From: an uncultured delta proteobacterium
Lineage (GTDB): Bacteria; Desulfobacterota; Binatia; Binatales; Binataceae
Direction: 5' to 3'
Length of the DNA stretch: 64,000 nt
Assembly: GCA_963711565.1 (NCBI GenBank)
Contig: CAVQEQ010000004.1
Coordinates: forward strand, 736,001 to 800,000
Shown here piece after piece: positions 1 through 64,000 of this stretch (position 1 is the stretch's first letter; every line of letters begins with the position of its first letter). A program made the translations under genes and the position numbers. Below the pieces are notes generated by a model. That model did no database searches. It saw only the letters and a program-made list of their open reading frames with translations, and was not told the DNA's origin.

Positions 1-294
1 AATCGTCGGCCGGATAAGCTGCTCAAGCGGAGTGAACAACTCCGGCCTCACCGCTAGCAGTGGCCGAATCTGCAGCGTGTTCAACTGTGCATTCGTGCCG
101 TACTGGGCGGGTGTGTAGATATCCTGGACCTTGAACTGCGTCAAAGCCCCCGTTGGATCATTTTCCTTAACGGCCAGCGATTCATCGTCGGTGCCGGCCG
201 ATGTGGTCTGCTGTGCGAGACCCAGGGAACGACTCACCAGCAGGACGAAGATCACCGCAATAGATGAAACGATGCCGCGCACTTGATGGCTCAC
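1..294 (-). CDS. Partial secreted/outer-membrane protein (N-terminus only, runs off the window)
   Basis: Manual translation from GTG at 294: MSHQVRGIVSSIAVIFVLLVSRSLGLAQQ...ENDPTGALTQFKVQDIY; signal-peptide-like start and open to position 1. Confidence 0.55.
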   Translation of the reverse strand, partial: MSHQVRGIVSSIAVIFVLLVSRSLGLAQQTTSAGTDDESLAVKENDPTGALTQFKVQDIYTPAQYGTNAQLNTLQIRPLLAVRPELFTPLEQLIRPTI

Positions 295-390
295 AGTCTG
301 ATTGCTCGTCGATGCGTCTGCTAAATACCGGTAAATTTGATTCGGGTCTATATGCCCGAGCAGCCGGCGAGGGTGCGAATCGGACTGCGG

Positions 391-1230
391 CTAGCGAGCC
401 GCTGAACGGCGCCGTTGTTGTTCATCGGCGATCCGCTGATAGAGCAGGGCGGCGCCTTCATAGATCGTAGCGCCGTCATCGGCTGCGCCGACGAACTCCG
501 CGATCTGCCGCATCTCCGCGACCCAGCGGTACGCCTTCGGCCGCATCGCGGGCACAGCACGATCCAGTCGCGCGAGGAAACTCTGCTGACTGCGCGCAAG
601 TTCGGTGCGTAACGCATCGGCGAGGCCCTCGCGTTCCGCAGCGCCCAGCATCGTCGCGCATAGAGCGGTGAAGCCCTTGGTCAGTCCGGCGTAGGAGAGT
701 TTCAATCCAGACGCGGCGCCAACTGGTCCGTCGAGGATTGAAATGTCGAGACCGAAGCTGGCCAGGCGCGTCAGCAGATAAGCGTCGCGGCCTGATGCGT
801 AAAAGCGCGGACCTTTTGCGGGATCCTGAGTGCCGGCGACCGGCGGTCCGCCGATGATGCCGGCGTCGATAAAGGTCGTTTCCTCGAGCAGTCCGTGAAT
901 GCGGCGGCAGGTCGCGGGAGAGATCGCATTGCATTCGACAAAGACCGGCTTAGTTCGCGCGCGGCCGAACGGTCCGCGCAAACGCCCGGCGACTTCGACC
1001 GCGACGCCCGGCGGAACGATCGAAAGTACGAAGCTCGCGCCGCGCAGCATCGAATCGTCGTCATTGACGACTTCAAGCCCGGCGTTGCGAACGCGCGCGA
1101 CGCTCTCGGCGCTGCGGCCTGTGAGCGATGTCACCACACGCGCGCCGGCTTCACGAAGACGGCGTCCTACCGCGGCGCCCATCTCGCCTGCGCCGACGAT
1201 CGCAACTGTCACGGAGTCTCGATCGCTCAT
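391..1230 (-). CDS. NAD(P)-dependent oxidoreductase, 6PGD/HIBADH-like with DUF1932-type C-terminus
   Basis: VAIVGAGEMG Rossmann motif, DAGIIGGPP, KAYRWVAEM; start moved to ATG 1230 (MSDRDS). Confidence 0.8.
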   Translation of the reverse strand: MSDRDSVTVAIVGAGEMGAAVGRRLREAGARVVTSLTGRSAESVARVRNAGLEVVNDDDSMLRGASFVLSIVPPGVAVEVAGRLRGPFGRARTKPVFVECNAISPATCRRIHGLLEETTFIDAGIIGGPPVAGTQDPAKGPRFYASGRDAYLLTRLASFGLDISILDGPVGAASGLKLSYAGLTKGFTALCATMLGAAEREGLADALRTELARSQQSFLARLDRAVPAMRPKAYRWVAEMRQIAEFVGAADDGATIYEGAALLYQRIADEQQRRRSAAR

Positions 1231-1265
1231 CGGAGCACCCCCTGCAAAAAATTGTGTGCGAAACT

Positions 1266-2405
1266 TCAGTAGCGGTTGAGGCGCGCCAGCCGATCGGCGT
1301 GGAAGTTCGAGTCGCCAAACAGTTCCTGGCATACGCGGACTCGCTTCATGAACAAGCCGATGTCGAATTCGTCGGTCATCCCGATGCCGCCATGCATCTG
1401 GACGCCCTCCTGCACGGCGAGCGTCGCACTGAGACCGGCACGGGCCTTTGCCACCGACACAATCGCACCGGCGCGGTCGTAGGCATCGTCGAGCGTCTGC
1501 AGCGCCTTGAGCACCGCCGCGCGCGTGACCTCGAGTTCGCAGTAAAGATGAGCCGCGCGATGCTGCAACGCCTGGAATTCGCCGATCGCCTTGCCGAATT
1601 GTTTCCGTTCTTTCAAGTAGGCGACCGTGCGGCTGAACGCTTCTTCGCTGGCGCCGACCATTTCGGATGCGACTGCGGCGCGGCCGGCGTTCAGTACGCC
1701 CTCGAGGATGTCCCAACCCGCATCGACCATGCCGAGCACGTTGTCGGCGCCGACATTCACGTCCTCGAACGTGATCCGCGCCGCATTGTGCGTATCGACC
1801 GCAGCGGTGCGCTCAGCGCGAACTCCCGGCGCCTTCGCATCGACAATGAACAGCGTGAGTCCGCTGGTATCGCCTGCTTTGCCCGCGGTGCGGGCGGCCA
1901 CGATCAGGAGATTCGCGACATGGCCATCGATCACGAAGGTCTTGGTGCCGCTCAACTTGAAACCGTTGCCGGCGCGTGCCGCGGGCATCGCGATGTTTCC
2001 AGGATGATGCTTTGCAGTCTCATCAACGGCCAACGTTGCGATCAGCTCCCCCGCCACAATTTTCGGTAGATAACCTTCCTTCTGCTTGTCCGTGCCGGCG
2101 CGCACGATCGCGGTCGCGGCGAGAACCGCGGTCGAAAGAAAAGGGGAGGGTGTGAGCGTGCGGCCCAGCTCCTCCATTACGACTCCCGCCTCGACGTAGC
2201 CGAGTTCCAGGCCGCCGTAGTCTTGAGGGATGAGAATTCCCGCCCAACCCATCTCGACGAAGTTCTTCCAGAGTGCGCGCGAGAAGCCGTCCGCATCGCG
2301 ATTGTCGCGCAGCGCGCGCAGATGCGCGATCGGCGCATTCTTTGCCAGGAAGCCGCGCGCGTTGTCGCGCAGCATCGTCTGTTCGTCGTTGAGAACTAGC
2401 GCCAT
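1266..2405 (-). CDS. Acyl-CoA dehydrogenase (small/partner subunit type)
   Basis: RKQFGKAIGEFQALQH and VQMHGGIGMTDE motifs. Confidence 0.9.
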   Translation of the reverse strand: MALVLNDEQTMLRDNARGFLAKNAPIAHLRALRDNRDADGFSRALWKNFVEMGWAGILIPQDYGGLELGYVEAGVVMEELGRTLTPSPFLSTAVLAATAIVRAGTDKQKEGYLPKIVAGELIATLAVDETAKHHPGNIAMPAARAGNGFKLSGTKTFVIDGHVANLLIVAARTAGKAGDTSGLTLFIVDAKAPGVRAERTAAVDTHNAARITFEDVNVGADNVLGMVDAGWDILEGVLNAGRAAVASEMVGASEEAFSRTVAYLKERKQFGKAIGEFQALQHRAAHLYCELEVTRAAVLKALQTLDDAYDRAGAIVSVAKARAGLSATLAVQEGVQMHGGIGMTDEFDIGLFMKRVRVCQELFGDSNFHADRLARLNRY

Positions 2406-2411
2406 CTGCGG

Positions 2412-3593
2412 CTACGCACCGGGCAGGCCCAGGATGCGCTTGGCGATGATGTTGAGCTGAACCTCGCTGGTGCCGCCCTCGATTGAATTGGCCTTCGAAC
2501 GCAGCCATGCGCGCGCGGTGCGTCCTTCGCGCGAGCGCTCGCCTTCCCATTCCAGCGCGTCGGTCCCTCCGGCCGACATCACCAATTCCATCCGGCGCTT
2601 GTTGAGCTCGGTACCGTAGTATTTCAGCAGCGACGACACGGCAGGATGAGCCTGCCCGGCCTTGGCCATGTCGCCGGCGCGATCCATCGTGAGGCGAAAG
2701 GCGAGCGCGTCGATCTCGAACGCCGCGATCTCCCCGCGCAGCACGGTGTCCGCGAGCATCCCGTTGTTGGTGCCGACGGTGTCAGTCGCAATCTGCCCTA
2801 GCGATCGGTTTTCCGACGTGCTGCCCATGCCGCCGATCATGTCGCGCTCATGAGTCAGCAGGTACTTCGCGATATCCCAGCCCTTGTTGAGCTTGCCTAC
2901 GAGGTTCGCCTTCGGCACCAACACGTCGTCGAAGAACGTCTGGCAGAACGGCGATGCTCCAGAGATCAATGTGATCGGCTTGGTCGAGACGCCCGCGCTC
3001 TCCATGTCGAACAGGATAAAGCTGATGCCTTCGTGCTTGGGTGTGTTCGGGTCGGTGCGAACGAGGCAGAAAATCCAGTCAGCGCGGTCGGCGTACGAAG
3101 TCCATATCTTTGAGCCGTTGACAAGGAACTGGTCGCCCTTGTCTTCCGCACGGGTTTGCAGCGACGCCAAGTCCGAACCCGATCCGGGCTCGGAGTAACC
3201 CTGGCACCATCGAATCTCGCCGCGAGCAATTTTCGGCAGATGCTCGCGCTTCTGCTCCTCGGAACCGTATTTCAGCAGCGCGGGGCCGAGCATCCAGATA
3301 CCAAAGCTCTGGACCGGCGCGCGACAACCTAGCGCGTTCATTTCCTGGCGCAGGATTTTGGCCTCGTCGCGAGTGAGTCCGCCGCCGCCGTACTCGCGCG
3401 GCCACTCCGGCACGGTCCAGCCTTTCTTTCCCATCCGCTCGAGCCACTGCCGCTGCGCGTCGGATTGAAATTTCCAACGCCGTCCGCCCCAGCAAGCGTC
3501 CTCTTCAGTCTGCGCCGGACGCCGCATCTCGTCCGGACAGTTCGCCTCGAGCCACGCGCGCGTTTCTTTGCGAAAAATTTCAAGATTTTCCAT
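2412..3593 (-). CDS. Acyl-CoA dehydrogenase (large subunit type)
   Basis: WCQGYSEPGSGSDLASL, NGSKIWTS, SIEGGTSEVQLNII motifs. Confidence 0.9.
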   Translation of the reverse strand: MENLEIFRKETRAWLEANCPDEMRRPAQTEEDACWGGRRWKFQSDAQRQWLERMGKKGWTVPEWPREYGGGGLTRDEAKILRQEMNALGCRAPVQSFGIWMLGPALLKYGSEEQKREHLPKIARGEIRWCQGYSEPGSGSDLASLQTRAEDKGDQFLVNGSKIWTSYADRADWIFCLVRTDPNTPKHEGISFILFDMESAGVSTKPITLISGASPFCQTFFDDVLVPKANLVGKLNKGWDIAKYLLTHERDMIGGMGSTSENRSLGQIATDTVGTNNGMLADTVLRGEIAAFEIDALAFRLTMDRAGDMAKAGQAHPAVSSLLKYYGTELNKRRMELVMSAGGTDALEWEGERSREGRTARAWLRSKANSIEGGTSEVQLNIIAKRILGLPGA

Positions 3594-3650
3594 AGCTACA
3601 TCAGGTGTTAGTAGGTCTGCCCGCGCGATTCAAGGTTAATAAGAGACGGC

Positions 3651-4544
3651 TCACTTCTTGTCCGGGGGCGGGCCGAAGCCGCCTGCTTCGAATTGATGTC
3701 CGTAGATGTCGCCCTCGAAATATTCCGACTGGTAAGTCGCCGCCCGCGCGCCCCATCCGTACTCGAACGACCAACCCGACGGATTGCGGAAGTAGAACGA
3801 GTACATGTGATCGTTCGAGTGCTTGCCGGGCGTGATAGTCACCGGGATTTTATTCTTGCGAACCAGGTCGTAGGTCATGCCTACGTCGTCGAGGTTATCG
3901 ACTTCGATCATCAGATGGTTGATGCGGCGGTCGTTCGGGATTCCAAAGGCCACCGTGTGGTCACGATCGTTGCAATGCATGAAGACGAGACCTGCCGCGC
4001 CCTTGCCGCGTCCGAACTTGTACTCGACGCCCCCACGCATCCCGAGGTGCTGATAGAAACGCTGCGCCGCGTCCACCTTGCTCTCGCGGATGATGCAATG
4101 ACCCAAGCCGCCGGTGCCGGTCTTGAAGCGACCATGCATCGCGCGGCCGGGATGGAAGGGTTTGCTGAACTGAGTGAACGGGCCGTGAAAAATTTCGATC
4201 GGATTGCCTTCGGGATCATCGAGCTTGAGGACTTCGAGTACGCGGCGCTCGTCGGCTTCCTCGACAGAGCCGACGCGGAATTTGATTCCCGCCTCAGCCA
4301 ACTGACGCTGCATCTGCGCGAACTCGTCGGCGCCCGCGACGCGGAAGCCGAGGTAGTTGAGGTCGTCGCTGCCGTCGGCATGCATCACGATCCGATGATG
4401 CAGGTAGTCCATCCGCAGGTAGCATCGATCCGACTCGCCTTCATCGGCCAGTTCGAAGCCGACTATGCTAGTCGCGAAATGTTTCCACGCATCGAGGTCT
4501 TTCACCCCGATTCCCATGTAGCCCAACTCTGTTACCTGGATCAT
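3651..4544 (-). CDS. Type I extradiol ring-cleavage dioxygenase, NahC/BphC-like (VOC fold)
   Basis: ELGYMGIGV, YLRMDYLHHRI, GLGH, FMHCNDRDH, NHLMIEV, GKHSND, EYGWG metal-ligand pattern. Confidence 0.9.
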   Translation of the reverse strand: MIQVTELGYMGIGVKDLDAWKHFATSIVGFELADEGESDRCYLRMDYLHHRIVMHADGSDDLNYLGFRVAGADEFAQMQRQLAEAGIKFRVGSVEEADERRVLEVLKLDDPEGNPIEIFHGPFTQFSKPFHPGRAMHGRFKTGTGGLGHCIIRESKVDAAQRFYQHLGMRGGVEYKFGRGKGAAGLVFMHCNDRDHTVAFGIPNDRRINHLMIEVDNLDDVGMTYDLVRKNKIPVTITPGKHSNDHMYSFYFRNPSGWSFEYGWGARAATYQSEYFEGDIYGHQFEAGGFGPPPDKK

Positions 4545-4563
4545 TTATATTTCCTCCGCGCGT

Positions 4564-5415
4564 TCATCGGGCGTCGGTGCGGACCCAATCGGAACCTAGA
4601 GCGACGCGCCGCACCGAATCGGTATCGGTCGGCTGATGACCAACTTTATGCATGGGCGCCGGTGCTTCTACAACCTTGTTCGACAGCCGCCCCAGCCCAC
4701 TGACTTCGACTTCGACCAGGTCGCCGACGTTCATCGGTCGCGAATTCTTCGGCGTGCCGGATAGTATGATATCGCCTGGCAGCAAAGTGATGAACCGCGA
4801 GAGGTCGGCGAGGATATAGTCAATCGGAAATATCATTTCCGAGATCGCTCCCTCCTGGACCATCTTACTATTGATGTAGGTACGCAAAGTGGATTTGCGA
4901 ATATCCACTCCACTGACTATTCCGGGACCGATCGGACAGAAGCCGTCCTGCCCCTTCACCCGCAGCATCGAGCCGGCGTCGGTGTCGCGATAGTCCTGGC
5001 AGCCGACATCGTTGGCGGGCGCGAAGCCGGCGATGTAATCCCAGGCATCTTCGCGGCTGATGTTGCGCATCGGCTTGCCGATAATCACGCCGACTTCGCC
5101 CTCGTAGTTGAGATACTTGTGTCCGGCCGGACGGCATAGCACGCCGCGATGCGAGTTCAGTGCGGTGACGGGCTTTTGGAAGTAGGTCGGAGTGTCGAGC
5201 ATCGGCGCTTTGAATTCGACGCGTCGCGAATCGTAGTTCAGGTGGATGCAGAGAATCTTGGTTGGGTCGCACGGCGGCAGGTACGTCGCATCCGCGTCGG
5301 CAAGATGCCTGCCGTCGCCCAGCAGAAGACGATCGCCGTCGGGGCGCACCCACTTCGGCTGTCCTTCGTGAAGGACTCGCCGCCACTCTTGTCTCGGCCC
5401 ATCAAGTACACTCAT
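4564..5415 (-). CDS. Fumarylacetoacetate hydrolase family protein (HpaG-like)
   Basis: NYEGEVGVIIGK, ANDV, KGQDGFCPIGP, PGDIILSGTP. Confidence 0.88.
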   Translation of the reverse strand: MSVLDGPRQEWRRVLHEGQPKWVRPDGDRLLLGDGRHLADADATYLPPCDPTKILCIHLNYDSRRVEFKAPMLDTPTYFQKPVTALNSHRGVLCRPAGHKYLNYEGEVGVIIGKPMRNISREDAWDYIAGFAPANDVGCQDYRDTDAGSMLRVKGQDGFCPIGPGIVSGVDIRKSTLRTYINSKMVQEGAISEMIFPIDYILADLSRFITLLPGDIILSGTPKNSRPMNVGDLVEVEVSGLGRLSNKVVEAPAPMHKVGHQPTDTDSVRRVALGSDWVRTDAR

Positions 5416-5444
5416 TGGGTAATCCTCGATTAGTCAGTTGGGAA

Positions 5445-5480
5445 CCTAACCCCTAACCCCTTCCCGAGCGGGAAGGGGGA
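5445..5480. repeat. Intergenic GC-rich palindrome (REP-like or mRNA-stabilising hairpin)
   Basis: ccccttccc-gagc-gggaagggg at 5457-5478 preceded by cctaacccctaa; one copy in the window. Confidence 0.45.
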
Positions 5481-5504
5481 CCGGACATTTAGCGAAGCTT
5501 TCAC

Positions 5505-6959
5505 TTAGGCGAAGGATCCTTTGAGCGTGGCGATGTTTTTGACGTCGCAGTAGAAGTCGAAACTCCAGTTGCCGCCTTCGCGGCCGATGCCGGAATCGCG
5601 GCTGCCACCGAAAGGGGCAGCGAGTTCGCGAACGAAGAAACAGTTCACCCATACCGTGCCGGCGGTGACGCGACTGGCGATTCTCATCGCGCGTTCTTCG
5701 TTCCTGCTGAAGACCATCGCCGCGAGTCCGTAATGAGTGCCGTTGGCGAGTTCGAGCAGCTCGTCCTCGTCGCGAAAGGTCTGCCACGTCAGCACGGGAC
5801 CGAATACTTCACGCTGCACGATCTCCATGTCCTGCCGCGCGCCCTCGAGGAGTGTCGGTTCGAAGTACAGTTTACCGGCGCTGGAACGCTTGCCGCCCCA
5901 GACCTGTTTGACGCCGGACTTGAGCGCCCGATCGACGAAGCCCTCGACCCGCTTGTAGTGTTCCGGCGTGATGAGCGGACCGACGCGAGTGCTCTTCTCG
6001 CGCGGATCGCCGACCGTCATGTGCGCGGCCGCGGCGCGAAATCTCTTTTGAAAATCGTCCGCGACCGAGGCGTCAACGAGGATGCGCGTGCCTGCAAGGC
6101 AGACCTGTCCCGCGTTGACGTACTGCCCCGCGGCGGTCTGCGCGGCCGCGTCGAGGTCGGCGTCGGCGCACACTATGTAAGGAGACTTGCCGCCGAGTTC
6201 GAAACTCACGGGCGTCAGCGAGCGCGCGGTGGACTGGCCGATCAGCTTCGCGGTGTCAGTCGAGCCGGTGAAACTCAGACGGTCGATATCGGGATGGGCC
6301 GCGAGCGCCGCGCCCGCTTCTTCGCCGATCCCCTGCACGACGTTGAGCACGCCGGCGGGGACGCCGGCCTCGGTGGCGAGGTCCGCCATCATCGAGCCCG
6401 TAAGCGGCGCCCATTCAGGCGGCTTGACGACCACGGTGTCGCCGGCGGCGAGCGCGGGACCGACTTTCCACGTCGTCAGCATGAAGGGGCTGTTCCACGG
6501 CGTGATAAGCGCCGCCACTCCGGCAGGATCGAAGCGCACGTGATTGATCACCTCAGGCGAATCGATTTGCTCGTGACCCAGTTTCAGCGCGCGGTCTGCG
6601 AAGAACTGGATGTTGAGGGAAGCGCGCGGAATCACGCGCGCGAGATTGACCGTCAGCAACGAGCCGTTGTCGGTAGTCTCGACGGCCGCGAGTTCCTTCG
6701 CATGATCGAGGATCGCCTGCGCGAACTTCTTCAGCACGCGATGGCGTCCGTCCGGTCCGAGCGCCGCCCATTTCGGAAATGCGCGCCGCGCCGCGCCCAC
6801 GGCAGCATCGACTTCGGCGGGCCCGCCGGCGCTCACGTCGGCGAGATGCTTGCCATCGATCGGCGAACAGTCTTGAAAGGTTTTCTTCGACGCGACCCGC
6901 TTGCCGTCGATGAAGTGTTCGGTCGATACGTCAACGCCGGCGACTTTCGTCGTGCTCAT
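5505..6959 (-). CDS. Aldehyde dehydrogenase, hydroxymuconic semialdehyde dehydrogenase (HpaE/XylG) type
   Basis: ITPWNSP, FTGST, ELGGKSP, GQVC, EVFGPV motifs; operon context. Confidence 0.88.
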   Translation of the reverse strand: MSTTKVAGVDVSTEHFIDGKRVASKKTFQDCSPIDGKHLADVSAGGPAEVDAAVGAARRAFPKWAALGPDGRHRVLKKFAQAILDHAKELAAVETTDNGSLLTVNLARVIPRASLNIQFFADRALKLGHEQIDSPEVINHVRFDPAGVAALITPWNSPFMLTTWKVGPALAAGDTVVVKPPEWAPLTGSMMADLATEAGVPAGVLNVVQGIGEEAGAALAAHPDIDRLSFTGSTDTAKLIGQSTARSLTPVSFELGGKSPYIVCADADLDAAAQTAAGQYVNAGQVCLAGTRILVDASVADDFQKRFRAAAAHMTVGDPREKSTRVGPLITPEHYKRVEGFVDRALKSGVKQVWGGKRSSAGKLYFEPTLLEGARQDMEIVQREVFGPVLTWQTFRDEDELLELANGTHYGLAAMVFSRNEERAMRIASRVTAGTVWVNCFFVRELAAPFGGSRDSGIGREGGNWSFDFYCDVKNIATLKGSFA

Positions 6960-8461
6960 CTGCGAATCTCCTTGGGCAGGTTAATTTTCCGTCTTTCAAG
7001 ATCGGCTGCTAAGTCCGCCGCCTTTGGCTGCTCTCCAAGGATTCTATCCACCAGCCGCCCCGCGCGCCCCTTGGGCGCGAGCGCGTTCGCGAGCTGATAA
7101 TTTCGCGCACCCGATGCGAGGTAGAAGCGCTCGTACAACTCATTGCGGCTCGCCAGCGCGCTACCCACGAAATCCCAGGCCAGCCGGAAGATTCGCGCGC
7201 GCTCCTCGGACTTCATCTCGCCCGCGCCGCGCAGATACTTGTCGATATGCGGGCGCAGCTTCGGATCGGCGAGCTGCGCCTGCGTTGGGGCGGCGAGCAG
7301 ATTGTGCGATCCGATCAGCGTGATGATCTCATTGACCCGCGGGAACCAGGTCGGGAGCGCGGCGCGCAACGCCGCGAGTGGACCGCCGTTGGGGAACCAT
7401 ACGCCGTTGCCGTACTCGAACGCCTCGACCTCGGCGCTGTGAATCGCAGCACGCGCGAACTCGGCATAAGTCCAGATTTCGCCGAGCATCTGCCGGGTTG
7501 CCGGCGAGTAGTCGTTGATTGCTTCGGCCATCCGGCTCGCAAGGCCGTAGGCGAACTCGAGCTTGGTCTGCGCGCGAATCATCGTCTGCTGCATGATGTT
7601 CGGATACCAGCCGGTCGCCATCACGGTGTTGTAGGCGACGAGGTTGGCGTTGATAAAGACGCGATCGCGCGGGACCTCGACGTCGTCGAAAATCACGAAC
7701 GCGTCCTGCTCGTCGAAGCGGCCCGACAACGGATGGTCGAAGCGATTGGGCGCTGTCGCGCAACTGTCGCGGCAGAGGAACTTCAGCCCCGGCGTGTCGA
7801 TCGGCACACAGAACGACAGCGCGTAAGGGTCGGTGCCTTCGAGCAGCGGCACGGCAGGATAGACGGCGATCTCATCGGCGAACGGCGCCAGCGTCGCGAG
7901 TATTCTCGCGCCACGCACGACGATCCCGTGCGCAGTGTCGGCGACCTTGTGCAGCGCGACTTCGTTGCCGGGCTCGGGAACGTCGCCTTTGGCCTTGTCG
8001 ATGGTTGGATGAACGATGGTGTGGGTCAGCGAGAGGTCGTTGCGGGCGAGAGCCTTCTGATACGCGACCAGGTTCGCGGCGCCGCGCTCGTTGCCGTTGA
8101 TCGCCCACTCGTCGGCGCGCCCGGCGAAGCCCGCGAACGTGACATTCATATAGTCGGGCGTGCGGCCCATCAGGCCGACGGTGAATTCCGCGACTGCCTG
8201 CAGGCATGCGTGACGCCGCTCGAGGTCCGCCAGCGAGCGCGGGATCATGTGGCTCACGTTGATTGGCTCGCCGGTCTCGGGATCGGGCATCAGGCAGATG
8301 TCGCGCGCCTGATGCTGGAGGTCGAAAATCCGCGCGAGCGTATCGGCCGCTCCTGCGAATGCAGGATGCGACGCGATGTCGGTCACCTTGTCGTCGCCGA
8401 CCCAGAGTGCGCGCGGCCGGGAAAGTCCGGCGAGATACTCGCGCCCGCTGCGTGCTCCCAT
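6956..8461 (-). CDS. hpaB: 4-hydroxyphenylacetate 3-monooxygenase oxygenase component family
   Basis: GLMGRTPDYMN, RGARILAT, RFDEQDA, RNELYERF motifs; actual substrate unknown. Confidence 0.85.
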   Translation of the reverse strand: MGARSGREYLAGLSRPRALWVGDDKVTDIASHPAFAGAADTLARIFDLQHQARDICLMPDPETGEPINVSHMIPRSLADLERRHACLQAVAEFTVGLMGRTPDYMNVTFAGFAGRADEWAINGNERGAANLVAYQKALARNDLSLTHTIVHPTIDKAKGDVPEPGNEVALHKVADTAHGIVVRGARILATLAPFADEIAVYPAVPLLEGTDPYALSFCVPIDTPGLKFLCRDSCATAPNRFDHPLSGRFDEQDAFVIFDDVEVPRDRVFINANLVAYNTVMATGWYPNIMQQTMIRAQTKLEFAYGLASRMAEAINDYSPATRQMLGEIWTYAEFARAAIHSAEVEAFEYGNGVWFPNGGPLAALRAALPTWFPRVNEIITLIGSHNLLAAPTQAQLADPKLRPHIDKYLRGAGEMKSEERARIFRLAWDFVGSALASRNELYERFYLASGARNYQLANALAPKGRAGRLVDRILGEQPKAADLAADLERRKINLPKEIRR

Positions 8462-9174
8462 CAGCGACCTCCTCGTCCGTTCAGCTTCGCGGAGATAGGA
8501 GATTCTCCAAGTCGCCCAAGCCCGCGAACCCGGTAAGGTATTTTGCTCGAGCGAGACTTCGGACGTAGGTTGCCCAATCCTTCGAGCTGCAATTTGAGCG
8601 CGGCCAGCAGCCCGTCGTCGCGCTGTTCGCTGCTAATGGGATCGCCGCCCAGCCATCGCTGCAACTGAAAAAAGTAGAGACCGAAGAGGCTGTTGGCGAG
8701 ATGGGTAGCGGGAACGTCCGGGCGCAATTCTCCGCGCTCCTTCGCATTCTCGATAAGGACCGCGATCCCGGCCAGTATCGTCGTCATCATTTCGGCCACG
8801 CCGTGGCGCCGGTCGGCGACGAACGGCAACTCGCGCACGAAGACGCGGGCCAGGCCGCGATCGCGCTCGTGCAGCGCGATCATCGCGCCGAAGAGGTGGA
8901 GAACCTGATCGAGCAGCGGACGCCGGGGCATCGTCGCGAACGCGTCGTTGACGACCCGGCCGATCTCCTCGCGGAAGATCAGGACGAGCAGGTCCTCCTT
9001 GGTGCCAGCGTAGAGGAACAGTGTGCCGGCGCCGATGTCCGCCGCCGCGGCGATTTCGCGCGTAGTGGTGGCCTCGAAGCCTTTGCGCCCGAACAGTTTC
9101 CGCGCGGCGCGTTTAATCCGCTCGAGCTTGTCGCGCTTGCCGCGTTCGACGCGGGTTGGAACAGCGTTCAACAT
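8461..9174 (-). CDS. TetR/AcrR family regulator
   Basis: HTH ATTTREIAAAADIGAGTLFLYAGTKEDL; ATG 9174 preferred because a promoter and operators occupy 9188-9246. Confidence 0.85.
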   Translation of the reverse strand: MLNAVPTRVERGKRDKLERIKRAARKLFGRKGFEATTTREIAAAADIGAGTLFLYAGTKEDLLVLIFREEIGRVVNDAFATMPRRPLLDQVLHLFGAMIALHERDRGLARVFVRELPFVADRRHGVAEMMTTILAGIAVLIENAKERGELRPDVPATHLANSLFGLYFFQLQRWLGGDPISSEQRDDGLLAALKLQLEGLGNLRPKSRSSKIPYRVRGLGRLGESPISAKLNGRGGR

Positions 9175-9187
9175 CGTTTCCTGAAAA

Positions 9188-9246
9188 TGAGCATGCTCAG
9201 GTTTGAGCGTGCTCGACATTTACTGAAAACCCGCGACGTTTGTCAA
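9188..9246 (-). promoter_or_regulatory. Sigma70 promoter with tandem palindromic operators (likely TetR autoregulation)
   Basis: TTGACA (9246-9241), 17 bp, GTAAAT; perfect palindrome tgagcatgctca at 9188-9199 and near copy tgagcgtgctcg at 9204-9215. Confidence 0.65.
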
Positions 9247-9327
9247 ACGCCTTGCGCGACTTTCGGACTGGCACATTTGCGAAGCATGACCCTGATGGCT
9301 ACTCTGCATATCGATCGGAGGACAATC

Positions 9328-10083
9328 ATGGCTGGATTAGTGCTTCGCGAAGACCGGGACGGTCTCGCCACGCTTACGCTCAATCGCCCCGAGAAACTCA
9401 ACTCGCTCAACGTCGAGATCTTCGTCGAATTGCGCGAGCACGTCGATCAGATAGCGCGCGAAACCGAGCGCATCGGCCTGGTCGTCGTGCGCGGCGCGGG
9501 CAAGTGCTTCTCCGCCGGACACGATCTCGCCGACATCGCGAAGGGAGAGCGTCCGCCGAAGCCGCACTTTCAGTCCGAGACGATCGAGCTGCTCGCTGAT
9601 CTACCGCAGCCGGTCATCAGTGCAGTGCATGGACATTGCTACACAGGCGCGCTCGAGTTGGCGCTGGCGGGAGATCTGATCGTCGCGGCCGAGTCGGCGA
9701 AATTTGCCGATACGCATGCACGATGGGCGCTGACTCCAATCTGGGGGATGAGCCAGCGCTTGCCGCGGCGCGTCGGCCTCCCCAAGGCGCGCGAGATGAT
9801 GCTGACGTGCCGCACTTACTCGGGCGTCGAGGCGGCCGCGATGGGCCTTGCGAATATGTGCGTGCCTGACGATTCGTTCGACAAGGAACTGCACGCGCTG
9901 GCCGACACCATTCTCGCCAATTCGTGGTTCAGTCATCGCGCTAACAAGCGGCTGCTGATCGATACCGACGGATTGTCTCTGCGCCACGGCCTGTCGCACG
10001 AGGTGTACCGGAACTATGGCGTCGGTCCCGACATGCGCGAGCGTATCGCCGCGTTCAACAACAAGTCGGCGCGCCGTGCCTGA
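9328..10083 (+). CDS. Enoyl-CoA hydratase/isomerase
   Basis: LTLNRPEKLNSL, FSAGHDL, GALELALAGD; ggagga RBS before ATG 9328. Confidence 0.9.
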   Translation: MAGLVLREDRDGLATLTLNRPEKLNSLNVEIFVELREHVDQIARETERIGLVVVRGAGKCFSAGHDLADIAKGERPPKPHFQSETIELLADLPQPVISAVHGHCYTGALELALAGDLIVAAESAKFADTHARWALTPIWGMSQRLPRRVGLPKAREMMLTCRTYSGVEAAAMGLANMCVPDDSFDKELHALADTILANSWFSHRANKRLLIDTDGLSLRHGLSHEVYRNYGVGPDMRERIAAFNNKSARRA

Positions 10084-11371
10084 GAGCGAAGCTGCGCCTG
10101 CGGTGGAGACCGGCCAGCACGGCCAGCTCCAACCGCCCGACGAAGATTCGAGCGAGCGCCGCGGAGCGTTTCGCGCGCTGCGCCATCGCAACTACCGCCT
10201 CTACTTCTTCGGCCAGCTCACCTCGCTCGCCGGCACCTGGATGCAGAGTGCCGCGCAGGCGTGGCTGGTGCTGAAGCTGACGAATTCCGCGACGATGCTC
10301 GGCGTCGTGTCGTTCGCGCAGTTCACGCCAATCCTGCTGGTCGGTTTGTTCGCCGGGGTTATCGTCGATCGCGTCGATCGCCGGCGCCTGATAATCACGA
10401 CTCAAATCCTGCTGATGCTGAGCGCGTTCGCACTGGCCGCGCTGACCTGGAGCGGCAAGGTGCGCGTGATACACGTGATCCTGCTCGCGGCCTTCAACGG
10501 CAGCGTCGGCTCGTTTGACATGCCCGGCCGCCAGTCGTTCGTGGTCGAGATGGTGGGTTACGACGATCTCGCCAACGCGATCGCGCTCAACTCGATGATG
10601 TTCAACAGCGCGCGCATGCTCGGTCCGGCCGCCGCGGGATTGCTGATCGCATGGCTGGGCATCGGCACATGTTTCTTTCTGAACGGCGTGAGCTTCCTCG
10701 CCGTCATCTGGAGTCTGATCCAGATGGACATCCCCGTCCGGGTAGTTACCGGCGGCGCGCGCATGCTTCATCAACTGCGCGAAGGCCTCGCCTACGTCTG
10801 GGGCCATCGTCCGCTGCTCTACCAGATGGTGCTGGCGGCGGTGACCAACGGCTTCGGCTATCAGTACCTGGTGCTGGTTCCGTTGTTCGCGAAGAACGTA
10901 CTGCACGGCGACGCGCGAACTTATGGCTTCCTGGCCGCGATCCAGGGACTCGGGTCGGTTGTGGGTGCGGTCACGCTGGCCTCGCGCGTCTCGACGCGGG
11001 GAATGAGGAACAATCTGCTCGCGGGTCTTTTCCTCTCCGCGGTGGGGATCTTCGTCTTCGGGATCTCGCGCTCATTTCCACTTTCGCTGGCCGCGCAGTT
11101 TGTGATCGGTGCGGGGCTGACCAACTTCCGAGCGAGCAACAATACGCTCGTGCAGATGTTCGTCACGGACGATTTACGCGGCCGGGTGATGAGCACTTAC
11201 CAGCTAGCGGCGGTCGGCTTGACGCCGATCGGCGCGCTCGAGGTCGGCTACACCGGCTCGCATTTGGGGCCGATGCAGGCGGTCGTCATATGCGGCGCGA
11301 TCATTCTAGTTTCCGGCATCGTGCTACTCACGACCCTCAAGTCGGTCGGCATGGACTCGGAACCTGAATAA
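10076..11371 (+). CDS. MFS transporter (MFS_3 type)
   Basis: ALRHRNYRLYFFGQLTSLAGTWMQ, about 12 hydrophobic segments, DDLRGRVMS. Confidence 0.88.
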   Translation: MPESEAAPAVETGQHGQLQPPDEDSSERRGAFRALRHRNYRLYFFGQLTSLAGTWMQSAAQAWLVLKLTNSATMLGVVSFAQFTPILLVGLFAGVIVDRVDRRRLIITTQILLMLSAFALAALTWSGKVRVIHVILLAAFNGSVGSFDMPGRQSFVVEMVGYDDLANAIALNSMMFNSARMLGPAAAGLLIAWLGIGTCFFLNGVSFLAVIWSLIQMDIPVRVVTGGARMLHQLREGLAYVWGHRPLLYQMVLAAVTNGFGYQYLVLVPLFAKNVLHGDARTYGFLAAIQGLGSVVGAVTLASRVSTRGMRNNLLAGLFLSAVGIFVFGISRSFPLSLAAQFVIGAGLTNFRASNNTLVQMFVTDDLRGRVMSTYQLAAVGLTPIGALEVGYTGSHLGPMQAVVICGAIILVSGIVLLTTLKSVGMDSEPE

Positions 11372-11442
11372 TTTCCTCCTTGCCAGACCGACACTTCGCG
11401 TGTTCAATGCTCGCTAACCGTTCGAACTGAAGGAGCCTGCTT

Positions 11443-12033
11443 ATGAAGTCCTGGATCTCCAAAACCGCAATCGCGATCGCGATGCTCGCCGTGCTTCCCG
11501 CTCTCGCGCATGCCGATACCTGGCAAATCGATCCCGCGCACACCAACGTCGAGTTCACGGTGCGTCACATGATGATCTCGAACGTGAAGGGACAGTTCCA
11601 GAAGACGTCGGGAACGATCACCACTGGCAGCGACCCGGCCTCGGCACAAATCGATGCGACCATCGACGCGTCGTCGGTGGACACCCGCGTCGAGCGCCGC
11701 GATACGCATCTGAAGAGTCCCGACTTTCTCGACGTCGCCAAGTACCCGACGATTACGTTCAAATCCACCAAGGTCGAAGCCGCCGGGCCGAACAAATTCA
11801 AGGTGACAGGCGACCTGACGCTGCATGGCGTCACCAAGCCGGTCGTGCTCGACGTCGAGACATCCGGGGCGCCGATCAACATGATGGGCAAGATGCACGC
11901 GGGCGCATCGGCGACAACACAAATCAAGCGCAGCGATTTCGGGCTCACCTGGAACAAGGCGCTCGAAGCGGGCGGCGTGATGGTCGGCGACGAGGTCGCG
12001 ATCTCGATCAACGTCGAGGCGATCAAGAAGTAG
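11443..12033 (+). CDS. yceI: YceI family secreted lipid/isoprenoid-binding protein
   Basis: Signal peptide, WQIDPAHT, RDTHLKSPDF, GDLTLHGVTK. Confidence 0.9.
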   Translation: MKSWISKTAIAIAMLAVLPALAHADTWQIDPAHTNVEFTVRHMMISNVKGQFQKTSGTITTGSDPASAQIDATIDASSVDTRVERRDTHLKSPDFLDVAKYPTITFKSTKVEAAGPNKFKVTGDLTLHGVTKPVVLDVETSGAPINMMGKMHAGASATTQIKRSDFGLTWNKALEAGGVMVGDEVAISINVEAIKK

Positions 12034-12039
12034 CGACGC

Positions 12040-12648
12040 GTGTTCTATCTGACGCTGCACGGCGAGACCGAATGGAATCGCGATCGCCGGTTCCAGGGAC
12101 AACTGGATTCGCCTCTCACCGAGCATGGTGTCGAACAAGCTCATCGAATGGGCGTCACGCTGCGCGAGCTGATCGGAGACGCGACGGGATACGTGATCGT
12201 CAGCAGTCCGCTCGGCCGCGCGCGCCGGACGGCGGAGATTATCCGCGAAGTCCTGGGGATTGAGCCGCGGCACATCGAGACCGACGCGCGTATTGCGGAA
12301 ATCAATCTCGGTTCATGGGCGGGACTGACGCGTGGAGAAGTCGAGGCGCGATGGCCGCGGCCGCTTGACGGAGCCGGACGGTTTGACTGGTATTTCAGGT
12401 CTCCCGACGGCGAGACGCTCGCCGACCTGACAGCGCGGGTGCGCCAATGGCTGTCCGACATCGCCGGACGCGATCGCATCATCGCAGTCTCGCACGGGGT
12501 GACCAGCCGTCTGTTGCGCGGCCTCTACGGCGGCCTAGAAACATCGGAAGCGCTGTCACTCGAGGTCTCGCGCAACGTCGTCTTCAGACTCCACGACAAA
12601 TGTGTGGACCGTGTCCCCTCCGACGAGAAGGCGCCTCCTAAGGTCTGA
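12040..12648 (+). CDS. Histidine phosphatase (phosphoglycerate mutase) family
   Basis: LHGETEWN, SSPLGRA, VSHG. Confidence 0.85.
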   Translation: MFYLTLHGETEWNRDRRFQGQLDSPLTEHGVEQAHRMGVTLRELIGDATGYVIVSSPLGRARRTAEIIREVLGIEPRHIETDARIAEINLGSWAGLTRGEVEARWPRPLDGAGRFDWYFRSPDGETLADLTARVRQWLSDIAGRDRIIAVSHGVTSRLLRGLYGGLETSEALSLEVSRNVVFRLHDKCVDRVPSDEKAPPKV

Positions 12649-12739
12649 ATCCCGATCGACCCTGACCGGGTTGCATTTAGCTCTGCGCAGCGATACCGCT
12701 GAACCGAATTGACGTCTGTGACTTCGGGGGGGATCGGCC

Positions 12740-13480
12740 ATGAGTATGTCGCGGCGTTTCGCAGCGGAGTTGATCGGCACCTTCTGGCTGGTTTTCGGCG
12801 GATGCGGCAGCGCCGTGCTTGCGGCCGGCTTCCCGAAGACCGGAATCGGATTCCTGGGAGTGGCGTTTGCGTTCGGCCTGACACTGCTGACGATGGCGTT
12901 TACGATCGGATCGATTTCGGGATGCCATATCAATCCCGCGGTCACGATCGGATTGTGGGCCGGCAAGCGATTCCCGGGGCGCGAGGTCCCAACGTACATC
13001 GTCGCGCAAGTGATTGGAGCAATACTCGCGTCAACTGTGCTCTACGTAATCGCCAGCGGCGGTCCGGGCTTCGATCTAAGCGCCGGGTTCGCGTCCAACG
13101 GATACGGCGCGCATTCGCCGGGCGGCTACAGTCTTGGCGCGGCCTTCGTCGCCGAGTTCGTGCTGACCTTCATGTTCCTGATCGTAATCCTCGGCTCGAC
13201 CGATAAGCGTGTCGCCGCCGGCTTCGCGCCGATTCCGATCGGGCTCGTGCTGACGCTGATTCATCTGATCAGCATCCCGGTGGATAACACCTCCGTGAAT
13301 CCCGCGCGCAGCACCGGCCCGGCGCTCTTCGTGGGCGGATGGGCGATACAGCAGTTGTGGCTGTTCTGGGTCGCGCCGATAGCCGGCGCCGCAATCGGCG
13401 GCTTCTTCTACAACTGGCTCGGCGTCGAGCGAAAGACCGGCGAGCAGCTAGCCCGCGAAACCGCTCCGGCTACGGCTTGA
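12740..13480 (+). CDS. aqpZ: Aquaporin Z
   Basis: Two NPA motifs ([14 protein letters not shown]); [15 protein letters not shown]. Confidence 0.95.
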
Positions 13481-15851
13481 CGTTTCGATGATGCTCGATA
13501 GTGCGGGCGCCGAGGCGGGCGGGGGCAGTGTCTGAGCCTTGTACAACCACCACGCATCGTTTGGCGTCGGTGAGATCCTCGGGCGAGAGGCCCACTCTGT
13601 CGGCCAGGTTGGTTGCGACGATGACGAGGCCGCCGGGGGTTTGACGCGCTAGCTGCGCCGCGGTCGGCGCGCTCAGCACGTCGGTATGGAGCCGGCGGCC
13701 GAGCGCGCGGCCGGCGTCACGAATCAGTTCCAGCAGTTCGGCATCCTCCGCGTTCCCGTCCTCGGGCACCAGCACCGCGTGCAGGCCGGACTTCTTGCGC
13801 ATCGCCACTCGCAACGCCAGGTCGAGCGCCGCGCGCCCGTGCGTGCCTCGATCCACTACCGCAAACACACGATCGAGCGGACGGTCACCGCCATGAATCA
13901 CGACCGCCACGTGAACCGGCATCGCGCGCGCCTTGTCCAGGATTTCCCGGACTACGCCGCCCATGAAGTCGGACCGGAATACCGCGCGATGCGATCCCAG
14001 CAGCAGCCATCCGATTTGCGGCTCGTTGGCGAACGCCAGAATGTCCGCGGCCGGGTTGGTCGTCCACACGGCCTGCGGGGTGATGATGCTGCCGCGCGAC
14101 AGCGCGAGATCCAGCGCCGCCGACAACGCGGGAGAGCGGGGCGGAACACGCTGGTCGGCCTCGCGCAGTCCCGAGCGCACGCCGCCCGACGGAGTCTTTA
14201 CCAGTGCGAGCACGCGCGGCGGCGGCGCGTCGTGCGGCGTCGCCGCGAGTGCAAGCTCGACCAGCACGCCGACGCCTTCGGGATTCGAAACGGGCACGAG
14301 GATGGCGCTGTGCTCGGTGCCGACGAGGATCGGGCGCGGCGGCGGCTGTACGGGCCGCGGTGCAGGATGCGGTGCGCGAAGCGGCGCTTGCGGCGCTTGC
14401 GGCGCGACTGCAGGCTCGGGCGAGAAGGTGCCAAGCTCGGGCATCGGCTCAATCTCCGGAACTTGACGGCGCGTGATCAGATGCAGAATCGGCGTCGTCG
14501 CAAAAGTGGTGATCAGCGCCATGATCACCAGCATTGCGAACAGCGTCGGCGAGATGACGTTCATCTCGAGCCCGATATTCAGTACGATCAGTTCCATCAG
14601 GCCGCGCGTGTTCATCAGCACACCGAGCGCGGACGAGTCGCGCCAGTCGAGGCCGGTGATTCGCGCCGCGATCGCGCTGCCGCCGAACTTGCCGATCGAC
14701 GCGACCGCGATGATCAGCGCGCACATCATCCATTGCTCGTATCCATTGACCAGCCCGATTTGTGTGCGCAGGCCGGTGTACGCGAAGAACGCCGGCAGCA
14801 ACAACACGATCACGATGTCTTCGAGGCGGTCGGTCATCTCGCGCGCCATCCCGCTGTCGTGCGGAATCACGGCGCCGAGCGCGAACGCGCCGAACACGGC
14901 GTGGATGCCGATCAATTCGGTGGCTGACGCCGAGATCAGCAGCGCAATAAATACCGACGCCATCACGCCCTGCGTCAGCCGGCCGCGATTTCCGTAGAGC
15001 AGCGACAGGCGCACCATCACCGGCCGCACCACCACGATCATCAGCACAATAAACCCGAGCGCCATCGCGATCGTCGCGACCGCGCCCGACGCCTCCGCCC
15101 GCGCCACGCCAACCACGAAGGCCAGCATGCACCACGCGGTTACGTCGTCAACGGCGGCGCAGGTCAGCGCGATTGCACCCATGCGGGTCTTGTGAATCCC
15201 GCGATCGGTCAAGATTCTCGCGAGCACCGGAAACGCGGTCACCGACATCGAGACGCCCAGGAAAAGCGAGAAGCAGGTGAACGGTACGTCGCTGGTCGAA
15301 AGTTTTGGATAGAGGTAAAGCGCAATCACCGCGCCCAGCAAGAAGGGCAACACGATGCTGGCGTGGGAAATCGCGACGGTCGCGTGGCCGCGTTTGCGCA
15401 GCAGGGCGGGATCGAGTTCGAGCCCGACCAGGAACATATAAAGGATGACGCCGACCTGCGCGATGATGTTGAGATATGGACCCACCATCCCCGGAAAAAG
15501 ATATCCCTCCGCGGACGGCACCATGCGTCCAAGCAGCGAAGGACCGAGCACGATTCCTGCGAGAATTTCGCCGACGACCGGCGGTTGCTTGGCGCTGCGG
15601 AACACCCAGCCCATCGCGCGCGCGGTCGCGATAACAACCACCAGCGCAAGCAATACGTGCAGCAGATCGCCTTCGTTGGCGCGTGACGCGGGTGAGCCGA
15701 AGATGTTGCTCCCCTGCGGGGCAGGTGCGCCGAGCGTATCGCCGTACGTACGAATCCAGAGGTACAGCAGCACCAGCGCGCCGATCATCAATGCGTAAAC
15801 GGCGACGGCGCGTGAGCCGGCGGTGGTAATTCGCGGCTGACCTTCAGCCAT
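13470..15851 (-). CDS. Cation:proton antiporter (CPA2) with C-terminal USP-like domain
   Basis: [33 protein letters not shown]; Pro-rich linker then soluble domain. Confidence 0.88.
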
Positions 15852-16000
15852 TTGCCTACTCTACCAAACTGCGAACTTGATGCGCAGCGCGAGCAAGATC
15901 ATTATCCATTGCCGGACGTTCTCGAACATCGACAGCATAAGCGTAACACAACGAATCGGTCGCGGTCAGGCTGAACAGTTTATCCCCAAGCCTCGGACGT

Positions 16001-16558
16001 TTAGCGAGGATTGGCGGATGGCTTCGTTGCGCGCGCGGGTTTTCTTTTCGGCGCTTTGGCCTTGTCACGCGCCGCGTCCAAGTCTCCATTCGCCGAAGCG
16101 GAAGCGGCGGCAGCGCGCTCGCGGCGGTGGCGAATCGATGAGAGCGTGGCGGCGATCTCGACTGCCTGTCCGTCTGAGTGATCTCGATCCCAATAATTCA
16201 CGATGTCGCTCAAGGAGAGGATTCCGATCGGACGGCCGCGCGAATCGACGACGGGTATGCGGTGAATCTCATGGGTGCGCATCAGGCGATGCGCGGTGTC
16301 GAGGTCGTCGCCGCGCGCGCATGAAATCACCTTGGGCGACATCACGCGCTCGACGGGAATCGCCTCGAGGGGAATGCCTTGCGTGTATGCGGCCATGCAG
16401 ATGTCGCGGTCGGTGACGAATCCGGCGAGCTTGCCGTGAGCGTCGACGACCGGCGCGCATCCACAATCGTGATCCCACATTATGCGGGCGGCCGCATTCA
16501 ACGAATCCTGAATCCCGCAGGCGCGAACGTCACGCGTCATCAAGTCAGCGACTTTCAC
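16001..16558 (-). CDS. CBS domain protein
   Basis: KVADLMT...GFVTDRDI...HRIPVVD...GILSLSDI tandem CBS. Confidence 0.85.
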   Translation of the reverse strand: MKVADLMTRDVRACGIQDSLNAAARIMWDHDCGCAPVVDAHGKLAGFVTDRDICMAAYTQGIPLEAIPVERVMSPKVISCARGDDLDTAHRLMRTHEIHRIPVVDSRGRPIGILSLSDIVNYWDRDHSDGQAVEIAATLSSIRHRRERAAAASASANGDLDAARDKAKAPKRKPARATKPSANPR

Positions 16559-16593
16559 TTATGTCACTCCTCGCAACAGCATCGGTCGGTGAA

Positions 16594-17061
16594 TTATTTC
16601 CAGGTCGAGAACGGCTTGATCGACAAGTTCGAATTGAAGTAGCGCGCGTCGCCGCTCACTTCGCGGTCGATCCAGTCGGGGAGATCGACCGGTTCCCGGG
16701 CGTCCTTGAGCTCGACTTCGGCGACCGCCAGTCCGTGATTGGCGCCGGTGAATTCGTCAACCTCCCAAGTGTGGCCCTTGAAGACGATCCGGTAGCGCAT
16801 CTTTTCGATCGGCGGATGCTCGCAGAGGTGGAGCATGATCTCATTGGCGTCGGTGAGCGGAATCTCGTACTCGTATTCGTCGCGCGTAATGTCGGCGGTG
16901 GCGCCTTTGATCGTCAGGTAGGCGTGGTCTCCGTAGGTGCGCACGCGGACGGAGGATTGTTTCGCGGTGCATAGATAGCCCTGGCGGATGATGAGGCCGG
17001 CGCCGAGGTCGCTCCATTTGCGGGGGTGCACCAGGAATTTACGTTCGATTTCCTTCGCCAT
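16594..17061 (-). CDS. CYTH domain protein
   Basis: EIERKFLV, IEKMRY, WEVDEF, AEVEL. Confidence 0.9.
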   Translation of the reverse strand: MAKEIERKFLVHPRKWSDLGAGLIIRQGYLCTAKQSSVRVRTYGDHAYLTIKGATADITRDEYEYEIPLTDANEIMLHLCEHPPIEKMRYRIVFKGHTWEVDEFTGANHGLAVAEVELKDAREPVDLPDWIDREVSGDARYFNSNLSIKPFSTWK

Positions 17062-17121
17062 GTTTTTTCACAGCTCCCCGCGGACTGTTCGCGCGCGCCG
17101 CGCTTCGCCCAGGCTTCGGGC

Positions 17122-17739
17122 TCAAGTCGCGGTCGCATCCGCGCGCGGCGTCATTCCGATCATCAGCTTCAGGTGACGAACATAGTTTATATTCGCGTGA
17201 GAGTTGAGGCCAAGTTTTGCGATCGCGCGAAGAACGGCGGCGGGGTCGTCCGATTCGAGCTCGACGGTTTCAGAAGTGGCGCCGCCGGCGATTCGAACTT
17301 CGGCAAACTCCGCCGTGTACCTGTCCGAGGTGAACTGGCAGCGCAGTTTTACAACCTCGACCAGTGCGAGGTCGCGATGGGGCCTCAGCAGATCACGGAT
17401 TAATTCGCCCTGAGTATACGACGGCTGCGCGATGTGCGGGGCAGGGACGCCGAGATGAGGGAACAACTGCTCGACGATCGTGCGCGAGTCGAGCGGGAAG
17501 GCGGACTTGAGCATGGGGCGCCATCGCTCGAGCCGGCCGACCTGCTCGGTGAGCAGCTTGATGTCCATCAACTCGGCGCGAATTTTGACGTTGGCGGCGT
17601 CGGTCGCGCGCGACAGGACGTAGGTCTCGGCGCTTTCGCGCTGCTCGGACGGCGGCGCTTGGGCGGTCAGCCGATCCCTAAAGGCGCCAAGGTGATTTCC
17701 CCAGGTGCGGAATTCAAATCTTCCCAGCGGATTGCTCAT
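17122..17739 (-). CDS. Hypothetical protein, possibly a divergent CYTH-like fold
   Basis: RFEFRTW start, NVKIR, VELESDD, NYV; adjacent to the CYTH gene. Confidence 0.5.
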   Translation of the reverse strand: MSNPLGRFEFRTWGNHLGAFRDRLTAQAPPSEQRESAETYVLSRATDAANVKIRAELMDIKLLTEQVGRLERWRPMLKSAFPLDSRTIVEQLFPHLGVPAPHIAQPSYTQGELIRDLLRPHRDLALVEVVKLRCQFTSDRYTAEFAEVRIAGGATSETVELESDDPAAVLRAIAKLGLNSHANINYVRHLKLMIGMTPRADATAT

Positions 17740-17838
17740 CGTCGTGGCAGCGGCACCATATCGCTGCCGCACATCACGATAACATTTTCGCCGGGCGTGA
17801 GAAAAAATCAGGCTGCGCGATTGTCACTTTGCAGTTTT

Positions 17839-18372
17839 CTAGAAGCTCGCACCCTCCCGCATCCCAGCACCACGAGCCGACGAGCCAGCGTCGCTGCCAT
17901 TCGAGCGCTTGCGCGACGAGCGTCCGGCGCGTACGACCTGCCTGCGGCCAACCGAGCGCATCTGCTTGGTCGGCAGATCGTCAACGCTCAGCAATCCCAG
18001 GCGCGAGCGCAACGCGGCAGGCTCGATTCCGAGCACGTCGCATACGTACTCGAAGGAAAACGGACTATGGATTCCGGCTTCCGCGTGGAACCATCGCTGA
18101 ACCTCGTCGTATTGCTCACGGTCGCATCGCCGCGACGAGTTCACCGTCTTGACGTAGCACCGAACCGCGTCTTCGAGTACCGCGAAGACCAGCCGCGTCT
18201 CGCCGTCGAGCATCGAGCGCCGCCGGGTCAGATCGAAAAACTGAACCGGCACGAGAAAATCGGGCTCGAAGCGCGCGCTCAGCCACGGATCGGGGCCTGC
18301 GCATTCGTCGATTACCCTGGTCTGAGTCGAAGGTCCATATTGAAGAACCTGTTCTGAAGCTGATGCAGACAT
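17839..18372 (-). CDS. Conserved hypothetical protein
   Basis: aggagg RBS before ATG 18372; AVLEDAVRCY...WF...PFSFEYVCDVLGI motif. Confidence 0.6.
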   Translation of the reverse strand: MSASASEQVLQYGPSTQTRVIDECAGPDPWLSARFEPDFLVPVQFFDLTRRRSMLDGETRLVFAVLEDAVRCYVKTVNSSRRCDREQYDEVQRWFHAEAGIHSPFSFEYVCDVLGIEPAALRSRLGLLSVDDLPTKQMRSVGRRQVVRAGRSSRKRSNGSDAGSSARGAGMREGASF

Positions 18373-18801
18373 TATTGGACCCTCCTTGAGCCGAATTGAG
18401 CACCTGCCAGCCAGCATGGTCTGTGCCAACGCGGTTTGAGCACAAAAGGGAGAAATCAGTGGGAGATCGGAGGTATCGCGATGCCGATGGCGGCTGATGC
18501 TGCTCAATTATGCGGCATCACTGCGATTGCCGGCTGTGCAATCTAGATCTCGCCGGAATCGTGCACAATCCTCAGAAAGGCTCTCGCGCCCGACGCCCGA
18601 TCCGGCTACACTGCCGCGGTTCGAGGAGCGCAAACTGTCGGCGAAGCAACCAGGTCGAAACAATTTCCGTATATGGAACTACTGGACTCGAACGGCGCGC
18701 GGAAAGAGTATTGAGTCCGCTCGATTTCGGCAGAAGTGGCGCGAGGCACGATCAATGCTGATATTAAAGACCGGGTCGAAGTGCGCGAACGGCGCTCACC
18801 T

Positions 18802-19473
18802 ATGAAAACTCGAACAAAAACAAAAACACAACCGACGAAGAATCGTAAAAGGCAGAAAACCAAGATGGAAGCCGCGGTGAACACCGGCGGACGGCGGATC
18901 GATGCGCTCAAGCGCATGCTCGCGAAAGAGCGCGCCGATACGCTCGCCCGGGTGAAGGAATTGATGAAGGAGCAGGCTCGCAACGGCGGACAGCCGCCGG
19001 CCGATGAAATGGACGTGGCGCGATCGCTGTCCGAAGTCGAGACGCATGCAGCGCTGTTCGACCGTGCGCAGGAACGCCTCAGCGCGATCGACGCGGCAAT
19101 CGCAAGGCTAGGCGCTGGAGTTTATGGAACGTGTGCGCGATGCGGCGATGAGATCCCGCTGGCGCGGCTCCAAGTAATTCCGTTCGCGCAGTTTTGCGTC
19201 GATTGTCAGAACGAAGCGAACACCGAAGCGCGCAGCGGTCAAAGCGGACTGGCGAAGCCGTTCGGCGGCCGATGGTCCGGGCCTGAAGAGCTCAGCAATC
19301 CCGATGACGTCGAAGAGCATGTCGAGCCTGTCCGCAACGCCGAGGACGACGTGCAAGTCGATAGCGCATTCGGGCCGGATGAGGACGAGCTGGAAGCGAC
19401 GGGAGTCGAGAAACGCCGTCGCGGACGGCCGCCGAAGGCAAAGAAGCCAGCGGTCCAGAAGAAAGCGCACTAG
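18802..19473 (+). CDS. TraR/DksA C4-type zinc finger protein
   Basis: Coiled coil then YGTCARCGDEIPLARLQVIPFAQFCVDC; AT-hook-like RRRGRPPK tail. Confidence 0.85.
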   Translation: MKTRTKTKTQPTKNRKRQKTKMEAAVNTGGRRIDALKRMLAKERADTLARVKELMKEQARNGGQPPADEMDVARSLSEVETHAALFDRAQERLSAIDAAIARLGAGVYGTCARCGDEIPLARLQVIPFAQFCVDCQNEANTEARSGQSGLAKPFGGRWSGPEELSNPDDVEEHVEPVRNAEDDVQVDSAFGPDEDELEATGVEKRRRGRPPKAKKPAVQKKAH

Positions 19474-19560
19474 CGTCGCGCAATCCGATCGGCGTGAATC
19501 CGCACTTATCGATCGAATGCGAGGCCGCGCCGGGGAAGCTTGCGCAATTGGCGAGGAACT

Positions 19561-19579
19561 GATAATCATTCTCATTATC
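19561..19579. promoter_or_regulatory. Fur box
   Basis: GATAATCATTCTCATTATC matches consensus GATAATGATAATCATTATC at 16/19, directly upstream of bfd-bfr. Confidence 0.8.
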
Positions 19580-19596
19580 GGTCGAGGTTCCCGCTG

Positions 19597-19809
19597 ATGT
19601 ACCTATGTATCTGCAACGCTATTACTGACCGCCAGGCGCGGTCGCGTAGTAGTGCTTCGTGTTCGGTTGCCGCTTTCTACCGCGCGCTTGGCGTCAAGCC
19701 CAAGTGCGGCAAATGCGTGCCGCTCGTTCGCCAGATGCTCGACGCACACGACGACTCGCGCGATGCTCGCCAGGATGCCTGCCCGGATGCCTGCGGCGCC
19801 GAAAGTTAG
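19597..19809 (+). CDS. bfd: Bacterioferritin-associated ferredoxin
   Basis: MYLCICNAITD...KCGKC. Confidence 0.88.
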   Translation: MYLCICNAITDRQARSRSSASCSVAAFYRALGVKPKCGKCVPLVRQMLDAHDDSRDARQDACPDACGAES

Positions 19810-19877
19810 GCGTTTCGCACAGACCGATTTGTCCTTACACTGCTACTATTCATAGCCGCTTGCGGGGAGAAGGTTCC

Positions 19878-20354
19878 GTGAAGGGTAACCCCAAGGTTCT
19901 TCAGTTTCTCAATACGGTGCTGCGCAACGAGCTGACCGCTATCAATCAGTATTTCCTGCACGCCAAGCAGCTCGAGCATTGGGGCGTCGGCAAGCTAGGC
20001 AAGTACGAGCGCGACGAATCGATCACCGAGATGAAGCATGCGGACAGGATTATCGAGCGAATCCTGTTTCTCGAGGGTCTTCCCAATCTTCAGGATTTGG
20101 ACCGGCTGCTGATCGGCGAGAACGTTAAGGAAGTGCTCGAGTGCGATCTGAAGCTGGAACTCAAGGCGCTGGGCGATTTTCGCGCGGCGGTTGCGCACGC
20201 GGAATCGGTGAAGGATTACGTGACGCGCGAACTGCTCGAGGAAATCATGCACGAAGAAGAGAAGAGCGTCGATTTCATCGAAGTCCAGTTCGATCTAATC
20301 AAGCAGATAGGAATCGAGAACTACATCCAGTTGCAATCGTCGAGCGCGAGCTGA
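19878..20354 (+). CDS. bfr: Bacterioferritin
   Basis: NELTAINQYFLH, EMKHAD, ERILFLEGLPNLQ. Confidence 0.95.
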   Translation: MKGNPKVLQFLNTVLRNELTAINQYFLHAKQLEHWGVGKLGKYERDESITEMKHADRIIERILFLEGLPNLQDLDRLLIGENVKEVLECDLKLELKALGDFRAAVAHAESVKDYVTRELLEEIMHEEEKSVDFIEVQFDLIKQIGIENYIQLQSSSAS

Positions 20355-20385
20355 GCGGGGTTCATCGCTCCGCAGGAGAGTGCGC

Positions 20386-21303
20386 ATGAGCGTTGAGGGT
20401 CGTAGCGCTGGGGTCGCCGGGAGTGGGGTCGTTATCACCGGGGCTTCCAGCGGAATCGGCAAGGCTTGTGCGCTCTACCTGGACAGCCGCGGGTGGCGGG
20501 TGTTTGCCGGAGTGCGCAAGGCGGCCGATGGTGAGGCGCTCGCCAAGGCCGCATCGCCGCGCCTCAGTCCGTTGATACTCAACGTCACCGACGCAAAGAC
20601 TGTTTCCGATGCCGCCACGCAGGTCGAGAAGGCCTTGGGTGACGTAGCGCTGATCGGGATCGTCAACAACGCAGGTATCGGGACCGGCGGTCCGGTCGAG
20701 TTTCTAGATCCATCTGAGCTACGCCGGCAGATGGACGTTAATCTGGTGGGACCGCTGACGGTTATCCAGGCTTTCATGCCGATGATCCGGCGCGGCCGCG
20801 GACGGATCGTTAATGTCTCGTCGGTCGGGGGCAAGGTGGCCACACCGTTCGTCGGTCCGTACTGTGCTTCGAAGTTCGCGCTCGAGGCGCTCTCCGATTC
20901 GTTGCGCGCTGAGCTCAAGCCGTGGGGAATCGAGGTCTCGCTGGTCGAACCCGGCGCCGTCAAAACCGCGATGTTCGAGAAGGCTCGTAGCACGGTTGAC
21001 GACGTTCTTGGCGTGCTTCCTGCCGAGGGTGCTCGCTACTACGGCAACGAGATCGAAGCGATGCGCGGTCTGATCGCGTCGCAGGAGCGCGTGGCGGTGT
21101 CGGCGGAGGCCGTGGCGCGAGTCGTCGAGCATGCGTTGATCGCGCGACGGCCACGCACGCGTTATTTGGTCGGCCGTGACGCGAAACTGATGGCATTTTT
21201 CCATTGGCAGCTCCCTGATCGGGCATTCGACAGGCTGTTGGCTACGACGATGCGGCGCCTGTCGCGCAGGGCGTCAATGGGGAAGGCTGAACCACTCGAT
21301 TGA
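20386..21303 (+). CDS. SDR family oxidoreductase
   Basis: TGASSGIG, NNAG, YCASK. Confidence 0.9.
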   Translation: MSVEGRSAGVAGSGVVITGASSGIGKACALYLDSRGWRVFAGVRKAADGEALAKAASPRLSPLILNVTDAKTVSDAATQVEKALGDVALIGIVNNAGIGTGGPVEFLDPSELRRQMDVNLVGPLTVIQAFMPMIRRGRGRIVNVSSVGGKVATPFVGPYCASKFALEALSDSLRAELKPWGIEVSLVEPGAVKTAMFEKARSTVDDVLGVLPAEGARYYGNEIEAMRGLIASQERVAVSAEAVARVVEHALIARRPRTRYLVGRDAKLMAFFHWQLPDRAFDRLLATTMRRLSRRASMGKAEPLD

Positions 21304-21529
21304 ATGTCGGAACTGATTCCGGAGTGGGGCGCTCCCGAAAGTGTCTCAATCCGGGACGGGGGACCGATCACTTGCGGAACACTCAATGGTTTCGCGCGAC
21401 CTTTCGATTCTGATTCCTAGCTATTCTCCGCTTTTCAGAATGACCGCGAATGCATCGGCGTCGGCATGGTGATTGCTCCGCTGTGAGATGCGGTAATGCG
21501 ATCGCCTGCGCTCGGGGGATCTCTTTCAG

Positions 21530-22333
21530 ATGTACTTGTTGCTGGTGGAAGACAACCCTACGGATCGGATGGTTATCGAGGCCCGGCTTCGGCACGCGTT
21601 TCCGAGCGCGCAGATCATGGCCGCTGACGATCCGATCGCGATGAACGAGCAGCTCAAGCGCGACGGCTGCGACATCGTCATCACTGACTATTGGCTGGGG
21701 TGGAGCGACGGTCTGTCGATCCTCCAGCGGGTGCGCGAGCGGTGGCCGCGGAGCCGGGTAATCATGCTCACGGGCAATGGCGGCGAAGAGGTGATGGCCG
21801 GTGCGTTCAAGCACGGGCTGTATCACTACCTGCTCAAGCCGGACGGGTTCGACGAGCTGGCGGCGGTCACTGGGGCCGCGATGGAGAGCAAGCGGCGCGA
21901 TGATTTCAACGAGCTGATGGCGATGATCGTCAACTCGATTCCTGACGGTGTTCACTGCGTGGACGCGGCCGGGACAATCACGGCGATTAACGCGGCGGCG
22001 CGCCGGATGTATGGGTACGCCGAGGCTGAGATTGTCGGGCGCAGCAGCGAGATCCTGCTGCCGGTCGGGCAGCGCGACGAAATCCGGCGGCTGCATGAGC
22101 GAGCGCTGGGCGGGGAAATCGTGCCTCGGTTCGCGATGCTGCAAATCCGCCGCGACGGCGCCGAAATACCGGTGTTGATGACGATACTGCCAATGCGTCA
22201 CGGCGGCGACGCAATAGCGAATGTGGCGTTTATTGCAACTGCCGTCGGCAAAGCTGCTCGCGAGGGCGGCATGGCAAGTGCGCGTGAGGAGTCGCATCCG
22301 CCGCGGCATGGATCGTCGTTAAGCGTCCACTAG
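21530..22333 (+). CDS. Response regulator with C-terminal PAS domain
   Basis: LLLVEDN, ITDYWL, LLKP receiver; NAAARRMYGY PAS. Confidence 0.85.
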   Translation: MYLLLVEDNPTDRMVIEARLRHAFPSAQIMAADDPIAMNEQLKRDGCDIVITDYWLGWSDGLSILQRVRERWPRSRVIMLTGNGGEEVMAGAFKHGLYHYLLKPDGFDELAAVTGAAMESKRRDDFNELMAMIVNSIPDGVHCVDAAGTITAINAAARRMYGYAEAEIVGRSSEILLPVGQRDEIRRLHERALGGEIVPRFAMLQIRRDGAEIPVLMTILPMRHGGDAIANVAFIATAVGKAAREGGMASAREESHPPRHGSSLSVH

Positions 22334-22460
22334 CCCGGTCGCGCGCGGCTGGGTCAAGGATGCGGAGTGGGCTCGCACGAGATCGCACGAATAACCGGAA
22401 GATGAACTAAAAGAGCGCCGCTACCTTGGAGCGCGCCGGAGGACTAAAGTAACCGGTCTG

Positions 22461-23879
22461 ATGGCGCACGAAATCGGCACGCACAAACTCACCGAGCACG
22501 GCGCGTTGAATCACGTGCCGATATATCGCAGCCGGCCGATAAGGATCGCGCTCTACTACGCCCTCGGCGGTCTCATCTGGGTCGCGGTCTCCGATCGGGT
22601 GCTATCGCTGATGCCGGCGCATTCGTACACCCTCAACCGGCTGATGTTCGTCGGCGTGAACGCGCTGCTGCTCTACCTGGTCGCCGCCCGCTACATGAAG
22701 ACGATTCGCATCTCGGTGGCGGCGCGGGAGGAAGCGCTGGTGCGTGCGCGCGGCTACTTCGAGTCCTCGGTCGAGGGAATTATCTCGGCGGACAGCAACG
22801 GGATGATTCGACAGCTCAATCCGCGCGGGCAGGAGATGTTCGGCTACCATGAAATGGAGCTGGTCGGTCAGCCGATAGAAGTGCTGGTGCCGCAACGTTT
22901 CCAGTATCGCCACGAGGCGCATCGCAGCGCTTTTTTTCTCACGCCAAAATCCCGCAAGATGGGCCGCGGGATGGAGATTGCGGGACGCCGCAAAGACGGC
23001 AGCGAATTTCCCGTCGAGATCAGCCTGAACGTCGTGCATACCCATCGCGGCAAGCTGGTGATCGCGTTCGTCACCGACATCACCGAGCGCCGCGCGATGG
23101 AGCGCGTAGCGCGGCGCAATGAAACGGTCGATGCACTGGCCGCGGTGGCGGCCGGAATCGCGCACGAATTGAACAATCCGCTGGCCGTGATGGCGTCGCG
23201 AATCGAGCTGATGCTGGCGGCGGATCAGGATCTCAGCGTGCAGACGCGCGACGATCTGCTGGTGCTGCAGAAGAACATCGAACGCGCCAGCCGGATCTCG
23301 CACAACATGCTGTCACTGGCGCGTCAGCGGCCGGGCGCGCGGCAAGCAGTGGACATGAACGCGGCGGTCGAAGAGGCGATCATGATAGTCGGCGCTGAGC
23401 CCAGGGGCGGCGTGTTGCGCTACGAAACGATCCTCGATCGGTCGCTGCCGCCGGTGATGGCGGAGCCGACGGGCGTCGAGCAGGTGCTGATCAACTTTAT
23501 TCTGAATGCGCGCGACGCGGGCGCGCACTTGATCCGAATCGAGACTGGGTGGGCGCCGGGACGCGCCGGTCACCTTAGCTTGTCGATCACGGATGACGGC
23601 GCGGGAATCGCGAGCGACGTGCTCGGCAAACTGTTTCAGCCGTTTTTCACGACCAAAGCGAAGGGGACAGGCTTGGGCCTGTGGCTGAGCCAGCGTATCG
23701 TGCAGGACCACGGCGGCAGTATCACGGTCGAATCGATCGTGGGCGAAGGCACCACATTCGCGATAACGTTGCCGACGATGGGCGAGTCGTCGTCGGACCG
23801 CGCGAAGCTTACTCCGCGCGGCGAATCGCCGGCGTCGTCGCAAATCGCCGCGGCGCGAAGCAATCAGTCGGGCCGCTAG
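22461..23879 (+). CDS. PAS sensor histidine kinase
   Basis: Two TM segments, PAS, AHELNNPL H-box, DDGAGI, GTGLGL. Confidence 0.9.
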   Translation: MAHEIGTHKLTEHGALNHVPIYRSRPIRIALYYALGGLIWVAVSDRVLSLMPAHSYTLNRLMFVGVNALLLYLVAARYMKTIRISVAAREEALVRARGYFESSVEGIISADSNGMIRQLNPRGQEMFGYHEMELVGQPIEVLVPQRFQYRHEAHRSAFFLTPKSRKMGRGMEIAGRRKDGSEFPVEISLNVVHTHRGKLVIAFVTDITERRAMERVARRNETVDALAAVAAGIAHELNNPLAVMASRIELMLAADQDLSVQTRDDLLVLQKNIERASRISHNMLSLARQRPGARQAVDMNAAVEEAIMIVGAEPRGGVLRYETILDRSLPPVMAEPTGVEQVLINFILNARDAGAHLIRIETGWAPGRAGHLSLSITDDGAGIASDVLGKLFQPFFTTKAKGTGLGLWLSQRIVQDHGGSITVESIVGEGTTFAITLPTMGESSSDRAKLTPRGESPASSQIAAARSNQSGR

Positions 23880-23894
23880 CGGGCTCGGGCGCCG

Positions 23895-24263
23895 ATGGCT
23901 GCGCAAGCAAAAATTCTGATCGTTGATGACGAGCGCGATCTCGTCGACGCGTACGTGCGGCTGCTCGAGCGCGCGGGCCATCGATGTCTCGCAGCATTCG
24001 ACGCAAACGAGGCGATCCAGCTAATCGACGCCGAGTCGCCTGACGTGGTGATTACTGACCTGAGCCTGCCCGACACCAGCGGCATCGAGATCATCCGTCA
24101 CGTGCGCGCGAAGTCGGCGTCCACGCCGATAATCGTGATGTCGGGCCACAACACGCCCGAACTAAACAACGCGGCGCACGCCGCCGGCGCGAACATCTCG
24201 CTCCTGAAGCCGGTCTCGATCGCCGAGTTGCAGCGGGTGATTGTCGAAGCGCTGGCGCGCTGA
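23895..24263 (+). CDS. Single-domain response regulator
   Basis: ILIVDDE, ITDLSLP, MSG, LLKP. Confidence 0.9.
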   Translation: MAAQAKILIVDDERDLVDAYVRLLERAGHRCLAAFDANEAIQLIDAESPDVVITDLSLPDTSGIEIIRHVRAKSASTPIIVMSGHNTPELNNAAHAAGANISLLKPVSIAELQRVIVEALAR

Positions 24264-24469
24264 ATCGAGCCTGTCGCTGCACCATCTGCTCATCGATAAA
24301 ATCGGAAGCTGATCCTCCGCCTAGTCGCCAAGCCTAAGCTCTTGTGCGCGAAAGCCGTCCAGACCGGAGAAGCAGGTACGGTTTCACGGACGGCCACACA
24401 TCTTCGGAACGCCTTGATTGAGTTGCATAGAAATAATATATTAGATATATCCAAGGAGCTAATGGATAT

Positions 24470-24949
24470 ATGGGATTTCAAATAGAAATCGACTTTGAAG
24501 TGAATCAGAGAATTTGGGCAGAAAGAAGGTCCGAGGAGGAGTCTGATAACGATGTAATCAGAAGGCTGTTGCGAATGTCGCCTAAAAATGGCGGCCGATC
24601 GCAGAAAGCGAGTGAATTCAGTTCCGAGAAAGGTGCTTGGGTATGGAAGGGAGTGACACTTCCTGCTCATACGCAACTGCGCATGGACTACCTAAGCCAG
24701 CGCTATCAAGGTGAGGTACGTGGAGATGGGAAATGGTGGATCAATGAGAGATTCTTCAGGACGCCCTCCGAAGCAGCAAAGAGCTTGGCGCGTACTCGCG
24801 AAGGGAAGGAACCAAGCCTTGATGGTTGGAAGTATTGGTACGTAAAGCGGCCATCAGACCGAGATTGGATTCTGGTGGATGAGTTCAGAAAAGGTCTCGG
24901 CAATGGCCGCCCACACAAGAAGCCATCTATGGAGGATCGGAGTATTTGA
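24470..24949 (+). CDS. Hypothetical protein: SeqA_N-like ribbon-helix-helix plus RAMA/DUF4357-like domain
   Basis: IEIDFEV...ESDNDVIRRLL N-terminus; FRTPSEAA...DGWKYW C-terminus; lower GC, aaggag RBS. Confidence 0.55.
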   Translation: MGFQIEIDFEVNQRIWAERRSEEESDNDVIRRLLRMSPKNGGRSQKASEFSSEKGAWVWKGVTLPAHTQLRMDYLSQRYQGEVRGDGKWWINERFFRTPSEAAKSLARTREGKEPSLDGWKYWYVKRPSDRDWILVDEFRKGLGNGRPHKKPSMEDRSI

Positions 24950-24984
24950 TCGCTCAACAGAAACGTAGGTATCCCAGGGCGCGG

Positions 24985-25113
24985 GCGGCGCTGACCTCTC
25001 GCTCCTGAAGCCGGTCTCGATCGTCGCGCTGCAACGCGTAATCATCGAAGCCCTCGCACGCTGAATTGCTGCGGCGCGGGCGGCAGTTTGCTCGGCGACA
25101 ATCGGAAGCTCAT
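24985..25113 (+). repeat. Diverged copy of the response-regulator 3' end and downstream sequence (original about 24183-24313)
   Basis: tctcgctcctgaagccggtctcgatcg is identical in both; translations VSIAELQRVIVEALAR* and VSIVALQRVIIEALAR*; both followed by aatcggaagct. Confidence 0.85.
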
Positions 25114-25124
25114 CGTTCAATTTC

Positions 25125-25688
25125 ATGGCACCGGGCGACCAAACTACCCGAGTTTTTCGCAATGTTACGATCGAGGGCAGGATCTACGACCTGTCGCACC
25201 TCGACCAGTTCACGTTCGAGTTCGTGGTGCCCGAAAAGGACGGAAGACCACGGCAAGCATATGGAATTGACGTCCTGTTCAGCTGGCACTGTTTTACCCG
25301 CGGAATAGCAGAAGGCGAACACCTCCCGGAGGCCTTGGCTTACAGTCGTGGCCGCGAGACTCGCCTGTTCGACGAGCGTCGCTATCGTTTCTCACGGCAA
25401 CTGCCGAGCATTATTAGAGGCATTGGCACGCGAAAATGCTTCCACTCCGGCAAAGGCAATTTCTTCACGGTCGAGCTTACAGACGAGGAAGGAAGCCGAA
25501 TCGACTATACTATCTTCTTCAAAGTTTCACGGACCGCAAAGCGAGGTGCGCTAACTCTCCGCGTAGAGAGTGCCTATGCCCGAGACAACAGAGTGCCGCT
25601 TGGGCGCTCGCGGCCGCCGCGGCCCATTCGCTTTTCGGTCATTGCGTACAACACCGCAACAGGTAAGCCAATCAAGGAGCCGAAATGA
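25125..25688 (+). CDS. YjaZ/HtrC-like protein (putative RNase/toxin)
   Basis: YDLSHL, FSWHCFT, R-x-F-x3-RY, LRVESAY and FSVIAYN resemble E. coli YjaZ as recalled. Confidence 0.6.
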   Translation: MAPGDQTTRVFRNVTIEGRIYDLSHLDQFTFEFVVPEKDGRPRQAYGIDVLFSWHCFTRGIAEGEHLPEALAYSRGRETRLFDERRYRFSRQLPSIIRGIGTRKCFHSGKGNFFTVELTDEEGSRIDYTIFFKVSRTAKRGALTLRVESAYARDNRVPLGRSRPPRPIRFSVIAYNTATGKPIKEPK

Positions 25689-25714
25689 AAAAGGCCCTTC
25701 GTAGAAGGACCTTT
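25688..25714 (-). terminator. Rho-independent terminator of the putative ncRNA (possibly bidirectional)
   Basis: Minus strand AAGGUCCUUC-UAC-GAAGGGCCUU followed by UUU. Confidence 0.75.
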
Positions 25715-25813
25715 CTCTGAATTCCGCTGGGAACCTCTTGGCTATCACCACACTTGGGTGGAGACCGGAATACCGGCGGGCGAGCGCTTGCACCCAGCTT
25801 AGGCGCTCTTGAT
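25688..25813 (-). ncRNA. Putative structured ncRNA of about 125 nt, convergent with the yjaZ-like gene
   Basis: Own promoter; GAGCGC/GCGCUC stem whose loop UGGGUG can pair with downstream CACCCA; intrinsic terminator. Confidence 0.6.
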
Positions 25814-25818
25814 CAGGG

Positions 25819-25847
25819 AATATAACAAATGCGCCTGTTTCAAACAA
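25819..25847 (-). promoter_or_regulatory. Sigma70 extended -10 promoter for the putative ncRNA
   Basis: TTGTTT (25847-25842), 17 bp, TGt-TATATT (25824-25819). Confidence 0.6.
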
Positions 25848-25859
25848 ACCCAAGTTGAG

Positions 25860-26984
25860 TTACAGCGTGCGTTTGAAGGAGACGCTGGCGAGGATCAGCA
25901 TCAGCAACATGAAGATCAGCAGGAATGCTATGTCGCCGCTTACGGCGGTGAAGTCGGCGCCTTTGAAGAGGATCTGTTTGATTGCGCTTACTGAGTGAGT
26001 TTCGGGATTGAAGCGGGCGAAAGTTCGCAGCCACGGCGGGAAGCTTTCGACCGGATAGATCGCGCCGCTCGGGAAGAACAGGATCACGTTCAGAAATCCC
26101 GAGAACGTTCCCACCAGGCGCGGATGGCCCGCGCGGCCGAGCATCGAGAACGTCATCGCGAGCAGGCCGGTCGCGCTGATGATGATTATCCCGATCAGCA
26201 TCAACAGCGCCGTCGGGCCGCCGAGGATTCGCCCGCGCGTGATCATCAGTCCCAGGAACAAGACCAGGATGCCGCCGATGCTGGTCACCGTCACGCCGCT
26301 GGCCAGGATGCCGCCGGCGATGTCCCAGCGCGAAAGCGGAGTCACCAGGTAGCATTCGGTGACGCCCATGAATTTATCCATCACCCAGTTGAACACGCCG
26401 GACATCAGCGAGCCCATGAAGATCGCCATCACGATGACGCCGGGGATAAGCGAGCGATCGTAGTCAACGTACGGGAACAGCCAACTCGGGCGCAGTGAGA
26501 TCTCGTTGAGCTTGGGCTCGCGCGCGGTCACGAAGGTGACTCTCACGGTTGCGGCGGCCGAGTCGAGCACGCTTTCAAGGGTTTCCGAACTGACGCTGTC
26601 GACGTTGTCGGTGAACAATCCGATCTGCGCGATGCGGCCCTCGGCAACGTCGTGGCTGAAGTCGGGCGGGATGACGACGACGCCCTTGTAGAGCCCGTCG
26701 CGGACTTCGTCAACTGCGTTGCCCGGGTCGCTCTCGAAGGTGAGGTCGACGGTCTTCGGTCCCGCCTGCAACGCGAGCAACTGTTCGACGATGCGGCGCG
26801 CATAGAGTCCGTGATCCTGCGAGACGACGACGACGGGCAGGTGCTTGAGCTGGCCCTGGAACGAGTTGCCGATGATCACAAGATAAACGATCGGCATCAG
26901 GATGACGGAGATGAGCGTGATGGGATTGCGCGTCAGCTTCTTCAAGTCGCGGCGCATGATGGCGAGGAATTTGAGCCCGAACAT
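25860..26984 (-). CDS. ABC-2 type transporter permease
   Basis: N-terminal TM, periplasmic loop, FFPSGAIYPVESFPPWL. Confidence 0.88.
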   Translation of the reverse strand: MFGLKFLAIMRRDLKKLTRNPITLISVILMPIVYLVIIGNSFQGQLKHLPVVVVSQDHGLYARRIVEQLLALQAGPKTVDLTFESDPGNAVDEVRDGLYKGVVVIPPDFSHDVAEGRIAQIGLFTDNVDSVSSETLESVLDSAAATVRVTFVTAREPKLNEISLRPSWLFPYVDYDRSLIPGVIVMAIFMGSLMSGVFNWVMDKFMGVTECYLVTPLSRWDIAGGILASGVTVTSIGGILVLFLGLMITRGRILGGPTALLMLIGIIIISATGLLAMTFSMLGRAGHPRLVGTFSGFLNVILFFPSGAIYPVESFPPWLRTFARFNPETHSVSAIKQILFKGADFTAVSGDIAFLLIFMLLMLILASVSFKRTL

Positions 26985-26994
26985 CGCGTCCTCC

Positions 26995-28002
26995 TCAGCG
27001 CTGCTGCGGCATCCCGGCGCCGACGAACAGGCTGACCTTTTTGGCCGGCTCGTCGCGGAGCGTGCGCCCGGTGAAATGGATGAAGACGTCTTCGAGCGAG
27101 AGCTTCTGCACGGTGATCGAAGTCACGCGATCGCCGGCGTGTTCGATGGCCTCGAGGATTTTCGGAATCGCGTGCGCCCCGTCGTTGGACGAAAGTTGCA
27201 GGCGGTTTCCGCCGTCGAGATTCACCTCGCGCAGATAGGGCATCGGCTTCAGCATGTCGGCGATAGCGGCCGGATTTTTTTCGACCACGAGATCGATTCG
27301 GTCCGCGCCAGGCACCATCGATTTGAGTCCGATTGGCGTGTCGAGCGCGATTATCTTGCCGCCGTCGACGATTGCGATCCGATCGCAGAGCGACTCGGCC
27401 TCGTCCATGTAATGCGTGGTGAGCGAGATGGTGATCTCGCTTTCCTTGCGCAGAGTTTCGAGCAAATCCCACACGGCGCGGCGGCTTTGCGGGTCGAGTC
27501 CGATAGTCGGCTCGTCGAGGAACAGCACGTCGGGCGAATGAATCAGGCCGCGCGCGATTTCGAGCCGGCGGCGCATCCCGCCCGAGTACGTGGCGACGAG
27601 ATCGTTGGCGCGCTCGGTCAGCCCGACCATGTGCAACAGGCGATGACCGCGTTCGCGGCGCTCGCGGCGCGACAGGCCGAAGAACTCGCCGTAAATGTCG
27701 ACGTTCTCCCATCCGGTGAGATCGAGATCGGAGGTGAGCGCCTGCGGGATGACGCCGATATTCTCGCGTACCTGGCGCGGATGACGCGCGACGTCGAAGC
27801 CGGCGACGAACGCCTGGCCGCCGCTCGGCGTTATCAACGTCGTCAGCATCCGCACCACGGTCGTCTTGCCTGCGCCGTTGGGGCCGAGCAGCCCGAAGAC
27901 CTCGCCACGGCGGACCTCGAAGTTGACCTTGTCAACGGCGGTGAAAGTGCCGAACCGCTTAGTCAGGTCTTTGGTTTGTATTGCTGCTGAGTCGGGTTCC
28001 AT
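26995..28002 (-). CDS. ABC transporter ATP-binding protein (DrrA-like)
   Basis: GPNGAGKT, YSGGMRRR, FLDEPT. Confidence 0.92.
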   Translation of the reverse strand: MEPDSAAIQTKDLTKRFGTFTAVDKVNFEVRRGEVFGLLGPNGAGKTTVVRMLTTLITPSGGQAFVAGFDVARHPRQVRENIGVIPQALTSDLDLTGWENVDIYGEFFGLSRRERRERGHRLLHMVGLTERANDLVATYSGGMRRRLEIARGLIHSPDVLFLDEPTIGLDPQSRRAVWDLLETLRKESEITISLTTHYMDEAESLCDRIAIVDGGKIIALDTPIGLKSMVPGADRIDLVVEKNPAAIADMLKPMPYLREVNLDGGNRLQLSSNDGAHAIPKILEAIEHAGDRVTSITVQKLSLEDVFIHFTGRTLRDEPAKKVSLFVGAGMPQQR

Positions 28003-28846
28003 CGTTGCGCGGAAACGTGACTTCCGCGGTCATCCCGGGTTTGAGCTCGCCCTCGGCTTGCAGCACCTGGACCTTGACGTAGAACGTGCGAATGTCCTGG
28101 CGCCCGCGCCGCACGTCGCGCTCGGTCGCGAACTGGCCCTCCTGTCCGATTGCCATGATCCGGCCGGTGAAAATCTGCGGCGGATCGGTCGGCAGTTCGA
28201 CCTGCGCCGACTTGCCGATGTAGAGCGAGCCGAGGTCGGTCTCTTCGACGTCGACGCGCGCCCAGATTGTCGAGAGGTCGTCGACGGTCAGAATCGGCAC
28301 GCCCGGCGTCACCCATTCGCCGACTTCGAGCGCCTTGCTGACGATGACCCCATCGACCGGCGACTTGATCTCGGTGTCGACGATTTGGTCGGCGTAGAAC
28401 TTCGCGTTGGCCTGCCCGCTGAGCACGTCGGCCTCGTCCTGCTGTACGGCCGTGATGGAATCGTCGCGAGTCTTGGTGGCAATCACATTGGCTTTCGCCA
28501 GAGCCTCGTTGCGTACGAGGTCGCGCCGCGCTTGCGCCAGGTTGGCCTCCGAATGAGCGAGATCAGCCTGCGACTTGGCCAATTCGTTTCTGAGATCGAT
28601 GTCCTCGATCAGCGCAACCACCTGGCCTTTCTGGACGTGGTCGCCTTCGAGCAGATCGAGTTGCTTGATGCGGCCGCCGATGCGGCTGGTGATATTTACT
28701 TCGGGCGCTTCGATCATGCCGACGACCTTAATCGTCGAACGATCCTCTGGCGGCCATAAGTAGGTGCGTCCGAAAAAATAAAATCCGAAGATAATACCGG
28801 CCAGGATTCCCAGCCGAATTACCCGGCGAACCAGGGTTCGAATCAT
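27959..28846 (-). CDS. HlyD-family efflux periplasmic adaptor
   Basis: TM anchor, EGDHVQKGQ, IKSPVDG, LKPGMTA. Confidence 0.88.
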   Translation of the reverse strand: MIRTLVRRVIRLGILAGIIFGFYFFGRTYLWPPEDRSTIKVVGMIEAPEVNITSRIGGRIKQLDLLEGDHVQKGQVVALIEDIDLRNELAKSQADLAHSEANLAQARRDLVRNEALAKANVIATKTRDDSITAVQQDEADVLSGQANAKFYADQIVDTEIKSPVDGVIVSKALEVGEWVTPGVPILTVDDLSTIWARVDVEETDLGSLYIGKSAQVELPTDPPQIFTGRIMAIGQEGQFATERDVRRGRQDIRTFYVKVQVLQAEGELKPGMTAEVTFPRNDGTRLSSNTNQRPD

Positions 28847-29505
28847 TGCGGATGCACTACCTTAAGCGACTGCGACGGGTCCGCGCCGAGCGACCGGAGC
28901 ATCAGGTTGCCGAGATCGCGGCTGAGCTCGGAGACCGGGCGGCCGGCGCCGTAGTAGAGCAACAGCGAGCGAATCGCGCCCTGGATCGTGAACGTCGCGA
29001 GGCGCGGATCGACGCGCGTGAAAACTCCGGCGCGGATTCCTTCTTCGATTAGCGAGGCGAAAAAATTGAAGCCGCGTTCGCGCGATCCGTCGATAATCCG
29101 ATTGCGCGCATCGGACAGCCGCGGCTCCTCCATTGCGTAGAACTGAAGAAAATCTCGCCGCTGATCGAAGAATTCCACCATCACGCCGATCGAACGCCTC
29201 AGCCGCTCGACCACCGGCAGCTTGGGATCCGCGCTGGCCTGATAGGTGCGATAGGCGGTGTCGAGACCGTCGCTCAAAACGCCGAGGTAGAGCGCGTCCT
29301 TCGACGGGAAGTAGAGATAGAGCGTTCCTTTGGCGACCCGGGCGGCCTCGGCGACGCGGTCCATCGTGACGGCCTGGTAGGGCTCGTGCGCGAAGAGCTT
29401 GAGGGCGGCGGCGAGGATACGCTCGCGCTTGGCGGCCTGCTCGTCGTGGACGTGAAAGGGGCGACCATTGGAGATTACAGCCGAATTTGTGTTTGTTCTG
29501 TCCAT
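28843..29505 (-). CDS. TetR/AcrR family regulator
   Basis: VTMDRVAEAARVAKGTLYLYFPSKDAL. Confidence 0.9.
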   Translation of the reverse strand: MDRTNTNSAVISNGRPFHVHDEQAAKRERILAAALKLFAHEPYQAVTMDRVAEAARVAKGTLYLYFPSKDALYLGVLSDGLDTAYRTYQASADPKLPVVERLRRSIGVMVEFFDQRRDFLQFYAMEEPRLSDARNRIIDGSRERGFNFFASLIEEGIRAGVFTRVDPRLATFTIQGAIRSLLLYYGAGRPVSELSRDLGNLMLRSLGADPSQSLKVVHPQ

Positions 29506-29507
29506 AA

Positions 29508-29552
29508 ACTGACCAGTCAGTCATATTTAGAGTGCGTGAGGTTGCGAGTCAA
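29508..29552 (-). promoter_or_regulatory. Promoter plus TetR operator palindrome
   Basis: TTGACT-17-TAAATA; actgac-ca-gtcagt palindrome at 29508-29521. Confidence 0.65.
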
Positions 29553-29582
29553 CCCAGTCAGGACGTCTGTCGCCGGAATTGG

Positions 29583-29611
29583 TTGCGCGTCCTGTCGGGC
29601 GTGCCTAGACT
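29583..29611 (+). promoter_or_regulatory. tRNA promoter
   Basis: TTGCGC-17-TAGACT upstream of the tRNA 5' half. Confidence 0.55.
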
Positions 29612-29638
29612 GCTGAACTTCGAAAGCTGGTCACGCAG

Positions 29639-29678
29639 GCGCCCGTAGCTCAACTGGATAGAGCATCAGACTTCGGAT
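29639..29678 (+). tRNA. 5' half only of tRNA-Arg(TCG), truncated at the anticodon loop (island junction)
   Basis: GCGCCCGTAGCTCAACTGGATAGAGCATCAGACTTCGGAT is followed by ACGAC instead of CTGA; no T-arm or acceptor 3' strand follows. Confidence 0.85.
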
Positions 29679-29820
29679 ACGACCCAGCCAGGTAACGCGT
29701 CGAGAAAAAGTCAGTCTCAGCAAGACGAAAGGCCCTTGTGCCAGAAGGGGTTCGCGCGTTGTCTTCGTTCGCGCAGATTCTCTCCGAGTCTCGTCGAATC
29801 GACCCGATTCTGGTCACAAA

Positions 29821-29906
29821 TGCCCAACTATTGCCCAACTGTTTTTTGGGCCGCTGGAGATCGGCAAACGTCCGATCCAACGCTCATGCCCAACTCCTGC
29901 CCAACT
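29821..29906 (+). repeat. Four TGCCCAACT direct repeats (integrase arm-type sites)
   Basis: Copies at 29821, 29832, 29887 and 29898: two pairs with 11-bp period, pairs 66 bp apart. Confidence 0.7.
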
Positions 29907-29975
29907 CGCAATTAGATTTGCAGTCTCATCGAAGGATAGACGCTCATAAGGAATGATTTACGAGGAGGTACTGAG

Positions 29976-30296
29976 ATGTCCGACTATGCTGCCAAAGTTG
30001 CAACCCTTAAGTCTGAGCGGGCAAAGCTTGCTCAACGGCAATCGGAGCTCGCCGCCCAGCGCCGTGAGGAAATCGGCCGACTCGCCGAGAGACTCGGCAC
30101 ACTCGAAATCGATGACGACGTGCTTGCCGGCATGTTCCTCGAATTGAAATCCGCAAAGGAGGGAGATGGCTCGCGTCTCAAGCAATTGCGAGACGTGGGC
30201 TGCCGGTTTCGTTCTCCCAAGCCTGAGCGCGCTAAGCGACACCCCGCGGATGCTGCGGCGCACGCGAACGGCACTGATTCGAATCGAAGCGTGTAG
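29976..30296 (+). CDS. traC: Ti-type conjugal transfer accessory protein, TraC-like
   Basis: Coiled coil, EIGRLAERLGTLEIDDDVL; position before traD; gaggagg RBS. Confidence 0.55.
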   Translation: MSDYAAKVATLKSERAKLAQRQSELAAQRREEIGRLAERLGTLEIDDDVLAGMFLELKSAKEGDGSRLKQLRDVGCRFRSPKPERAKRHPADAAAHANGTDSNRSV

Positions 30297-30303
30297 GGCA
30301 CGT

Positions 30304-30507
30304 ATGAGTCACGAAGAACGCAAACTCGAGACGCGACGAAAGATTGCGATGGGAGGCCTCGTCATCAAAGCGGGGCTCGACCACGAGGAACCTGCAGTGC
30401 TGCTCGGCATGCTCATGTCGGCGGCCCGCGTCCTGTCGAGCGCTAACGCGGATGAGCACCGCAAGCGATGGCGAGAGCACGGTGACTCGGCCTTCAAAAG
30501 AGTGTGA
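30304..30507 (+). CDS. traD: Ti-type conjugal transfer protein TraD
   Basis: ERKLETRRKIAMGGLVIKAGL...LLGML...G. Confidence 0.8.
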   Translation: MSHEERKLETRRKIAMGGLVIKAGLDHEEPAVLLGMLMSAARVLSSANADEHRKRWREHGDSAFKRV

Positions 30508-30510
30508 ATC

Positions 30511-32484
30511 ATGCAACATCCGATAGTCATGGTTGCGACGCTGGCGCTTGTGCTGGGCCTGCTCTGCGTGACGGAAGTTCGCGAGAGCTGGGTCGGGTGG
30601 TTCGCTCGCGGCGTGTTCTGGTTCGGGATCACGATCCTGAGCCGCGACTACGCGAACGTCTGTGTAATGCGTCTCACCGCGAGCACAGCGTCCCCGTATT
30701 GGCGCTTCGTCATCGCACGCTCGTCTGTGACCGCAGAGGCTGTTGCCCCAGCGCTTCTGCTTCTCGGCACAATCGCGCTGCTTGAGGCCCGTGTCGTTGG
30801 GCGAGGGACCGTCTTTCTCGGCGCCGGCGCGACGCTCTGCTCGGGCATGCTGACGGGATGGCATGAAGTCTCACGCCTCGTGGGCTACTACCCCGCTTAT
30901 CCGGTTTCAACACTTGTCGGCTCAATGGATCCTTATGCGCAGGGTGGTTTCTATCTAGCGTTTTTCTCGGCCTTTCTCGCGATTAAAAAGGCCCGCAGGG
31001 CACCGGAAACCCGGTCTACGTGGCAGCGGTCGCCGTCCAGCCTTCACGGCACCAGCGACTGGATGCCGATGAGCACTGCGCGGCGGATGTTCCAAACTGG
31101 CGGCATCATTGTCGGCGAGGCGTACAGGCCGGATCGTGACCCGAAGCTTGGAGGCCAGGCTCCGTTGCTTCGCTACGATGGCAAGGTCGGCTCCGGGCAC
31201 TGTCTCGTCTTCGCCGGTTCGGGCGGCTACAAAACCACCGGGGTCGGAGTTCCGTGTGCGTTAGAGTGGAGCAGTGCTCTCGTTTACCTCGATCCTTCCG
31301 CAGAAGTCTTTCCGATCGTTCGCGCGTCGCGCGACGCGTTGGGCCATCGCGTGGTTTCTCTGAATCCGGAGGAAGGGCGCGGCGGATTCAACGTTCTCGA
31401 TTGGATCGATACCTCCGCGGATCGAAGCTTGATGGATATCCAGGCCGTGGTTGCATGGCTCGCAGGCGAGCAGCCTGCGGAACGCTATGACGACTACTTC
31501 AAACACGCGGCGCGAGCGCTGCTCGGGTGTCTTCTCGCGGATATCCTGTTTGCTCCTGGATTGCTTCCGGAAGAGAAGACGCTGACGCTTCTTCGCAAGC
31601 GGGTTGCGCTCCCGATCCCGGAGCTTCGGCAGCTTCTCGACGACATCTACGCCAAGGGCGATTCGTACGGCTTCGGTTTTCCGGCCCAGCTCGCTGGTAA
31701 TCTCAAAGACATCACCGAAAAGCAGTTTTCCGGGTTTTATGGCGAGGCCGGAAACCTCACTGCATGGCTCGCGGTGCCTTCACTGGCGCGATTGGTTTGC
31801 GGGTCATCTTTCCAGACGCGAGACATTCTGTCGGGCAGACTCGACGTGTTCATCAACGTTCCGCTCAAAGTCTTGCAGAGCAATCCGCAGGTCTGCCGCC
31901 TGATCCTTGGCGCGTTGCTGAATGCCGCGTACGAAGCACGAGGGGACCTGGGTGGGCGGATTCTGTTCGTGCTCGATGAGGTTGCGCGCCTCGGCTATAT
32001 GGGAATCCTCGAGACGGCTCGCGACGCCGGCCGCAAATACGGAATCAACCTGGTCCTGATGTACCAATCGCTCGGTCAGATGACCGGCACTTGGGGCCCG
32101 CAGGGGCGGCAGGCTTGGTTCGACTCGTCTTACTTGAAGTTGTTCGCCTGCCTTCACGACGTTGGTGCAGCGGAGTTTCTGTCAAAGGCGTGCGGGGAGT
32201 TCACGGCGGTCTCCGAGGGCTACACACATGGGTCAGGCACTTCGACCGGATCGGCGACCTCAAAGAGCAGCAGCACCCACGAGACGACCAGCGAGCAGCA
32301 GCTTGTGCGCCGGCTGATCAAGCCCGAAGAGATCCTTCAGACGCTTCGGTACGACGAGCAGATTGTCCTCATTTCGAATTGCCGTCCACTGCGATGTGGC
32401 CGGGCAATCTACTTCCGCAGGCCGAAAATGCTGACTCGTACGCAGTCCGACGAACTCCAGCAAATTAGACAAATCGCGAGATAG
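30511..32484 (+). CDS. traG: Type IV coupling protein TraG/VirD4 (Ti-type)
   Basis: TM segments, FAGSGGYKT, FVLDEVARLG, GRKYGI, YQSLGQ, RLIKPEEI. Confidence 0.9.
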   Translation: MQHPIVMVATLALVLGLLCVTEVRESWVGWFARGVFWFGITILSRDYANVCVMRLTASTASPYWRFVIARSSVTAEAVAPALLLLGTIALLEARVVGRGTVFLGAGATLCSGMLTGWHEVSRLVGYYPAYPVSTLVGSMDPYAQGGFYLAFFSAFLAIKKARRAPETRSTWQRSPSSLHGTSDWMPMSTARRMFQTGGIIVGEAYRPDRDPKLGGQAPLLRYDGKVGSGHCLVFAGSGGYKTTGVGVPCALEWSSALVYLDPSAEVFPIVRASRDALGHRVVSLNPEEGRGGFNVLDWIDTSADRSLMDIQAVVAWLAGEQPAERYDDYFKHAARALLGCLLADILFAPGLLPEEKTLTLLRKRVALPIPELRQLLDDIYAKGDSYGFGFPAQLAGNLKDITEKQFSGFYGEAGNLTAWLAVPSLARLVCGSSFQTRDILSGRLDVFINVPLKVLQSNPQVCRLILGALLNAAYEARGDLGGRILFVLDEVARLGYMGILETARDAGRKYGINLVLMYQSLGQMTGTWGPQGRQAWFDSSYLKLFACLHDVGAAEFLSKACGEFTAVSEGYTHGSGTSTGSATSKSSSTHETTSEQQLVRRLIKPEEILQTLRYDEQIVLISNCRPLRCGRAIYFRRPKMLTRTQSDELQQIRQIAR

Positions 32485-32535
32485 CTGCAGAAAGGAGCAG
32501 GGTGCCGGGAGCCTGAAAATCACGGAGCGAAGCGG

Positions 32536-32565
32536 AGTGCGCACTTATATGTCGCAGGCGACATA
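32536..32565 (-). other. oriT: MOBQ-type oriT
   Basis: Minus strand TATGTCGC-ct-GCGACATA hairpin followed by TAAGTGCGCACT, like the RSF1010-family nic consensus TAAGTGCGCCCT. Confidence 0.8.
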
Positions 32566-32604
32566 GCGCGGGATAGAGACGGCGCGGACGCAGATTCGAC
32601 GCAA

Positions 32605-35172
32605 ATGGCAATCTATCACTTCACAGCGAAAGTCATCAGCCGAAGCAAGGGGCGAAGCGCCGTTGCGGCTGCCGCGTATCGCTCGGGCTCGAAACTCCAC
32701 GATGCCCGCCAAGACATGAACTTCGACTACACCCAGAAATCGGAGGTCGTGTTCTCCGAGATTCTAGTACCCGAGGGCGCACCGGCCTGGATGGCCAATC
32801 GCGAGACGCTTTGGAACGCGGTCGAGGCCGGCGAGAAACGCAAAGACGCTCAACTCGCACGCGATATCGAATTCGCTTTGCCGCAGGAGCTCAGCAGCGT
32901 ACAAGCCATCGCTCTGGCGCGCGACTTCGTCCGACGCGAGTTCGTCGCTCGCGGCATGATCGCCGATCTGAACGTTCACTGGGAGCCGGATAATCCGCAC
33001 GTCCACCTGATGCTCACAATGCGCGAGGTGAGCGAGAGCGGTTTCGGCGTCAAAGTCACGGAATGGAACAAGGTTGCTCTGCTCCAAGAGTGGCGCGAGC
33101 GCTGGGCCGACTTGGCCAACGAACACCTGCTCCGCGCTGGCCACGACGTTCGGATCGATAACCGCAGCTACAGGGACCAAGGCGTCGAACTGGAGCCGAC
33201 GAGTCACCTCGGCAAGGCGGTCGAGGAGATGGACGCGCGCGGTCAGTACGCCGAGCGAGCCCAGCAGTTCGAGGAGGTGCGCGAAAGAAACGCGCGGCGG
33301 ATCGAACGGCGGCCGGAGATCGTGCTGGAGAATCTGACGCGCCAGCGTTCGACGTTCACGCGCAACGAGATCGCGCGCGAAGTGTTCCGCTGCATCGACG
33401 ATGGCGAACGCTTCCGGAACCTGATGGCGCGACTCGAAGGCTCGCGCGAACTGGCGGTCCTGACGCCCAATTTGATCCGAGACGGCGAGGTGATCGAGCC
33501 CGCTCGGTGCACGACGCGCACGATGCTGGCGATAGAAGCGCGGCTGGCCGAGACCGCTCAGCAAATGGCCACCAGTGAGAGCCATCCAGTGAGCAGGCGG
33601 AACGTCGAAGAGACGCTCAAGAGGCACGACCATTTGAGCGAGGAGCAGAAGGCTTCCGTGAAGGCGATGACAAGTGCGCGACAGATCGAGGCGATTGCCG
33701 GTTTCGCGGGTTCCGGAAAGTCGAAGGCTATCGAAGCCGCCCGCGAGGCGTGGCAGGCGGAAGGCTATCGCGTGATCGGCTCCGCGCTAGCCGGGATCGC
33801 CGCCGAGAACCTGAGCCGTGAGAGCGGAGTCGAAAGCCGGACGCTCGCATCGTGGGAACACTCTTGGCTGCGGGAACGAGAACAGCTCAGCGCGCGGTGT
33901 GTTCTGGTCGTCGACGAGGCCGGAATGGTTGGAAGCAAACAGCTTGAGCGCGTGCTGTCCGAGGCGAAACGGCAGGGTGCTAAGGTCGTGCTCGTGGGCG
34001 ACGCCGAACAGCTCCAGCCCATTGAGGCAGGCGCGGCGTTCCGCGCGATAGCCGAGCGCGTCGGCCACCAGGAACTCACGGCGATCCGCCGCCAACGGGA
34101 CCAGTGGCAGCGTGACGCGAGCCAGGACTTCGCGCGCGGCGAACCAGCCCATGCGCTTGAGCGATATCAGACGCACGGTGCCGTTGGATTTGCCGAGAGC
34201 AGGAGCGAGGCTAAGCGACGGCTTATTGAAGAGTGGGCTAAGCACCTTGCTGCCGAACCTGACGGAAACATGCTGATTCTCGCGCACAGCCGAGCGGACG
34301 TGAGAGACCTGAACGACCGGGCGCGGCAGATTCTTCGCGAACGTGGTGGGCTTGGGGAAGATGTATCCATCACGGTGAGCCGCGAGGTCATGCAGCCCGA
34401 CGGAACGGTCGCGATCGAACGCTCAGAGCGAATTCTCGCGCCTGGTGACCGGGTGATGTTTCTCAAGAACAACCGAGATCTCGCGGTGAAGAACGGCTCG
34501 CTCGGAACCGTCACAGAGTTTGCAAGCGGCGCAATTGCGGTGCGGCTGGACGCCAAGGAAGGGCGAGAAGTCGAGTTTCGACTGGACGACTATTCCGCAC
34601 TCGACCACGGCTACGCCGCGACGATCCACAAGGCGCAGGGAGCTACAGTGGAAAGGGCCTTCGTGCTGGCGACACCAGGAATGGACCGGCACCTCGCCTA
34701 CGTCGCGATGACCCGTCATCGGGAGCAGGCGGAAATCTATTTCAGCCGGGAGGATTTCCCGAACTTCGAGGTTCTCAAGGAGCGTCTATCGCGTGAACGA
34801 ATGAAGGACACGACGCTCGATTACGCCGAGCGCCGCGGCCTTGAAGTGAGCGCGTCGAATGCACGGCGCGACAATGTGAATGTTCCAGAACGTGATCCGA
34901 TCGAGCATTTTAAGAAGACTCAACAGGAGTTCATCCATACCGCCAGCAGAGCTGATCTCGATCTGGTCGCCAAGCCGCGCGTGGCCGAACTGCGCCAGGA
35001 GATGAAACAGAGCGCTCAGGAAATCGCCAAGGACTCAGCCCTCATGCGCGAGGCGGAGCGCGCAGGAATCTCGACTCAAATCAGAAATTTCGCGAGACAG
35101 AATCAGTACGAAACGAGTCAGGACCAGGTGAAACATCGAGTGCCCGACAGAGACGATTCTTTGGAGAAGTGA
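32605..35172 (+). CDS. traA: Ti-type relaxase TraA (MobA/MobL plus RecD-like helicase)
   Basis: MAIYH, SAVAAAAYR, NPHVHLMLT, GFAGSGKS, VDEAGMV, HKAQGATV. Confidence 0.93.
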   Translation: MAIYHFTAKVISRSKGRSAVAAAAYRSGSKLHDARQDMNFDYTQKSEVVFSEILVPEGAPAWMANRETLWNAVEAGEKRKDAQLARDIEFALPQELSSVQAIALARDFVRREFVARGMIADLNVHWEPDNPHVHLMLTMREVSESGFGVKVTEWNKVALLQEWRERWADLANEHLLRAGHDVRIDNRSYRDQGVELEPTSHLGKAVEEMDARGQYAERAQQFEEVRERNARRIERRPEIVLENLTRQRSTFTRNEIAREVFRCIDDGERFRNLMARLEGSRELAVLTPNLIRDGEVIEPARCTTRTMLAIEARLAETAQQMATSESHPVSRRNVEETLKRHDHLSEEQKASVKAMTSARQIEAIAGFAGSGKSKAIEAAREAWQAEGYRVIGSALAGIAAENLSRESGVESRTLASWEHSWLREREQLSARCVLVVDEAGMVGSKQLERVLSEAKRQGAKVVLVGDAEQLQPIEAGAAFRAIAERVGHQELTAIRRQRDQWQRDASQDFARGEPAHALERYQTHGAVGFAESRSEAKRRLIEEWAKHLAAEPDGNMLILAHSRADVRDLNDRARQILRERGGLGEDVSITVSREVMQPDGTVAIERSERILAPGDRVMFLKNNRDLAVKNGSLGTVTEFASGAIAVRLDAKEGREVEFRLDDYSALDHGYAATIHKAQGATVERAFVLATPGMDRHLAYVAMTRHREQAEIYFSREDFPNFEVLKERLSRERMKDTTLDYAERRGLEVSASNARRDNVNVPERDPIEHFKKTQQEFIHTASRADLDLVAKPRVAELRQEMKQSAQEIAKDSALMREAERAGISTQIRNFARQNQYETSQDQVKHRVPDRDDSLEK

Positions 35173-35458
35173 ATGCTTTATCTCGCTTCCTTAGCAGCGC
35201 GCGCGCCATCTAACTACTAACTTTGGACGCCGGCCTCAAGAGATCCCTCAATTTCGGGACTTTCTGGTTTCGAGCGGTGAAATGCGTTTCATCGGATCAT
35301 CGAAAAATCGCCTGGGCCCGAATCGACGGTAGCCAGCCAGTGCCATTCGTTCTTCGCATCAATAGGGAGTGACACGCTGCCAGATTCCCCGCGACCGATA
35401 GTGAACTTGCCCGTTGCCGCTGCTTGAGCAGTCACGCGACCGGGCTTAGCATCGGTGG

Positions 35459-38400
35459 GTGATGAAGCGGCGTTCAGTCAAAACTTCGCATGCGGGTTTC
35501 AGCCGAGTTAAAGGTGCGGCCCGCCCAGTTGCAGACGCTAGGCCCTCGAACGCCGGCGACCGATATCACCTTGCATACGTCGCGCGCCGATTGCTGCGAA
35601 TGCTTCATCCCTCCTCAGACTTGGCTTGCGTCACGATCGAAAACGTAGCGCCAGCAGATCAAAGCGCGGCTATTGACGAGCGTAGCTTTCTCGGAGTCGA
35701 CGTAACCGAATACGAGGGGCGAACCAGCCTCACATCTGCGCATAAGGTAACGGTCAGTCAGGTAAAATACAGCCCACTTCGTCCCGAATCGTCGTGGACG
35801 CTGGCGCGTCTCGCAAGGAACGACCGCGTAGCTGACCGTGAGAAGCAGAGGTCTTCTGTTTTGCGAAAGTTAGCCGACATGTACCGGGCTCTCGCCGGAG
35901 CTAACACACGCGCGACTCCGATAGTTGTTCGGCTGGTTACGAATCAGCCTCTCTCGGCTGATCTGCGCGCCGATATAAACGCAATTCGCTCGGCTCTCAA
36001 CGTCTTGCCACTCACGTCCGCAAATGCGCTCAGGGAAATTCCCGGTCGTGCCGGACGAACCGCTCACCAGATAAAGGCGGCTTCTGGATTAAACTGGCCA
36101 AACCTCGCTGGTTTTATTCGATCTTGGGATTTAGAAGCGTTTGGACAGGCCTCGCTCTTCACGAGCGAGGCAGAACTTTTTCACGATTTTGCGGGTGCGT
36201 ATCCGGAGGCTTGGCTTCGACTCGATGCACTTTTCGGTGAATTGCAGTCGGCTTCTACCCCGCGGCGGCGCGTGACGCTCGATCGGACCTTCACCTTTGC
36301 AGCCCTTCGACTGTTGGAGGAAGAACTTTTTCCTGCGCCACCGGTCTGTGGCGACGGCGCGGACCTCTTCGCCACGGCAGCAAGTGAGGCGCTTCTGAAC
36401 GAACTCAATGCCTCAGATGGAATCGTCGCGGTTCATGGGCTCGCTGGGATTGGAAAGACCAGTGCGCTTTTGGTAGCCCTCCGCGAGCATGGAGCCGGCG
36501 TACTTTACGATTGCTATGCGGGGGGTCGCGGCCTCCGACCCGGGCAGGAGCGTTTTGAGTATCCCGTCTGCTTCACTCAGGTCATCAACGAACTGGAAGG
36601 ACGGTTCAACACGGGTATGCTCGCCACAACGCGCCTGGACTACCGGCCATTATTAGGTCGTTTAATTGAGTCCGTCGGGGCTGCAGCAAAGAAAGCAGGG
36701 CAGTTCGGAAAGCGGTTGGTAATTGCGTTCGACGCGGTGGACAACGCTGTCGAGCAGAAGCGCCGCACGATTGGAGATACGCGTCCCTCGTTTGTACAAA
36801 TGCTATTGCAGATCGAGTGGCCACCGAACTGTGTGGTGGTCGTCTCATTTCGAAGCGAGAACGAAAGAGAACGTCTTGGACGCTGCAGGTCGAGTACGCT
36901 TTCTTAAGATCGATGGCTTTACGCAATCCGAGATACGAGAACTCGCCGCCACGCACGGAGCACTTGTCACTGGCTCTGATCTGCTCTTTCTGTGGAAGCG
37001 TACCGCCGGCAATCCTAGGGTCGCCGCGAAAGTCTTAGACGAGATAGCCGCGAATTCTTCTGTGAATGCAAAAACGCTGATAGATACGACGGCGCGTTTG
37101 GACGCATTCGCCTACTACGATCAGGAACAGCAAACTGGACGTCGGCTCGCCGACGAACGAGCGCTTTCTTTGCTCGCCCTTCTCTTCGAAATCCGCCAGC
37201 CTCCTTCCTTGGCAACACTGGCGCAAGCCGCTGGAGAGCGGCTGGAAGATGTTCGCCACCAACTTGCTGGACTGCAGTTCGGCGTACGAATTACGTCTGA
37301 TGATGCAGTAGAATGGGTCGATCAGGACTTTCTCGACTGGGTCGGCGAACGTCTTGCGACGTGGTGCTTAAACGCCCGCGGCCGCTTGGCAGATTTTTGC
37401 GCCGCCAAGTTCGAGCAAGATGCATACGCGCGTTGGAACCTCTCGTACCATTTTCTGCAAGCAAACCGCTATCAACAGATTTTGGAATGGTGGGCCGTAC
37501 CAGGTCGACTCGACGCACAGCGTGCAGCAGCGCAACCGCATGAGGAGCGTGTACTAAATGACTTGCACGCTCTGGTTGTTGCTTCCTTAGAACTTGCCCG
37601 CGACGAGGAGGCTGTATTGTGGCTTTTTCGAGCCGCAGATTTGGCAGGCGGCCGAGACGCTTTCGCATTGGCACTAGCCGATCACCTCGATGTAACAGTG
37701 GCAGCTGACATCACGGGCTTGATAGACGAGGACGTGCGCGGGGGCTCAACTCGACCAGCTGCGGGGCGTTCCGGGGCTCATCGAGCCTCTCGTCGCCTCT
37801 GGCATCGCGATGCCGCTTCCGACTTCAGCCTCGCAGCCGCACTATCTATGCGTCCGGACCGACGCGACGATGCGGCAAGAATATTCGCTAGGGCTGTTTC
37901 ATCACGTTGACAGGAAGAAGCGCGATTTCCAGAAGCTTCGCGCCACGGCCTCGGGAGAGATGTGTGGGAGGAAATAGCCCGTTATCACTGCCGAATGGAG
38001 GGACTTTCTATAGCGCTGCGCTGGATCTCGCGTGGTGGGAAGTCTCCTTGGGCGCTTGATATGGCCGTCGCCGCGGCTGGAGACTGGATAACGTCGAACG
38101 AGAAAGAGCCGCTCGCACTAATACTGAAATCCCGGCTACCAGCGGCGATTCAGACCGCGGCGTGCCTTGGAGTTTTGTCAGCGAACCATTCCGAGCACTC
38201 CGCGGGTGCGGCATTACGCCAATTGTCGCGGCCCGTTGTTCGAGCTGCTGCAGCCTCCGTAGAACGCGCGTTGGTCTCGGGGGTTCCGTTGCGCACTTTG
38301 GCCGACCAGCGTGGTTTCCCCCCACAACCGGTAGGCACGGCGCTAGTAGCTGCAGCAGAACAACTCCTTGCAGCCGGGTTCTCAACGGAAGTCCGGAAAT

Positions 38401-41400
38401 TGACGAGCAACTGGTCCGTACCATCGCCCCGATTCTGGTCCGACTCGTCCATAAGGGAATTTTTGCGATGGAACGCACTCCGAGAAGCGTCCGGTGGTAT
38501 CGCTTTCGACCCGAACTTGTACGAACCCCCGCCGCGAGAAAATACGACAACAAAGGCGCGACCGGGTAAGACGGACGATGACGATCGCGAGCGCGATCAA
38601 CTACGACAAGTGATGGGGACTCTCTACCCTGCGTTGCAATTACGTGCCCGCGCTTGGGCGGGGCGCGACAATAAAGAGATACCGGATACAGTGCGTCGAA
38701 TACTCTCTAGTTCAATCGCGCATATGCGGCCTGCTGGAATCTCTCACTTGGCCTCACCGGCAATTGTCGCCTCTTGGCTCTTAGAAGCCGCGATCGCGCT
38801 CCCCTCGAATGAAGGCGCACTTGTGGATGATATTCTTGCGGCAGTCGATCGCGCATTGCAGGGAACGCGAGATGATTCTGAAGCTGTCCTTGCTGATGTT
38901 CTGTCGCATGACAAACGCTACATAGGGATCGCGGATCGGCTCATTCGAAAGGAAGTTCAACGCTGCCGCCCGCCAGCAGTGCCAGCAATAGAGGCGGTCG
39001 CTCGCCTACTTGCTCTCTATTTCGCAGCCAACCGGGTGGACCAAAGTCTCGCTCGAGATCTCATCGAGCAGGCCCGCGATGTAGCTGGTGAAATCGACAG
39101 TCTCGCTGGTGATCGCGGAGCGGCTTTGGAGCGGGCCGCTGCCGCAGCTTGCGAACGCGCGATCGACAACGGATTGGACGCATCAATTCTCGACCGTCTA
39201 TGCGCTCTCGTAACATACTGGCGTGGGATCGATAAGAAGAGCGTGTCAGTGGCTTGGGCCCTTGAGCTGCTTGCGCGCCTTGACGTCTCCGCTGCAGTGG
39301 AACGGGCGTGGATGCTCGATGAGGGCGACTTGTGCGACATCTTCGATGGAGCAGTTGCGGTAGCCACGGGAGCGCTCAGCTCGCAAGTACTTTCAGCCGC
39401 AGAGGTTTGGCCAATCATAGCCTTGCATCGTGAGTCGCCCCGATGGATAAAATTCACGCGGGACGTGATAGAGCGCCTCGCTGCGGCTGCGGACGCGGCG
39501 CTGGTCCCAGCTTTTTCGGCTGCCGCCTTAGCTACTAGACGACAAATAACTGAGGAAGGCTCCGAGAGCATAGGGCGAATACGCGATTTCTTGGACTGGA
39601 TTGATAGGCTCGGACTCGGCTCGACCTCGGACGCGCAGAAAATGAAGGCGATACTCGGGGCCCTTCGAACGGAACCTGCTCCGAATTCTAAGAGCGTGTC
39701 CTCCATGTCATTTGAGTTGCCAACGAAGGAAGAGCTTCCGTTGTTTCTACAGGAGTCTGCGGCTTTGCTGGGCTCCTCGCCCCGGGATGCTTTATCGCGG
39801 CTCAATAGCGCAGACCGAGGCGAATTGGCTCTTGTCAGAGCGACCGATTTGCTCCCTTTGATCGAACGATTGCGCGAGTCACTTCCATTGAGCGATCGGA
39901 TACGATTAGGAGAAATAATTGAGCGGTGGGGTAGTTCTTCGAGTTTCGGCCGACAGGACGCGATCGGATGTCTAGACAAGCTGCTGTCCAGACCGTCTGA
40001 TCCAGCGGTAGAGATTCCTCAAGAGGTCCGTTCGGCGATACGAGATTCAATCTCAAGACTCATCGATCCAGACACTCTTGCATACGCAGCGTCCGATTGG
40101 TCGCCGGACTCGGGCAGGGCAATCTTCGATGGGGCCTGGGGCGACCCTGCGCAGCGTCGGATCACGCTGCTTCGCCGGATTGCGGTGCATCTCCCCGACC
40201 TTCAGGCCTCATCCATCTTTCGACTGGCCTCCCGGATCGCCGAGCTACTCGACGACGCGGCGCTTGTACGCGTTACACATGCAATGATCGAAGAGACCTT
40301 TGAGAAAGCCCCCATTTGTTACACTCCGGTAGTTTTCGGACGCGAGGCGAGTCGAGGCATTCCTCATCTGCTTGCACTTTGCCTAAGTCACCAACGACTG
40401 GACGTTCGTTGGCGAGCTCTTGATTGTGTCGTACACGGATTGAGTGACGTCGATGAATCGACGGCGCCGACCGGGGCTCGCGAGGCGGTGGCAGTCGCGG
40501 CCCGGAGTCTGCTGGCGGCGCTCCTCGAAGAGTTCTCGGATGAGTCAAGACCACGCTGGGTAACGACTCGCGAATGGCTCGCCTTTGCATTCGACCACGT
40601 CGCGCATCGAACGCCTTGGGTGTTAACACCCGCTGTGCTCGCTCTTATGCCGCATGCGCTTTCTCGTCAATTTCCTCATGTAAAAATCCGTGAACATCTG
40701 CGATCCACGCTCCTATCGTTGGAGATAGCGGGCGCCGCGTCGCTTAAACCCCGAGAGCATAAGGCTCTGAATGAGGTAAATCGGCCGGTGGGAGAAACAG
40801 ACGAAACCGCGACCGTTAATGTGCACTGGCCGGAGGGTGAGGTAACAAAGGACGCATTTGAAATAAGCTCATATGATTGGGACACGAATCAATATTGGTA
40901 CGACGCTATGCTCAGAAGTTTCGCCGGGGACGCGGCATACCTAAAGAACGGCGCATTTGCAGCGGCTAAATTTTGGGCCGGGCGTCTAGGAGTTACAGAT
41001 TCGATGGTTCAAGCGGAGAGGACGGACGAGAGAGGCCGATATCGCTGGCAAGAAACCAGCAATCGGCACGGCAGCGAGCCACATGTTGAGCTTCTGGACA
41101 AATACGTCGCGCGTCAGGCGCTCTTTCTCATTGCAGGGACGCTGGTCGACCAAATACCGATTAAGAAAACGCGTGACTACGACGACCGATGGAACGATTT
41201 TCTTCGATATAGAAGTCGCGGTGCCGATTCCGAACTGACTGGAAGGTGGATCGATGCTCCGCCGGCAGAGCCCGAGAATTACCAGATTTTCGCGGCGCCG
41301 CTATCAGAGTGGCGTGAAACGCTCTCGGACGAAGACTATCTTGCCGAGCTGACGTCCGGAGTCGCTGATGGGTGGATCGTCGTGGCCGGGGATCGCAGAG

Positions 41401-42155
41401 TGTCCGCGTGGGACCGCAATTTTACCAGTCACATTGATACAGCTTTGGTAGATAGCCGAACGGCTTCGTCGCTGGTTCGTATTTTTGAAGCACATGATTC
41501 CGATCGGTATTCCGGCTTGCCAACTTGGGACGTACACTACGACTGTACTGTGAAGGAGGCAGAAGGAGAGTGCCGGCGTCCCGAATCAAAATGGGCGCAC
41601 ATTGAGCGCGCGGACCGTTTCCAACGCAACGCCAAGTCGAAGCGCGACCAAGACTACGGAAGCCGATTTAGCATAGTGCCGACCGAGATAGCCTTCCACC
41701 AGGAGCTTCCGCTGCACGAGACCGATCCACTATGGCGGGGATCGAGCAGACACTATTCTCTCCCAACTCCTGCGATTGTTATCGCTCTCGGCTGGACACG
41801 CGTGTTTGGGCGACCTGAATGGTGCAACGAGGAGGGTTCCGTGGTCGCGAGATACGAAGTTTGGTCGCAAGAAAACGGGAGAAGGTGGTCATATGGGCAC
41901 CGTCTTCTGGTCCGAGTCGGCGCTCTCGAAACTTTTCACGAGAAAATTGGAATAGGCCGAAGTTCAATGGAGCTAGTCTGGTCCGTGCGGATCAGCAGAG
42001 AAATCCTCGAGGCAGGGGAGCGAGTCGGTGAAATCGATCTCGGTACGAAACGCGCTTTTCTCTGGAGCGGATTAAGGGGATTTATAAGTTCCACTCTTGA
42101 CCATCCCATAGCAAACGCACCAGCTCGAGTAGAAAACTCAGACGAGCGTTCGTGA
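35459..42155 (+). pseudogene. avs3a: AVAST type 3 Avs3a-like nuclease-STAND ATPase-sensor, disrupted by a frameshift (~36863) and an in-frame TGA (37908-37910)
   Basis: SNAGDRYHLAYVARRLL...DV...QVKYS nuclease, HGLAGIGKT, AFDAVDN; ORFs 36723-37910 and 37962-42155 share one frame; about 2230 codons in total. Confidence 0.75.
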
Positions 42156-42979
42156 CCAAGAAGACAAGAACAACGTTACCTCACCGCCCAGCCGGTCGTC
42201 GAAAGATTCGACCTCACGCCGAAGGGGTTCCTGCAGTAGAGACTGATCCAATCCGCGCCCGGGCACGGAAGCTCATGGTTCTTCTGGATAGAACTCAGGG
42301 CGCCGATGCAGAGGCTCCCGGGTTTCTTGAACGCTGGATCGCTACTTACATTGCCGAGTTACTGGACCGCGAAGCAAAATCCCGTTCGGCTGAAAAGGCG
42401 AAGGTTCAAGCGGAGATCGCAGCCGTCGTGCCGGCGCTATGGGAACAACAGCTTGCTCGTGCAGCGCTCACAATTCGTCGATCCGTTGACTGGAACGACC
42501 GCCGACTAGAGAAAGGAGATAAAACTACGATCGGGTTCCTCCGCCAGGTGTTGGCAAATCCCTCGCATATGGCGGTCCCGATCGGCTCCGAAACGGACTC
42601 TATGCAGTGGCTCATTACCGCGGAGCGGCTATTAACCAACTACGTTTTCACAATTCGTACGGCCTACCACGTCGCAGCAACTGAGACCTCAGATAGCGAA
42701 CTTGTACACTTGAAGGCATTTCTCCGGAACGATAGCGACGCCGGCGAGCAGCGCAAAGTGGTGCTGCGACTCGTTCCAGCTCTGAGGAAGATTGACACCA
42801 CGAATGTTGCAGCCATCGAGGAGATCGTAGCCAAAGCCATCGAGCACGCAATACTTGCTCGGCTTGCTATTGCGTCTTCATTCGCCCAGAGGAACAAGCC
42901 CGCCGCACGGACGGGAGCGCACGCCCCGAGAGGCAACCCGAGGGCTGGAAAGGCCGGGAAAAGAATCCGCGCGAGATAG
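42152..42979 (+). CDS. avs3b: Avs3b-like partner protein
   Basis: ARKL...LERWIATYIAELL...ALW motif; GTGA overlap with the upstream gene. Confidence 0.65.
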   Translation: MTKKTRTTLPHRPAGRRKIRPHAEGVPAVETDPIRARARKLMVLLDRTQGADAEAPGFLERWIATYIAELLDREAKSRSAEKAKVQAEIAAVVPALWEQQLARAALTIRRSVDWNDRRLEKGDKTTIGFLRQVLANPSHMAVPIGSETDSMQWLITAERLLTNYVFTIRTAYHVAATETSDSELVHLKAFLRNDSDAGEQRKVVLRLVPALRKIDTTNVAAIEEIVAKAIEHAILARLAIASSFAQRNKPAARTGAHAPRGNPRAGKAGKRIRAR

Positions 42980-43084
42980 TGAGCTCAAGTTTCCCGCGGT
43001 GAATTCGCCCGGCCCGCGACGGACTAAAGCCTAGGTCGCATATCCTCGGACCCGCCGATTGACTCTGACAATCGCAGATCGGCA

Positions 43085-46000
43085 CTAAGTGTCCAACCCC
43101 TTCCAAGGTCCCAGCCCAACGACGGTCTCCCGATCGAGAAACGTTCTATCGAGCTTCTGTTCCCGCTTCTCCATCGCGCGGCGTAGTTCCGATCGGTTGA
43201 GACGAATGTGGTTGAGCTTCAGCTGATATAACTTGCTGCCGTCATTAGATTTCCGTGCTTCTTCGTCCATCCAGATCCACGCTCGTCGATCCGCTGAGCG
43301 GACAAACAAGATCCAGGCTGCATAGGCTTGACTGACGTTTTGCGCAGACCAAAATGCGCGCCACCAGTGATGTGCCGACGCTTCACGGAACCTGAACCGC
43401 GCTGAGTGCCATCTTAGTTGCTCGTGCGCGGTCTCTACCGGTCCTTGAGCCCAAGCATCTCCGATCGGCAGCGTATTGTTTGCTCTGAATCCTTGGAGAA
43501 CGCGACCACGCATTCTCCGCCAGGCAAGAGAGGACGCGAGATCCTCGGCAATAGTACTCGCCAGCCACTCACCCTTGTGGTTGTACTCAGCTGCGAGAGC
43601 CACGTTGAAGAGCGCTTGATCGGTGTGACAAAGAGGTGGGCTAACAAGCTCGATGCGAAGATCATTCACCGGTGACGAGTCTTGTACTCGAAAAGGAAGG
43701 TGCATGCTCTCTTTAATTTGCGCTCCGCCAACAAATCGCGTGTTCAATGTGGCTCGGAGGCTTCGCCAAAGCGCAGCGCCACGGGGCGGGTCTTGCTTTA
43801 GGAGAGCTTCGCAGAGTGCCAGGTACGCGCCCTCTGCCAAGTGGACGCGCCGCGCGAAGTCGGAGCTCATCTCGCCAGATTCGGCGAGCCAGTCATCTAC
43901 TAAGTCGGGTGCATGGCGCAGGACCGGCTCGAAGTCTTCAGCGTCCATGCTAGCGAGGTAGAGGCTTGCTCCGGCGCGTCGAGCCTCGCGCCAACGCTCA
44001 GCGGCAACTTCCACTGCGCGCTGGTGGACTTTCTCCTGCGCCTCGAAATCGAAAGCTGTCCGAAACGCGACGGCCGGGTCCTCATCCTCCTTAGATTTTC
44101 TGGCCGCAACAGAGAATAAGAAGCCCGCAGACTTCTCCGGCGTTTGGTAGACCGAGAGGTCTGAACCCGGATCAGGCGACTCTATCCCTTCCGCCGCAAT
44201 GACTTTGCTGAAGACCCGAGCGGCGAAGCGGACTTCGGCGGGGTCGCACCCGCGCCGCCGCGCCGCTTCCAACAACCGCCAGGGCGCCAAACGAGCTGCC
44301 AATTGCTCGAGTGGCAATTCTGTCGCGCCTGCGATTAACGCCTCGGTTCCGTAATCGTTAACGAAGTAGTCCTTCTCAGCGGACCATGACCAGTCACGGG
44401 TCAGGAGTTCATGTCCGAAGCGCTTGGCGTTCGCGTTCGTCAGCGCGATGAAGGCAAAGCTTTGCAATTCCGCCTGCAGTCCGAAGGCAATTTCCGTGAG
44501 CCACTGCCACGCTGTTTCGCCGAAAGCGATCTTGTCCACTCCGAGCAGGGTTAGCAGAGTCCGCTGCTGCGGGCCGGGGGTCTTCCCGAATCGGCCGATC
44601 AGGTCGTCGGCATCATCGCCGCTCAGAGGACCGAGGATGTCGCCAAGGTCGGTGAGAATATATGGAAGCCCAGCAGTGACAATGGCTTCGACCTGCTGAC
44701 GACTTTCGAGATCGAGGATCTCTAAAACGAGCAAGTTGTGTGTGGCGTAGTACTCTTCGCCGTCCGTTTTCTCGCGACCGTTGAGTCGCAGTGAACGCGC
44801 CGCCTTAGCCTCCTCATCTCCGGCCAGGACCAGAGCGTGGATCGCACTAAGAGCGCACCAATAGCGAGACTCGGCAGGAGATCCTGCCATGCTTCGGATC
44901 TTTCGACGCGTAAGATCAGCGAGTACATCAGGCGCGCAGCGCGCCAGAACAGGCTCAAGCAACTCGAAGTGATGGTCCTCAACAGTGTCGCCACGGTGTC
45001 TATGAAGCTTTTCTACATCGATTATACCTGCAGCAGCTCGTACCTCCTCGATGAACGTTGCAGGTGGATTGAAGGTCGGATCGAGCCAAAATTCGGAGCA
45101 GCAATCCGCACGGCGCAGGAGCAGAAGCGACGTATCGGACAGCACAGCCTCGGCGTGGCGCCACTCCAATGCGAATAAGCTCCGCCCCGGATCCGCTAGG
45201 TAATCCTTCTCGTAAGTGAAGGAACGGTCTAGCAGCGGGTTTAGTTCCGCGGCGGCGGTTTCGTCGTCTTCCTGACCCGTTAGAAGAAGCAACAACGTCG
45301 CAGCACGAGCTGGCAAACTTGAATTGACGCCTGCCTCCGGCAACCGGTTTTTGATTTCAAGTGATTTCGCCCGCAACCCGGCAGCGGTCCGGTCCGGATC
45401 CATTTCGTTCAGAAGAGACAACCACTTCAGACCTTCCCAACCCTCGTGGCGTATATCGACGGTGCGCGCGATTGCCGCTGCTTCAAACACCGGCACCGCG
45501 CCTTCGAGCGGAAACCCTTCCAATATCGATGCCGCGGTCGAGGCTAGAGTTCCCTCGTCGCGGTCTACGAGCAGTAACTGATGCCCCAACACTTGAAGCG
45601 GTCCAGAAGCGTCTATACCGATGCGAGCGAGGAATCGTTGCGATCGGTTCCTTTCTACGTCGGCGTTCGTTGCTCGGATTTCAACGCCTCGGGACACTAC
45701 GCAATTCCACGCGCGAACCCTTGCGACAATCGCAGAGAATGCCGATAAATCGCCTCGATCGATATTTCGAAGAGCGTTCACAGCCCAGAGGCGCGCGGAG
45801 GCGTGCGTTCGGTCACTGGACTGCTCGACAGCGTCCAATAGCGCTTCGACGAGACTAGCTGCGAGACTGGCGAGTTCACGTCGATGCGCGTCGCTGACAT
45901 TTTGCGTCTGCAACCAGGCCGTAACCAGAACGCCCCCGACCGTCGAACCGGTGGCCAGGCGCTCGACGTAAATGGATACCGCAGCACGAAGAATCTCCGC

Positions 46001-47749
46001 TCGTTGGTCCAAGCCTGCAATCGGATCGAGCCACTGATTGAGTTCGACGCTGACTTTTTCAGATGTCTTCGGCGCCACGGTGTCGAGCGAGTTGAGCAGG
46101 GCGGCGCCCAATGCGTGCGCGACCACCGTCGCCGTAAGTTGAAAACCGGTTGCAGCATCGCCGGTTGTAAACTGCCCGTCGATAATGTCGCTTAGGCGAG
46201 CATCGACCTCGCGCTCTGTTAGGTCCGGTCGATCCGCAGTCTCGCCGAGGGTTTTAAGCGAGAAGCCTTGAATTCCTGCTCGATACTTGCTGGCGATTTC
46301 CTTCAGCCAGGCACGCCACTCGTTCTCACTGAAGGATTGTCCGGCACGAACGCCGAACGTATCGCGGCCGTACTCCCAAAGGAGCCGATGGACCGTCACC
46401 CGTCCGGCTTCAACGAGTCGCTCCCTGAGTCGAACCACCAGCCGGAACAACCTTGGGTTCTGCGCGAATGGAACGAGATCTTGATGCAGCTCGCCGCGTC
46501 TGAGCCCCTCAAACTCTAACATCTGGTCAAGCTCGCCACCCGCTGACAGATCGTAGACATCGACCGGGGCGACCAAAGCGGGGACAACCAATCCGCGAAG
46601 CCTCGCCAGCTTGGTCTCGAAGAACAAAGTACGAGCGCTAACTACGACCCGAACAATGCCCGCAAAAGGCTCACTCTGAAGGACCTTGAGCAGGGAGAGC
46701 CAAGGGACAGAAGGTTCTTGGTTCAAGCCATCGAAGAATACAACCAGCACTGGTCCCTCATCGAAGGGACTCTTAAGCAAATTGTCCAGCCGACGCAGCC
46801 AGTGCTCCCGATCGCGAACGCCTGCAAGCTCGTATAGTCGATCGGCGAGAAAGCGTTTAACGGCCATCTCGGAGGCGCCGCCTAGTTCCGGCGCTGCGGA
46901 CGATGGAATCACCATGATGATTGGCAGGTCCGCCTTTCTATCAACCAGCCAGTCCAGCGTCGCCCAGGTTTTACCGACCCCGTCCAAGCCGACAACCGCG
47001 AGTGGGGCGTCTTCGTGACCACCGCCGCTCCACCAATTCTGGATCGTTTCGAAGACGCCCTTGCGGCGAATGCGATGCGCTTGCGCTCCGCCGGCAGCGT
47101 CTTGGCCCAAAGCGGCCTGGGACGCGCGTCGCGAATTCCAGATTTGTTCCAGTTCATTGACCGACTGAGCGCGAAGGGACTCAAAGCCGAGACTCCAGGC
47201 TTGGAGGTCCCGTTTAATCCGGTCGATGGCGTCGCCGCTGATGGATTGGAGCGCTTGTGCAAATGCACCGGCTTCCGGCGAGAAGCTGCTGGTCACCAGG
47301 TCTGGGGCGGAGGCGCAAAGTGCGGCGAGTTCAGCCAGCCCGTCGCCTTTCCAGTCGAGAATGATGACGGGGACACCGAGCGACTCGCCATGCTGATTCA
47401 GATCTTGCTCGATCTGTTCCGAGACTTCCCGTGTCGCGACGAGAACCCAGGCTTCGAGCGCCGGATCTCGCGCAAGGGCGTGATCAATCTCGCCCAGAAG
47501 TTCGCGATCGCTAAGCGAGGTGGTGTCTTTGTACTTCTTGCACTCGATTCGGAGCCGTCGCCCTTGTCTACCGGCCGGTCCGGCGTCGCCTCCATGCTGG
47601 AACCCCGACTTGGCGACTGGGACCGTGATGCCGAGCAGACGCCCCAGCAGCGCAGCGGCAAGGTTCTCGAGCTTGCATGCGCTTTTCTCATCCTGAAGCG
47701 CCGCCTTCAGTTTCGCTTGATTCTCTGAATCTGTGGCAGTGAAGGTCAT
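43085..47749 (-). CDS. Restriction-endonuclease-fold plus STAND ATPase antiphage protein (Avs-like, type uncertain)
   Basis: LENL...GGDAG...IECKKY nuclease motif, GLDGVGKT, FFDGLNQ, long helical C-terminus; start ATG 47749. Confidence 0.75.
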   Translation of the reverse strand: MTFTATDSENQAKLKAALQDEKSACKLENLAAALLGRLLGITVPVAKSGFQHGGDAGPAGRQGRRLRIECKKYKDTTSLSDRELLGEIDHALARDPALEAWVLVATREVSEQIEQDLNQHGESLGVPVIILDWKGDGLAELAALCASAPDLVTSSFSPEAGAFAQALQSISGDAIDRIKRDLQAWSLGFESLRAQSVNELEQIWNSRRASQAALGQDAAGGAQAHRIRRKGVFETIQNWWSGGGHEDAPLAVVGLDGVGKTWATLDWLVDRKADLPIIMVIPSSAAPELGGASEMAVKRFLADRLYELAGVRDREHWLRRLDNLLKSPFDEGPVLVVFFDGLNQEPSVPWLSLLKVLQSEPFAGIVRVVVSARTLFFETKLARLRGLVVPALVAPVDVYDLSAGGELDQMLEFEGLRRGELHQDLVPFAQNPRLFRLVVRLRERLVEAGRVTVHRLLWEYGRDTFGVRAGQSFSENEWRAWLKEIASKYRAGIQGFSLKTLGETADRPDLTEREVDARLSDIIDGQFTTGDAATGFQLTATVVAHALGAALLNSLDTVAPKTSEKVSVELNQWLDPIAGLDQRAEILRAAVSIYVERLATGSTVGGVLVTAWLQTQNVSDAHRRELASLAASLVEALLDAVEQSSDRTHASARLWAVNALRNIDRGDLSAFSAIVARVRAWNCVVSRGVEIRATNADVERNRSQRFLARIGIDASGPLQVLGHQLLLVDRDEGTLASTAASILEGFPLEGAVPVFEAAAIARTVDIRHEGWEGLKWLSLLNEMDPDRTAAGLRAKSLEIKNRLPEAGVNSSLPARAATLLLLLTGQEDDETAAAELNPLLDRSFTYEKDYLADPGRSLFALEWRHAEAVLSDTSLLLLRRADCCSEFWLDPTFNPPATFIEEVRAAAGIIDVEKLHRHRGDTVEDHHFELLEPVLARCAPDVLADLTRRKIRSMAGSPAESRYWCALSAIHALVLAGDEEAKAARSLRLNGREKTDGEEYYATHNLLVLEILDLESRQQVEAIVTAGLPYILTDLGDILGPLSGDDADDLIGRFGKTPGPQQRTLLTLLGVDKIAFGETAWQWLTEIAFGLQAELQSFAFIALTNANAKRFGHELLTRDWSWSAEKDYFVNDYGTEALIAGATELPLEQLAARLAPWRLLEAARRRGCDPAEVRFAARVFSKVIAAEGIESPDPGSDLSVYQTPEKSAGFLFSVAARKSKEDEDPAVAFRTAFDFEAQEKVHQRAVEVAAERWREARRAGASLYLASMDAEDFEPVLRHAPDLVDDWLAESGEMSSDFARRVHLAEGAYLALCEALLKQDPPRGAALWRSLRATLNTRFVGGAQIKESMHLPFRVQDSSPVNDLRIELVSPPLCHTDQALFNVALAAEYNHKGEWLASTIAEDLASSLAWRRMRGRVLQGFRANNTLPIGDAWAQGPVETAHEQLRWHSARFRFREASAHHWWRAFWSAQNVSQAYAAWILFVRSADRRAWIWMDEEARKSNDGSKLYQLKLNHIRLNRSELRRAMEKREQKLDRTFLDRETVVGLGPWKGLDT

Positions 47750-47759
47750 CGTCGTCGTG

Positions 47760-49025
47760 TTATACGATTCGTATCCTGCGCCCGCCGGCTTTTGGGAATC
47801 CGGCCACGACGCTTTCGGGCAGAAGCGCCGTCCTGAGAATCTCGATGTCTTTTTCCGAGACGCCGTTCCCGCGAAAGACAATCTCCCATCTCTGTACGCA
47901 ATTAAGTATCTCCCCGGCGATCTGCGTAGCGCGCGTCATTGCGAGGCCGAATCGAGCTATTTCGGAAAGGGCGTTCTTCAGGGTTGCTTCGCGGCTTTGA
48001 GAACTCACCCCGATTCCCTGCAGACGGGTGAACGATGTCTGTGGATGGGGAACTAGATCGTATGCGGGTGACAGCCTCCAACCAGATTTATCCAAGATGA
48101 CAGCGTGGTTCCGCAGATGATCGTCGTCGTTGCTGACGAGCATGTTGAAAATCATTCGACGGAACAGCTGTTCTCCATCCTGCCGGAAGTCTCGCACCAG
48201 TTTCCGAATGCTGTCTGCGAGTGTTGGATAGCTGCCTCTTGAAGCTTCGTCCTCGTGCAGCCCGAGTAGTGTGAGACCGCTCATGAAATGTTTCCGGGAA
48301 AATCCGTTTGGCGTCGCAGCGCGATCGAAGCGGCGCGTGAGCATCACCTTCCGTCTCGCGACCTCGATCAGCCTGATTTCGGGCGTTTCGATTCCGGACT
48401 GGGCCGCGAGCTTCAAGGTCGCGTACTCGATAGCCGCGATCTCGAGCCGATCTTTCGTTGAAGGGAACTTGGCGAGCCACAGCTCACCGTCCATATGAAT
48501 GGTCGCTTTGGGTCTTGCGCCACCCAGACTGGAGCCGTGCTTAAGCAGCATGACAACCGCCGGATCAACCGGTTGGCCCTCCTCGATTGCGGCGGCAGCG
48601 GATAGCAGCGTATCGAGGTCGGTTCTCTCGGGAGGAGGCTCGCGATTCGGCGGTGAGTCGGAACTTTCGGAAAAGCCTAGGGCGCCTGCGCGATCGTCGC
48701 CAGCCTCGATCAGATACGTTAGTTCAGATGCTTCTGTGACTCCGCTACGCTTTTCGATTACGCGCCGGCCCCAGTCATCGGGCGAGGCGTCTCGAATGGC
48801 GCCCAAGGTTCCGTACAGGTCTGAAGAGTCGAATCTCCTTGCTCGTTCCAGAGGCAGGCGTTCCGGATCTAATGGAACCGCCGTTCGGCGATTCAGATAA
48901 CTGGCGCCGTAGAGGAACGAATAAATCGTTCCCGCCGGATTGTCGTCGTAGTCAAAACGTCCGGCGACCACGGGCTCCGTTTGATTCGGGAGGTATACCC
49001 AAACGTAGGTGCTAGAAATCATCAC
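47760..49025 (-). CDS. hipA: HipA family kinase toxin
   Basis: DASPDDWGR, SLGGARPKA, NDDDHLRNH, LSPAYD. Confidence 0.9.
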   Translation of the reverse strand: MMISSTYVWVYLPNQTEPVVAGRFDYDDNPAGTIYSFLYGASYLNRRTAVPLDPERLPLERARRFDSSDLYGTLGAIRDASPDDWGRRVIEKRSGVTEASELTYLIEAGDDRAGALGFSESSDSPPNREPPPERTDLDTLLSAAAAIEEGQPVDPAVVMLLKHGSSLGGARPKATIHMDGELWLAKFPSTKDRLEIAAIEYATLKLAAQSGIETPEIRLIEVARRKVMLTRRFDRAATPNGFSRKHFMSGLTLLGLHEDEASRGSYPTLADSIRKLVRDFRQDGEQLFRRMIFNMLVSNDDDHLRNHAVILDKSGWRLSPAYDLVPHPQTSFTRLQGIGVSSQSREATLKNALSEIARFGLAMTRATQIAGEILNCVQRWEIVFRGNGVSEKDIEILRTALLPESVVAGFPKAGGRRIRIV

Positions 49026-49356
49026 GCACCTCGCGCTTCGCTACTCTGACCGACTTCGGAAGGCGGCGGATCTCCAGTGCCTTGCCGAGCGTGTCGTCGT
49101 CTGGATGGGCCAGTCGGCGAAATTGTGGCAACATTCCGAGAGTCCAAAGCGCGGTCGCCCAGGTTCCGATGCTAATCCCGGGATCACCGGCCTCCATCCT
49201 ATGCAGCGTCAACGTCGCGACGAGAAGGCGCTTCGCGAAGTCGGCTTGAGTCTCGTGACGGCGCTTTCGAGCCGTCTTCAGATATTCGCCGAGCTGTTGG
49301 ACGGCGGTTCTCACGTCGCTGGGAAGTCCGGATTTTGAAAGTGATGCTTTCGCCAT
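49012..49356 (-). CDS. XRE-family HTH antitoxin (HipB-like)
   Basis: ARKRRHETQADFAKRL...RMEAGDPG; overlaps the hipA start. Confidence 0.8.
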   Translation of the reverse strand: MAKASLSKSGLPSDVRTAVQQLGEYLKTARKRRHETQADFAKRLLVATLTLHRMEAGDPGISIGTWATALWTLGMLPQFRRLAHPDDDTLGKALEIRRLPKSVRVAKREVRDDF

Positions 49357-49644
49357 ACTATCAAAAACCTAGATAAATAGGAGCCATGAAGCGATTATCA
49401 TCTATATATCGGAGAAATTCAACAACGTCTTGATCGAAAACGTAATCGAGCCGACTATCGCGTTCCAGCCGTTGGAACGGCGCAGCCAATGTTCTAGATA
49501 CGATCGCTAGAATGCCAGCCGGGCCAGAATTCTCGCGGAGTCGTGCTGGCAACTGATTAAGCTCGGTAAAGGAATCACGGCTCGCCAAAGCTTGCGTTAA
49601 GCAATAAAGAAATGTAATTTCAAGCGGTTCTGGGGGTAGATTAC

Positions 49645-50477
49645 ATGCCGGTTTGTGGATGGCTGATTGATGCTGGTGGCCGCCAGTTTCCGCTCGACAA
49701 TGGTCAGCCAATTCATATAGGACGAGACGCCGCCAACACTGTACTTCTAAGCGACGTGTCCGTGTCCCGCGCGCACGCCGAAATTTTCTTTCAAAGTGGC
49801 ATGGCGCGCGTGAGGGATCTCGGCAGCGCTAATGGCACATTCGTGGACGGAACGGGTGTGACGGACTGCGCGCTTTACGACGGACAGAGTGTTCGGATTG
49901 GTTCGGTCGGGTTCACTTACCGAAGCGCGACGAACGCCCAACAGCGAACAATCCTTATCGGTGATCAGCGTACGGTGCCTGCAACGCTTCCCCGCTCCAT
50001 GGTGCAGCAGCTACCTGGAAGTTTTTGCCAAAGCTGTGGTTCGTCGAACAAGGCTGGGGCGTCCTTTTGCACGAAGTGCGGCTCTTCGCTTAGAGCCATA
50101 CGTCAGGCCGAGGTCCAAACCGCCTATCGAGGACCGCAGGTCCAGTACGTAGCGACTTCAAGTGTTAACGCCGGACTGGCGGCAGTCTTGTCGTTCTTCT
50201 GGTGCGGCCTTGGTCACATCTACGCTGGAAAGATCGGCAAGGGCTATTGTTGATGTTCCTTTATCCCTGTTTCATTGCGTTTGGATATCTGCTTGTACTC
50301 GGCGGAGTCGTCGCCGCGGGAGGCAGTGACTCCGATGGGGCGTATTTCTCATTAATCGGTCTTGTCTTTCTCGTTTGCGCGCCTATCGTCTGGGTCTACG
50401 GCATGGTCGATTCATACAATCTTGCCAAGCGCGCGTCAGTCGCAACTATTTCGCGGGTTCAAGTGACGCCATTTTGA
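49645..50477 (+). pseudogene. FHA plus zinc ribbon plus TM2-like membrane protein, frameshifted near 50243
   Basis: IGRD, VSRAHA, DLGSANGTF; CQSC/CTKC; GLGHIYAGKIGKG continues as LLLM... in another frame at a G run. Confidence 0.7.
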
Positions 50478-50636
50478 ACCTCCTCTTGCAACCATGAAGT
50501 ATTGTTATTCGGCTGAATGCCTAACGCCCCGACTCTTACCAGCACTGATAATCAGATATCGATGTAACGACAAATCAGTGGCATTTCAAAGAACCCAGCC
50601 GGTCAAGAATCGCTAAGAATAGAAGGGGGAGCTCGA

Positions 50637-50963
50637 TTGTTACTTAAGCGGAAGGAAGCGATCGGGCCTTTAGTGCTCGCCGGCATTTTTTCTGACAAGC
50701 TCACACTCGCTCAGTTGCTTATCGCGCCCACAAGGGGCGCGCTGTGTCCGAGTACCACGAACAACGTCGGGGCTCGCCACTGCCGAGCCCAGGACTCTCG
50801 AGGCTATCTCGAAGCCACTGGCAGCTTATGTCTAGGCGGTACGCACGACGCCGGCGCTGGCTACTGTAAGGTTGAAGGCTCTCAGGTTTACGTCAGAGCC
50901 AACGGTTCCGTGTGCCCTAGCCGGACTCAAAACGTTGGAGCCGGTTACTGCCGAACGAATTAG
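50637..50963 (+). CDS. Small Cys-rich protein with three internal repeats
   Basis: CPSTTNNVGARHC / CLGGTHDAGAGYC / CPSRTQNVGAGYC; G-rich RBS before TTG. Confidence 0.55.
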   Translation: MLLKRKEAIGPLVLAGIFSDKLTLAQLLIAPTRGALCPSTTNNVGARHCRAQDSRGYLEATGSLCLGGTHDAGAGYCKVEGSQVYVRANGSVCPSRTQNVGAGYCRTN

Positions 50964-51032
50964 TTGAGACGCATCAAAGAGGAATATTCCGATGAGTTCC
51001 GCGCGACGATCTGGCTGGCTTCGAGCAATCAT

Positions 51033-52058
51033 ATGGCGATGAACGTTGACAAACACACATGGCTTACGGATGCTCAAGGCAAGTCTCTAGGGCTAAGAGT
51101 GGACGGGCTGACACGACTCGGGCGCGCAAGCGATAACGACATTGTTCTGGAAGATTCCACGGTTTCACAGCGCCACGCGGCGATTTCCTTCGATGATGGT
51201 CGCGCCTTTTTGCGAGATCTCGGAAGCTCCAATGGCACATTTATCGAGGGATCCAGGGTATCCGGCGGTCGCTTGACCAATGGTACCGTAATAAAACTTG
51301 GCCGCGTCGCACTCGTTTATCGAGAGAACGTGGGCGCCTATTCGGCCGCACCGTTTCTTTCCACATCTCCAGACCGAGCACGTTCACTGGCATCAGGAAG
51401 GACCGCACCGTCACAAGCAAATTTCTTTTCTGCAAAAACCGGAGCCATTCTCGGAGCCCTTTTTCTTCTAGGTTTAGTAGGAATGCTAGCTGGCCACGCT
51501 TTGTTTTCCCCATCAAGCTCGTCAGTTGGTTATTCGGGCGCAGGAACTCTAGTCGATAGCCAAAGCTACCGCCTACCAGACGCCAGCTCTGATTTCGTCG
51601 GTAGTTGGTGCGGATGGACACGCGTCGTCACCTGTGAGCCGGCAGATTCTTGTGACGAAGAACCCGTTCCGGAAAGCATGGGTTTCCAGAGCGACGCTGG
51701 AGGAGTCGTCATGCACTACATAATTCAGGCTAAGCCAGATACTGACATTCGAGACATCCAGGTGCATGCCATGGATTCGCGACATGTGCGCGTGAAATAC
51801 ATCGCAAGACGCACCGGTTCAACGGGTCTGGAAATCATCATCAACGCCCGTGACGAGTTTGTCTCGGTCAATCCGGAAGTCGTCCAGAATACGAGCACCG
51901 TAACATGGAATGTTAACGGGATCTCTGCCCGAAGCGAGGAAGATAGTACCGAGTTAAGAAAATGCACGGACGAGTTCCGGGCAGCTGAGCAGAAGTACGA
52001 GGAGGGGAAGAATATGGTCGATAAAGGGGAAGTCACAGGGCAGGTTCCGAGTAAGTAG
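51033..52058 (+). CDS. FHA domain membrane protein with extracytoplasmic domain
   Basis: LGRASDND, VSQRHA, DLGSSNGTF; one TM segment. Confidence 0.8.
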   Translation: MAMNVDKHTWLTDAQGKSLGLRVDGLTRLGRASDNDIVLEDSTVSQRHAAISFDDGRAFLRDLGSSNGTFIEGSRVSGGRLTNGTVIKLGRVALVYRENVGAYSAAPFLSTSPDRARSLASGRTAPSQANFFSAKTGAILGALFLLGLVGMLAGHALFSPSSSSVGYSGAGTLVDSQSYRLPDASSDFVGSWCGWTRVVTCEPADSCDEEPVPESMGFQSDAGGVVMHYIIQAKPDTDIRDIQVHAMDSRHVRVKYIARRTGSTGLEIIINARDEFVSVNPEVVQNTSTVTWNVNGISARSEEDSTELRKCTDEFRAAEQKYEEGKNMVDKGEVTGQVPSK

Positions 52059-52116
52059 TCGCTGCACAGAACGGGCGCGCGAACTTCCACAATAAGCGAA
52101 TCTTCAGGGAATTTCG

Positions 52117-54111
52117 GTGAACTCGATACTAGGAACGGTAATCAGCGATCGCTATCGCATCATCAAGCTTCTCGGCGAGGGAGCAGACAAACAGGTCTAT
52201 TTGAGTGAGGATCTTCGCCTTTTTGGCAGCCGCCGCGCCGTAGCGGTCATGATCGATAGTATCGCTGATTCCGAGAAACAGAAGATCGCGGCCCTGGCTT
52301 TCGAGCGCGAGGCCGAGATGCTGACTAGGCTGAAGCATCCGCGCATACCACAGATTTTCGACCGGTTTAGCGAGGGCAATGTCCATTATCTAGTGATGGA
52401 GTTCTTTGAGGGAGAGACCCTGCAGGCCAAGTTGCAGCGTGTACCCGGTAATCGCTTGCCCGAAGCAGAAGCTGTGAGTATCGCAGTCAAGGTTCTCGCG
52501 GTATTGGACTACCTTCACAAGCAGACGCCGCCAGTCATTTTCCGCGATTTGAAGCCCGATAATATGATGATGCGACCAGACGGCGAGCTGAAACTTATCG
52601 ATTTCGGCATCGCGAGATTCTTCCGCCCGACCGGCAGCAACATCGGTCGGGGAACGGTTGGATATGCGGCACCCGAGCAGTACCAAGGAGCGATCGACGC
52701 ACGCAGTGACGTCTATGCGTTAGGGGCGACCTTGCATCATATGCTGACGGGACGAGATCCCGCCCAGCATCCCTTTGATTTTCCACCCCTCCTGAAGCTC
52801 GTACCGAATTGCGATCCGAATCTTGCCGCTTGCATCGATTCGGCTTTGGAACGGGATCCCGCCAGGCGTCCGCAGAGCGCAGCAGAATTTCGTGATCGAA
52901 TCCGGATCAACGGGTCGGTCCGGTCGTCGGGCTCGAGCGCCAGCCGGTTCGCCGCCGAGGGTTCCTCAAGCTCGGGCAGTGTGAAATCGGATGCCCCGAC
53001 CGCGATCATAGCGGATACTACCTGCATCTACTGTCAAGCAGCCCTCGCCGCTGAAGCGAGATTTTGTACGCGATGCGGCCGCTCAAATCCAATGCCCGCC
53101 TCCGTTGCATCACCGGAGAACGCACCTGCGCGGCAAAGGCCCGACGTCGGAGGTGTTCAAAAACAAATCCATTCTTCGCGTGGTACTGCCGAGCAGCAAG
53201 GTTATGCAGGATCCTGGCGATATGCCGTAGGGGCCGTGGTTACCGTCGCCGTCTTGATTCTCGGCGTGATCATCATTCGGCAGTTCCGCATCGACCGAGC
53301 GGCCCCCTCCCTCGCTGGGAAAGACACCTCGGATAGTACACACTTCACGTGGGCACCGCCGACGGATCCCCTAGCGAAGGGAGTTTTGATCACCTCCATA
53401 CCTTTCGGGTCCGATAATGTGTCCATTCTCAAAGACGACAAGGCCGGCGAAGACGTTGCGTATTTTGGCGCTACAGAGATCGTGAGAGATTTCGAGGTGT
53501 CCATAGACGAAGTACTTCCGACGATAGATAGCCCCATGGTTCTCATACTGGATACCTACAACGGTGCACATATGCCGGGTAGCTCGAGCAGAGGTCGCGT
53601 GTACTTAGTACGCCGCGATGGAGCGCCTGACGCGTTTGATGTCGTTGATTTCGGGCCAGTGAAGAGTGTGAAGTACTCTGGAGGACCAGAGGGCGACTAT
53701 ACCCTAGAGGTTATTGAGACCGTCGGACTCAAGACAAACCGCGACGCGGCTTACGACACCTTAGTGGCACACCGAGGTTACTATAGTTTCGTGCGAAAGA
53801 AGTATGATCCGTTTCTTGATGACTTCGCCAGGTTTGCTGGCGAAAGAGGAGTTAAAGAAAATCCGGGAGCCTTCTTCGGAAACCCCGCTTTACGCGCGAA
53901 ATATTTGGCGCGTGCGGGATATACCGACGAGCAGCTGGGCAGCCTTAGAGACCGCATCGGCCTAGGAGACCTTGATATCGTGGCTGGAAGGTACGCCACC
54001 CTTTGCGGTTGCCGATTCCACGGTTGCAGTGACGCTTCTGGGGCATCAGCTATAGTTACGATAACGCGAACCGCCGGCAGACGATGCAGGTTGCCGGGCA
54101 GGCGCAAGTAA
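52117..54111 (+). CDS. Hanks-type Ser/Thr kinase with zinc ribbon, TM and ectodomain; C-terminus cut by Rhs DNA
   Basis: FRDLKPDN, IDFG, GYAAPEQ, SDVYALG; CIYC/CTRC; Rhs sequence begins at about 54042 in another frame. Confidence 0.85.
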   Translation: MNSILGTVISDRYRIIKLLGEGADKQVYLSEDLRLFGSRRAVAVMIDSIADSEKQKIAALAFEREAEMLTRLKHPRIPQIFDRFSEGNVHYLVMEFFEGETLQAKLQRVPGNRLPEAEAVSIAVKVLAVLDYLHKQTPPVIFRDLKPDNMMMRPDGELKLIDFGIARFFRPTGSNIGRGTVGYAAPEQYQGAIDARSDVYALGATLHHMLTGRDPAQHPFDFPPLLKLVPNCDPNLAACIDSALERDPARRPQSAAEFRDRIRINGSVRSSGSSASRFAAEGSSSSGSVKSDAPTAIIADTTCIYCQAALAAEARFCTRCGRSNPMPASVASPENAPARQRPDVGGVQKQIHSSRGTAEQQGYAGSWRYAVGAVVTVAVLILGVIIIRQFRIDRAAPSLAGKDTSDSTHFTWAPPTDPLAKGVLITSIPFGSDNVSILKDDKAGEDVAYFGATEIVRDFEVSIDEVLPTIDSPMVLILDTYNGAHMPGSSSRGRVYLVRRDGAPDAFDVVDFGPVKSVKYSGGPEGDYTLEVIETVGLKTNRDAAYDTLVAHRGYYSFVRKKYDPFLDDFARFAGERGVKENPGAFFGNPALRAKYLARAGYTDEQLGSLRDRIGLGDLDIVAGRYATLCGCRFHGCSDASGASAIVTITRTAGRRCRLPGRRK

Positions 54112-55472
54112 GCTACACGTGGGACAACGCGAACCGACTGACCGCAATCACGCAGGGCAGCTCCTCGGTGGGCATCAATTATGACAACGCGAACCGGCGA
54201 ACTTCGCTGACGCTGCCAAATGGCGTGACCGTCGGATACAGCGTTGACAACGACTCCCGCATCACCGGGCTGACCTACAGCGCGGGAAGTACGCACCTGG
54301 GCAACCTGACCTACGGCTACGACGCAGATGGGCGAGTGATCAGCAAAGCAGGCACGCTGGCTGCGACCAACTTGCCCAACGCAGTAAGCGGTAACCTGTT
54401 TAACGCGGACAATGGAATGACAGGTTTCGGTGGTGCGAGTTTGAGTTATGATGCCAACGGGAACCTCACCTCGGATGGCACGAACACGTATACTTGGGAC
54501 GCACGCAACCACCTGACGGCCATTAGCGGTGCTACCTCTGCCAGGTTTACCTACGACGCTATGGGCCGTCGTGCGAGCAAATCCTACGATGCTATAACAA
54601 CGCAGTTTCTATACGACCTACGGAATCCAGTGCAAGAAATCCAAGGAGGTACTCCAAGTGCCAACCTTTTGACCGGCCTCAAGGTCAACGAATATTTCAC
54701 GCGCACCGACTCCGGGAACAACGTATCGACGTTGCTGGCGGATGCGTTCGGTTCGGCGATAGGGCTGGTAGGCTCGGCCCAGAGCATGGTGACGAGTTAT
54801 ACGTATCAACCGTTCGGAGCGACCACAGTTGGCGGCGCCGCCAACGGCAATTCCTATCAATTCACCGGCCGTGAAAATGACGGTGCCGGATTGTATTATT
54901 ACCGCGCCAGGTATTACAGTCCGACATTTCAGAGATTTATCGGACAGGATCCGCTCGGATTCGCCGCGGGCGATGCCAACCTCTACGCTTATGTTAAGAA
55001 CAGCCCGCAATCAATTACTGACCTCTTGGGGCTTCAGTCTGTAGATGATCTATTGAACACCGCCGTCATAGATTTTAATGAAAACCGGTCGTTGAACGGT
55101 TCCCAGCAGCCTTCGCTCCTCGACGACACCGCTCAAGCTGTTCTTAATCGCATGGATCAGGGCTTGCCAATAGGACCACCGCATGGAACTGCGTCGCCGA
55201 ATTCCCCTGGCATACCGGATCCCGAAGTCCCGGTGGCCCAAGCGTGCCTTATCGCGACAGAACAGGCTAGTTTCGAAAGAAAACTCGGTATCGATACGAC
55301 CAATGGTTCAACGCTCTACTATCAGCAGGGTCCTAGCATGGATCCGCCCTCATACGCCGGTGATCCCAGATACACGCTGCAGACGACCGACGGCCCAATG
55401 AACAATAGCGATCCGAACCCACAGGTTCCAGACAGTACCGGTATTGTCGTAAAGTTCTTTACTGGACCATGA
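54084..55472 (+). CDS. Orphan Rhs core with C-terminal toxin, SleB/Hydrolase_2-like cell wall hydrolase
   Basis: YD repeats, YYRARYY...QDPLG...DLLGL; toxin FNENR...AVLNR...DTTNGSTLYY. Confidence 0.75.
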   Translation: MQVAGQAQVSYTWDNANRLTAITQGSSSVGINYDNANRRTSLTLPNGVTVGYSVDNDSRITGLTYSAGSTHLGNLTYGYDADGRVISKAGTLAATNLPNAVSGNLFNADNGMTGFGGASLSYDANGNLTSDGTNTYTWDARNHLTAISGATSARFTYDAMGRRASKSYDAITTQFLYDLRNPVQEIQGGTPSANLLTGLKVNEYFTRTDSGNNVSTLLADAFGSAIGLVGSAQSMVTSYTYQPFGATTVGGAANGNSYQFTGRENDGAGLYYYRARYYSPTFQRFIGQDPLGFAAGDANLYAYVKNSPQSITDLLGLQSVDDLLNTAVIDFNENRSLNGSQQPSLLDDTAQAVLNRMDQGLPIGPPHGTASPNSPGIPDPEVPVAQACLIATEQASFERKLGIDTTNGSTLYYQQGPSMDPPSYAGDPRYTLQTTDGPMNNSDPNPQVPDSTGIVVKFFTGP

Positions 55473-55945
55473 AAAGTAAAATCTGTTGCTTGTTGTTGTT
55501 AATGGCGGCTTGGACTCAACTAGCAGCAGGAAGCAAATGCGAGTTCGCCGAGTTCGCGCAGGACTACTTTACCGCCCTCGCCAATACGCGGACGACCGTT
55601 TTGTATTCTCAGTGCAAACAGGCTTGGGGCAAGAGTGTATTGATCGTACCTGTGCTAGCAGCGAGCGGCGAATCCGGTCATCTGAACCTATGGGGGCCTT
55701 ACTATCCTGAGCTTCAAGGAAGGATCGTTCTATTTCATTTGAGCCAAACATGTACGGAGAGCTTCGCGACGATTCGAATTGACGATGATGGGCACACAGT
55801 CATTGCGAATACATCAGGCGGTCCGGAAGTGAGGTCTTGGACTGCGAGATTGGTGGGAAGGATGGAGAAGCTTCCATTTCGTATCATGCCGCCCGACAAA
55901 CTCAAAGATATTGTGAACTCAAGGCCCGTGCAGAATTGCGAGTAG
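55469..55945 (+). CDS. Putative secreted immunity protein 1
   Basis: ATGA overlap with the toxin gene; signal peptide. Confidence 0.65.
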   Translation: MKSKICCLLLLMAAWTQLAAGSKCEFAEFAQDYFTALANTRTTVLYSQCKQAWGKSVLIVPVLAASGESGHLNLWGPYYPELQGRIVLFHLSQTCTESFATIRIDDDGHTVIANTSGGPEVRSWTARLVGRMEKLPFRIMPPDKLKDIVNSRPVQNCE

Positions 55946-56086
55946 CTAACGTATTGGGACCTTTTTGGGGCGGTCAACAGAGTTCAGCGACGAATTGTAT
56001 ATGTCGCCGGGTTCGGCTAGAGCGGCAGCAAGTACGAGAGCATCATCAACTACACCTGGGACGCGGGCAACCGTCTGCCCAATGGC

Positions 56087-57328
56087 GTGACGGTCGGATA
56101 CAGTTTCGACAACGACTCCCGTATCACCGGGCTGACGTACACTGCGGGGAGTTCGCAGCTGGGAAACCTGATTTACGGCTACGACGCGGACGGACGAGTG
56201 ACGAGCAAAAGCGGCTCGCTGGCCGTGACCAACTTACCCAATTCCATAAACGGCAACATGTTTAACGCGGACAACGGAATGACTTCTTTCGGTGGCGCTA
56301 CTCTGAGCTATGACGGCAATGGTAATCTTACCTCGGACGGCACCAACTCATACACTTGGGACGCCAGGAACCACCTGACTGCCATTAGCGGCGCGACGAC
56401 TGCCAGCTTTACATATGACGCATTCGGCCGTCGCGTTAGCAAAACTGTCGCAGGCAGGAGCACGCAGTTTCTATACGATGGTCTTAATCCCGTACAGGAA
56501 ATGGACTCGAGCACGGGCCTCGCGAATTTGCTGACCGGACTGAACATCGATGAGTACTTCACCCGCACGGACTCCAACAACAACGTATCAACTCAGCTTA
56601 CAGATGCGCTCGGCTCGACGATAGGATGGGTAGGCTCGGGACAGAGCATCGCGACGAGTTATACGTATCAGCCGTTTGGGGCTACGACCGTTGGGGGCAC
56701 CCCCAACGGCAGCAGTCACGAGTTCACCGGCCGCGAAAACGATGGCACCGGGTTGTACTTCTACCGCGCCAGATATTACAGCCCAACCTTCCAGCGATTT
56801 ATTGCACAGGACCCAATCGGCTTCGCTGGTCACGACTCCAATCTATATCGCTATACCTTCGACAGTCCGCTGCAGTTTGAGGATCCTCTCGGGCTAACGG
56901 CTACTTGCTACGCATTTCAAAATGGCGGCATTGCGTGTTTCGACGACGACGATCCGACCAATACGAATTCAGATCCAAACTCCTATTCGGGCGGCGGGAC
57001 AGACGGGCCGGGTTTTGACAATCCGACCTGGCAGGATATACCGGATGAAGGTCCAATTCCCGCGAATACCTATAATATCGGCCCGGGTTATAACTCTAGG
57101 CTGGGACAACCTACCATGAAGTTGACTCCGACAGAGCCGTTTCCTCCGCTACGGGATCCTAACTCCATCAGAATGCACGCGGACAAGAAGGGAAAAAACC
57201 AAGGTAAAGGTCTGGCGTCTACTGGTTGTGAAGTCACATCTCCACAATTGCGACAATGGATAAACAATCTTGGCGGCGGAACTCTTATTGTCGTTCCAGG
57301 GATGCCCAGCCCAGGAGAAAATCCTTGA
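56087..57328 (+). CDS. Orphan Rhs core with Tlde1/DUF2778-like L,D-transpeptidase-fold toxin
   Basis: Rhs core ending DPLGL; toxin GPIPANTYNIG...RMH...STGC. Confidence 0.78.
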   Translation: MTVGYSFDNDSRITGLTYTAGSSQLGNLIYGYDADGRVTSKSGSLAVTNLPNSINGNMFNADNGMTSFGGATLSYDGNGNLTSDGTNSYTWDARNHLTAISGATTASFTYDAFGRRVSKTVAGRSTQFLYDGLNPVQEMDSSTGLANLLTGLNIDEYFTRTDSNNNVSTQLTDALGSTIGWVGSGQSIATSYTYQPFGATTVGGTPNGSSHEFTGRENDGTGLYFYRARYYSPTFQRFIAQDPIGFAGHDSNLYRYTFDSPLQFEDPLGLTATCYAFQNGGIACFDDDDPTNTNSDPNSYSGGGTDGPGFDNPTWQDIPDEGPIPANTYNIGPGYNSRLGQPTMKLTPTEPFPPLRDPNSIRMHADKKGKNQGKGLASTGCEVTSPQLRQWINNLGGGTLIVVPGMPSPGENP

Positions 57329-57999
57329 ATTGGATGAGGGTGACAGTGCTCGCGATCGCTCTGGTAGATCTGCCTTCAATCTCGGCACGGAGTGCCACGA
57401 CTGAACGATGGTTGTGCGGCGATTCTCAGACGCCCGTGCTGCAGTTGCAACACGATTTCAAAGGACAACCTGAATCTGCACCAGCAACTTTTACCATTGC
57501 CGGATTGACCTTGAACAAGAGCGAGTTTAAAGACGTGGAAGCCAGGTTTGGCCCGTCAACCCCGGCAAGCAGGTCCTCCGATCCTGATGGTTTCAACGAG
57601 TGCTACAAGTCCGCAAGCTGGCCTGCTGATCCAACCGTTCTTATCTTGATGGCGGGGTACGAAGGAGAATCTGAAGAAATAAACGCGTTTATGCTGAAGT
57701 CTGATTCGAGTCCTGAAGCCTCCAAGTGTGTAACCTCAAGTTTGGTTCGTAGTGATATGGCGACCGGCAATCACCTTAGTCTGGGTCTGTCGCAAGACGA
57801 TATTCAGAAAATCCTGGGTCACGGAAGGCCCGGTGCTGATGGATTTAGACGTTGGTTCTATTCGGGTAAACTTCAACTGTCGGCAGCTGAAGCCAAGCTC
57901 GCCGGAACTACTTTTTACTACAAAGACTCTGGAGTAACTGCTAGATTTCGTGATTCCAAAGCCGATTGCATTTCTGTGTTTCAGGTTGAATCGTACTAG
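57325..57999 (+). CDS. Putative secreted immunity protein 2
   Basis: TTGA overlap, aggaga RBS, hydrophobic N-terminus, Cys residues. Confidence 0.65.
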   Translation: MNWMRVTVLAIALVDLPSISARSATTERWLCGDSQTPVLQLQHDFKGQPESAPATFTIAGLTLNKSEFKDVEARFGPSTPASRSSDPDGFNECYKSASWPADPTVLILMAGYEGESEEINAFMLKSDSSPEASKCVTSSLVRSDMATGNHLSLGLSQDDIQKILGHGRPGADGFRRWFYSGKLQLSAAEAKLAGTTFYYKDSGVTARFRDSKADCISVFQVESY

Positions 58000-58187
58000 T
58001 ATGCTGACGGCAACGCCAGCCAGGTGACGGCCTGACGGCGGTGACCGACTCGATCACCGGCACACTTCACCAGCGCGCCTGATCTCCTTTGACCTGTCGC
58101 AACTAGGAATTCCATCTGAACCGGAATAGGAGCTGCTGCGCTGTTTCTAGATCGAGCCACGCACCAGGACTGGACTCAAATCGCTGG

Positions 58188-58657
58188 ATGCTCGCTCGCG
58201 AGCACGCTTCCTTGGGATTTGCTTTTCGGCTTTTCCATGATGAAGATTATCAAAGAACTCCTTCTAAGAGTGGCCCCGCGGATATATTACAAACGATCCG
58301 CAAGTGGATTCGGATACTTGTGAGTGGCGCCGTTGCGGGTCTTGCTCTGCCTTTTTTGGCAGTTCAGTTGGTGTGGCCTTATCTGTTGCGCCACACGGAG
58401 GCCTGTGAAATCGCGACGCGTTGTATCGTATCGGACCCGCTTATTCGAAAAACCGTGGGGTCGCAGCGCGGGTAGATGTGAGACGCGGGTGCTTCTACGT
58501 GCGCGAAGACCAGCCAGTGGAAGAATTTCTAGTTACCGTAGAGGGTCCGACCAAAAAAGGCAGTGTGTCCGTCAGACTAATTAAGGAACGGGGCGCGTGG
58601 GACATAAGCGGAGCCGAGTTCACACGTCCGGATGGAACGCTCGTGAAACTGCACTAA
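58188..58657 (+). pseudogene. Frameshifted membrane-anchored protein (Coa1-like, or orphan immunity protein)
   Basis: TM then SDPLIRKTVG in one frame, continuing VEGPTKKGSV...GAW in another. Confidence 0.45.
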
Positions 58658-58928
58658 AGAGCAAGTTTGAGGCGCGATGAGGTAGCGTACACCGCTCGGC
58701 CTGCGGCAGTGACTTCGGACGAAAGCAATTCCGGTCGTTTTGGCGAACGAATTCACAGATGTCGGAGCGATGCCCGCATAAACGCTGGGTTTGTGTTTTC
58801 GGCACTAAAATGGCGCATGTAAGCGCCGGAGAGAAAATCCCTCAGTGAAGCGGCCGGATAGACCGGTCGCGCCGGAGTAAAACTCCAGCACGCGATAGCC
58901 TTCAGCCTGGAGGGTTGAAGGCGGAGGG

Positions 58929-60431
58929 ATGAAAGGCGTGGAACTGTATGGGCAGGTGCGACGAGCGGTTTATGTAGAAGGACTGAGCCGGCGCGAGGCA
59001 GCGCGGCGATTCGGGATCGACCCACGGACGGTGGCGAAGATGCTGGCGTTCTCGGTGCCGCCGGGATATCGGCGGGGCCTGCCGCTGGCGCGGCCGAAGC
59101 TGGATCCGTTCGTTGGGATCATCGATCGGATCCTGGAGGAAGATAAGGGACAGCCAGCCAAGCAGCAGCACACCTCGAAGCGGATCTTCGAGCGGCTGCG
59201 AGACGAGCACGGCTACGCCGGCGGGATCACCGTTGTAAAGGACTACGTGCACGAGCGGCGGCAGCGGTCGCGTGAGATGTTCGTGCCGTTGCGCCACGAA
59301 CCGGGACACGCACAGGTTGACTTCGGCGAAGCGCTGGCAGTGATCGGCGGAGTGGAGCGGAAGATCCACTTCTTCGCGATGGATCTGCCGCACAGCGACA
59401 GCTGCCTGGTACAGGCCTATCCATCGGAGAGCAGCGAAGCCTTCTGTGAAGGACACAACGTCGGCTTCGAGTTCTTCGGCGGCGTGCCGCGCTCGATCCT
59501 GTACGACAACCTCAAGCTGGCGGTGGCGCGCATCCTGGGAGACGGCCGGCGGCTAAGGATCCGGGTCTTCAGCGAGCTGCAGTCCCACTACCTGTTCACC
59601 GATCGCTTCGGACGACCCGGGAAAGGCAATGACAAGGGCAAGGTCGAAGGGTTGGTGGGCTATGCTCGGCGCAACTTCATGGTGCCGATCCCTCATGCGG
59701 CCAGCTTCGCCGAACTCAACGCGCGCTTGCTGGAGGACTGCCGCCGTAGGTTGAACGATCGGCTGCGTGGCCATGATCAGACCATCGCCGAGCGACTGGT
59801 GCGAGACCGCGCTGCCTTCCTGCCGTTGCCGCCCACTCACTACGATGCCTGCGAGAAGAGAGCAGTCCGGGTCAGCTCGCTCTCGCTGGTGCGCTATCGG
59901 GGCAACGACTATTCGGTGCCCACCGCTTACGGCCACCGCGAGGTGCTGGTTCGCGGTTACGTCCACGAAGTGGTGATCGCCTGCGCGGCGGAAGAGATCG
60001 CGCGTCATCTGCGCTCCTACGAGCGCGAAAACTTCATCTTCGATCCGCTGCACTACCTGGCGCTGCTGGAACGGAAGATCGGTGCGCTGGATCAGGCCGC
60101 GCCACTGGTCGGTTGGGAACTGCCTGAAGAGTTCGCGACCCTGCGCCGTCTGCTCGAGGCTCGCCTGAGCAAGCCGGGCAAACGCGAGTTCGTGCAGGTG
60201 CTGCGCCTGCTGGAGGTGTTCCGCACCGATGACGTATCAGCGGCGGTGAGAGAAGCGATCGCGCGCGGAGTGATCAGCTTCGACGCAGTCAAGCATCTGG
60301 TGTTGTGCCGCATCGAACGCCGCCCACCGCGGCTGGACATGAAGATCTATCCCTACTTGCCGCGCGCCACCGTCGCGACCACCTCGGCCCGGGCCTACTT
60401 GAGCCTGCTGGCGGGAGGGGCATCGTCATGA
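58929..60431 (+). CDS. istA: IS21 transposase IstA
   Basis: AQVDFG, LYDNLK, KGKVEG DDE motifs. Confidence 0.95.
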   Translation: MKGVELYGQVRRAVYVEGLSRREAARRFGIDPRTVAKMLAFSVPPGYRRGLPLARPKLDPFVGIIDRILEEDKGQPAKQQHTSKRIFERLRDEHGYAGGITVVKDYVHERRQRSREMFVPLRHEPGHAQVDFGEALAVIGGVERKIHFFAMDLPHSDSCLVQAYPSESSEAFCEGHNVGFEFFGGVPRSILYDNLKLAVARILGDGRRLRIRVFSELQSHYLFTDRFGRPGKGNDKGKVEGLVGYARRNFMVPIPHAASFAELNARLLEDCRRRLNDRLRGHDQTIAERLVRDRAAFLPLPPTHYDACEKRAVRVSSLSLVRYRGNDYSVPTAYGHREVLVRGYVHEVVIACAAEEIARHLRSYERENFIFDPLHYLALLERKIGALDQAAPLVGWELPEEFATLRRLLEARLSKPGKREFVQVLRLLEVFRTDDVSAAVREAIARGVISFDAVKHLVLCRIERRPPRLDMKIYPYLPRATVATTSARAYLSLLAGGASS

Positions 60432-61206
60432 GCGACACACCGCAGGTTCTGCTCGCTCACCACCTTAAGGCGCTGAGGCTCCCAACCTTCCTGCGTGAGT
60501 ACGACAAGCTGGCGCGCCAGTGCGCCGCCGAAGGTGTCGATCACTCGCGCTACCTGTTGCGCCTGGCCGAGCTTGAGATGATCGACCGGGAACGGCGGAC
60601 CATCGAGCGCCGGATCAAGGAAGCCAGGTTCCCCGCAGTGAAGAGCCTCGACAGCTTCGACTTCACCGCCATCCCCTCGCTCAACAAGACCTTGGTGCTG
60701 GAACTGGCCCGCTCGGAGTACGTCGGCCGCCGTGAGAACGTCATCGCGCTCGGTAACAGCGGCACCGGCAAGACTCACATCGCGCTGGGGCTCGGACTGG
60801 CAGCGTGCCAGAAGGGTCTCGCGGTTGGCTTCACCACCGCTGCGGCCCTGGTCAACGAACTGCACGAAGCACACGACGAAAAGCGTCTGCAGCGACTGCA
60901 ACGGCAACTCGCCGGTTAAAGCTGCTGATCGTCGACGAGCTCGGCTACGTTCCGCTGTCACAGACCGGCGCCGAGTTGCTGTTCGAGGTCTTCAGCCAGC
61001 GCTACGAACGCGGCTCGATCATCGTGACCAGCAATCTGCCCTTCGATGAGTGGACCGGCGTGTTCGGCTCCGAGCGACTGACCGGCGCGCTGCTCGATCG
61101 CCTCACCCATCATGTCCACATCCTCGAGATGAACGGCGATAGCTTCAGGCTTAAGCACAGCAGAGGTCAGATCGTAGAAGAGCAACCACCGCAAGAACCC
61201 GGCTGA
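60428..61206 (+). pseudogene. istB: IS21 helper ATPase IstB, frameshifted at about 60917
   Basis: GNSGTGKT in one frame; LLIVDELGY...TSNLPF...LDRL in the next. Confidence 0.88.
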
Positions 61207-61522
61207 CCCACCACCGGGTCGCTCAGCCCTTAGTTCCACAGATGGGCGAGGGGGAAAATCCCCCTCGCGCTCCTCCTGCCCAGAGCTCAAACTAACCCGG
61301 CCAGGAGTGATGCATTTTTACTCCGGCCTGTTGATGTACTTTTGCTCCGGCGTTGACATAAAGTTTCTATCTCGTCAATTGAGTATTCTGCGACCTACCG
61401 CGCAGTCGTCTAACCCCACCATCTAGAGTCCCCGCCTTGCGCGGCTCTGCTCAAGACCGTCGCGCCATCCCTTAGGCGGGATCGCTTACGCTTGTCACGG
61501 CAGCCTTGAACGGCTCCGCCGC

Positions 61523-61662
61523 GCTCATTGGTTGCTCCGCTGCGCTCCGCGTCGGTGACTTTCCCTCCTCTCACTCTGGTCCGGGTGAAGAGCGAGAGGG
61601 GGAAAGAAAGGTTCGGGTCTTTAATGAGCCAAACCGCCCTTCCGCAGGAGCGGAAGCGGGCG
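61523..61662 (+). promoter_or_regulatory. Multi-hairpin leader upstream of ardC (ssDNA promoter/Frpo-like candidate)
   Basis: Long stems at 61559-61606 and 61635-61662; gctcatt/aatgagc pair at 61523 and 61623. Confidence 0.45.
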
Positions 61663-61683
61663 AATTAGAAGGAGCGAATATCG

Positions 61684-62577
61684 ATGGATGTTTACAGCAT
61701 CATCACCGAACGGATTATCGAGAAACTCAGCGCAGGCGTTGTACCTTGGCACAAACCATGGCGAAGTGTCGGAGCACCTCGCAACCTCGCATCGAAGAAG
61801 GCCTACCGCGGCATCAATGTATGGCTCCTCACGGCGTCGGAATATACGTCACCGTATTGGGCGACCGTCCGGCAGGTAAACGAACTTGGCGGCCAAGTGC
61901 GAAAGGGCGAGAAGGCAACACCGGTGGTCTTCTGGCGCGTTTACGTCGATGGCGTCGAAATGAAGGCGTCAGGTAACGAGTGCGAGCCGGAAAACGAACA
62001 GACGGGAGGTCCGGGAAGGCGCCGATTTGTCTTACGCTACTACTCGGTTTTCAACACTAAGCAATGTGATCTTCCGGCCGCGATCACTGAGAAGTTGCAG
62101 GTACCCGAGGAGCGACCTATGGACCCTATCGTCGCATGCGAGAAGGCGCTTGCCGGGATGCCCAAGGCGCCCGAGATTCAGCACGCCGCCGATAAGGCTT
62201 TCTATTCGTCGGCGACCGACCGAATTACGATGCCGGCGCGCACGCTGTTCGAGAGCGCCGAAGAATACTGGTCAACCCTCTGGCATGAGGCCGCGCACGC
62301 GACTGGACATCCGAAGCGCCTCAACCGCGACTCGATCACTCAAGCCGCGCCGTTCGGATCGGCGATCTACAGCGCCGAGGAAGTCCTTGCGGAAATGACG
62401 GCGGCTTATCTGTGTGGAATGTGCGGGATCGCCAACCGCACGGTTAACAATTCCGCCGCGTATATCGCGGGATGGCTTGGGAAGCTTCGCGATGATCCCA
62501 AGCTCATCGTCCACGCGGCAGCCCAGGCACAGAAGGCCGCAGAATTCATCCTTGGCCGACAGGACCCTGAAAACTAG
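61684..62577 (+). CDS. ardC: ArdC-like antirestriction/ssDNA-binding protein (DUF1738 plus zincin)
   Basis: PWHKPW, YRGIN, QVRKGEK, HEAAHATGH, EEVLAE. Confidence 0.9.
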   Translation: MDVYSIITERIIEKLSAGVVPWHKPWRSVGAPRNLASKKAYRGINVWLLTASEYTSPYWATVRQVNELGGQVRKGEKATPVVFWRVYVDGVEMKASGNECEPENEQTGGPGRRRFVLRYYSVFNTKQCDLPAAITEKLQVPEERPMDPIVACEKALAGMPKAPEIQHAADKAFYSSATDRITMPARTLFESAEEYWSTLWHEAAHATGHPKRLNRDSITQAAPFGSAIYSAEEVLAEMTAAYLCGMCGIANRTVNNSAAYIAGWLGKLRDDPKLIVHAAAQAQKAAEFILGRQDPEN

Positions 62578-62849
62578 ACGACAGCGGCGCGGCTCCTTGG
62601 GGGGCCGCGCCGAGTTACGCGGCACAAGCCGCGGAACTCATCGCCCGCGCACTGGTCTGAATCGTAGTGAAAAATCCACCACTTGAGCGCGATTCGCTGT
62701 GGAGAGCCCGACCTCTGCGGTCCTCAGAGGAGAATCGTACCGGCCCCTTTTTTGTTTAACTTTCTTGGCTATTCGCATACGCTTGACGCCGATATCATCG
62801 CCGTTCAAGGCGCGCGTAAGAGGCTATCGGACGCTTCGAGGTTGACAGA

Positions 62850-64000
62850 GTGTCGGAGGAGGGACGACCACATCAGTTAACAAATATCACTCGCCTGCGG
62901 GTCATCTACCGAGACAGCAAATCCGATGCGAGAATTCTGCTGGCGTTAAGAGATGAACTTAAGAAAAGACGTACCAAGAGCGCCCGCGAACTCCTCGCAA
63001 CCGTTCAGTGGCAGCTCGACAGAGTGATAGCCAAGCAGCGTGATGAAATGAGTGGGGGAAAACCGACAACCGATGATACGCGTGTCTCCGACGAGGCGAG
63101 AGACGGGGCCGAAGGTCCGGCCAGGCGTGTACTGAGTTCCCGAGAATTGGCGGCGCAGAAGCGTATCGCAGACTTGCGCATGCGGCTCCTCGATCTGAGC
63201 AACGGCAACCGGCTTCTTAACTACAAGTTCAGTAACCGCTCGCGCAGGCATGTGCGTTTGGTTGACGAACTTCCCGACAAAATCCTCAACAAGCTCGTAG
63301 AGGGAAAGCGCCTCACCTTCAAATCACTCCCGGAACCAGACGACGAACCCGAGGACGAAAAGAGCGACGAGTTCCTCTTGGCGCTTGAGCAGGCGAAACG
63401 CTCGGACGAAGAGTATCTCCAAGCGCTCAGAAACCTCGAAGACGACGACCAAGGCGATGTTACACGCCGCATCGAACGTGCTCTGCGCGACCGTCTCAGA
63501 AAGGCACTCGCGATGCCCGATCGTCGTGTGCGCGATCAGATTGGCAAAGCCGAATGGGCACGTCAGTCTGGCATAGATCCGAGCTTCGACCTTCCAATCC
63601 CAACTGCGGAACCCAAAGACTCATATCTCGACGGGGATCTGCAGACGCTTCTTTTGCCCGAGGAAATGGAACGGACACTCTCGGCCATCAACGACCAAGC
63701 CCGTAGTTCACTCCAAGAAACCGGCGTCAACACGCTCTACTTGGCAGTTGGATACCTCGAATGGTACGAGGCTCCCAATTCGCAGACTCCTTTGTACGCA
63801 CCGCTGCTCCTCCATCCAGTCAACATAGAACGAAAGATCGTGGCCGGCAGATATCGCTATTCGATCGGCAGTCTTGGCGAAGATAACGAAGTCAACATCA
63901 CCCTTTCCGAACGGTTGCACCAGGACTTTCACCGGCGTCTTCCGCCGCTGAGCGAGGAGGATACACCCGAAACTTACTTCGACAAGGTCGCAGCGACGAT
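62850..64000 (+). CDS. DUF4011 domain protein (N-terminus of a large helicase-type defence protein), partial
   Basis: Manual translation from GTG 62850: RLLDLSNGNRLLN...QETGVNTLYLAVGYLEW...APLLLHPV; open to the window end. Confidence 0.85.
   Translation, partial: MSEEGRPHQLTNITRLRVIYRDSKSDARILLALRDELKKRRTKSARELLATVQWQLDRVIAKQRDEMSGGKPTTDDTRVSDEARDGAEGPARRVLSSRELAAQKRIADLRMRLLDLSNGNRLLNYKFSNRSRRHVRLVDELPDKILNKLVEGKRLTFKSLPEPDDEPEDEKSDEFLLALEQAKRSDEEYLQALRNLEDDDQGDVTRRIERALRDRLRKALAMPDRRVRDQIGKAEWARQSGIDPSFDLPIPTAEPKDSYLDGDLQTLLLPEEMERTLSAINDQARSSLQETGVNTLYLAVGYLEWYEAPNSQTPLYAPLLLHPVNIERKIVAGRYRYSIGSLGEDNEVNITLSERLHQDFHRRLPPLSEEDTPETYFDKVAAT

Follow-up and report, generated by a model that had tools for sequence, protein, structure and literature searches.

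The window (the whole 64,000-nt stretch of DNA analysed) carries at 25125-25688 the 187-aa ORF pointed out by an earlier, sequence-only reading. The gap of 171 bp between this ORF and the end of the ABC gene (25860) holds on its minus strand a promoter-like site (25847-25819), a core of ~95 nt and a 14-bp terminator hairpin that touches the stop codon; the ORF itself, a YjaZ-family gene, has neither an evident promoter nor a strong ribosome-binding site (Table 1). The minus-strand promoter and the terminator abutting the stop codon had both been claimed from the letters, and both are found: TTGTTT (25847-25842) is separated by 17 nt from TATATT (25824-25819), and the hairpin is followed by a U-run on the minus strand. 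A generic scan listed neither of these minus-strand signals (the -35 box matches at 3/6 positions) and reported the terminator hairpin on the plus strand instead. Just 5' of the RNA, a TT-led -35, a spacer of 16-18 nt and TAnnnT occur in 40 of 58 non-identical loci, as against 1% for random windows and 5% for upstream windows after shuffling; it is the conservation at the same place in homologous loci that makes the promoter-like site credible. The whole RNA folds with z = -3.87 and none of 200 shuffles folds as well, the terminator contributing much to this value.

Table 1 Features of the gene-RNA locus (positions in the window)
Feature	Position	Strand	Remarks
YjaZ-family protein gene	25125..25688	+	187 aa; predicted RelE/BrnT-like (BECR) core at ~residues 45-157; invariant His55
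Sigma70-like promoter of the RNA	25819..25847	-	TTGTTT, 17 nt, TATATT; position conserved in homologues
Predicted ncRNA, ~125 nt with terminator	25688..25813	-	ends inferred from promoter and terminator
P1 stem (25808-25803 with 25787-25782)	25782..25808	-	loop holds the pseudoknot 5' strand, 25798-25793
P2 hairpin of the RNA	25764..25777	-	
P3 hairpin of the RNA	25748..25761	-	conserved loop CCAAGU (25757-25752); candidate protein-contact site
RNA 3' tail	25726..25735	-	25735-25734 pairs with 25780-25779 (P0); 25731-25726 forms the 3' strand of the pseudoknot
Intrinsic terminator hairpin between gene and RNA	25687..25717	unstranded	strong U-run for the RNA, weaker one for the mRNA
Islet with the module and an accessory RAMA/SeqA-like gene (24470-24949)	24265..25861	unstranded	absent from congener G204

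The GAGCGC/GCGCUC stem (P1) and the CCGG hairpin proposed earlier are both present in the sequence, and a convergent structured RNA with covariation is conserved among the homologues. In an alignment of 55 distinct RNA sequences (A2), a six-helix structure, consisting of P1, an inner hairpin, a pseudoknot, P2, P3 and P0 (a 2-bp helix closing the RNA junction), has 92.8% of cells paired, and 25 of its 30 pairs show changes on both sides. This pairing was reached by 0/500 shuffles, a test that is inflated by relatedness, and slid controls paired 32-39%; the structure itself was derived from those same sequences. One row each of alignments A2 and A6 comes from an unpublished genome (G304), and no claim depends on that genome alone. 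The UGGGUG/CACCCA pseudoknot put forward by the sequence-only reading did not survive, as it pairs in 48.6% of cells and 310/500 shuffles reach that value; CACCCA is instead the 5' strand and loop of P3, a conserved hairpin the loop of which (CCAAGU) is highly conserved. The supported pseudoknot joins GCUGGG in the P1 loop to CCCAGC in the 3' tail. Its strands read CGGA/UCCG in most homologues, and it is 87.9% paired despite the misregistering of the window's own clade by MAFFT. Cognate loop-tail pairing beat 2000/2000 permutations over 23 distinct loop-tail types, duplicates and three rows with a misaligned 5' part having been dropped. Sequence comparison thus shows that the predicted fold is maintained by compensatory changes. 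The guide role once suggested for the RNA finds no support, A2 showing no variable guide segment flanked by a fixed scaffold.

The RNA is present at 75 of 81 loci, at 74 of them convergently and at one (L074:2114-2216) on the same strand as the gene, where it has a promoter-like site and a terminator on that strand; convergence is therefore not required. Of the six loci without it, five break off no more than 34 nt from the stop codon, and the absence at L082 is genuine. Since 57 sequences of this very set went into the profile behind the count, held-out tests matter here. Twenty plasmid loci were selected from 282 records to cover a broad taxonomic range, and in 10 of them, as in four of five new genome loci, model R1 recovered the RNA at E<0.02. 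With the wider model R2, L106 was also recognised (E 4e-4) and weak matches appeared at the expected place in L107, L108, L100, L103 and L104; R2 was blank for L105, L109, L111 and L112, which, together with L082, L123 and L002 (the RNA of a paralogue), are missed by both models. None of the Rfam 15 covariance models matched at gathering score in window 24000-27000 or in 20 homologous loci.

YjaZ gene and RNA co-occur and are jointly gained or lost in many bacteria, in line with the earlier claim of a mobile two-part unit: across loci and relatives they come and go together. In congener G204 the response-regulator gene is joined to the ABC gene across 25 bp and there is no module, and in two close relatives (L003 and L086) only gene and RNA occupy the insertion site, without the RAMA/SeqA-like gene. 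Two copies of the 3' end of the response-regulator gene (~80% identical, 24160-24320 and 24978-25115) flank the RAMA/SeqA-like gene and suggest that a second cassette was captured at the same site. The YjaZ gene was absent from 300/300 other genomes sampled in the phylum, present in 6/400 genomes of another class and found on 282 plasmid records, minimal plasmids being among the carriers. No protein neighbour was common to more than 8 loci. A conserved adjacent protein antitoxin, as expected for type II systems, was not found; the neighbours vary, and the largest upstream family reaches 11/82 loci. A shared gene lies directly upstream in L014, L017, L020, L021, L024, L030, L032, L033, L070, L093 and L094, and is annotated as helix-turn-helix or transcriptional regulator in the last two. 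The same genome has a second, divergent YjaZ copy (L002, G000:C4:1137534-1137944; 32% identical), followed by a convergent promoter-like site, hairpins and a terminator recognised by eye, with a candidate loop-tail pairing; the models are blank there.

The proposed homology to YjaZ holds, since BLAST aligns the protein with E. coli YjaZ at E 6e-19 (28% identity over 172 aa). Membership of the YjaZ family (Pfam PF27200) with full-length homology is shared by 97/97 homologues, and atlas clusters named YjaZ score 0.96-0.97. The NCBIfam equivalog PRK09717 (YjaZ) gave 47.6 bits (E 1.8e-12), below its curated cut-off of 324 bits. The predicted structure is a confident model (pLDDT 88) with nine strands and three helices. 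The nuclease-like fold suggested previously finds weak support: RelE-like chains rank first, at low Z, and the predicted fold may be RelE/BrnT-like. Foldseek searches of the pdb and viral sets returned nothing at E<=0.001, the weak viral rows being polyvalent proteins; Pfam, PADLOC, PHROGs and PDB sequence searches gave nothing consistent, and the atlas without PF27200 no usable match. ToxN and AbiF were not among the VIA matches listed, an absence that is no evidence against them, the window protein has no Pfam match to a ToxN-type fold, and its strand-rich model does not contain the four-helix HEPN domain of AbiF.

The sequence-only reading had pointed to a convergent SroH behind E. coli yjaZ (htrC); the two genes are arranged tail to tail there, with rpoC and thiH on either side, in the layout between convergent operons that the window also shows. 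Among 5426 E. coli genomes, yjaZ was found in 3738, sroH in 3740 and the unit in 3741; an identity of 99% or more is reached by sroH in 3734 of 3742 records and by yjaZ in 2943 of 3738. In E. coli strain 9000 (L132:501-944) yjaZ is truncated (147 aa) and SroH is kept. Six SroH-type RNAs have the helix order of the window RNA and a CAAAGU, CCAAGU or CCAAGC loop, and P0 changes on both sides, in a compensatory manner, between SroH-type copies. SroH and the window RNA thus share P1, the inner hairpin, the pseudoknot, P0 and the CAAAGU/CCAAGU loop, whereas their sequences have diverged and Rfam, which includes sroH, has no match to the window RNA. The comparison that had been proposed stands as to topology and weak model matches and falls short of a significant family match. 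R2 gave SroH 7 bits (E 0.025) in a stretch of 241 nt picked with SroH in mind and, in a 15-locus search, matched at the expected place and strand in four of six SroH-type loci (E 0.26-3.2). SroH is missed by R1, and its blind topology score is reached by 11/40 shuffles, which is not significant. Only four of 21 loci reached 0-2/40 shuffles in such a blind search, and one of the four did so at a wrong site; the search is for this reason not used as support. Because of these results we regard homology between SroH and the window RNA as likely, not established. The function of SroH is stated as unknown in PMC5389530, which describes full-length and processed forms and, citing Hobbs 2010, an sroH deletion mutant sensitive to envelope stress; several lineages have lost sroH according to PMC3318445. 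The openly searchable literature yielded no description of yjaZ and SroH as one system; subscription journals or supplementary motif lists may contain one.

Viral scans yielded two full-length RNA copies with no YjaZ match in their records, which are 14% and 20% complete. The first (L131, 85.7 bits) lies between a transcriptional regulator and HNH/terminase genes; in this phage late region, 1457-1627 holds the orphan RNA followed by a degenerate second copy at 1566-1627. The second (L254:2429-2537, 67.8 bits) comes from a large, AT-rich phage, where it has Hsp20 and DNA polymerase genes as neighbours on its two sides. Both retain the pseudoknot via changed bases. A third viral record (L083) carries the whole gene-RNA pair. 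Among the other viral scans, one pattern had 0 matches, a loose pattern gave 120 loci from 3/64 parts, none passing the profile, and a further scan gave seven loci, five of which failed the model; annotated phages held no further RNA copy.

We propose that the mobile cassette works as a type III-like module of toxin-antitoxin or abortive-defence type, its RNA silencing a protein that is predicted to be a RelE/BrnT-like ribonuclease, a reading to which we assign a probability of about 0.6. The pair probably represents a toxin-antitoxin system that has yet to be described, of which E. coli yjaZ and SroH are likely members. The RNA's own promoter would yield more RNA than there is protein; the transcript would then form a junction (P2, P3, P0), with the P1-loop/3'-tail pseudoknot as its lock, and offer conserved single-stranded CCAAG motifs to the predicted ribonuclease, which it would bind and silence. 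A halt in host transcription, through phage infection or because the element is lost, would let the RNA decay and set the predicted RNase free to arrest the cell; the phage RNA copies lacking the gene would be antitoxin decoys. We infer the RNase activity, the RNA-protein binding, the release on RNA decay and the decoys. Against this reading count the viable sroH deletion, the low fold scores, the damaged RNA that accompanies the gene in L040 and three full-length genes with no detectable RNA; the metatranscriptome runs, too, gave no separate transcript of the RNA. The more ambitious version, that this would be the first RelE/BrnT-fold nuclease under RNA control, forming a widespread anti-phage family of several phyla that includes YjaZ-SroH and that phages disarm with full-length RNA copies as decoys, is possible at somewhat less than even odds.

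Phage antitoxin mimics exist, such as the pseudo-ToxI of phage TE. The orphans resemble it in being RNA copies in phage DNA with no toxin gene, and differ from it as full-length single copies, putative decoys, beside DNA-polymerase or packaging genes. Like ToxIN, CptIN and TenpIN, as described in PMC12283969, the window pair combines a protein, here a predicted endoribonuclease, with a pseudoknotted RNA, as type III systems do, on plasmids and chromosomes. In those systems, according to the same source, the antitoxin is a tandem-repeat array that precedes the toxin within one operon, the two being separated by a terminator, whereas here a single larger multi-helix RNA lies downstream on the opposite strand and the protein model resembles RelE/BrnT. 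The closest working analogy is AbiF/AbiFr, a type III pair in which, as reported in PMC12737573, one ncRNA, encoded in cis, binds an RNase and inhibits it; AbiF, an ancestor of Cas13, is a four-helix HEPN dimer, in contrast to the strand-rich model of the window protein, and the window RNA matches no Rfam family. Type II RelE, ParE, HigB and BrnT toxins (BECR fold) have protein antitoxins, unlike the window pair; the N- and C-terminal extensions of the window protein, which set it apart from these toxins, could grip the RNA. By analogy, the pair would work like AbiF or ToxIN, departing from their defining layout or fold.

The strongest rival, which we consider unlikely, is a non-toxic ribonucleoprotein in which the RNA is bound or processed by the protein and the resulting complex serves a different purpose, for instance as a nuclease with the RNA as cofactor or sensor, or with the protein stabilising an RNA that is the effector. 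The strict pairing of gene and RNA and the compact conserved fold suit any ribonucleoprotein, orphan phage RNAs could act alone and the sroH deletion is reported viable; toxin-like fold neighbours, carriage on minimal plasmids and genes decaying with the RNA retained fit addiction better. Type I pairs with a convergent 3' overlap are known in Bacillus, and this precedent, the tail-to-tail layout and the shared hairpin with its weaker U-run on the mRNA strand would allow the RNA to act as antisense, pairing with the 3' end of read-through mRNA and leading to its decay. We judge this quite improbable, as the coding sequence does not reach the RNA core (median gap 38 nt), the conserved pseudoknot and loop motifs are unneeded for such an action, the RNA of L074 is on the gene's own strand and the orphan copies have no cis target. 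Marginally less credible still is that the RNA is a catalytic or recombination element (a ribozyme or a mobility signal), the protein helping the cassette to enter terminators between convergent operons. Insertion with no integrase between convergent genes, here and at E. coli rpoC-thiH, and the compact, knotted fold with invariant bases speak for it; an Rfam ribozyme match is absent, fold searches of the window protein gave no recombinase-like fold, and the RNA comes with a promoter-like site and a terminator that belong to it. Finally, the region could be merely the 3' UTR and terminator of the ABC operon, since the generic scan lists no terminator between the ABC gene end and the RNA, making read-through likely at this locus, and the one contig over the RNA (185 nt, 25708-25892), from three metatranscriptome runs with small shares of matching sequence, also spans the promoter and the ABC gene end; this is most improbable, because G204 has the same ABC operon without the RNA and the homologous RNAs have unrelated upstream neighbours and promoter-like sites of their own.

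If the toxin-antitoxin reading is true, the pair would be a new RNA-antitoxin family on a fold known for protein antitoxins, would give the E. coli y-gene and SroH a directly testable function and structure, and would point to RNA-based counter-defence in phages. The RNA adds a class of structured RNAs that Rfam 15 lacks, and the AbiF precedent indicates that RNA-nuclease pairs can become raw material of programmable systems. At 29976-35172, 4 kb from the module and separated from it by core ABC genes, the window also contains a mobilisable element with TraC/TraD-like, TraG coupling protein and MobA/MobL relaxase-helicase genes.
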